Of a stretch of 37,347 nucleotides of DNA, positions 1-37,347 are shown piece after piece. The DNA is from a virus (taxonomy: Duplodnaviria > Caudoviricetes): IMG/VR virus record IMGVR_UViG_3300032237_000071, positions 1 to 37,347 of that record; one strand, given 5' to 3'. The translations under genes were made by a program, and so were the position numbers. The stretch's first letter is position 1; each line of letters begins with the position of its first letter. The notes under the pieces are model-generated. The model saw nothing but the letters and a program-made list of their open reading frames with translations. It searched no databases and had not been told where the DNA came from.

Positions 1-123
1 ACATGCATCCTTAAGCTCATCCTGTTTAGGTTTAAAGATGTGTGCTTTAGCACCAAACAATTCAGCTACTTGGTTTGCTGCCGTTTTACCTGGCTCATCG
101 TTATCAAAGCAGATAGTGATACG
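1..123. repeat. Terminal overlap identical to 37225-37347 (circular assembly overlap)
   Basis: ACATGCATCC...GATAGTGATACG occurs at both ends, inside the primase-helicase ORF. Confidence 0.95.
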
Positions 124-714
124 ATCAAAGCTATCAAGGTATTCATAGCTTGCACGACAATCCTTTAGTGCAGCCTGTGCTCCGTTGCGTACTGACACTA
201 CTGGAAACCTAGACCCTGTTAGCTGATATGCTGCAAGTGCGTCAAACTCACCCTCAGTAATCGTAATAGCCTTGCCACCTGGAGTAAACTTGTTCTGTCC
301 GAACAGAGTAGCATGCTTCCAATCACCCTGAATACTGAATGATTTCTCTGCTACACTTCTTACCTTAGCTGCAATTACCTTGCCTGTTGCATCGCAATAG
401 GGAAAGTAGTAATTCTTACCATCAGAACCTGCCCCATAATGGTGCATAGTAGCTGCTGATATACCACGTTCTACAACGTGTACTGCTTCTGTGTTTTTAA
501 ATACCTCTAGCACTGGTTTATAGCCCTCTGGTTGCGTTTGTTTAAAGGAGGTGATACCTAGCCCTTCCAAGTCTTCTATCGTGGCTCTAGGAGCTTTCTC
601 GTGAGTGTGACATACATAACAGAACGTATGCCCATCATCGAATAAAGCATTCCCATCTGAAGACCCACATTTCTGACACTCAATATGCTTTAGGAATGCT
701 GAGTCATTCTTCAT
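1..714 (-). CDS. DNA primase-helicase, N-terminal part (T7 gp4-like Zn finger + TOPRIM); continues at 37224..36301, ~545 aa in total
   Basis: Manual translation from ATG 714: MKNDSAFLKHIECQKCGSSDGNALFDDGHTFCYVC (T7 gp4 Zn-binding motif), ITEGEFDALA, ICFDNDEPG; GGAG RBS upstream; in frame across the junction. Confidence 0.95.
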   Translation of the reverse strand, partial: MKNDSAFLKHIECQKCGSSDGNALFDDGHTFCYVCHTHEKAPRATIEDLEGLGITSFKQTQPEGYKPVLEVFKNTEAVHVVERGISAATMHHYGAGSDGKNYYFPYCDATGKVIAAKVRSVAEKSFSIQGDWKHATLFGQNKFTPGGKAITITEGEFDALAAYQLTGSRFPVVSVRNGAQAALKDCRASYEYLDSFDRITICFDNDEPGKTAANQVAELFGAKAHIFKPKQDELKDAC

Positions 715-874
715 AAGACATCTCCATCTGCTTAACTTCTCTGTTGCAATTCTCTGCAAGCATTTCATAGATATCAATCATCACTCTGTCTACACCATGC
801 TGTTTGACATAATCAACTATGTCACATAGCGTGAAATGATAGTGTGCTTCTTGGTCGTGTTTAAAGCAACTCAT
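704..874 (-). CDS. Hypothetical protein (56 aa, MSCFKHDQ...)
   Basis: ORF track 704..916; ATG 874 preferred because the upstream part lies in the AT-rich repeat/leader. Confidence 0.6.
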   Translation of the reverse strand: MSCFKHDQEAHYHFTLCDIVDYVKQHGVDRVMIDIYEMLAENCNREVKQMEMSYEE

Positions 875-910
875 CTTCTTAGTTCCTATATAGAAAACAT
901 AAATATATAA

Positions 911-940
911 TAACAACTTAAGACTACTTAATACTACTTA
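911..940. repeat. Three phased 10-bp tandem repeats (TAACAACTTA/AGACTACTTA/ATACTACTTA)
   Basis: Read directly; 913-936 matches 5557-5580 at 23 of 24 bp. Confidence 0.85.
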
Positions 941-946
941 GTAGAT

Positions 947-976
947 AGTATACCACAGTTTTGAATAGTCTGTCAA
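947..976 (-). promoter_or_regulatory. sigma70 promoter for the primase/replication operon
   Basis: TTGACA (976-971), 18 bp spacer, TGgTATACT (-10 at 952-947). Confidence 0.75.
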
Positions 977-1173
977 TCATAATTTTCATGATCATAGTCT
1001 TCTGTTGTCTGTTCTTCGTCACCATCGTAGAGGTCATATCGCTCTTCTGATATTAGGTCTTCCTTGATTGTGCTATAACACTTGTTGCACATATCCAGGT
1101 AGTCTCCTGTCGTTACACTCTTACGTGTAGATTCAAAGTCACTTAGTATTTTATCACAACAATAGCATCTCAT
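973..1173 (-). CDS. Small Cys-rich (Zn-finger-like) protein with acidic tail
   Basis: MRCYCC...CNKC; D/E-rich C-terminus. Confidence 0.7.
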   Translation of the reverse strand: MRCYCCDKILSDFESTRKSVTTGDYLDMCNKCYSTIKEDLISEERYDLYDGDEEQTTEDYDHENYD

Positions 1174-1358
1174 ACAATCCCCTGTCTTAAAATTTTATAA
1201 GCCCAATTGAACTTATTGTCTGCGTTCTTACGTTTAAATACCTTAACTGTCTCTATCCTAAAGCATTTGTCGATAGCTGCAAATCCAATCGCTTCGTCCT
1301 TATTACTAAATATTCTAATAACCCCTACTTCATCACTAATCTTATACAGTTTAGTCAT
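1170..1358 (-). CDS. Hypothetical protein (62 aa, MTKLYKIS...)
   Basis: Start moved to ATG 1358, which has a GGAGG RBS and overlaps the end of the upstream gene. Confidence 0.65.
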   Translation of the reverse strand: MTKLYKISDEVGVIRIFSNKDEAIGFAAIDKCFRIETVKVFKRKNADNKFNWAYKILRQGIV

Positions 1359-1956
1359 TAAGTAATCCTCCCCATTGTTGTGCCATTGCATCTGCGATAC
1401 CCTGGAATGTCTTATTACGCATCTTCTCCCTTTCTTTTGGAGGTAGACAAGAGCTATCATAATACCATTGACTCATGCGTTTACCAGACTTAGCAACCCA
1501 CACAGTACCCTTATCTACTACATTAGTAGGTACTAACTTAGGTAGATTCTTTAGCCACAAGCACGTAGCCTTAGTGACACTGTGTCCATACTCCCAAGGG
1601 TTTACAATCTGATCAGGTTTTCTCCACTTGCTGCTCATAATCCCAATAGGATTCTCAATAGCGTACCTAGGAATATTTGAATTAGCTAGTGCCATAAAGA
1701 AATCTATACCTTCTTGCTGCCGTCCGTCTGCAATCTTCTTAGCAAAGTGCCTTGCACCTGATACTGCTAGGTGTGTGCATGGAGGGTGAGCAATCATCAA
1801 ATCCCACCCCTCATTCATAATAGCCAAGACATTCCCTTGATAGTGGTTTCCAGGGGTATCACTAGGCTCTAAATCACAAGACCATGCATCATGCCCTAGT
1901 TTAGTAAAGGCATCCCTTACAGTCCCACTAAATTCACAAGCTACTAATACTTTCAT
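1351..1956 (-). CDS. Phage DNA cytosine-5 methyltransferase-like protein (short type)
   Basis: VLVACEFSG (motif I-like), AHPPCT (catalytic PC), IENP (motif VI), terminal RNKTFQGIADAMA helix. Confidence 0.75.
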   Translation of the reverse strand: MKVLVACEFSGTVRDAFTKLGHDAWSCDLEPSDTPGNHYQGNVLAIMNEGWDLMIAHPPCTHLAVSGARHFAKKIADGRQQEGIDFFMALANSNIPRYAIENPIGIMSSKWRKPDQIVNPWEYGHSVTKATCLWLKNLPKLVPTNVVDKGTVWVAKSGKRMSQWYYDSSCLPPKEREKMRNKTFQGIADAMAQQWGGLLND

Positions 1957-2048
1957 AATCTACCCTCCAGATAACCCATCATAACATGCATTGTGAAATA
2001 AAACAAGGCAAACAATAATAAATATGCAACCATTTTATCTTCATTCAT
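1953..2048 (-). CDS. Small membrane peptide (31 aa, MNEDKMVAYLLLFALFYF...)
   Basis: ATGA overlaps at both ends; one hydrophobic helix. Confidence 0.55.
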   Translation of the reverse strand: MNEDKMVAYLLLFALFYFTMHVMMGYLEGRL

Positions 2049-2113
2049 TCTTTTATTCCTATAAAGTATGCACAAATTAGTAGCAAGATAACCACAGTCC
2101 AATAGCCATTCAT
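2045..2113 (-). CDS. Small membrane peptide (22 aa, MNGYWTVVILLLICAYFIGIKE)
   Basis: TAATG-coupled to the upstream stop and ATGA-coupled downstream; not in the ORF track. Confidence 0.5.
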   Translation of the reverse strand: MNGYWTVVILLLICAYFIGIKE

Positions 2114-2286
2114 TAGTCATCGTCTCCATAATCCTTGACATCTCCGTTAGCTTCTTGATCCCAATATCCGTTTAGATATTCTGTCTCTTGCTCCTTAGTA
2201 AACTCTTTACGGATAGTTATAGGACGTTGGTAATACGCATCTGCACTACCTAGATCATACGGGCTGCCATATTCTTTATTCATCAT
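2113..2286 (-). CDS. Hypothetical protein (57 aa, MMNKEYGSPYDLGSADAYY...)
   Basis: GAGGGAG RBS before ATG 2286; the ORF-track N-terminal extension overlaps another gene. Confidence 0.65.
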   Translation of the reverse strand: MMNKEYGSPYDLGSADAYYQRPITIRKEFTKEQETEYLNGYWDQEANGDVKDYGDDD

Positions 2287-2401
2287 TGTCTTCTCCCTCG
2301 TTATCTTCATCTGTCTCTTCATCATACTCTGATTCATCAAAGTCTTCATCTTCAGGTTCGTAGTAGCCATCATTATAATAGCCGTCACTGTATCGATTCA
2401 T
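2276..2401 (-). CDS. Hyper-acidic 41-aa peptide
   Basis: MNRYSDGYYNDGYYEPEDEDFDESEYDEETDEDNEGEDNDE; GAGGAGG RBS; 21 of 41 residues are D/E. Confidence 0.7.
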   Translation of the reverse strand: MNRYSDGYYNDGYYEPEDEDFDESEYDEETDEDNEGEDNDE

Positions 2402-2570
2402 AGTCTAATTCCTCCTCGCATCCGTTAGTAAACTCTTCACCCTCTACCATCTGCCAATGACCTGACATATCCCAAGCTTTATCTATTGCACTTGCTTCAT
2501 CAATAGCTTCGATTGTAAATTCTTTAGCATAATACTCTACTCTTGATAATGATACTTTAAATGTTTTCAT
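2385..2570 (-). CDS. Small acidic protein, DpnD/PcfM-like pattern
   Basis: MKTFKVSLSRVEYYAKEFTIEAIDEASAIDKA; ATGA coupling at 2567-2570. Confidence 0.6.
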   Translation of the reverse strand: MKTFKVSLSRVEYYAKEFTIEAIDEASAIDKAWDMSGHWQMVEGEEFTNGCEEELDYESIQ

Positions 2571-2725
2571 TTTCCACACTCCTCTTCATGGTTAGTCATA
2601 GAATCTATTTCATCTTTAGTATACACCACAAACCATTTACCATCAATCTCTAAGCATGCATTAGAATACATTTCAGCCTCTATATAAGTACTAAACCATT
2701 CGCCATTACAACAATAATTATTCAT
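2567..2725 (-). CDS. Hypothetical protein (52 aa, MNNYCCNGEWFSTYIEAE...)
   Basis: Manual translation; fills the gap and is coupled to its neighbours. Confidence 0.6.
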   Translation of the reverse strand: MNNYCCNGEWFSTYIEAEMYSNACLEIDGKWFVVYTKDEIDSMTNHEEECGK

Positions 2726-2726
2726 T

Positions 2727-3119
2727 TCAGTCTACCTTAAAAAAGTATTTAACATAAGACCTGGGATTCGGCTTTTGATTATCGTACCATACTCCATCAA
2801 TCAAAGCAAGTGCATGCCTAGATTTTATTACATAATACTTGCCCGTAGGATACATCTTAGCAAACTTAGCAAGCGAGAGTTTTAATTTCGTAGGCATCTG
2901 CCAATTGTTGATAGCCTTCTCTGGAGTACCCTGTTTAAGTACGTTTAAAGCCGTTGTGATCATGCGAACGCTGCTACCCTTACCCCCTACCCTACCATGA
3001 TCCGAAAACGTCTTATAGACCTCATAATAGGGTTTATTGAGCACGATTGACATTGCATTAAGAGCACAATTATTTCTATCCGTACTAGTAATATCTGCTA
3101 ACTGTTTAACGTATTCCAT
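2727..3119 (-). CDS. Putative papain-like (Cys-His-Asp) peptidase-fold protein
   Basis: NNCALNAMSI...YYVIKSRHALALIDGVWYD; GGGAG RBS before ATG 3119. Confidence 0.5.
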   Translation of the reverse strand: MEYVKQLADITSTDRNNCALNAMSIVLNKPYYEVYKTFSDHGRVGGKGSSVRMITTALNVLKQGTPEKAINNWQMPTKLKLSLAKFAKMYPTGKYYVIKSRHALALIDGVWYDNQKPNPRSYVKYFFKVD

Positions 3120-3136
3120 TTTATAGTGCTCCCGTT

Positions 3137-3394
3137 TTAACTGTTCCAAAGGTTTAAGGTTTTATTTTCTTGAGATCTTTTATAGGCATTCTTACCCTCT
3201 GCAATGCCTTGCCCTGATATCTCCCTAATCCATCCCCATCCATGCCAGAATCCATTAGACAATTCTAGGGTGATACTATTCTCACCCCAATAAATCTCGA
3301 TTAGATTTTCCCCGTTGTGCTCTGCCTCTCTGATCTTATCTAATACCTTTTTAGTAGATGGTTTTCTACCTTGAAATTCATATGCATATGACAT
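3137..3394 (-). CDS. Hypothetical protein
   Basis: ORF track; GGAGG RBS. Confidence 0.7.
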   Translation of the reverse strand: MSYAYEFQGRKPSTKKVLDKIREAEHNGENLIEIYWGENSITLELSNGFWHGWGWIREISGQGIAEGKNAYKRSQENKTLNLWNS

Positions 3395-3396
3395 AA

Positions 3397-3561
3397 TTAA
3401 ACCTCCTCCACTAATTCAATTTCACTATTCCCATAATCGCACCAATCCCAATCTAATGCATCCGATTCTAAAGCAATTCTCTCCGCCTCTTCTCTAGAGT
3501 TTGCCTTTACGTTTGCCACTAGATAAGTATATTGTCTAGTTACTATTCTATATTCATTCAT
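3397..3561 (-). CDS. Small acidic protein, DpnD/PcfM-like pattern (54 aa)
   Basis: MNEYRIVTRQYTYLVANVKANSREEAERIALESDALDWDW...; AGGAG RBS; not in the ORF track. Confidence 0.65.
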   Translation of the reverse strand: MNEYRIVTRQYTYLVANVKANSREEAERIALESDALDWDWCDYGNSEIELVEEV

Positions 3562-3578
3562 TTTAATGCTCCTATTGT

Positions 3579-4229
3579 TTACTGTTTAACCGCTAGAATT
3601 TTAATTACCTTAGCCATCTTAACACCATGCGACTTATAGGCTATCAATGGCACGTCTTTATTGTAGCATGATCTGCACCCGTTGCATTTTCCTTCATGCT
3701 CATATGCTCGGCAGATTGTAGCATTGCTTGGCAATTGAGACTCTTCACTAAATATGGTACTAGTGGTAAACCCTGGAATTGCTGCACCCTCTACACTATC
3801 GCTAGAGAATCTCACCACTACATTATCAAGAGCTTGCATTTTAGCTATCACAGAATGGAATTTTTTAAATTTATGCATTCTAGTAGGAATCCAAAATTTT
3901 ACCCATGTAGCTCTAGTGCATAGCTCTAGAATTTTCTCGGCTAACTCTAGAGAATACATATCTCCGCTATCAAAGAATCTGAAATATCTAGAGCTATCAA
4001 GAGCGATAAGCATATCTTCTACCCATTCAGATCTCTGCCAATCTTCTCTATTGTGAATCCTAGGAGCTTTTACATTCGGATAGTTATAATTGCCCGTAGT
4101 GGCATAGCATCCCTTGCATGCATCTACTAATGAGCCGTCTTTATTCTTACTTGCAGGGCAAGTCTCTAGAGCTTGCAGAGACCATGAGAGAATGCCATCT
4201 AGCTTACTTGTTTTCGATAGTTTGATCAT
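3579..4229 (-). CDS. GP88-family / radical-SAM-like Fe-S protein
   Basis: LSKTSKL...TCP...ACKGCYA..GNY, FRFFDSGD, WIPTR, VRFS and C-terminal C-x8-CxxCxxC. Confidence 0.7.
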   Translation of the reverse strand: MIKLSKTSKLDGILSWSLQALETCPASKNKDGSLVDACKGCYATTGNYNYPNVKAPRIHNREDWQRSEWVEDMLIALDSSRYFRFFDSGDMYSLELAEKILELCTRATWVKFWIPTRMHKFKKFHSVIAKMQALDNVVVRFSSDSVEGAAIPGFTTSTIFSEESQLPSNATICRAYEHEGKCNGCRSCYNKDVPLIAYKSHGVKMAKVIKILAVKQ

Positions 4230-4241
4230 GATTGATATTCC

Positions 4242-4529
4242 TTATAGATAACGTTGATGGATATAGATATCTGCTTCTAATGGCATCTGCCTTTTTGTAA
4301 CTGTTCCACCCCATCCATACTTAGACGGGCTTTTATCAGAATATGGCAGAATAGGTTTACGATATTTTACAGTCACAATAGGGAGCTTTTTAGCACCTCT
4401 AGATTTTAATACTTTACGCTTTAATGCTACACCCTTTTTAAGTGATTCTAGAGAGCCAATATCTTGCTTATCGTCTAGCTTGATAGTGCATAGATATGAT
4501 GTAGATTTTGCATTCTTTTTATATGGCAT
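4242..4529 (-). CDS. Basic hypothetical protein
   Basis: ORF track; AAGGAG RBS; Lys-rich. Confidence 0.7.
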   Translation of the reverse strand: MPYKKNAKSTSYLCTIKLDDKQDIGSLESLKKGVALKRKVLKSRGAKKLPIVTVKYRKPILPYSDKSPSKYGWGGTVTKRQMPLEADIYIHQRYL

Positions 4530-4540
4530 GGTAAGACTCC

Positions 4541-4684
4541 TTATTTAACTATTTCAGATGTAAGAATTAAATTATCCTTACTTGTATTGTTTTCGCTGAT
4601 ACATTGTAGAGCGTTTTCTCTGCTCTCGAATGCTCCTAATACTTCGCTTGTATCTTCATTTATTACAATCCATACTAATAGCAT
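4541..4684 (-). CDS. Hypothetical protein (47 aa, MLLVWIVINEDTSEVLGAFESRENA...)
   Basis: Start moved to ATG 4684, after TAAGGAG. Confidence 0.65.
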   Translation of the reverse strand: MLLVWIVINEDTSEVLGAFESRENALQCISENNTSKDNLILTSEIVK

Positions 4685-4695
4685 AATAAGACTCC

Positions 4696-4773
4696 TTATA
4701 GATAGAAAACTACTTGAATGACTAACAGAATTATAGCCGATATTGTGATACATGTATTTAATAAACTCTTCAT
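4696..4773 (-). CDS. First early gene: 25-aa single-helix membrane peptide
   Basis: MKSLLNTCITISAIILLVIQVVFYL; AAGGAG RBS; its stop is fused to the next RBS. Confidence 0.6.
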   Translation of the reverse strand: MKSLLNTCITISAIILLVIQVVFYL

Positions 4774-4804
4774 TCTTATGCTCCTTGTTGTTGATTCATA
4801 CCTT

Positions 4805-4850
4805 ATCTTAACGGATTAAATTCAAATAAGTATACATAGGACAAACCCTA
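4805..4850 (-). promoter_or_regulatory. Candidate early promoter with a 14-bp dyad box TAGG-N6-CCTA (4837-4850)
   Basis: -10-like TAAGAT at 4810-4805, poor -35, dyad centred about 45 bp upstream of the inferred start. Confidence 0.4.
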
Positions 4851-4855
4851 ATACT

Positions 4856-4869
4856 TAAGTAATTGATTT
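4856..4869 (-). promoter_or_regulatory. IHF consensus site
   Basis: Minus strand AAATCAATTACTTA fits WATCAANNNNTTR. Confidence 0.6.
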
Positions 4870-4970
4870 ATAAGGATTTAATACCCTGGCAGCTTGTAGG
4901 GTTATTATTGCATGGTGTTTATTCTCATTAAATTATCAGCTCATTAGATCTCAGCTCTGCTTATCTGGAA

Positions 4971-4987
4971 TGCTTAATATTTAGGCA
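4971..4987. promoter_or_regulatory. Fis-like site
   Basis: TGCTTAATATTTAGGCA fits GNNYAWWWWWTRNNC; near-identical copies at 5249 and 5272. Confidence 0.55.
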
Positions 4988-4990
4988 ATC

Positions 4991-5101
4991 ATCTATATGA
5001 TCTATATCAGTCATATGATCTATATGGTCTAAGTTATTTAGTGTCTAAGTGATGGCTCTAGGTAGTGTCTAGGTAGTCTGTCTAGGTGGTGTCTAAATAG
5101 T
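4991..5101. repeat. Array of nine short degenerate TCTA-core repeats
   Basis: TCTA at 4992, 5001, 5019, 5028, 5044, 5057, 5068, 5081, 5092 (ATCTATATG, GTCTAAGT and TCTAGGTAGT variants). Confidence 0.75.
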
Positions 5102-5248
5102 CTCTTATAGGGTGGTTTACATCCTCTTACACTTGCACAATAAACTCAATAATTCTATTTAATTCTTTTTAGTTTGACGGGGGAGGGGGTTAATTGATTT
5201 AATTTATTAATCAGATGGCTCTCAAACTCACGAGAAGGTAAATTAAGT

Positions 5249-5288
5249 TGCTTAAAAAATAGGCATAATACTGCTTAAATATTAGGCA
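5249..5288. promoter_or_regulatory. Two tandem Fis-like sites
   Basis: TGCTTAAAAAATAGGCA (5249-5265) and TGCTTAAATATTAGGCA (5272-5288). Confidence 0.6.
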
Positions 5289-5313
5289 GTAGGTCTATAC
5301 AATATGTTCAATG

Positions 5314-5327
5314 AAATCAATGACTTA
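5314..5327 (+). promoter_or_regulatory. IHF consensus site (inverted relative to 4856-4869)
   Basis: AAATCAATGACTTA fits WATCAANNNNTTR; 13/14 identical to the other site. Confidence 0.65.
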
Positions 5328-5468
5328 GTATAACTACTCAGCAGTACAACTAAACTATCAATAAAGGGGACAGAGTCAATATAGAAAAGACACTGCGGAA
5401 TACGTGCAAGCTTGTCTCTCCAGACCCGCAGAAGTAGACTACTCCAGGGAACTAATTAAAAATAAAGC

Positions 5469-5497
5469 TTGACAAATTTAATAAGTTATGGTATAAT
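5469..5497 (+). promoter_or_regulatory. Consensus sigma70 promoter of the packaging/structural arm
   Basis: TTGACA, 17 bp spacer, TATAAT with extended TG. Confidence 0.9.
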
Positions 5498-5566
5498 AGT
5501 TGTACTAAGAAGAAGACTAAGTCGAAAAAAACAAAAAGAAATAAAAACAGAGTAAGACAACTTAAG

Positions 5567-5586
5567 ACTACTTAGTACTAAGTAGT
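5567..5586. repeat. Perfect 20-bp palindrome ACTACTTAGTACTAAGTAGT
   Basis: Equals its own reverse complement. Confidence 0.9.
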
Positions 5587-5616
5587 GTGTAGTTTATTAT
5601 TTTTGTTGGTACTTAT

Positions 5617-5663
5617 AGGTATCAATTTGTCTTAGTATTTTATACCTAAAGGTATCAATTTGT
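5617..5663 (+). repeat. 14-bp direct repeat AGGTATCAATTTGT (5617, 5650)
   Basis: Exact copies 33 bp apart. Confidence 0.8.
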
Positions 5664-5695
5664 TCTCTGCGTTAGCAGGTAAAGAAAAGGTTTAA

Positions 5696-6115
5696 ATGTC
5701 TGATGATGTCTCTTTTAAAGAGTTGTTGTTGTCTTCCCCCACAGTCCCACGTAGGAGGGGTCGTCCTCCTAAGTCACTTGTGGAGAGCAAGAAGAAGAGA
5801 AACAAAGTAGGAAGACCTTTAGGCGATGCAGGAAGAATACAAGAATTCAAAGCAAGGTTATTATCTACTTCGGGTACAAAGGTTATTGATACTGTACTTA
5901 GAAAAGCTTTGGATGATTCTGACAAAGACCAAGTAGCATGTCTTAAAATGTGTCTTGATAGAATGTTACCTACATCTCTATTTGAAAAAGATGCTAAAGG
6001 ACAACGTAATGCAGTAACGATTAATATTACTGGATTAGGTGAAACTAAGGTTGAAGCAGTAGAAGAAATAGAAGCTGAGATAGTCGACTATAACGAAATA
6101 AAGGAAGAACAATAA
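5696..6115 (+). CDS. Putative terminase small subunit
   Basis: Position before TerL; AT-hook-like RRRGRPPK and GRP; helical core ACLKMCLDRMLP; VTINITG tail. Confidence 0.65.
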   Translation: MSDDVSFKELLLSSPTVPRRRGRPPKSLVESKKKRNKVGRPLGDAGRIQEFKARLLSTSGTKVIDTVLRKALDDSDKDQVACLKMCLDRMLPTSLFEKDAKGQRNAVTINITGLGETKVEAVEEIEAEIVDYNEIKEEQ

Positions 6116-6258
6116 TGGCAACTAAGAAACCATCCCCTGGTCTAGTAAAAAAATTAGCAAAAGAATACCCTAAAGGTGTAATGATTCAAGATGCTAAACT
6201 TCCTAAAGGTGCAGTAGTAGCTACAAAAAAGAAATCAACAAACTTAAAAGCTAAGTAA
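6115..6258 (+). CDS. Small Lys-rich protein (47 aa)
   Basis: MATKKPSPGLVKKLAKEYPKG...; TAATG-coupled; its stop directly precedes the TerL TTG. Confidence 0.65.
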   Translation: MATKKPSPGLVKKLAKEYPKGVMIQDAKLPKGAVVATKKKSTNLKAK

Positions 6259-7512
6259 TTGAATTTAAGCTTTGAGTTACTACCTTGGCAAAAAGAAGTA
6301 TTCCAAGATACTACTAGATTTAAAGTTATTGTTGCTGGACGACGATGTGGTAAATCTAGATTATCTGCTGTGGCATTATTAGTCGAAGGACTACGTTGCC
6401 CACAAGGTAGTGCTGTAATGTATGTTGCGCCAACCCAGGGTCAAGCTCGTCAGATTATCTGGGATGTATTAATGGATTTAGGTAGAGATGTTATTCAAAG
6501 CAGTCATGTGAATAATATGGATATAACCTTAATCAATGGAGCAAAGATATATGTACGAGGCTCTGATAGACCTGACACCTTGCGTGGTGTTAGTCTTACT
6601 TTTTTGGTACTGGACGAAGTAGCTGATATTAAGAGTGAAACCTGGGAGAAGGTCTTACGTGCCTCACTTTCTGATAAAAAGGGGAACGCTCTTTTCATTG
6701 GGACACCAAAGGGTCGTAACTGGTTCTACGAGATGTATAACCTTGGTAAGACAGAAGATGATCCTGAATGGAAGAGCTGGCACTTTACGACCAAGGATAA
6801 TCCGCTTATCGATCCGCAAGAGATTGAAGGGGCTAAAAAGACGCTTAGTAGCTTCTCGTTTAAGCAGGAATACGAAGCCTCCTTTGATAACGCAGGAACA
6901 GACCTATTCAAAGAACAATGGATTAGGTTTGGTGAAGAACCAGATGATGGTGTCTACTACATAGCAATCGACTTAGCTGGCTTTACTAACGTAAACTACA
7001 GCAGCACAAGACAAAAGAAATTAGATGAATCAGCAATCGCAGTAGTAAAAGTTACTGATGATGGTGTTTGGTTTGTAAAGAAGATTGAGCATGGACGTTG
7101 GGATGTTAAGGATGCTGCTGCACGTATCCTAAAGAACATCAAGGAGTTTAAACCAATGGGTGTAGGGATGGAGCGAGGCACAGTTAGAAACGCTGTGTTG
7201 CCCTATCTAAGCGATCTGATGCGATCTAACAACATATACGCTTCTGTGCAAGACTTAACGCATGGTGGTAAACAAAAGACTGAACGTGTTGTCTGGGCAT
7301 TACAGGGACGATTCGAGCATGGTAAAGTAATCCTGAATGAGGATGAAGATTGGAAAGAGTTCCAAGACCAGCTACTGATGTTCCCTACCAGTCAAGTGCA
7401 TGATGACTTGGTTGATGCATTAAGTTACATAGATCAACTTGCAGTAACATCATACTTTGAAGATGAAGGTAATGATGGTGTTGAACCCCTTGACTTTATA
7501 TCAGGATACTAA
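6259..7512 (+). CDS. terL: Terminase large subunit
   Basis: Walker A AGRRCGKS, Walker B VLDE, IGTPKG, nuclease IDLA...HDDLVDA. Confidence 0.95.
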   Translation: MNLSFELLPWQKEVFQDTTRFKVIVAGRRCGKSRLSAVALLVEGLRCPQGSAVMYVAPTQGQARQIIWDVLMDLGRDVIQSSHVNNMDITLINGAKIYVRGSDRPDTLRGVSLTFLVLDEVADIKSETWEKVLRASLSDKKGNALFIGTPKGRNWFYEMYNLGKTEDDPEWKSWHFTTKDNPLIDPQEIEGAKKTLSSFSFKQEYEASFDNAGTDLFKEQWIRFGEEPDDGVYYIAIDLAGFTNVNYSSTRQKKLDESAIAVVKVTDDGVWFVKKIEHGRWDVKDAAARILKNIKEFKPMGVGMERGTVRNAVLPYLSDLMRSNNIYASVQDLTHGGKQKTERVVWALQGRFEHGKVILNEDEDWKEFQDQLLMFPTSQVHDDLVDALSYIDQLAVTSYFEDEGNDGVEPLDFISGY

Positions 7513-8006
7513 TGGATATTAGAAAACTAGACAACTGCCCTATTGCATTGCAAAGCAATACAGTAAATATTAAACATCACTTAGAAGCAATTGCAGAGCA
7601 TGGTCTAGGTCCTGCAGATCCTTTAGATAAAAACAGTTCTTTCTGGCAAGACAAAGCAGTATTGTGGGGTATCTCTGAAGGAGATGCTCGTGGTCGTTTA
7701 TGTAATAACTGTGAGTATTATTTTGATACTCCTCAAATTAGAAACTGTATTGAAGATGGTCCTGCTAAGGATCTTAAAGCTTCTGCACTACCTTTAATTC
7801 CACCTTGGGCTGATATTGAAAAGCAACCTATTGGCTACTGCGAGAAGTGGGATATCACTTGTTCTCCTATTCGTACCTGTGATGAACAAGAAATTTATCA
7901 AAGAGAAGATACTCCTCAAGAAGAAGATATGCAAGAACCTACTAATGTTTTTGATTCTTCTATTATTGAATACTCTGATTTAACTAAATCCTCATTGGAA
8001 GACTAA
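7512..8006 (+). CDS. Cys-rich protein, possibly HiPIP-like Fe-S binding
   Basis: CNNCEYY...GYCEKWDITC...RTCDE. Confidence 0.55.
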   Translation: MDIRKLDNCPIALQSNTVNIKHHLEAIAEHGLGPADPLDKNSSFWQDKAVLWGISEGDARGRLCNNCEYYFDTPQIRNCIEDGPAKDLKASALPLIPPWADIEKQPIGYCEKWDITCSPIRTCDEQEIYQREDTPQEEDMQEPTNVFDSSIIEYSDLTKSSLED

Positions 8007-8008
8007 AT

Positions 8009-9988
8009 ATGGCAACTAAGAAGATGGAGCAATTTGAAGAAACTCCAGTAACAGATGCAGATCAAGACCTAATTGAGTTTGTAAGTACACATTGTACTGA
8101 GTGGAGAAACAATAGAGACGTTAATTACCTTAAGACTTGGGAAGAATATGAGCGTATGTTCCGTGGTATTTGGGACTTAGCTGATCAGAGTCGTGATTCA
8201 GAGCGTAGTCGTTTAGTAACTCCAGCATTACAACAAGCTATTGAAGCTAAGCAAGCTGAAATTGCTGAAGCAGTCTTTGGTCGTGGAGATTTCTTTGATA
8301 TCGCTGATGATGTGCAAGATCAAGACCCTGCAGATATTGAACTAGTACGTCGTCAAATGCACGAAGACTTCCAGTTTAGTCGTGTTAAGAAGTCTATTGA
8401 TGATATTATTCTCTTAGCTGAGATGTATGGTACTGGTATTGGCGAGATTGTAATAGAAGAGAAGACAGTTATGTCTCCTGATACGCAACCTATTCCAGGA
8501 AGTGGTATGGCAGCTATTGGTGTACAAGAAAAAAAGCAATTTATGGTGGCTATTAATCCTATTAATCCACGTAACTTTCTCATTGATCCTAATGCTACCA
8601 CAGTTGAAACATCTTTAGGTGTAGCAATTGAAGAATATATGTCTTACTATACCATTATTCAAGGTATGGAAAAGGGAATCTATCGTAAAGTTAATGTAGT
8701 TCCTGGATATGGCTCTACTAGACTAGAAGAAACACAAGAACCAGTACCTTCACGTAGCGATAAACTACAAGTTATTCGTTACTATGGTCTTGTTCCTCGT
8801 GATATGCTTGAAGGATTAGAAGCATCAGAAACTACTGTAGAGTTATTCCCAGAAGAGTCTGTGGCTGACCACTACTCTGACATGGTTGAAGCTGTAGTTG
8901 TTATTGCAGACAATCAATATCTCCTTAAAGCTGAGCCTTCTCCTTATATGATGAAGGACCGTCCTATTGTTTCCTATCAAGCAGACTCAATGCCAGGTCG
9001 TTTCTGGGGTCGAGGGACTGCTGAGAAGGGCTACAATATGCAGAAAGCTATTGATGCTCAGATCCGTAGTCACTTAGATTCTTTAGCACTAACTACTGCA
9101 CCAATGATGGCTATGGATGCTACACGTTTACCTCGTGGTGCTAAGTATGAAGTACGTCCAGGTAAGAACCTTTTGGTTAACGGTAATCCTAATGAGATTA
9201 TGATGCCATTTAAGTTTGGCACTACAGATCCTGCTAATTTTGCTACAGCACAGAACTTTCAACAAATGCTCTTAGCTGCTACTGGTACTCTAGATAGTTC
9301 ATCTATGCCAGGTCAAGTAGCTGGTGGTGAAGCTTCAGGTGCTGGTATGTCTATGGCTCTGTCTGGTTTGATGAAGAAGAACAAACGTGCTCTCATTAAC
9401 TTTCAAGAAGACTTCCTAATCCCATTCATCCGTAAGGCTGCTTGGAGATTTATGCAGTTTGATCCTGAGCGTTACCCAGTAAAAGACTTTAAGTTTGTTC
9501 CTTTATCTACAATGGGAATGGTTGCTCGTGAATATGAACAACAACAGTTAGTTGGCTTAATGCAAACCCTTGGACCTACAAGTCCTATTACTCCAGTCTT
9601 GCTACAGGGCATTATTCAGTCCTCAAGTCTGTCTAATAGAGATACTATTATTGGACAACTACAGCAAATGAGTCAGCCTGACCCAATGCAAGAACAAGTA
9701 CAACAGTTACAAATGGCTACTGCACAGGCTACGCTTCAGAAAACTCAAGCTGAAGCTGCCTTGGCTATGGCTAATGCACAGAAAGCAGGTGCTCAAGCTC
9801 AAGCCGTTCCTGCTGAAACGCAAGCTAAACTGCTATCTGCAGCGTCTAAGAACACTTCTGATCCTATGTCAAAAGAGTTTGAGAATCGTATGAAATTAGC
9901 TGATAAACTGATTAAAGTAGAAGATATCAAGTCAAATGAGCGTATTGCTGAGATGCAAATGAATAGAAAAGTACAAAATATTGCTTGA
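8009..9988 (+). CDS. Portal protein
   Basis: 659 aa after TerL; YGTGI and FWGRG motifs; Gln/Ala-rich C-terminal coiled-coil barrel as in P22-type portals. Confidence 0.88.
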   Translation: MATKKMEQFEETPVTDADQDLIEFVSTHCTEWRNNRDVNYLKTWEEYERMFRGIWDLADQSRDSERSRLVTPALQQAIEAKQAEIAEAVFGRGDFFDIADDVQDQDPADIELVRRQMHEDFQFSRVKKSIDDIILLAEMYGTGIGEIVIEEKTVMSPDTQPIPGSGMAAIGVQEKKQFMVAINPINPRNFLIDPNATTVETSLGVAIEEYMSYYTIIQGMEKGIYRKVNVVPGYGSTRLEETQEPVPSRSDKLQVIRYYGLVPRDMLEGLEASETTVELFPEESVADHYSDMVEAVVVIADNQYLLKAEPSPYMMKDRPIVSYQADSMPGRFWGRGTAEKGYNMQKAIDAQIRSHLDSLALTTAPMMAMDATRLPRGAKYEVRPGKNLLVNGNPNEIMMPFKFGTTDPANFATAQNFQQMLLAATGTLDSSSMPGQVAGGEASGAGMSMALSGLMKKNKRALINFQEDFLIPFIRKAAWRFMQFDPERYPVKDFKFVPLSTMGMVAREYEQQQLVGLMQTLGPTSPITPVLLQGIIQSSSLSNRDTIIGQLQQMSQPDPMQEQVQQLQMATAQATLQKTQAEAALAMANAQKAGAQAQAVPAETQAKLLSAASKNTSDPMSKEFENRMKLADKLIKVEDIKSNERIAEMQMNRKVQNIA

Positions 9989-10013
9989 CTTTTAAGCAAA
10001 ACTATGTTATAAT
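9985..10013 (+). promoter_or_regulatory. sigma70 promoter for scaffold/capsid genes, with a Fis-like dyad over the -35
   Basis: TTGACT, 17 bp spacer, TGtTATAAT; TTGCTTGACTTTTAAGCAA dyad at 9981-9999. Confidence 0.8.
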
Positions 10014-10060
10014 ATTAATACACTAACACACATTTACTCCCTTGTCAAGGAAAAAGTTAA

Positions 10061-10306
10061 ATGAATAAAGAATTACAACAGTACTATGAGAATAGATTTG
10101 GAATGATGGCTACCCAAGGGTGGGCTGATCTAGTCGAAGACATAGAACTAATGATTAAAAGTACAGATACCATACGTGGTACAGATACAGAGCAACAACT
10201 CTGGTTCAAGAAGGGCGAACTGTCCATCATGAACTGGATTAAGACTTTAAGAGAATCAAGTAGCGAAGTCTACGAACAACTTCAGGATGAAACTGAAGAT
10301 GCCTAG
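10061..10306 (+). CDS. Hypothetical head-module protein
   Basis: ORF track; helical; lies between portal and scaffold. Confidence 0.75.
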   Translation: MNKELQQYYENRFGMMATQGWADLVEDIELMIKSTDTIRGTDTEQQLWFKKGELSIMNWIKTLRESSSEVYEQLQDETEDA

Positions 10307-10544
10307 AAGACTATTTGATTTTGAATGCAAGAATTCACATAATACTGAAGCCTTCGTCGATGTTGACATAAAAGAAGTTCAGTGTAGTGAGTGTGGCGAC
10401 AAGGCAAGTCGCATCATCTCCCCTACTGGGATCTATTTAGAACCTTTTAGTGGGCTTTTTCCATCTGCTTCAGATAGATGGGAGAGGGTGAGAGCTGAGA
10501 AGCTGGCACAGGAGAGGAAAACAAATGCTAATCACGGTTCGTAA
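10299..10544 (+). CDS. FmdB-like zinc-ribbon protein
   Basis: MPRRLFDFECKNSH...CSECG...RIISP. Confidence 0.7.
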   Translation: MPRRLFDFECKNSHNTEAFVDVDIKEVQCSECGDKASRIISPTGIYLEPFSGLFPSASDRWERVRAEKLAQERKTNANHGS

Positions 10545-10608
10545 ATGGCAACTCTTGACCACCGAATCATTTTAATGTCCTAAAATCGCAATGCGACAGG
10601 AGTAATAC

Positions 10609-11418
10609 ATGGCTGAAATAATTGAAGTGCAAGAAGACCAAGGTAATTTTGATAGTCTTCAACCTGCTACACAACCTGAACCTACTGAACAAGTAGAAAC
10701 TTCAGATAACTTAGCAACTGAACCAGATGTTCCCGAAAAGTATAAGGGTAAATCCTTAGATCAAATCGTGAAGATGCATCAAGAAGCTGAGAAGCTTATT
10801 GGTCGTCAGGCTCAAGAGGTTGGAGAAAGTCGTAAGTTACTCGATGAGTATATCAAGCAACAACTCAATAGTACAAAGACCGACTTACAGCCAAGTAAAC
10901 AACAAGAGATTGATTGGTTTGAAGATCCTGTAAAAGCAGTGAATCAGGCAGTGGAGAATAACCCAATTTTCAAACAGTTGCAAGAACAGCAAGCACAACA
11001 ACTAAAGCAAGCTGCCTTATCAACTATTGAAAAATCACATCCTGATTTTGTAAGTATTGCTCAATCTGAAGATTTTACTCAATGGGTAAAAGATTCTAAG
11101 ATTCGTATGCAATTATTTGCTCAGGCTAATGACTACGACGTAGATGCAGCGATGGAACTCTTAGGGACTTACAAGTCTATAAAGGGTATCCAAGAACAGA
11201 AGTCTCAAAAGACTGATGTAACGCTGCAGAAAGCTGAAGTCGAAGCAAGAACAAAGACGCTTAAAGCTGCTGGAGTCCAACAAGGTGGCTCAGGGGAAAT
11301 GTCCAAACCTATTTATCGTCGTGTCGATTTAATTCGTTTAAGAATGCAAGACCCAGAGCGTTATAATGCACTGCAAGATGATATCATGCAAGCTTATAAT
11401 GAGGGTCGTGTAAAATAA
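10609..11418 (+). CDS. Capsid scaffolding protein
   Basis: Acidic N-terminus, coiled coil, directly upstream of the capsid gene, ends AYNEGRVK. Confidence 0.75.
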   Translation: MAEIIEVQEDQGNFDSLQPATQPEPTEQVETSDNLATEPDVPEKYKGKSLDQIVKMHQEAEKLIGRQAQEVGESRKLLDEYIKQQLNSTKTDLQPSKQQEIDWFEDPVKAVNQAVENNPIFKQLQEQQAQQLKQAALSTIEKSHPDFVSIAQSEDFTQWVKDSKIRMQLFAQANDYDVDAAMELLGTYKSIKGIQEQKSQKTDVTLQKAEVEARTKTLKAAGVQQGGSGEMSKPIYRRVDLIRLRMQDPERYNALQDDIMQAYNEGRVK

Positions 11419-11442
11419 CATTACAATTTTAGGAGATTTAAA

Positions 11443-12363
11443 ATGGCTTTAGGCACAAATCATCAAACGATCACTACTGCGGATAAGTTTATCCCAGAGA
11501 TTTGGTCAGACGAAGTAGTTGCAACATACAAAAAGAATCTAGTTCTCGCTAACCTTATCAAGAAGATTGCTTTCAAAGGTAAGAAGGGCGACACACTACA
11601 TATTCCAAAACCAGGTCGTGGCTCTGCTAACGCAAAAGCTGCTTCTACTCAAGTAACATTAAACACAGACACAGCTACTGAAGTTAACGTAGTTATTGAT
11701 CAGCATTGGGAATATTCAATCTTGATCGAAGACATCGTTGAAGCTCAGGCTTTGGCTTCTATGCGTCAGTTCTACACTGATGACGCTGGCTATGCTCTTG
11801 CTCGTCAAGTTGATAGCACATTGATCCAGTTGGGTCGTGGTGTTCAAGGTGGTGGCGGTACTGCTGCTTATAGCGGTGCTTACATTGGTTCTAATGGTAC
11901 AACTGCATATGTTGCAGCTTCTAACAACGAAGCAGCTATCACTGACGCAGCTATCCGTCGTTCTATCCAGCGTTTGGATGACAATGATGTTCCAATGGAT
12001 GGTCGCTTCTTGATCGTTCCTCCATCAACACGTAACACTTTGATGGGCTTGGCTCGTTACACTGAGCAAGCTTTCGTAGGTGAAGCTGGTGGTCAGAACA
12101 CAATTCGTAACGGTGAAATTGGTAACTTGTACGGTGTTCCAGTATTTGTTTCCAGCAACGCTGATACAACTTCTGGTTCTGGTGCTGCTCGTATTTGCTT
12201 GCTAGGTCATCGTGACTTCGCAGTATTAGCTGAGCAAATGGCTGTTCGTTCACAAACTCAGTACAAGCAAGAGTACCTCGGTACATTGTTCACTGCTGAT
12301 ACACTCTTTGGTACTAAAGAGTTGCGTGACGGTTCTGCTGTTGCACTCGCTGTTCCAGCTTAA
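11443..12363 (+). CDS. Major capsid protein (HK97 fold, podovirus type)
   Basis: FIPEIWS, GDTLHIP, LDDNDVPMDGRFLIVPP, GNLYGVPVFVS, ADTLFG; strong RBS; highly biased codons. Confidence 0.92.
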   Translation: MALGTNHQTITTADKFIPEIWSDEVVATYKKNLVLANLIKKIAFKGKKGDTLHIPKPGRGSANAKAASTQVTLNTDTATEVNVVIDQHWEYSILIEDIVEAQALASMRQFYTDDAGYALARQVDSTLIQLGRGVQGGGGTAAYSGAYIGSNGTTAYVAASNNEAAITDAAIRRSIQRLDDNDVPMDGRFLIVPPSTRNTLMGLARYTEQAFVGEAGGQNTIRNGEIGNLYGVPVFVSSNADTTSGSGAARICLLGHRDFAVLAEQMAVRSQTQYKQEYLGTLFTADTLFGTKELRDGSAVALAVPA

Positions 12364-12377
12364 GTAATAGATTTACT

Positions 12378-12412
12378 CTGCCCTGGTAGAAACTGCTGGG
12401 GCAGTTTACTTA
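12378..12412 (+). terminator. Hairpin after the capsid gene (probable partial intrinsic terminator)
   Basis: CTGCCCTGGTAG-AAA-CTGCTGGGGCAG followed by TTTACTT. Confidence 0.6.
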
Positions 12413-12456
12413 AGTGCTCTACTTAGAGCTTTTAAATAAACTGTAGGAGATACTAA

Positions 12457-12618
12457 ATGGCATTATTCAAATGCATTCAAACTGAAAATATAACTGAGTT
12501 CCTTAACGAGCATGATATTGTTCAGATGAGATCACATCCAAGTTACGAAGAAGTTAAAGAAGAAACTAAACCTGCAACAAAACCTAAGAAAACTGTAGCA
12601 CAATCTGAGGAAGTTTAA
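12457..12618 (+). CDS. Hypothetical protein (53 aa, MALFKCIQTENITEF...)
   Basis: AGGAG RBS; its stop abuts the next ATG. Confidence 0.7.
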   Translation: MALFKCIQTENITEFLNEHDIVQMRSHPSYEEVKEETKPATKPKKTVAQSEEV

Positions 12619-15600
12619 ATGGGCATCTATCGTGGTCCTGGTGGTACTGGTGACGCTACGCAAGATGCTTCATCCCAGGCAGTTATCACAATTCAAGCTA
12701 AAGATGCTGCACTAGCTGCTCAGGCTGCTGCAGAAACTTCTGCTACTAACGCATCGACAAGTGCATCTAATGCTTCTACGTCAGCAACTTCTGCTTCTTC
12801 ATCTGCATCATCGGCTACTACTTCTGCAAGCAATGCCTCAACATCAGCTACCAACGCAGCTAGTTCCGCTTCTTCAGCTTCAACATCAGCTTCAACAGCT
12901 ACTACTCAAGCAGGTATAGCCACAACAAAAGCAAGTGAAGCAAGCACATCTGCTACCAACGCATCTACTTCTGCATCTACTGCAACTACTCAGGCAACTA
13001 ATGCGTCTAATTCAGCAAGTGCAGCAAGCACTTCAGCAACTAATGCTTCAAACAGTGCGACTTCTGCAGCCACATCTGCAACCAATGCAAGCAACTCAGC
13101 TACATCCGCTTCAGGATCAGCTACTACAGCAACTACTCAAGCCTCTAATGCCAGCACTAGTGCATCTAATGCAGCATCCTCTGCATCAAGTGCGTCTACC
13201 TCAGCTAGTACGGCTACTACTCAAGCAGGAATAGCTACTACTCAGGCTTCTAACGCTTCCTCTTCAGCATCTGCCGCATCTACTTCTGCAACTAATGCAT
13301 CAAATTCAGCCACAAACGCTGCTACTTCAGCCACAAACTCTGCTAGTTCCGCCACTTCTTCTGCATCTTCTGCAACAGCTTCTGCTGCTGCTCGTGATGC
13401 TGCTTTAGCTGCTTTAGATAGTTTTGATGATAGATACTTAGGAACTAAAACATCAGATCCTACATTAGATAACGATGGTAATGCTTTAGTTTCTGGTGCT
13501 TTGTATTTTAATACTACTACTAATAGTATGAATGTATATGATGGCTCTCTTTGGTTAGCTGCTTATGCTTCATTATCTGGTGCTTTACTTGCAACTAATA
13601 ATTTATCTGATTTAAACAATACAGCAACTGCACGTACTAATTTAGGTTTAGGAACTGCAGCAACAACAGCATCTTCTGCATATGCTACTGCAGCACAAGG
13701 AACTAAAGCAGATTCAGCATTACAACCTGCAACTATTGGTTCTACAGTTCAAGCATGGGATGGTGATTTAGATGCTATTGGAGCTATTTCAGGAACATCT
13801 GGATTACTAAAGAAAACTGCTGCTAATACTTGGTCATTAGATACTAATACTTATTTAACTTCTGCAGTTACTTCAGTTACAGGAACTTCTCCTGTTGTGT
13901 CATCAGGTGGTAACACTCCAGCAATAAGTATTCCTGCAGCAACTACTTCTGTAAATGGATATTTAACATCTGCAGATTGGACAACTTTTAATGGTAAACA
14001 AGCAGCTCTAGTTAGTGGTACAAATATTAAGACTGTAAACAGTACAAGTGTTTTAGGGTCTGGAGATGTTTCTGTAGGTGTGACAAGTGTTACAGGAACT
14101 GCACCAGTAGTTTCAAGTGGTGGTGCAACACCAGCTATCTCAATGGCTGCAGCTAACACAACAACTAATGGTTATTTAACAAGTACTGATTGGAATACCT
14201 TTAACGGTAAACAAGCTGCAGGTTCTTATGTGACTGTTGGAGGTGCTTTAGGTACACCTTCTAGTGGTACACTAACAAACTGTACTTTCCCTACACTTAA
14301 TCAAAACACTACAGGTACAGCAGCTAACGTAACTGGTACTGTGGTAGTAGCTAACGGAGGTACAGGTTCAACAACCCTTACTGCTAATAACGTATTATTA
14401 GGTAATGGAACTTCAGCACTACAAGCTGTTGCTCCTGGAACATCAGGTAACGTATTAACTTCTAATGGTACAACTTGGACAAGTGCAACACCTGCAGGAG
14501 GTGGTTTTAGTGGGGCAACAACCAATGCAATAGGTTCTTCTGCGATTACGCTTACAAGTTCGTCTACTCAATATCAAGTAACGCAAATTACTAGCCTTGC
14601 AAACTGCATTGTCAATTTGCCAAACGCAACAACTTTAACAGTTAAAGGTTTTGCACCTTATGTTATTGAAAACCGAAATCCTTGTGGTGGTAATTTATCC
14701 ATTAAAGATGCTAGTGGTACAGTAATAGGTTATATTCCTATTGGATATATTGGTCTTGTTGCTTTAAAAGACAATTCAACTTCTGCTGGTTCTTGGACAG
14801 TTGAAAAAGTCCAACCACAAACATTTTTGAATTGGGATACAGCCAGTTATTCGCTTAACACCCAAACTGGTACTACATTTTATGGAATGGTTGGTTTAAC
14901 TTCTACTTTATTTGTGCGTTTTAGATTTAGTAGAACAGGTGGTGCTGGTGCTTATACTACTGTTGTTTATTCACAAGCGTGTTCTATTTCAGGAAGCACA
15001 ATTACTTTTGGTACAACAGTTAGTTTTAACTTTTATACTACAAGTGGTCCTAATTATGCAGAAAATATTTATCAATTCCAAGCAATTAGATTATCAAATA
15101 CTGCTTATGTATTAAAAATTGGCGGTGTGAATGTGGTTGGTTGTACTAGAACTGCAAGCAATAATTTTAGAGTTTGCACAGTTTCAGGTACAACTATTAC
15201 ACAAGGTTCATCATCTAATGGTGGTTTACCCCAAACTGCTGATGGTGCTAATGGTTATGCGGCTGATGCCGCCTCTGTTAATGGTGTTATTACAAGATTG
15301 TCTGATACTTCTTTTGCTCTTATTTACAATTCAGCTTGTTCAGATACTTATATTTCACCTTATGGTTATTCAGGTTCTTTAGCGGCACAAATTGTTACAG
15401 TTAGTGGAACAACGCTAACGATTGGAACTGCCGTAAACTTAGGCACAAGCACTTATTCACAGCCTACTTCAATAGTTGCACTATCTTCTACTTCTTTGTT
15501 TGTTGCTTACGGTCAATCTGCATCTGCTGGGGCAACAACAGGTAGAAGCAAAATGAATGTGGTTTCTGTTTCGGGAACAACTCCTACATGGGGAACTTCA

Positions 15601-15993
15601 GTCAGTATTGAAGCGGCTGATACTATTAATTATTTAAACACATGGGCTTTAATTGATGGAGCAGTAGCACCATCTTCATCGCAAGTAGTATTTTGTACTG
15701 GTTACAACACTTCCGAAGGAACTGTATCAGGAACTACACCAACTTATGATTCAAGCCCTTATGGTAGTGCAATAGCACCTTTATTTTTATCAACATCATC
15801 AAAAGCATGGTCACCTAGTCGTATATATTTGAATATTCAAACTGGCGGTTTTGTAACAACAACAAACGCTATTGATTTAATACAAATTAACACCCCTTAT
15901 TCAGCAACACCGCAATCACCATTAGGGGCGCAACCAACTACATCCTTTGTTGGTGCTGATAACCAATATGTTATGCTAGGAAACACATTATGA
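12619..15993 (+). CDS. Long fibre / receptor-binding protein
   Basis: Ala/Ser/Thr heptad stalk, [15 protein letters not shown] fibre motif, GGTG repeats, beta-rich C-terminal domain; followed by a chaperone gene. Confidence 0.85.
12730..13400 (+). repeat. Low-complexity heptad repeats (SASNAST / SATNASN)
   Basis: Seven-residue periodicity in the translation. Confidence 0.85.
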
Positions 15994-16481
15994 ACTTGAT
16001 TATTAATAATGCAACTAATATTGTTTGGACACAAACTGATAGTGAAATTACACAAGCAAACGGTAATTATCAAATTAATGGCATCAATGTAGGTATTTCT
16101 GTTTCTGAAAATAGTGTTGTTGAAAATGCTAATGCTTGTACATTTCAATTTTTCTTTCCTGAAACATTTACTTATGTTGCTGGTGTTTGGGCTATTGGCA
16201 ATCAAGATTTTTACAATCAACAAATGTCAGTATTAAATACTCAAGAAGGTGACAAAGTACGAGTAAAGCGTGATGCTTTATTAAATGCAACCGATTGGAC
16301 ACAAATTCCAAATAATCCATTAACTGCTGAAGTTCAACAACAATTTGTTGTTTATCGTCAAGCGTTGCGTAATGTTACTTTGCAAGCTGGTTTTCCATTT
16401 AATGTTGTTTTGCCTACACCGCCAGTAATTACAGCCGCAGTCCAGCCTGAAACAACTGGTACACAAACTTTAGGTGCTTAA
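15990..16481 (+). CDS. Tail fibre assembly chaperone
   Basis: [18 protein letters not shown]...[14 protein letters not shown] pattern. Confidence 0.8.
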
Positions 16482-16482
16482 T

Positions 16483-16764
16483 ATGTTGATAGGAGTTGCA
16501 CCTAAACATAGTTTTACCTATGGCGGATCGCATATTAACATTTATCATGCAAACAAAGGCGAGGGGATATCTATGCACAATCATAAATATTCTCACGCTA
16601 CTGCTTGTTTACATGGTTCATGCAAATACACTTCAAATAATAAAGTTTTGATTGCAGACAAAAACACTACACCAGTAAATTTAGGCGCTGGCTCAAACCA
16701 CGAAATTGAAGCATTAGAAGATGGAACTATATTTATGAATGTTTTTGCTGAAGGAAAATATTAA
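16483..16764 (+). CDS. Cupin-fold protein
   Basis: MHNHKYSHATACLHGS ... HEIEALEDGT. Confidence 0.75.
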   Translation: MLIGVAPKHSFTYGGSHINIYHANKGEGISMHNHKYSHATACLHGSCKYTSNNKVLIADKNTTPVNLGAGSNHEIEALEDGTIFMNVFAEGKY

Positions 16765-16774
16765 AGTGACAGAT

Positions 16775-16972
16775 ATGAACGAAAGAATAGCTGTGTTAGA
16801 AGCTGAAGTAGAAAAGTTACAAGCCAGCCAGAAAGAGATACTAGACTGTATTCATGCTGTGCGTGATGAGATGATGCGTTATAAAGGTTTCTTAGGTGGA
16901 GTAGCTTTCTTAGCTTCTGGTATTGGTATATTCTTAACAGTCTTCAAAGACTGGATTTTAAAACATTTCTAA
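16775..16972 (+). CDS. Coiled-coil protein with C-terminal TM helix (XhlA/holin-like architecture)
   Basis: MNERIAVLEAEVEKL...GFLGGVAFLASGIGIFLTVF. Confidence 0.55.
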   Translation: MNERIAVLEAEVEKLQASQKEILDCIHAVRDEMMRYKGFLGGVAFLASGIGIFLTVFKDWILKHF

Positions 16973-16979
16973 GGCTACT

Positions 16980-17339
16980 ATGTTTGGTAAATTAATTGCA
17001 TTACTACTTCTCTCAAGAGATACTGCTCACAGACAACACTGGGCTACTCTAAGTTTCTCACAGCATAAGACACTCAATGAGTTTTATGACAGTATCCTTG
17101 AACTCACAGATAGTTTGATGGAGAAATATCAGGGACGAAATGGTCGTGTAGAAGTTCCTACCTTGGAAGAGAAAGATACTTATTCTAAAGATCCTTCTGT
17201 AGTTCTTAAGAAGCATTTAGATTGGATTGAGAAAACTAGGTATGAAGTAGTCCCTGAAACTGATACAGCCCTACAAAACATCATTGATGAGATCGTAGGA
17301 CAATATCTTGAAACCCTGTATTTACTAACACTGGAGTAA
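16980..17339 (+). CDS. Ferritin/Dps-like four-helix protein (DUF5856-like)
   Basis: AHRQHWAT.SFSQHKTLNEFYD...DSLMEKYQG...LQNIIDEI...TLYLLTL. Confidence 0.65.
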   Translation: MFGKLIALLLLSRDTAHRQHWATLSFSQHKTLNEFYDSILELTDSLMEKYQGRNGRVEVPTLEEKDTYSKDPSVVLKKHLDWIEKTRYEVVPETDTALQNIIDEIVGQYLETLYLLTLE

Positions 17340-17348
17340 TAAAACATT

Positions 17349-17666
17349 ATGAGTACATTTCAATTAGATCCTAACGGAGTAGCTAATGGAGTTCCTGCTT
17401 TAGGAACAACACAAGTATTTACTGTTACAACTTCTAGCGTAGCTTCAACAGCTTTTGGTGCAAATACCACCATGATTCGTATTGCTGGTTCTTTAGGACA
17501 CTGTCATTTTGCAATTGGAACAGCTCCTACTGCATCTATCACAACTAGTCCTATGTGTCCTGCTAATACAGTTACTTTTGTTAAAGTAAATCCAGGAGAT
17601 AAAATTGCTGTTATTAAAGACGCAACTGTAGCAACTTCTACATTCTCTGTAACTGAACTTATCTAA
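17349..17666 (+). CDS. Hypothetical beta-rich virion protein
   Basis: Thr/Ala-rich; KVNPGDKIAVI; GGAG RBS. Confidence 0.65.
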   Translation: MSTFQLDPNGVANGVPALGTTQVFTVTTSSVASTAFGANTTMIRIAGSLGHCHFAIGTAPTASITTSPMCPANTVTFVKVNPGDKIAVIKDATVATSTFSVTELI

Positions 17667-17675
17667 GGAATAATT

Positions 17676-17843
17676 ATGAAAGAAACTAAGAAACAATCCG
17701 CTAAGATTGGTAAAGTAATGCACGAGTACAAAGCTGGTACTTTGAATACTGGTTCTAAGACTGGTCCTATTGTTAAGTCTCGTAAGCAAGCAGTAGCTAT
17801 TGCTATGTCCCAGGCTGGCATGACCAAGAAGAAAAAGAAATGA
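17676..17843 (+). CDS. Small basic protein (55 aa, DUF6496-like)
   Basis: KIGKVMHEYKAGTL.TG...VKSRKQAVAIAMSQAG; not in the ORF track. Confidence 0.7.
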   Translation: MKETKKQSAKIGKVMHEYKAGTLNTGSKTGPIVKSRKQAVAIAMSQAGMTKKKKK

Positions 17844-17986
17844 AGCCAGGACTTTATTCTAATATCGCTGCAAAGCGTAAAAGGATAGCTGAAGGCTCAG
17901 GAGAGAAGATGCGTAAACCTGGTACTAAAGGTGCTCCAACTGCTAAAGATTTTAAAGAATCTGCTAAGACTGCAAAGAAGAAATAA
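17840..17986 (+). CDS. Small basic protein (48 aa)
   Basis: MKPGLYSNIAAKRKRIAEGSGEKMRKPGTKGAPTAKDFKESAKTAKKK; coupled on both sides. Confidence 0.7.
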   Translation: MKPGLYSNIAAKRKRIAEGSGEKMRKPGTKGAPTAKDFKESAKTAKKK

Positions 17987-18234
17987 TGGTTAAGAAAGTA
18001 TATCAAAATCCTGAAGGTGGATTAAATCAGAAGGGTAGAGACTACTACAATAAGACTACTGGATCTAAGTTAAAGCCACCAGTATCTGCTAAGGAAGCTG
18101 CTGCATCTCCAAAGGCTGCAGGTAGACGTAAGAGCTTCTGTGCTCGTATGGAAGGTGTTAAAGGTCCTATGAAGGACGAAAAGGGCAGACCGACAAGGAA
18201 AGCTTTAGCATTAAAGAAGTGGGATTGTAAATAA
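17986..18234 (+). CDS. Small basic protein (DUF6321-like)
   Basis: NPEGGLNQKGR...RRKSFCARM...ALKKWDC. Confidence 0.7.
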   Translation: MVKKVYQNPEGGLNQKGRDYYNKTTGSKLKPPVSAKEAAASPKAAGRRKSFCARMEGVKGPMKDEKGRPTRKALALKKWDCK

Positions 18235-18237
18235 TCC

Positions 18238-18266
18238 TTGACTTTTATTTAAAAATATGATATAAT
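18238..18266 (+). promoter_or_regulatory. sigma70 promoter for tail/ejection/lysis genes
   Basis: TTGACT, 17 bp spacer, TGaTATAAT. Confidence 0.8.
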
Positions 18267-18277
18267 ATTAGGAACTT

Positions 18278-18934
18278 ATGGCATCCCCTACCTATCTAGA
18301 ACTAGTAAATGATGTACTGATTAGGCTTCGTGAGAACGAAGTTACTTCAGTATCTGATACTGCCTACTCAAAGCTCATTGGTAAGTATGTTAATGATGCC
18401 AAAAGACAGGTTGAAGACTCTTATAACTGGAACGCTCTTTCAAACACTCTATCAGCAACAACAACTGCTGAAATTTTTAACTATGTATTAGTTGGATCTG
18501 GACAACGCTTTCGTGTTATAGATGTTATTAATGATACTTCTGCTGATTATGTAAAAGTCAGGTCTACTTTAGACATGGACAATTTATATTTACTTTCTCC
18601 TGCTGATAGAGGTGCTCCAAGATATTATAACTTTAACGGTACTAATTCTAATGGAGATACTCAGGTAGATGTATATCCTATTCCTGATGGTGTGTATAAT
18701 CTAAGATTTAACATCATTAAACCACAACTACCTTTGTCTTCTAACTCTACTCAATTACTAGTTCCTTCTGAGCCAGTCATCTTTGGTGCTGTAGCTCGTG
18801 CTGTTGCTGAACGTGGAGAAGACGGTGGTATTGGTTCTAGTGAAATGTACGCTATGTATACTCAATCTTTAGGTGATGCTATTGCTCTTGAGAGTGGTCG
18901 TTATCTTGAAGAAGATTCTTGGATTGCACCTTAA
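18278..18934 (+). CDS. Head-tail adaptor / tail tubular protein A-like
   Basis: TYLELVNDVLIRLRE, VNDAKRQVE..YNW, VYPIPD; size and position. Confidence 0.7.
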   Translation: MASPTYLELVNDVLIRLRENEVTSVSDTAYSKLIGKYVNDAKRQVEDSYNWNALSNTLSATTTAEIFNYVLVGSGQRFRVIDVINDTSADYVKVRSTLDMDNLYLLSPADRGAPRYYNFNGTNSNGDTQVDVYPIPDGVYNLRFNIIKPQLPLSSNSTQLLVPSEPVIFGAVARAVAERGEDGGIGSSEMYAMYTQSLGDAIALESGRYLEEDSWIAP

Positions 18935-20544
18935 TGGCTGAAGCTCTAGTAACAGGATCGATTCAAGCACCAGGGTTTTCTGGATTAAACACTCAGGATG
19001 CCTCAGTACAACTAACTAGTGGATATGCATTAGAAGCGTTTAACTGTGTCATTGATAAGTATGGTCGTATCGGTGCTCGTAAAGGTTGGACTAAAGTAAA
19101 CACAACAGCAATTTCTTCTACACCTGCGGTAAGAACAGTATTTGAGTTTGTTAAGTCTGACGGTAATGTAATATTCACTTGTGCGGGCAATAAAGTATAT
19201 ACAGGTACTACTACATTAACTGCGGTTATTAATGGTACAGTGGTCGATGCTGCTGGTACAGGAACAACAGCAATTACTATTACTGATGATAACTGGCAGA
19301 TTGCTAGTATGCCTTATAACAACAGTGGAAATACTTCTGCTCATGCAATATTTGCACAAGCTGGTCATCCGCTATTAGTTTATCATAAGCTTGGTAATTC
19401 GTCACACAATCATACTGGATCGTATGGTTTTCAAAGACTAGGTGATGTTGGTACTTTACCTACTGGATTCTCAGTGACAGATTTTACACCTAACTGTGCA
19501 TTAACAGCTTATGGTCGTTTATGGGTTGCTAATATCTCAGGTAACAATCAAACTGTTTATTTTAGTGATTTACAAAATCCAGCTAACTTTACTACAGGTA
19601 CTTCAGGTTACTTAGATATTAGTACTGTTATTCCTACTGGAGATGGTATTGTAGCACTAGCAGCACATAATGGTTTCTTGATTATCTTCTGTAGTCGCAG
19701 CATTCTTATCTATTCAAACCCTAAAGATCCTTCAACAATGGCATTGCAAGATGTTATTAAAGGTGTTGGCTGTATTGCTCGTGACTCTGTTGTATCTGTA
19801 TTTGGTTCAGATATCATGTTCTTATCTGAGACTGGTGTACAGTCTCTTGGTCGTTTGATTCAAGAGAAGTCAATGCCACTGCGTGATGTGTCTAAGAATG
19901 TACGTGATGATCTTATTTCTAACGTAGCCACAGAAACTTTAAAGAATATTAAAGCAGTATACTTTGCAACAGACGCTTTTTATTTATTATCTTTACCTTC
20001 TACTGGGTTTACATATTGCTTTGATACTCGTGGTATGCTAGAAAATGGTGCAGCAAGAACAACAATATGGAAGAGCATTAATCCTACTGCGTTTCATGTA
20101 ACAGAAGATAGAAAAATGTATGTTGGTCAGCCTGGCTACATTGGTAACTATACAGGCTATCAAGACAATGCAACTAGTTATCGTTGGTCTTACTATACCA
20201 ACTACTTTGATTTTGAACAACCAACAGCAATTAAGATTCTTAAGAAATTAGGAATGGTTGTTATTGGCGGAGGAAGTCAAGTTGTTGCTATTAAATGGGG
20301 TTTTGATTACACTAATAACTACAACAGTAGTACACTTACTTTAAAGCCTGTGACTGTTGCAGAATACGGCATTGCAGAATATGGTATTGCAGAATATGCT
20401 AATGGTATTGCTCTCGATACATTAAAGTTTAATGCTTTAGGATCAGGACGAGTATTACAGATTGGATTTGAATCAGACATTAACGGATCTCCTCTGTCTG
20501 TTCAAAAAGTAGACGTAGCAATTAAAACAGGTAAAAATATTTAA
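18934..20544 (+). CDS. Tail nozzle / tubular protein B (P22 gp10-like)
   Basis: GFSGLN, GRLW, VYFSD, GVGCIARDSV, FLSETG propeller-type motifs; TAATG start at 18934. Confidence 0.75.
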   Translation: MAEALVTGSIQAPGFSGLNTQDASVQLTSGYALEAFNCVIDKYGRIGARKGWTKVNTTAISSTPAVRTVFEFVKSDGNVIFTCAGNKVYTGTTTLTAVINGTVVDAAGTGTTAITITDDNWQIASMPYNNSGNTSAHAIFAQAGHPLLVYHKLGNSSHNHTGSYGFQRLGDVGTLPTGFSVTDFTPNCALTAYGRLWVANISGNNQTVYFSDLQNPANFTTGTSGYLDISTVIPTGDGIVALAAHNGFLIIFCSRSILIYSNPKDPSTMALQDVIKGVGCIARDSVVSVFGSDIMFLSETGVQSLGRLIQEKSMPLRDVSKNVRDDLISNVATETLKNIKAVYFATDAFYLLSLPSTGFTYCFDTRGMLENGAARTTIWKSINPTAFHVTEDRKMYVGQPGYIGNYTGYQDNATSYRWSYYTNYFDFEQPTAIKILKKLGMVVIGGGSQVVAIKWGFDYTNNYNSSTLTLKPVTVAEYGIAEYGIAEYANGIALDTLKFNALGSGRVLQIGFESDINGSPLSVQKVDVAIKTGKNI

Positions 20545-20553
20545 GGATTACAT

Positions 20554-21342
20554 ATGTCAGATTATTCAAAGTCAACTAATTTTACCTCTAAGGATACTCT
20601 TCCTACTGGTAACGCAGGAAAGATTGTTAAAGGTACTGAGTTAGATACTGAGTTCACAGCTATTTCTTCTGCTATTGCATCTAAGGCAGACATATCTAGT
20701 CCTGCTTTATTAGGTACACCTACTTCTCCTACAGCAACTTCAGGTACTAACACAACACAGATTGCTAGTACTGCATTTGTTAAAGCAGCTATCGACACAC
20801 TGGCTTTAGGTAACATGTCTACACAAGCAAAGACTGCAGTAGATATTACTGGCGGTACTATTGTTGGAATCACTGACTTAATTGTAGCTGATGGAGGCAC
20901 TGGTGCTTCTTCTATTACTGCTAATAGTGTTATTCTTGGTAATGGTACTTCTGCTTTATCAGGTAACTTAGTAGCACCTGGTACATCAGGTAATGTACTT
21001 AAATCTAACGGTACTACATGGACTTCTGCTGCTGCTGCTGTAACTTCTGGTTTAGGACATAATGGAGAAACATGGCACGACGTATCTGGAAGTCGTTCTA
21101 AAAATACAACTTACACTAATAGTTATTCATATCCTATTATGGTTGAAGCTTGCTTTAGTAACTCTAATTCTTATGCTGTTAATAATGATTTAGTTGTTGG
21201 AGGAGTTACTGTATCAAGATTTAGATGCGATACAACTAATGGTCAAACAGCAGGAACTGTCAGTGGAGTTGTTCCTCCTGGTGTAACTTATTCAATAACT
21301 TCCCCAGCTATAACTACTTATGTTTGGGCTGAATTATATTAA
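20554..21342 (+). CDS. Short tail fibre / needle protein
   Basis: SPALLGTPTSPT..SGTNTTQIASTAFV fibre motif; GGTG module; C-terminal TTYTNSYSYPIMV tip. Confidence 0.75.
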   Translation: MSDYSKSTNFTSKDTLPTGNAGKIVKGTELDTEFTAISSAIASKADISSPALLGTPTSPTATSGTNTTQIASTAFVKAAIDTLALGNMSTQAKTAVDITGGTIVGITDLIVADGGTGASSITANSVILGNGTSALSGNLVAPGTSGNVLKSNGTTWTSAAAAVTSGLGHNGETWHDVSGSRSKNTTYTNSYSYPIMVEACFSNSNSYAVNNDLVVGGVTVSRFRCDTTNGQTAGTVSGVVPPGVTYSITSPAITTYVWAELY

Positions 21343-21351
21343 GGATTTATT

Positions 21352-21639
21352 ATGAAATTATTTAAAGATACAAATAATGAAATTTTTGCTTACGCTTCTG
21401 ACGGATCACAAGATCATTTAATTGGTAATAAAGTTGCGGTTACACAAGAAGAAGCTAATCAATTAATTGCATCTAAACAACAAGCTGAATTTAATTCTTT
21501 AACTTATGTTGAAAAACGAATCATGTCTTATCCTCCTATTAGCAATTATATTGACGGTGTAGTTAAAGGAGATCAAGAACAGATTGATAAATATATTGCT
21601 GACTGCTTAGCTGTAAAAGCTCAATATCCAAAAGATTAA
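21352..21639 (+). CDS. Putative tail fibre assembly protein
   Basis: Follows the fibre gene; KRIMSYPPI...AVKAQYPK. Confidence 0.6.
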   Translation: MKLFKDTNNEIFAYASDGSQDHLIGNKVAVTQEEANQLIASKQQAEFNSLTYVEKRIMSYPPISNYIDGVVKGDQEQIDKYIADCLAVKAQYPKD

Positions 21640-21926
21640 TGGTTAAAGTACCAGTAGTTAATAGAGTTGACTACACAATGTACTTAGAACCCTATGCAGA
21701 TATGCTGTGGTTTCATACAGATGTACATAAGTGGACACCAGAAGTAAAGAAAGAATATTTAAAAGATTTAGAAATGCTGCAGTATTTAGTATCAGTTCCT
21801 TTAGTAGCTTTAGTAAACATAGATAATGTAAAGTTAGCTAAGTTTCTTAACTCTATTAAATGGAATAAATTTAATAAGGTTACTTTTAATAATATAGAAT
21901 ACGATGTATTCACTAGGAGCAAATAA
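21639..21926 (+). CDS. Hypothetical protein, possibly GNAT-like
   Basis: Position just before the ejection proteins, as in podoviruses. Confidence 0.5.
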   Translation: MVKVPVVNRVDYTMYLEPYADMLWFHTDVHKWTPEVKKEYLKDLEMLQYLVSVPLVALVNIDNVKLAKFLNSIKWNKFNKVTFNNIEYDVFTRSK

Positions 21927-22879
21927 TGGGCGGTTTAGTAAGTAGTATAGCTAACGTATTTACAGGAGCAGACAGCACTAGAGATGCAGGTGCAGCAGCA
22001 GCAGCTCAACAAGCTCAAGCAGCAAGAGACGCAGCAGCAGCAGCTCAGTTTAGACCTGTAGGAATGACCACTAGGTTTGGAACATCTCAGTTTACTCGTG
22101 AGGTTGATCCAGCTACTGGAATGCCTTACATTTCTTCCGCAGGATATACTGCTGCTCCTGAATTAGCTTCTCTTCAGAATCAATTGTTTGGTCAGTTTGG
22201 TGGAGGAGGTCAATATGCTATAGATCAAGCAAGACAACTTCAAGCTCTGTCTCCTGCTGCTCAGCAATTATTTGGTCTTGGTCAAGGATATTTAGCTACA
22301 TCTCCTGAAGAAACTCGTGCTGAATACATGAGAACACAACAAGCTGCTTTAGCTCCAAGTCGTGAGCAACAACTAGCTAATGTGCGTAATCAATTATTTC
22401 AAACAGGTCGTACTGGTTTTGCTACTGGTGGAACTACTGCTGGTGCAATGGGTGCTTCTAATCCTGAACTACAAGCCTATTACAATGCTATTGCTCAGCA
22501 AGACTTAGGATTAGCTGCACAAGCTGAACAAGCTGCTCAACAACGTCAATCATTTGGTGCTGGTTTATTTGGTACTGGTGCTCAGTTACTTGGTACTCAA
22601 GCTTCTACAATGGCTGGTGCATACAATCCATTACAAACATTGTTAGGTACTTCAGGACAAGTAGAACAACTATCTCAGATGCCATATCAACTAGGTATTC
22701 AATTAGGTCAAGCACAACAACCAGGTCAAACTGCTGGTGCTGGTATGTATCAACAAGGTATGTCACAAGCTGCTCAGACTCAGTACGGAGCTACTCAGGC
22801 TGCTAACGCTGCCAATGCTGGATTCTGGAGTGGTCTAATGAGTGGTGGTGCTAGTGCATACGCTTCGTACAAACGATAA
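21926..22879 (+). CDS. DNA ejection / pilot protein
   Basis: Gly/Ala/Gln-rich with amphipathic termini. Confidence 0.65.
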   Translation: MGGLVSSIANVFTGADSTRDAGAAAAAQQAQAARDAAAAAQFRPVGMTTRFGTSQFTREVDPATGMPYISSAGYTAAPELASLQNQLFGQFGGGGQYAIDQARQLQALSPAAQQLFGLGQGYLATSPEETRAEYMRTQQAALAPSREQQLANVRNQLFQTGRTGFATGGTTAGAMGASNPELQAYYNAIAQQDLGLAAQAEQAAQQRQSFGAGLFGTGAQLLGTQASTMAGAYNPLQTLLGTSGQVEQLSQMPYQLGIQLGQAQQPGQTAGAGMYQQGMSQAAQTQYGATQAANAANAGFWSGLMSGGASAYASYKR

Positions 22880-22888
22880 GGAATAATC

Positions 22889-23914
22889 ATGGCTACTACA
22901 ATGCTACAAAAAGGTTTACTTGGCTATGATCCAATGGAACTTAGAGCACAAGAACAAAAGCAATGGGCTACTTTATATGGTCAAGCAGGTTCTCCTTATG
23001 AGAAAATGGGTATTGCTTTAGGTCAACTAGGTGGTGCTCTATTTGGTGGTGAATCTGCGTCTAGTTCTAAAGCTAATGCTATTAATGAAGCTCTAGCTAA
23101 AGCAGGACAACAATATCAACAAGGCACTGCTGAATATTACAAAGCAGTTGCTGATTCTCTTCCTGCAGAATACACAGATAGCAAAGAGTTTGCTACTCAA
23201 AAGTATTTAGAAGTAAAAAAAGCAGAAACCACTGCATACACTGATGCTGTTAAAGCAATCAAAGATAATCCTGAACTTCTTCCTACATTTACAGACCCAT
23301 TAAAGATTTCTTTGTTACAAAAAGCTACTAAGAATGGTTGGAATGAAGCTGATACTCCAATGCCACAGACACAAGATGAGATTAAATCTTTTGCTAAACA
23401 GTTTGGTTTAGATAAAGATCCTATGTATCGTCAATTAATGTCTATGACAATGGTAGCAGAGAAGGAAGCTAAAAAAGAAACACAACAAGAAGAGAGTCGT
23501 CTTCTTACTATGGATTCTATTCGCACTACTATTGCTAAGAATAAGAAAGAAATTGCAAAGATTGATACTGATAAGTTTGAAGCAGGTGCTCGTTGGAATG
23601 AAGAACGTAATTCTGCTATTGCACTCTTTGATGCTAACAAATTAGATCCACGTGTACCTCTTAAAGGCATTAACTTAGCTAATACTGAGTTAGTTAATGC
23701 TCAGCGTATTGCTCTTCGTGATCCTTGGACTGGTAAGTCTGGTGCAACTATTAAACAACCTGGAGAAACTACAGCTAGTAAAACTGTTCAACCTACGACT
23801 ACTCCTATTCCTCTACCTGCTTTACAATCACAAGCAGTTATAGGTCAAGTATATCAGACTCAAAAAGGACCGATGCAGTGGGATGGTAGTAAGTTCAATC
23901 CAGTAGCTAAATAA
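22889..23914 (+). CDS. Internal virion / ejection protein
   Basis: GIALGQLGGALFGG segment; helical; position. Confidence 0.6.
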   Translation: MATTMLQKGLLGYDPMELRAQEQKQWATLYGQAGSPYEKMGIALGQLGGALFGGESASSSKANAINEALAKAGQQYQQGTAEYYKAVADSLPAEYTDSKEFATQKYLEVKKAETTAYTDAVKAIKDNPELLPTFTDPLKISLLQKATKNGWNEADTPMPQTQDEIKSFAKQFGLDKDPMYRQLMSMTMVAEKEAKKETQQEESRLLTMDSIRTTIAKNKKEIAKIDTDKFEAGARWNEERNSAIALFDANKLDPRVPLKGINLANTELVNAQRIALRDPWTGKSGATIKQPGETTASKTVQPTTTPIPLPALQSQAVIGQVYQTQKGPMQWDGSKFNPVAK

Positions 23915-23915
23915 C

Positions 23916-26678
23916 ATGGCAGATACCTTTTCATGGGATGAGGTAGCACCTAAAGCCTCATCTGTTACTGTATCTCCTACTTCTTCTGGTCTTAGTTGGG
24001 ATCAAGTAGCTTCCCCTACAGTTGAACAAGTCAACGCTGCTGGTATGAAAGCAGTTGGCGAAGCTTTGCCTGAAGGAGTTAAAAAAGCTGCTGGAACTAT
24101 AGCAGATGTAGCATCATACGGATGGAATCAATTACCTGAGAATGTACAGAAAGCTGGTCGTTCTACTGGTAACTTCTTACTAGACGCTATTGATGTTCTA
24201 CAACGTCCGTTTCAAGCAGTAGTTACTTATGGTAAAGCCTTAGGCACAACTGAAGCATCTAAAACAGGTGCTCCCTTATGGGAGATATTGTCTACTGAGA
24301 ATCTAGCTAAGGCACAACAAGCAGGTATCAAGGGTCTTAAAGGAGAAGAGAAGGCTTCTTTTCAAGAGGCACTGCCTGATCAATTTCGTAGAGAGAATCC
24401 AGTAAAGTCTATGCTTCTTGGTTTCATGGGTGATGTAATATTAGACCCATTAAAAGGTGAAGTAGTTGGTCCACTGTTTAAGACTGCTAAGAATGCTGCA
24501 TCTACTGGTGCTGATTCTGTGGGCATTACTTCTCGTTTAGCAGATAATGAACTCTTTCGTGCATTCAATATCACAACAGGTGATACAGACAAAGCTAGAA
24601 AACTATACAACGAATACAGATACGCTGTAGATCAGGCTAGAGTTGAGACTATTGCTAATTCTAAATCAGTAAACAATCGTATTAAAGTATTGTCTAAAGA
24701 ATCTGGTATTCCAGAGAATGAACTTAAAGCTAAGATATTCCAAGATGTGGAAACTGCTAGTTTAAGTGATGATGCTATTGGCGAATTAGAACAAAACATT
24801 GTAAATCAAAATAAAGCTAGATTAGAAGCACAACGTGCAGCAGGATTAGAAGTAGGCGATTTAGGTGAAACATACATGCCTCACATCGCTACTAAAGAAG
24901 CAGACAATGCTCTTAATCTAGAGAACATGAAGAAGTTATTTGGTTCTCGTCCTTCTGCTAAATCTCCACAAGCTTTAGGTCGTGAGATTGAAGGTACTGT
25001 AGCTGAGATAAATGCTAAGAACATGTATGGAACTACTAAGTTCTTCCAAGATGACCCTGCTATTGCTATGGGTGTAGCTGATTTTAATGCTGCTAAAGCT
25101 ATTGCTGGTCGTAAGTTTTTAGACGATGCTACTCAGTTCGGTCTTAAAGAAGATGTAGCTCCTAAAAACTATGTAACAATTCCTGAAGTTTCTGGATTTA
25201 GATTTGAACCCTCTATTGCTAAACAATTAAATCGTTCATATCGTGCTATCTCTAGTCAAGATGAAGTTAATTCTTTTTTAAAAGTATATGATGGTGCTCA
25301 GAATTGGTGGAAGATGTGGTCACTAGGTGCTCGTCCAGCATATCATACAAAGAATACTATTGGTAACTTATGGAACAACTACTTAGGTGGAGTTACTACT
25401 CCTAAACCATATGGAGATGCTGCTGCATTTCAAGTAAAAGTAGCTAAAGGTAACTTAGAAGGTAAGATTGCTGGATACCCTACTAAAGAACTTTACGACT
25501 CTATGATGAAGCGTGGTATCTTTGGCGAAGGACAGTATGGTGGAGACATTACACGTAGATTAGAAGAACAAATTCAAGGTGCTTCTAAAAATCCTTTAAC
25601 ATTATCTACTAAGAACCCTATTCTACAGGGTGGATTTAAGATGGGTCAAACTATCGAAGACAATGCACGTATTGCTTTGTATATAGACCAACTAAACAAA
25701 GGTGCTTCATTCGATAAAGCTGCTGAACATGTACGCAAGTATTTATTTGACTATGGTGATGTGTCTCCATTTGAAAAGAATGTGGCTAAACGTATTCTTC
25801 CTTTCTATACATGGTCACGTAAGAATCTTCCATTGCAGTTAGAAGCCCTTGCTACTCAGCCAGATAAGATAAACAAAATTAATCTTGCTATCAATAACGT
25901 ACAACAAGCTAATCAAGTACAACAGCCTGATTTAGCTCAAGTACCTAGCTACATTCGTGAACAAGCTCCTGTTTATGTTGGCTCTGATCAGCAAGCTGGT
26001 ACAGTTACTGCAATTCCTTTAACTGGTTTGATTCCTACCTTTGATATTGCATCTATCACTAAATTTCTTAATACTGAGACAGCTCCTCAAGGTATTCAAA
26101 AAGGTAAACTTGGAGAAGCATTGTCTACTACAATGGGTGGTGTATCTCCATTAATAAAAGCTCCTTTAGAATACATAGCTAACTATGACTTCTTTCGTAA
26201 GAAGACTATTCAAGAGTTTGAAGGACAAACTGCAGATTTCATGGGTGTTCCTATGCCTGTTCATTTAGCTAAATTAGCTTCCAATATTATTATGCTTAAT
26301 GAAATTGACAGAGCTAATCCTGGTTCTATCTTTGGTTCAAGAATGGTAGATCCTATTACTAAAGAAGTTACTACATTAAATAGTTTCTTTGGATTAGGAA
26401 CTCCTCGTGAGAGCAGAACAGATCTTCCTGAAGAACAGCGTCTTACTCAATATCTAACTGGTATTCGTGTATTTGATATTGATATGAACCAGACTGAGCT
26501 ACGTCAAGTAGAGACAATGAAGAAAGATATTGCTGCTATCAAGGCACGTATAAAACAATCACAGATAGCTGAGAAATCTAGAGAAGCTGATACTGCAGTA
26601 CAAGCGTTAGATAGATTCTATCAAGACATTGAAGAATTTGAAAAGAAACGTGAAGAGCGTCTTAAGAAAGAAAGATAA
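23916..26678 (+). CDS. Large internal virion (ejection) protein
   Basis: 920 aa; YLFDYGDVSPFEK...ILPFYTW motif typical of large podovirus ejection/polyvalent proteins. Confidence 0.65.
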   Translation: MADTFSWDEVAPKASSVTVSPTSSGLSWDQVASPTVEQVNAAGMKAVGEALPEGVKKAAGTIADVASYGWNQLPENVQKAGRSTGNFLLDAIDVLQRPFQAVVTYGKALGTTEASKTGAPLWEILSTENLAKAQQAGIKGLKGEEKASFQEALPDQFRRENPVKSMLLGFMGDVILDPLKGEVVGPLFKTAKNAASTGADSVGITSRLADNELFRAFNITTGDTDKARKLYNEYRYAVDQARVETIANSKSVNNRIKVLSKESGIPENELKAKIFQDVETASLSDDAIGELEQNIVNQNKARLEAQRAAGLEVGDLGETYMPHIATKEADNALNLENMKKLFGSRPSAKSPQALGREIEGTVAEINAKNMYGTTKFFQDDPAIAMGVADFNAAKAIAGRKFLDDATQFGLKEDVAPKNYVTIPEVSGFRFEPSIAKQLNRSYRAISSQDEVNSFLKVYDGAQNWWKMWSLGARPAYHTKNTIGNLWNNYLGGVTTPKPYGDAAAFQVKVAKGNLEGKIAGYPTKELYDSMMKRGIFGEGQYGGDITRRLEEQIQGASKNPLTLSTKNPILQGGFKMGQTIEDNARIALYIDQLNKGASFDKAAEHVRKYLFDYGDVSPFEKNVAKRILPFYTWSRKNLPLQLEALATQPDKINKINLAINNVQQANQVQQPDLAQVPSYIREQAPVYVGSDQQAGTVTAIPLTGLIPTFDIASITKFLNTETAPQGIQKGKLGEALSTTMGGVSPLIKAPLEYIANYDFFRKKTIQEFEGQTADFMGVPMPVHLAKLASNIIMLNEIDRANPGSIFGSRMVDPITKEVTTLNSFFGLGTPRESRTDLPEEQRLTQYLTGIRVFDIDMNQTELRQVETMKKDIAAIKARIKQSQIAEKSREADTAVQALDRFYQDIEEFEKKREERLKKER

Positions 26679-26687
26679 GAATGATTT

Positions 26688-27137
26688 ATGGCGGACCAAT
26701 ATGGATTAAACGAGGGAGTAAAGTCACTCACTAGTGGTCTTGATGCTAGTCGAGAAAGTGCAAAATCATTAACTAAACAAGTCGAAGCTATACAAAGAGA
26801 TGCTGTAGATGTAGCTCAACAACAAGCTAGAGACAGAAAAACTGCTCAACGAGAAGCAGAGTTTAAAAAACAACAAGCAATATTTAAAGCATTAGAAGAA
26901 TACAAGAAGCGTAAGTTAATAACAGACGAAGAGTTAAAACTCAAACAACAGTTTATTAAAACTTATGGTACTAAAGAATGGGAGTCTGTCTTGAAGATTA
27001 AGAATGAATTAGAAGCACTAGAGAAATTAAATCTTGAAGAGTTTCAGCACGATTTAAAAGCAGTAAGACGAGTACAGTTCTGGTGTTTCTTTGTAGCAGC
27101 GTTTATTGCATGGTATCTAACTTGGGGAATTAAATAA
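26688..27137 (+). CDS. Coiled-coil protein with C-terminal TM helix
   Basis: ORF track; FWCFFVAAFIAWYLTW. Confidence 0.7.
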   Translation: MADQYGLNEGVKSLTSGLDASRESAKSLTKQVEAIQRDAVDVAQQQARDRKTAQREAEFKKQQAIFKALEEYKKRKLITDEELKLKQQFIKTYGTKEWESVLKIKNELEALEKLNLEEFQHDLKAVRRVQFWCFFVAAFIAWYLTWGIK

Positions 27138-27619
27138 TGTTAACACTTTTATCTACACTAATCTCATTCTTAATGGGTGGTGTTCCTAAACTTCTAGACT
27201 TCTTTCAGGATAAGTCTGATAAATCCCATGAGTTACAGATGGCTCAGATGCAAACAGAGCGTGAACTCAAAATGCTTGAAGCTGGTTATGTAGCACAAGC
27301 TAAGGTAGAAGACATTCGTACAGAGCAGATAGCTATACAGTCTGCTGAGAAGGAAAGAGAAGCCCTCTATGCTCATGATATAGCTATAGGCGAAGGAGCT
27401 GCTCAGTGGGTTATCAATGCTCGTGCATTCACTCGTAGCTTTATTACCTACGGCATGTTCTTTATGTTTATGTTTGTAGAAGTATTTGGTTTCTTGTATG
27501 CCTGGAAGACAGGGATTAACTTTGAAGTAGCTTTAGATGTGCTATGGGATAACGACACTCAGACAATCTGGGCTTCTGTTGTTTCATTCTGGTTTGGTAC
27601 ACAAGCATTTAAGAAATGA
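27137..27619 (+). CDS. Putative holin (3-TM type)
   Basis: Hydrophobic N-terminus, coiled coil, two C-terminal TMs ending SFWFG; directly upstream of the lysozyme. Confidence 0.6.
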   Translation: MLTLLSTLISFLMGGVPKLLDFFQDKSDKSHELQMAQMQTERELKMLEAGYVAQAKVEDIRTEQIAIQSAEKEREALYAHDIAIGEGAAQWVINARAFTRSFITYGMFFMFMFVEVFGFLYAWKTGINFEVALDVLWDNDTQTIWASVVSFWFGTQAFKK

Positions 27620-28092
27620 AAGTAAGTGACAAAGCTCTTGAAGTTATCCGTCATCATGAAGGTGTTAGGACAAAGCCTTATCAATGTCCTGCTCTTCTTT
27701 GGACTATTGGGGTTGGTCATGTTATTGATCCAAATCATGGGAAGATCCCATTAGCAGAACGTAAAGCGTTACCTATACCTGAAGGATGGAATAGGACAAT
27801 AACGATGGAGGAAGTAGATGGAATTCTTAAGCGAGATCTTGCAAGCTTTGAACGAGGTGTCGAGCGATACTGTCCTGTTACACTTACACAAGGTCAGTTT
27901 GATGCTCTTGTCAGCTTCAGCTTCAATGTTGGTCTTGGAACACTACAGAGATCAACCCTCCGTCAGAAGGTTCTTCGTGGAGATATGGACGGTGCTGCAG
28001 AAGAGTTTCTCAAGTACACGATAGGTGGTGGTAAGGTACTGAAAGGACTCGTAAACCGTCGTAACGATGAACGAGCCCTCTTTAAATCTTAG
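27616..28092 (+). CDS. Endolysin, GH24 lysozyme
   Basis: HEG..TKPYQCPALLWTIGVGH, QFDALVSFSFNVG, GLVNRRNDERALF. Confidence 0.92.
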   Translation: MKVSDKALEVIRHHEGVRTKPYQCPALLWTIGVGHVIDPNHGKIPLAERKALPIPEGWNRTITMEEVDGILKRDLASFERGVERYCPVTLTQGQFDALVSFSFNVGLGTLQRSTLRQKVLRGDMDGAAEEFLKYTIGGGKVLKGLVNRRNDERALFKS

Positions 28093-28242
28093 TTAAATAC
28101 TCCAGCTATCTCCTTTGAGGAAGGAAGCCATAATCCTTACAATACCTAAGTCAAGGATTAAATGAGTAGCATCTGATTCTTCCAGGTTAACATACTCTAT
28201 GCCAACCATGAATCCCATAATAAAATGTAGTTCTAATATCAT
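28093..28242 (-). CDS. Hypothetical protein (49 aa, MILELHFIMGFMVGIEYV...)
   Basis: AAGGAG RBS; last gene of the minus arm. Confidence 0.65.
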   Translation of the reverse strand: MILELHFIMGFMVGIEYVNLEESDATHLILDLGIVRIMASFLKGDSWSI

Positions 28243-28254
28243 TGTTGCTCCTTA

Positions 28255-30162
28255 TTAAATTTCACAGTTACCTGCAGTACAGCTCAACATCTGAGCACCT
28301 TCGACATTATCGTCATACTCCTTGAAGTTCTCCCAATCTACTGTATCAGGCACTAGCAACTTCAATCGGTTGTAAGTCTCTTCATCACACTCTTCATAAG
28401 GTGCTTGCTTGTATGTTCCTCCGTCCATTGGCAGGAATGATACACCAGTCACCTCATCAAAATGCTTGAACGTCCAAGCTCCTACGTCCATCCATTCGTT
28501 CTCTAACACAGAGATAGTTACTGAAGGTTTATGCTCACAGTAATGACGCTGGAATAACAACCACAACTTCAAGTGCTGAATCGCTGATAAGTCTTCACGT
28601 AGCAATGCACCATCAGCTACTGCTACAGGAAAACTAAATACTGTAGTAGACTCAGGTTTCATTACACAAGGCTCTGCTACAAATCCTGCTTGAATCATGA
28701 ACTGAGTTAAAGGGTCTTTGTTATCAGCTCGTACACGACGAATATAATACTTACTGTGTTGAGGATGAATACCAGACGCAGTACTACAGAGTTGTGAGAC
28801 TGTTCCTTCGGGCTTAACTGCAGTAACAGCAACAGATTGATTAATACCAATGGCATCAGCGTAGAAAGCATTAGTTGATACAGCAATGTCACGTAGTTTC
28901 TCCAATCTAGAAGGTAAGTCTACATCATCAGGGTTATTCAACAAAGTGTTATCACAGATACCAGTCATCGATACACCAAGCAATGCTTCTTCTTCTGTGT
29001 TCTTCTGCCATATCTTACGCAAATAAGGGAAGTCTGTTAACGACGCTTGAAATGTTCCAAGGATTGTAGCAAGACGGATTTTATTTTCAATTGAATCAAT
29101 ATCGTCATCAGAGCGAATGATGCAAGAAGACAGATTACAGAACTGATAAGGACGTAGAATGATTTCTGAACATGGATTTGTTCCAAAGTCATACGTCGAA
29201 TCACGTCGTCCATTCTTAGCAGCTTGCTTCTGAGAAGCTTCACGATTGAAGATACCACGTTCTCCAGAATGTGACTCATAGATAGAACTCCACTCTCTCA
29301 TAAACTGTCCAATAGATGGTGTCTCTTCATACGTAGCAGAGTTATTTGCTAACGCACGTTGACCTTGACCATCCCACCAATTACCTGCCTTAGCATGTGC
29401 CATCTTATCATCTGATAAGTCTGACAAACTAATCATTGCACTCCGTCTGACTCCACCCACGACAACAACTTCCCCGATTTTGCAGAGAATATCATGACAC
29501 TCAAGGGAAGTGAGACGGCGACCAGATGCTCCTTTAAACTTGGTAACACAAAACTTATAAAGTTCTTCCAAAGGTCCTGGTCCAGAAGCTCTTCCCCCGA
29601 AAGTCTTAAGACGTGCTCCTGCAGGTCGAACTCGTGATACGTCGAACTTTGGAATCTCGCCAGCGTATAGAAGAGCCAAGAGTTGTCGAAGTGATTTAGC
29701 CCATCCTTCTTTAGAATCCGACACAACAATAGAAGTCTTACTATCAAACAACTGCTCTGGCACTTCAGGTAATTTCTTAACATACTGCTGCTCCACTGAG
29801 AAGCCTACTCCAGTACCACAGAGAAGGATATACATAGCCTCATCAAAGGCTTTAGGATCATCGATTGGTAAGTAAGAACAATTGAATGCAGCCACGTTCT
29901 GACGCTCTAACGCAGGACCTGCAGTCATTACTGCTCTCATGCTTGGCACTACAGATAAATCATTTACTGCTTGTTCTAACTCTGCACGTAGTTCGTTTGT
30001 TAGTACATAGTTCTGTTTTGTTGCTAGATGCTTTTCCATAAAGTCAAAGTATCGTGTTACTGTTTCATTCCAATGTTCTCTGCGTCCTTTGTCATCTAAG
30101 TAACGACTGTACCTGGACTTAGCAATAAAGGTATTGTAAGGTGTCATGCTGTATGCTGTCAT
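28255..30162 (-). CDS. nrdJ: Class II adenosylcobalamin-dependent ribonucleotide reductase
   Basis: FNCSY, VVVGGVRRSA, TNPCSEI, VKPEGT, CEHKPSVT, C-terminal CTAGNCEI; no beta-subunit gene seen. Confidence 0.9.
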   Translation of the reverse strand: MTAYSMTPYNTFIAKSRYSRYLDDKGRREHWNETVTRYFDFMEKHLATKQNYVLTNELRAELEQAVNDLSVVPSMRAVMTAGPALERQNVAAFNCSYLPIDDPKAFDEAMYILLCGTGVGFSVEQQYVKKLPEVPEQLFDSKTSIVVSDSKEGWAKSLRQLLALLYAGEIPKFDVSRVRPAGARLKTFGGRASGPGPLEELYKFCVTKFKGASGRRLTSLECHDILCKIGEVVVVGGVRRSAMISLSDLSDDKMAHAKAGNWWDGQGQRALANNSATYEETPSIGQFMREWSSIYESHSGERGIFNREASQKQAAKNGRRDSTYDFGTNPCSEIILRPYQFCNLSSCIIRSDDDIDSIENKIRLATILGTFQASLTDFPYLRKIWQKNTEEEALLGVSMTGICDNTLLNNPDDVDLPSRLEKLRDIAVSTNAFYADAIGINQSVAVTAVKPEGTVSQLCSTASGIHPQHSKYYIRRVRADNKDPLTQFMIQAGFVAEPCVMKPESTTVFSFPVAVADGALLREDLSAIQHLKLWLLFQRHYCEHKPSVTISVLENEWMDVGAWTFKHFDEVTGVSFLPMDGGTYKQAPYEECDEETYNRLKLLVPDTVDWENFKEYDDNVEGAQMLSCTAGNCEI

Positions 30163-30332
30163 TCTTCTTCCGTCCAATCTACTTCCTTAAGAAGTCTATT
30201 ATAATTATTTTCAATGATATCACCGAAGGTTTCAACTAAATCTTCTGAAGCTATATCGAGTAGCTCCAGAAGTATTACTTCATCTAAACTCTTCAACCGT
30301 TCTTTTAACTCTGGCAGTGTAAGAGTATTCAC
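30159..30332 (-). CDS. Small acidic helical protein (57 aa)
   Basis: GTG start, (M)NTLTLPELKERLKSLDEVILLELLDIASEDLVE...; ATGA-coupled to the RNR gene. Confidence 0.65.
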   Translation of the reverse strand: MNTLTLPELKERLKSLDEVILLELLDIASEDLVETFGDIIENNYNRLLKEVDWTEEE

Positions 30333-30335
30333 AGT

Positions 30336-30638
30336 TTATTTCTTCTTAACAATTTTCGTAGATGATTCTTTAGCTGGAGTAGCAGACATACACTTCTCAG
30401 CAAACTCAATTGCTTTCTCAGCAGCTTCAATCATTGCTCGTAATTGTTTGATGGATTCTTGTGGTTTGTAATCAGATACCCAAAACTGAGTAGCATCTTT
30501 TAAACCTGTCTGAATTGTAAAATCAACCCACCAATCAGCAGCATCTTTGAATGCACCATCTACATTTACAAATGCGTTGTTCTTAGGAAAGAACTTATTA
30601 AAATTAATTGTGTCTTTAGCTTTTTTAGTATCAAACAT
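30336..30638 (-). CDS. Hypothetical protein (100 aa, MFDTKKAK...)
   Basis: Start moved to ATG 30638 (AAGGAG RBS, downstream of the promoter). Confidence 0.7.
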   Translation of the reverse strand: MFDTKKAKDTINFNKFFPKNNAFVNVDGAFKDAADWWVDFTIQTGLKDATQFWVSDYKPQESIKQLRAMIEAAEKAIEFAEKCMSATPAKESSTKIVKKK

Positions 30639-30673
30639 TATATACTCCTTTAATTGTTTATGTGTTAACATAT

Positions 30674-30702
30674 ATTATACTTTTATTTAATGTAGTTGTC
30701 AA
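30674..30702 (-). promoter_or_regulatory. Consensus sigma70 promoter
   Basis: TTGACA, 17 bp spacer, TATAAT. Confidence 0.85.
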
Positions 30703-31006
30703 TCATCCGTTGCAGATACCACTGTGCTTTCTTCAGATCTTCAACTCCGTTCTTGTGCTTCCATCGCCATAGGTACTTGATAGCGTTGCCAGTACACATA
30801 GCTTCCATTCCATCTAAATCTTTCACCACCTGTGCAATAGCATCGATACATTCTATGTCTCCTTGTGTATAGTGTGCAGGAGAGTTAACCATATCTTTAT
30901 CATCTGCCATTGTTACTTGATTCAATCCTTTGAAATACTTCTCTAAGGTAAAAGGTTCTCCCATTAATTCATATCCATAATGTGCTGGCATTGCTACTGG
31001 GTTCAT
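30683..31006 (-). CDS. DUF3310 (SaV / T7 gp1.7-like) protein
   Basis: DMVNSPAHYTQGDIECIDAI...GNAIKYLWRWKHKNGVEDLKKAQWYL. Confidence 0.85.
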   Translation of the reverse strand: MNPVAMPAHYGYELMGEPFTLEKYFKGLNQVTMADDKDMVNSPAHYTQGDIECIDAIAQVVKDLDGMEAMCTGNAIKYLWRWKHKNGVEDLKKAQWYLQRMIDNYIK

Positions 31007-31767
31007 AGATATTTATCCTTTAAGAATTTAAGAGACACAAACATCTCATCAAAGCAACCATCATTTACTTCATGCAACACTACGATACCTCGCCAGTAGT
31101 GATTACCTTGAGCACCCATGTAATCTTCATCGTGCTCGTAGCAGCTACCAGCTATGATAGCCGTAAGAGTTTTCCCATCTGCTCTAATAGCGTAAGCAAC
31201 TTGTCTACCTTGTTGATGACCCACCACACACGACTGGTGTTTCTTGGAGATAATCGCTGAGGCTGATCCAACAGGTCTATTAAGAGCACCCGCAGTAACG
31301 TAATGGGCATATAGAACACCATCAATAATGATAGGCTGCTCAAACGGTATAACTTCCCAACCAGCTTCAACATACTTTAGATCCTCTATAGAAATAGTTC
31401 CATCCAGCATTGAATCATTCTCTACTGCACGATTGATACGATGTTCATGGTTACCTATTGTCAACACCATACGTGGTTTGTAGACCTTCTCCTTATTCTT
31501 ACGCTGCCTTGCTTGTAAAGTTCGTAAAGGTTTAAGGAGAATATCCATAGCCTGTTGTGTTGCCATTACATCATGCTTATATCGTCTGCCCTCGAATGAC
31601 TTCTTTCCTTTGTCGTAACTTGATAAGCTTGGCATGTCCGCAAAGTCGCCAATATTAATAATAACATCAGGACGCTTCTTAACAATGTAGTTTCCAATCG
31701 CTCTTAGGAATGAGTAATCATGTCCTGGTTTTACTTGTACATCAGGTATTACTAGATGCGTCGTCAT
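31003..31767 (-). CDS. Calcineurin-like metallophosphoesterase
   Basis: IPDVQ, IGDFAD, GNHEHR, AHY, VGHQQ. Confidence 0.85.
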   Translation of the reverse strand: MTTHLVIPDVQVKPGHDYSFLRAIGNYIVKKRPDVIINIGDFADMPSLSSYDKGKKSFEGRRYKHDVMATQQAMDILLKPLRTLQARQRKNKEKVYKPRMVLTIGNHEHRINRAVENDSMLDGTISIEDLKYVEAGWEVIPFEQPIIIDGVLYAHYVTAGALNRPVGSASAIISKKHQSCVVGHQQGRQVAYAIRADGKTLTAIIAGSCYEHDEDYMGAQGNHYWRGIVVLHEVNDGCFDEMFVSLKFLKDKYL

Positions 31768-31927
31768 AAGTATTTCCTATTTGATATCCGTACAAAGAAG
31801 ATAATGCACGATTAAATACTTCTGTTACTTCATAGTGAGTAGACCCATCAGGAATAGATGTGCTTAAAGTAACCACAGTACCGTCAGGTTCATTCTCATA
31901 TTCAGCAAGTGTAATATGTATTCTCAT
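31742..31927 (-). CDS. Hypothetical protein
   Basis: ORF track; ATGA-coupled. Confidence 0.6.
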   Translation of the reverse strand: MRIHITLAEYENEPDGTVVTLSTSIPDGSTHYEVTEVFNRALSSLYGYQIGNTYDDASSNT

Positions 31928-32310
31928 TTCTTTCCTTTTATTAATAACATAATATCTAACTGGTGTTTTAAATCGTTAACCTTCTGCACCATATCAAAGA
32001 AGTGTTCTGCATCTACCAGGGCTAATGGCTTACTGTTGTTTTGCTTTAAGACAACCAGTGGCTCAACTAGTCCGTGTGTTTTCGCTTGTTCATAATCTTT
32101 GTATACCGCAATAGCTGCACGATTCTTACACTCAATTGTGTAATTAACCAGCGACCTAGCAGCAGAGGATAACTGTACATCTTCTCCACCTGCTCCCATG
32201 CTTGTTGACCTAACATCATCAGTGGTTAGAGTAGGGAATCTTTGGAGTATCTGATCCCTGCACCACTGTTGTAACTTTCTTCCTTTTGCTTTTGCTGACT
32301 GAGGTTTCAA
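31924..32310 (-). CDS. PD-(D/E)XK endonuclease / Holliday junction resolvase-like protein
   Basis: SAKAKGR..QQW, MGAGGED, IECKN. Confidence 0.7.
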   Translation of the reverse strand: MKPQSAKAKGRKLQQWCRDQILQRFPTLTTDDVRSTSMGAGGEDVQLSSAARSLVNYTIECKNRAAIAVYKDYEQAKTHGLVEPLVVLKQNNSKPLALVDAEHFFDMVQKVNDLKHQLDIMLLIKGKK

Positions 32311-32530
32311 GTTTAATTACCTTCCGTTTAACTATCATCTGCTTAGGGATAGTAATACTGTTATTGCACATTCCATCAGTGATAGTACCTGCTAGTTCAA
32401 TCTGTTGGTCATCTTCGTATACTACAAAACCAACAGTCTTACATTGCAAGTCTTCTCGCTTAGGTTCGTGCCATTCTCCCTGAGCTAGTGCATCCAACCA
32501 CTCAACCAATACTAGACTGGAGGAAGCCAC
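32219..32530 (-). CDS. Hypothetical protein (EWLDA...CKTVGF...IPKQMI)
   Basis: Probable start near GTG 32530; fills the gap between exonuclease and nuclease. Confidence 0.55.
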   Translation of the reverse strand: MASSSLVLVEWLDALAQGEWHEPKREDLQCKTVGFVVYEDDQQIELAGTITDGMCNNSITIPKQMIVKRKVIKLETSVSKSKRKKVTTVVQGSDTPKIPYSNH

Positions 32531-33189
32531 ATTTGGTTTGGTTCTCTTCGTATCCACAATAGCTGAGCGTTCTCCAAGACTCGCTTGTCGTCTCCCTTGT
32601 ACGTTTCGAGTACAGTAAGATACATTTCCTTTTCGTTTTTGCATTCTTTAAGTAGCCTTTCTGCTTTAACTGTTCCAATGCCTTTGATACCGATGATATT
32701 GTCAACTCTATCTCCCATAAGTATCTGTTTATAAAAGTTCTTAATGCCTTCTTCTTCAGTGATATAGTAGAATGTATCCTTAACAAAGTTATAGTGATCT
32801 CCTCTGAGCATATCTAAATCTTTGTCGATAGAACAAATACAGTATTCACCTTCTGTCATCTCATAAGCAGCAATACCAATAGCATCATCTGCTTCTTGGT
32901 CTTCAATCATTACAAATCCCCAGGCTTTCTGCATGTAGTCTCTGAGTCTATCGTAATGCTTGGGCTTAGTAGATTTTCTATTCCCTTTATAAGGTGCAGT
33001 GATAGCTACTTCATTTCTAAAGTTACGCTTACCAGTTAAGTATCCTTGGTATGATTCAAAGTTATTAAAGAGTAGCATGTCTTCAATGAACTCACTACAT
33101 CTAGCAATCGCTATTGACTCTGGTTCTTCTTCAGAAGCAAAGCCAATGCGATAGACTAGTATGTCCCCATCAATCAGGGCTTTAAACAT
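32512..33189 (-). CDS. 5'-3' exonuclease (T7 gp6 / FEN-like)
   Basis: LIDGD, YKGNR, EADD, SIDKDL, GDRVDNIIGIKGIG. Confidence 0.92.
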   Translation of the reverse strand: MFKALIDGDILVYRIGFASEEEPESIAIARCSEFIEDMLLFNNFESYQGYLTGKRNFRNEVAITAPYKGNRKSTKPKHYDRLRDYMQKAWGFVMIEDQEADDAIGIAAYEMTEGEYCICSIDKDLDMLRGDHYNFVKDTFYYITEEEGIKNFYKQILMGDRVDNIIGIKGIGTVKAERLLKECKNEKEMYLTVLETYKGDDKRVLENAQLLWIRREPNQMWLPPV

Positions 33190-33608
33190 TAAAGAGCTTC
33201 TTCTTCCAAGTCAGCAAGGTTAACACCTTCTGGTTTGTACTCAATCAGTTCCTTGATAATCAACTTCGATACACCAACACCAACTCCAGACTTACCCTGG
33301 AAGTTATACTTGTAAGGTTTAATCAAAGCAACTGCCTTAGATCCGTTAGCTACTTTAGCTTTAATAATATTACCGCCTTCATCTACTGCAGTAATAGGGT
33401 AGAGTTTGCTCTTAGCAGTAATGAAGAATCCTTGGTCTGGTTTCTTGGCATCGTTGCGTACATTGATACCCATCTCCATCAAAGTCTTAACAGCATCCTT
33501 ACTTAGATTGCTCAAGTCTACTTGATACTTACCTGAGAGTTTGTTTGGTTCATCCAAAGCAGCCCAGAAAATGTCAGCTTGAATCGGTAAAGGTTTAGTC
33601 ATATCCAT
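33189..33608 (-). CDS. Putative ssDNA-binding protein (T7 gp2.5-like)
   Basis: WAALDEPN..SGKYQVDL, ANGS, acidic tail DLEEEAL; own promoter; lies between pol and exonuclease. Confidence 0.6.
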   Translation of the reverse strand: MDMTKPLPIQADIFWAALDEPNKLSGKYQVDLSNLSKDAVKTLMEMGINVRNDAKKPDQGFFITAKSKLYPITAVDEGGNIIKAKVANGSKAVALIKPYKYNFQGKSGVGVGVSKLIIKELIEYKPEGVNLADLEEEAL

Positions 33609-33637
33609 TTATTTCTCCTATTAAAATTACAACATAT

Positions 33638-33666
33638 ATTATACCACGTTTTAATGCAACTGTCCA
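33638..33666 (-). promoter_or_regulatory. sigma70 promoter
   Basis: TGGACA, 17 bp spacer, TGgTATAAT. Confidence 0.75.
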
Positions 33667-33824
33667 CTACTTTCACTATCTAATTTGTCTTCATATTCAA
33701 GGACTTGTATTGATCTCTTTAACAATTCAAGAGTCTCTTGATTAGGTAGACATGTATATACAACTAAGTAATCCTTATCATTACCCAGGATTACCATTGG
33801 GTCTACACCTTCAGGAATATTCAT
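33651..33824 (-). CDS. Hypothetical protein (57 aa, MNIPEGVDPMVILG...)
   Basis: Manual translation; ATGA-coupled. Confidence 0.6.
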   Translation of the reverse strand: MNIPEGVDPMVILGNDKDYLVVYTCLPNQETLELLKRSIQVLEYEDKLDSESSGQLH

Positions 33825-33970
33825 GGACGCATACCAACTTCCTTGATAGCTTTAAGATATACTTCCATTGATTGTAGTTCATTCATTACTTCTAACAACT
33901 GTTGACGAACACAAGCAACTGAATCACCTGTTCGTAATGCTTCTAATACTGCGTCTTTGATTATGCTCAT
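33821..33970 (-). CDS. Hypothetical protein (49 aa, MSIIKDAVLEALRTG...)
   Basis: Manual translation; TGATG-coupled to the pol stop. Confidence 0.6.
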   Translation of the reverse strand: MSIIKDAVLEALRTGDSVACVRQQLLEVMNELQSMEVYLKAIKEVGMRP

Positions 33971-35619
33971 CAATGTGTTTCCTTCCATGAGTTACCTACT
34001 TTATATTCACCACTCAACGGACAACGCATCTCTAATACTTTACCTGCATTCTCAATTGACTGTACTCCAATCCTGCCTACCATATCTGCGTATGATTCCT
34101 CTACTTCAATCTGCCATTCGTCATGCACGTTAGCTACAAACTTATAATCAATATTAAATTTACTAAGTGATTCATCTAACAGCACAACTGCTTGCTTCAT
34201 GACAATTGCACCCGCACTCTGGAGTAGTGTGTTAAGTGCTGCGTGGTCAGACCTAACCTGTAGTCTACGTCCATCAAGACCTGGTAGCGTTCCTGAGTTC
34301 TTAGCGATACGGCTAACTTTTTCTCTAAGCTCTTTGAGCGACGGAGTATTCCGCAGAAAACGAGACTTAAGTTCTTGTCCCTCTTTCGCTCCAGCACCAA
34401 CAACCTTCCCGATTTTCGCATCCCCTGCACCATAGAGGAATGCATATATAAACGTCTTCGCTTGGTTTCTGTTCTCAAGTCCAGCAGCTTTTTGGTTTGC
34501 TGTGTGTATGTCACCTGAAACGACTTCACTTGTGTACGCATCATCTTGCATATAGTGAGCCAGCATTCTCAACTCCAATCCTGAAGCATCGATACCAACT
34601 AACTTATATCCTTTCTCTACAATCCAAAGATCCCTACAGTCTTCACCATAAGGGCTACCACTGTTGGGTACTTGTGCCATGTTAGGTGACATGTGCGTCA
34701 TACGTCCTGTGACTGCACCATTTGTAATCACCTTACCATGTACTCTACCATCACTACCTAATGCCTTAAGCCACGATTCTATTTGAGCTATCCTCTTCTG
34801 AAGCATGAGGTATTCATTGATCGCTTTAGCTTCAGGTATATCTAAACCTTCGAGCGTCCCTTCGTCGACGATGGGCTGACCCGTTTCTGTGAACTTGTCT
34901 GGCTTCCAACCTTTTTCGATGAGTCTCTCACCGATTTGCTTGCGACTGCCTGGGTTGAAGGTTTCGACTTTGGCTTTGAGATTCTTACCTGTTTTCTCTG
35001 AGACTCTTTCAATTGTTTTTGCTGGGAAAATACCCTGCATCTCAATTTCAATAGCAGCCAGCTTACTAGTAAGTTCAGATAAAAGGATTGTAGCTTTCTT
35101 TTCATCCAACTTAAAACCGTTTCGTTCTTGCTTTGCGATGATCGCTTGGACCTTGTGTTCAAGTTCAATACTCCTCTGTTCAAATTTGTTATACTTCAAT
35201 TCATTAATCAAAACATCATACAACTTCTGAGTTACTAGTGTATCTTGGATACAGTACTGTTCCATCTCTGGTGTTAGTCCACCATCCCAATCACTAAACT
35301 CACCCTTTGGAAAACCTAATCGTTTACCCCACGCATCAAGGCTGTGTCCACCTTCGAGACTTGGATTTAACAGGCGACTTGACACGAGCGTATCGTACAC
35401 TAGGTTCTGGTTCATCGTAACGCTCCAGGTCTTCTCTAGTATTGGTTTGTCGAAGGCTAATCCGTTGTGCATGATAATCAAATCGCAACTGTCCAAATAC
35501 CTTTGTAATCCGTTTGCTTCCTTCCATGATACTACTGCTCCTGTCTCAATGTCCCTTGTTACTGCTAACCAAATCTTATTGTGTGTACTGTTTGTTTCTA
35601 TGTCCAGTACAATTTTCAT
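33970..35619 (-). CDS. polA: Family A DNA polymerase with 3'-5' exonuclease
   Basis: Exo DIET, HNGLAFD, YCIQD; motif A DASGLELR, motif B RNQAKTFIYAFLYG, motif C VHDE. Confidence 0.96.
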   Translation of the reverse strand: MKIVLDIETNSTHNKIWLAVTRDIETGAVVSWKEANGLQRYLDSCDLIIMHNGLAFDKPILEKTWSVTMNQNLVYDTLVSSRLLNPSLEGGHSLDAWGKRLGFPKGEFSDWDGGLTPEMEQYCIQDTLVTQKLYDVLINELKYNKFEQRSIELEHKVQAIIAKQERNGFKLDEKKATILLSELTSKLAAIEIEMQGIFPAKTIERVSEKTGKNLKAKVETFNPGSRKQIGERLIEKGWKPDKFTETGQPIVDEGTLEGLDIPEAKAINEYLMLQKRIAQIESWLKALGSDGRVHGKVITNGAVTGRMTHMSPNMAQVPNSGSPYGEDCRDLWIVEKGYKLVGIDASGLELRMLAHYMQDDAYTSEVVSGDIHTANQKAAGLENRNQAKTFIYAFLYGAGDAKIGKVVGAGAKEGQELKSRFLRNTPSLKELREKVSRIAKNSGTLPGLDGRRLQVRSDHAALNTLLQSAGAIVMKQAVVLLDESLSKFNIDYKFVANVHDEWQIEVEESYADMVGRIGVQSIENAGKVLEMRCPLSGEYKVGNSWKETH

Positions 35620-35735
35620 TTATTTCTCCAGTACCTGTCTTTAGGGTTAGCCAGCATAGACTTTAGTAATTCATCCATTGAAGTAAACCACTGTGTAACT
35701 CTCATACCTTCGTGAGTAAGGATATCAAAACTCAT
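35616..35735 (-). CDS. Hypothetical protein (39 aa, MSFDILTHEG...)
   Basis: ATGA-coupled at both ends. Confidence 0.55.
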   Translation of the reverse strand: MSFDILTHEGMRVTQWFTSMDELLKSMLANPKDRYWRNK

Positions 35736-35944
35736 TCTGTTACTCCTTGTCTTACTCTCCAGGGATACTTATCTTCTAACCAAAAGCATCTCATCTCTCC
35801 ATTCTTAGTAGATAAAAAACCCCTCCACAAAGAATGCTTAGTACTAAAGTCATTGCATGTAAGTGCTTGAATATCAAGGTAAATTCCTTTAACTATCCAT
35901 CCAAGCACACACCCAATTACAACTGTTATAATATACTTAAGCAA
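35732..35944 (-). CDS. Single-pass membrane protein
   Basis: N-terminal TM; two Cys in the soluble part. Confidence 0.65.
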   Translation of the reverse strand: MLKYIITVVIGCVLGWIVKGIYLDIQALTCNDFSTKHSLWRGFLSTKNGEMRCFWLEDKYPWRVRQGVTE

Positions 35945-36197
35945 ATAACCCCCATTTAGTTAACGCATGTACAATGTAGCTTATGAACCCCACTAAGTAA
36001 AGCAGCACTGCAACAAACTCAACCAAGAATAGTGGTGCATCCCTTTGCAAGATACCTGCTAAAGTCCACAATACTGACCCAATCAGCCCAAAGAATAGAT
36101 TCAAAGGATACACATTGAAACTTGTCAGTGCTATTCCAATCAGGCAAAATGTAGTTCCGAACCATTTTACTAGTAGCAGACTGTGCTGTTTGGGCAT
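35937..36197 (-). CDS. Three-TM membrane protein (PQ-loop/SemiSWEET/PnuC-like half-transporter architecture)
   Basis: KWFGT...YPLN...LWTLAG..QRD.PL; start uncertain (36206 or 36197). Confidence 0.6.
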   Translation of the reverse strand: MPKQHSLLLVKWFGTTFCLIGIALTSFNVYPLNLFFGLIGSVLWTLAGILQRDAPLFLVEFVAVLLYLVGFISYIVHALTKWGLFA

Positions 36198-36304
36198 ATT
36201 GTACATGTGACTATCTTTGTTCCGTTAACGATTGTTGTTGTGGTGCATGCCATACTAATATTATAGCATACAAATAGTGCTACTGCAATTAAAATCTTCT
36301 TCAT
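36170..36304 (-). CDS. Secreted Cys-rich peptide (44 aa)
   Basis: MKKILIAVALFVCYNISMA|CTTTTIVNGTKIVTCTICPNSTVCY; GGAGG RBS; ATGA-coupled to the helicase stop. Confidence 0.7.
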   Translation of the reverse strand: MKKILIAVALFVCYNISMACTTTTIVNGTKIVTCTICPNSTVCY

Positions 36305-37347
36305 AATGCATCCTCCTCAGGTGGTAATTCATTCATACGTCCAGTGTTACGACTATATAACAGACGACAAGCAAGCCCAGTAAGACCACTGAAACGATTC
36401 TTGAGAACTCGAACATAAGTAGTATTCCTTTCGTTATTATCTGCTGCCTGTCCATTACGTTCTAAACCTATCACCATGTCACTCAACTGTGCAATGCTGC
36501 CACTACCCCTTAGTTGAGCTAATGACGTTACTGCTCCCTCTTCATGACCTTTAGAATCAGGACGCTTAAGATGTGACACAACAAACAAAGCAATGCCAGT
36601 CTCTTGAACCAACATACGAAGCTTAGTCATGATCTCATCCAATGCTTTACGTTCATCGCCAGACTCTTGGGCAGACACAATGATACTAATGTGATCTACG
36701 AATACATACTTGCAGCCCAACCCCCTAGCCATGAACCGAACCCGATTGATAATGTTATCAACGCTAGTGCTACCAAAGTGATCAAACAAAAACAACCTAT
36801 CAGTACCAAGTGTGCTATCAAACGCATGTCGTAACTCCTCATCAGTAACTTCACAATCAGGTAAGTGCAAAGGTTTATTAGCAGACAATGCCATCAAACT
36901 CTTAGCAGTTTTCTTAACTGATTCCTCCAAGAACATTAGACCAATATTGTCCTCTGTCTTGCTCAATATTTGCCACACAATCTCTCGCAGGAATTGAGAC
37001 TTACCTAGTCCAGATCCTGCCGTTACTGTGACAAGTTCTCCAAAGCGAATGCCATAGGTTAAGTCATTCATCCCATGATAAGGATACATTACCTCAGCCT
37101 TCTCTTCTTTCTGATTGACTAGCTCCCACAGTGTAGACCCTGAGACAATACCATCAGGCACATACTTCTCTGCATCCCACCATGTATCAACAAACTCCTT
37201 GTTCAATCCCTTAGCAAGGTAATCACATGCATCCTTAAGCTCATCCTGTTTAGGTTTAAAGATGTGTGCTTTAGCACCAAACAATTCAGCTACTTGGTTT
37301 GCTGCCGTTTTACCTGGCTCATCGTTATCAAAGCAGATAGTGATACG
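36301..37347 (-). CDS. DNA primase-helicase, C-terminal SF4 helicase part
   Basis: AGSGLGKS, FLEE, VDHIS, VSHL, LRGSGSIAQLSD, LKNRFSG. Confidence 0.96.
   Translation of the reverse strand, partial: RITICFDNDEPGKTAANQVAELFGAKAHIFKPKQDELKDACDYLAKGLNKEFVDTWWDAEKYVPDGIVSGSTLWELVNQKEEKAEVMYPYHGMNDLTYGIRFGELVTVTAGSGLGKSQFLREIVWQILSKTEDNIGLMFLEESVKKTAKSLMALSANKPLHLPDCEVTDEELRHAFDSTLGTDRLFLFDHFGSTSVDNIINRVRFMARGLGCKYVFVDHISIIVSAQESGDERKALDEIMTKLRMLVQETGIALFVVSHLKRPDSKGHEEGAVTSLAQLRGSGSIAQLSDMVIGLERNGQAADNNERNTTYVRVLKNRFSGLTGLACRLLYSRNTGRMNELPPEEDAL
37225..37347. repeat. Terminal overlap identical to 1-123
   Basis: Exact match by reading. Confidence 0.95.

Follow-up and report, generated by a model that had tools for sequence, protein, structure and literature searches.

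Paired promoter-linked arrays of dyad boxes as candidate replication origins in an uncultured phage family

Organization of the genome and of the two cassettes

The window, i.e., the whole stretch of 37,347 nt that was analyzed, represents a circularly assembled phage genome of 37.2 kb with an end overlap of 123 nt. Minus-strand early and replication genes begin at 4753, plus-strand packaging and structural genes at 5696, and the two gene arms converge at 28092/28093. This plan is common to the window and to LUZ24 and tf, where the two arm starts flank the genome ends. Database matches revealed a T7-type replisome of gp4-like primase-helicase (phrog_239), Pol A (phrog_17) and gp2.5-like SSB (phrog_112; weak, E 9e-05), and the genome also encodes an exonuclease and a ribonucleotide reductase. 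In line with the initial annotation, which had described a phage with no RNA polymerase, neither an RNA polymerase nor an initiator family was matched among the 62 ORFs scanned. The conserved acidic 56-aa ORF that follows promoter A (Table 1) gave no informative Pfam, Atlas or fold match and no match to a DNA-binding fold. Likewise, the TerS-like ORF had no match in Pfam, PHROG or cultured phages; PF02178 (Pfam AT_hook) occurred in 11–52% of the members of its nearest Atlas clusters, and its structure model was of low confidence (pLDDT 51). On sequence grounds, the TerS-like protein is the best candidate lead for a binder of the boxes or AT tracts described below. Elsewhere in the genome, a tail-fibre-like gene (12619–15993, 1124 aa) contains 21-nt Ala/Ser/Thr repeats, and the structural arm includes a DUF5856/phrog_858 gene (“starvation-inducible transcriptional regulator”) at 16980–17339.

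Table 1 Positions of genes, promoters and array parts in the 37,347-nt window
Feature	Position	Strand	Remarks
Primase-helicase, T7-type, N-terminal part	1..777	-	Continues at 37347-36301 across the 123-nt assembly overlap
Conserved acidic 56-aa ORF	704..874	-	First gene after promoter A; predicted helical hairpin
Box array A	874..943	unstranded	Candidate primary origin; parts in the rows below
Array A, box	874-883		Over ribosome-binding region
Array A, CTATATAG dyad	886-893
Array A, A-rich tract	894-914
Array A, three 10-bp units	913-922, 923-932, 933-942
24-mer copy 1	913..936	+	Inside array A
Promoter A	947..976	-	Sigma70, TTGACA-18-TATACT, extended -10; ahead of replication operon; kept in related loci
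G-rich tract GGGGGAGGGGG	5179..5189	+	Between the divergent arms, outside the arrays
Promoter B	5469..5497	+	Perfect sigma70 consensus with TG; ahead of packaging operon; kept in related loci
Box array B	5504..5611	unstranded	Candidate terminal (phiOR-like) origin
Array B, box	5504-5513		At predicted start site
Array B, A-rich tract	~5525-5548
Array B, 10-bp units	5557-5566, 5567-5576, 5577-5586		Followed by T-rich tract
24-mer copy 2	5557..5580	+	Inside array B
TerS-like ORF	5696..6115	+	Named from position only; invariant RGRP and GRP AT-hook-like motifs

The initial annotation had drawn attention to a 24-mer that occurs at the heads of the replication and packaging operons, each copy behind a sigma70 promoter. 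Both copies were indeed found on the plus strand, differing only at 931 (A) versus 5575 (G). No third match was present in the window at up to three mismatches, and such matches occurred in 0/100 dinucleotide shuffles. The two promoters were confirmed as well: A (read from 976 to 947) matched the consensus at 11 of 12 positions and B at 12 of 12, both with the TG extension, and they were the top two of 23 consensus matches in 1–6500. Start sites are predicted at ~940 (A) and ~5504 (B). While pair and promoters held, the description proved incomplete, as it had missed the full 50-bp extent, the 10-bp units and a palindrome at copy 2. The 24-mer is the core of a longer ungapped direct repeat (50 bp, 82%; 894–943 versus 5528–5577) consisting of an A-rich tract and then 10-bp units, in which the boxes are ACT-N4-AGT dyads. 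Copy 2 overlaps a perfect 20-bp palindrome at 5567–5586 with 14 of its bases. Of the six strong sigma70 promoters of the genome, only A and B carry the array (6–7 box words versus 0–1), and among the AT-rich 60-mers of the window, A ranks 4th and B 7th. A single contig of run X1, which is possibly the source sample itself, covers 632–6500 with zero differences; an assembly artefact was rejected because both sites occur in relatives. The pair is a real, conserved DNA element, namely two paralogous cassettes of phased ACT-N4-AGT boxes and an A-rich tract.

Conservation of promoters and arrays in related loci

For comparison, we collected 124 distinct IMG/VR loci with a TerS-like gene; we estimate that the TerS patterns are matched by about 1,700 stretches stored in IMG/VR. 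The two promoters and the two arrays are found repeatedly among related loci. When 28 unique A and 49 unique B regions were scanned for dyads without bias, ACT-N4-AGT came out on top (162 versus 2.5 in shuffles). The outer triplets are retained, the four central positions are variable, the boxes occur in both orientations, and their spacing peaks at 12–13 bp. At least two boxes were present in all 28 A regions and at least one in 47 of the 49 B regions. Loci L060 and L074 (for both of which another promoter had been picked) and site A of L077 were left out of the leader-pairing, leader-fold, dyad-scan and word-model sets, and L078 was left out of the net-binding and swap test.

Persistence of the arrays was scored in 50 loci with both primase and TerS, taking a box density above the 99th percentile of the locus as presence. 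Array A was present in 44/50 loci (at most 1.1 kb from the primase) and array B in 45/50. Two of the six loci that missed site A, L095 and L121, have A 1.6–2.5 kb upstream; in L121, the A-type array about 2.5 kb upstream of the primase is flanked by a perfect 19-bp inverted repeat. A variant -10 element, TACCCT, is common to the A-type promoters of L077, L086, L095, L121 and L125. Site B was at background in L097, L103, L108, L115 and L118, with a strong site A in L103, L108 and L115. In L103, L105 and L119, the promoter nearest to TerS lies 46–111 nt before the gene and lacks an array.

The arrays persist at 40–60% protein identity and in LUZ24. Distant members use other boxes (CTATGTAG, CTATATAG, TACTCAGTA), often as inverted pairs flanking an AT tract. 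In clades 1 and 2, A and B are collinear over 50–70 bp, with different sequences in the two clades, and the cassettes are oppositely oriented relative to their own promoters. Unit number grows by slippage, as seen at site A of L028 and site B of L054, and the left boxes of clade-2 A sites consist of repeated Shine–Dalgarno-like units. There was no cultured close relative: the best primase identity was 58% (HTVC115P/103P), and TerS was without a match. Relatives of the primase on four MAG contigs bear four unrelated labels, and we therefore claim no host.

Likeness to the origins of T3 and T7 and to the arrays of LUZ24

A 5-mer word model, trained only on 74 A and B regions of the family against base-shuffled copies, was applied to other phages. 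In T3, its top genome-wide peak (5624, z 5.2) overlapped the annotated primary origin (phi1.05; rep_origin 5682–5758, NC_003298), whose leader begins with ACTACTTAAG, a 10-mer unit shared with the phage family. Furthermore, phi1.05, phi6.5 and phiOR took ranks 1–3 of 14 promoters, and a control model trained on reversed sequences had no origin in its top 8. In T7, the origin ranked 5th genome-wide, with phi1.1B 2nd and phiOR 9th of 17 promoters. In LUZ24, the right-end array came 1st, its internal paralog 3rd and the early/middle array 4th. The model showed nothing at the equivalent places in tf, SIO1, VpV262 and HTVC103P; the tf arrays are visible by eye though missed by the model, and HTVC103P, SIO1 and VpV262 have no such array by box-density or word-model scores. 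An earlier score from hand-picked words, in which the T7 origin came 1st and phiOR 2nd, was not counted because the words had been chosen after viewing those T7 stretches; the 5-mer model is its blind rerun.

The order of parts at the T7 origin equals that of site A: promoter, three TTAAG, AT tract, ACTAAG and start codon. Self-BLAST of the T7 segment between phi1.1B and gene 1.1 gives the phi6.5 leader as best match. Against origin specificity, ACTTTAAG-type words were found in ordinary T7 leaders too, the phi10 leader being a self-BLAST match. In general layout, the window resembles T3 and T7 in that a promoter at the early/middle junction leads straight into TTAAG/CTAAG repeats, then an AT-rich tract and a short first gene, that a second such leader lies near the right end, and that the replisome is of the same type. 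At both sites a consensus promoter is directly upstream, and the AT-rich tract downstream of it carries TTAA/TTAAG repeats. In contrast to T3 and T7, the promoters are of the host sigma70 type instead of the type read by a phage single-subunit RNA polymerase, no RNA polymerase was matched among the 62 ORFs scanned, the dyad boxes are phased, the terminal promoter points inward on the opposite strand, and an origin role is predicted from sequence. The cassette would work like a T3/T7 origin yet is not a strict member of that class, since its promoter is host-type; this lowers membership but leaves the proposed likeness in function untouched.

As described in two reports, T7 origins are promoter-dependent, with phi1.1A/B as primary and phiOR and phi6.5 as secondary origins (PMC8373140), and T7 helicase acting with DNA polymerase is able to dislodge an E. 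coli RNA polymerase that has stalled and to elongate that enzyme's RNA (PMC5997990). Host priming is therefore mechanistically plausible. We favor, with a probability of about one half, the reading that the cassettes are transcription-primed, promoter-coupled replication origins of the T3/T7 type that use host RNA polymerase. Transcription by host sigma70 RNA polymerase would extend into the AT-rich tract, and the resulting RNA would be taken up as primer by the primase-helicase and Pol A of the phage. At the early/middle junction, site A would be the primary origin, with site B as a secondary, T7 phiOR-like origin near the genome end; a phage protein may bind the boxes. The strong site A with a background site B in L103, L108 and L115 is as expected of a primary and a dispensable secondary origin. 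To our knowledge, no box-binding protein is required at T7 origins, and a pure T7 model therefore does not account for the phased dyads. Cumulative skews follow transcription, turning at the transcription divergence point and not at site A. Four-fold-site GC skew in the window is +0.09 in the middle arm and -0.20 in the late arm; most of 12 relatives show this arm difference, and T7, T3, LUZ24 and tf do not. The weak skew difference hints at one-way forks, with small counts and a possible contribution of codon bias. As far as we know, T7-type replisomes without an RNA polymerase are common in phages, and replication start in them is unmapped. The arrays offer exact, conserved candidate origins (or operators) for a large uncultured phage family.

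Matching sites exist in LUZ24, a cultured phage in which testing is simple. LUZ24-like phages (Bruynoghevirus LUZ24, Krylovvirus tf) share with the window two convergent arms and the lack of an RNA polymerase, and LUZ24 and tf carry CTTAAG/CCTAAGG arrays behind their early/middle and right-end promoters (LUZ24 sigma70 promoters at 4834 and 45115). They differ in box sequence, and in LUZ24 two internal promoters bear additional copies of the array that read in transcript sense. One of these duplications spans the right-end promoter and array of LUZ24 (L130) at 45007–45124, which recurs at 30239–30356 before gp50 (91% over 119 nt). Bruynoghevirus records contain about two matches each (94 records, 194 places). 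The part of the tf report available to us lists promoters with no mention of arrays or origins (PMC3517423). SPP1, as portrayed in the accessible portion of PMC6316719, has two distant origins, oriL and oriR, each combining direct repeats with an unwinding element rich in AT; one is early and the other lies in the late region, a precedent for two repeat-plus-AT origins. Both sites in the window likewise combine repeats with an AT-rich element, as in an iteron origin. SPP1 differs in having the origin-binding protein gp38 and using the host replisome, whereas the 62 ORFs scanned here matched no initiator family. No description of the arrays in this phage family or in LUZ24-like phages emerged from the literature covered, which stops short of the older T3/T7 origin papers and the original LUZ24 genome paper; nor was matching literature found on complementary leaders in lytic phages, and the available parts of PMC12796468 and PMC4283147 held nothing relevant to arrays. 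The initial annotation, too, had known of no description of this arrangement.

Alternative readings of the arrays and further sequence features

The main rival, which we hold to be unlikely although it deserves serious weight, is that the arrays are operators, on which a dimeric phage protein would bind the ACT-N4-AGT boxes across the start sites of two very strong promoters and time or damp middle and late transcription. The two roles could hold together. An operator array would be expected to place dyads over start sites at regular spacing, and this is what we observed: the top dyad of the unbiased scan, with its variable core, free orientation and 12–13-bp spacing, forms boxes that cover the predicted start sites of both promoters as well as the first ribosome-binding site. 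The invariant AT-hook-like motifs of the TerS-like protein and the PF02178 content of its nearest Atlas clusters also suit a binder. Helix-turn-helix or other regulator domains, however, were absent among the 28 small ORFs scanned in Pfam, and the 56-aa ORF is acidic and without a DNA-binding fold match. Moreover, the other four strong middle/late promoters lack an array, which argues against a global timing switch. The data from LUZ24 are two-sided. Its array copies at two internal promoters suit promoter regulation as well as origins. In the accessible section of the cappable-seq study, the table of 16 start sites has none at the most array-rich promoters, 45115 and 30347, and gives start sites at 4869 and 17248, which stem from the array-bearing promoters 4834 and 17213 (PMC10914365). 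The array-rich promoters without listed start sites could reflect occlusion or short primer RNAs.

The initial annotation had interpreted the 24-mer primarily as an RNA switch, with the two leaders pairing in trans and so coupling replication and packaging, and alternatively as two binding sites of one protein. A role as replication origin was not among its readings. This interpretation is only partly supported. The alternative, two DNA sites of one kind, fits a conserved unit that is an orientation-free dyad; the switch itself we consider improbable. For the window pair, the predicted net binding of -18.3 kcal/mol exceeds that of four other leaders (-7 to -12). Over 33 pairs, the median duplex energy was -40.7 for antisense and -25.0 for the sense control, and permutation without tree correction rated cognate energies slightly better (p ~0.01 and 0.005). 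The collinearity of A and B in clades 1 and 2 despite their different sequences would also suit pairing. Swaps within 16 disjoint sister pairs gave no cognate advantage: the duplex with the proper partner won in 5 cases, lost in 5 and drew level in 6, and co-folding rated it stronger in 4, weaker in 8 and tied in 4, a test of low power because many sister pairs are nearly identical. Window B pairs at least as well with the non-cognate A of L028 and L030.

An exact complement of at least 18 nt was present in only 12/33 leader pairs, 11 of them from one close group; the longest exact complement was 5–15 nt in 6/18 clade-1 pairs and 9–13 nt in all 14 clade-2 pairs. The copies diverge independently in close relatives, an outcome that the initial annotation itself had named as refuting the switch, and the switch fails on this ground. 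For instance, A of L017 is near-identical to that of its sisters, and its B has three different boxes, so that the complement shrinks from 20 to 9 nt and net binding falls to -5.2, the level of the controls. In L009, L012, L014 and L028, the B boxes are reversed. The complementarity is not conserved through compensatory change, and the A–B mismatches showed no G:U bias (393 transversions, 67 A:C-type, 55 G:U-type; counts not independent). The sites A and B of the outgroup loci L076 and L078 resemble each other when read as transcripts and therefore cannot pair. The 14 bases of copy 2 within the palindrome lie in a self-hairpin. Leader folds are not conserved either, given that unique B leaders of close relatives fold differently and both strands score alike, and Rfam gave no match at threshold and two sub-threshold matches only. 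A leader-duplex switch is hence unsupported as a family feature, yet physically possible. With the dyads conserved and the pairing not, the apparent target of selection is the double-stranded dyads and the AT content rather than the pairing.

As a special case, the duplicated origin cassette of clades 1 and 2 might have been co-opted as a trans-encoded, ColE1-like control, in which the terminase leader RNA would pair over ~50 nt with the 5′ end of the site-A primer/primase transcript and stop origin firing at the onset of packaging. In ColE1, RNA I controls the primer RNA II as an antisense RNA that is cis-encoded and perfectly complementary. The likeness is that the 5′ end of a primer transcript could be bound by a complementary RNA; the difference is that the antisense RNA would here arise at a second locus and that the pairing is not conserved. 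We regard this joint proposal as a long shot; if true, it would be an RNA replication-to-packaging switch made of two host-polymerase-primed origins. Caution is advised, as DNA cassettes of the same orientation that are read from opposite sides mimic an antisense pair. If the cassettes are origins as we propose, the leader complementarity would be a by-product of exactly this arrangement, and duplication or conversion would be the simplest account of the shared DNA orientation in clades 1 and 2.

It is still less probable that the arrays are leader DNA of low complexity whose likeness is maintained by duplication, slippage and conversion, with promoter and ribosome-binding sequence as the only function. 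The slippage in L028 and L054 and the Shine–Dalgarno-like boxes of clade 2 agree with this reading, but outer triplets are kept as cores vary, the spacing has its peak at 12–13 bp, and the arrays survive at 40–60% protein identity and in LUZ24. Least probable of all, and very unlikely, is a role as wrapping sites of the terminase small subunit in packaging or concatemer processing: site B is only ~300 bp away from the candidate terminus and immediately precedes the TerS-like gene, which has AT-hook-like motifs, and the shared DNA polarity of the two copies would be in keeping with a directional motor, but it is A, at a distance of ~4.3 kb from the terminus, that is near-universal, B is lost in L103, L108 and L115, and a separate G-rich signal is conserved at the terminus.

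This G-rich tract lies 210–720 nt upstream of the TerS-like gene in 86/93 loci (those with at least 900 nt upstream) and is a likely candidate for a genome end or terminase signal. Just before it, at 5025–5100, five short TCTARGT-type repeats are found, reminiscent of those close to the ends of the T7 genome. An imperfect palindrome, TAGG-N-CCTA, precedes the early genes at 4837–4850, in a region that is also TAAG/CTTA-dense; a similar motif occurs in 26/88 loci. An identical 14-mer covers the -10/start region of two minus-strand middle promoters (30667–30680 and 33631–33644), possibly indicating a second promoter class. Finally, the leader of a late promoter (9985–10060) has a short hairpin-like stretch ahead of the ribosome-binding site that includes TTGTCAA, which is the -35 region of this promoter in reverse complement; the same feature is present in L060, L074 and L087.
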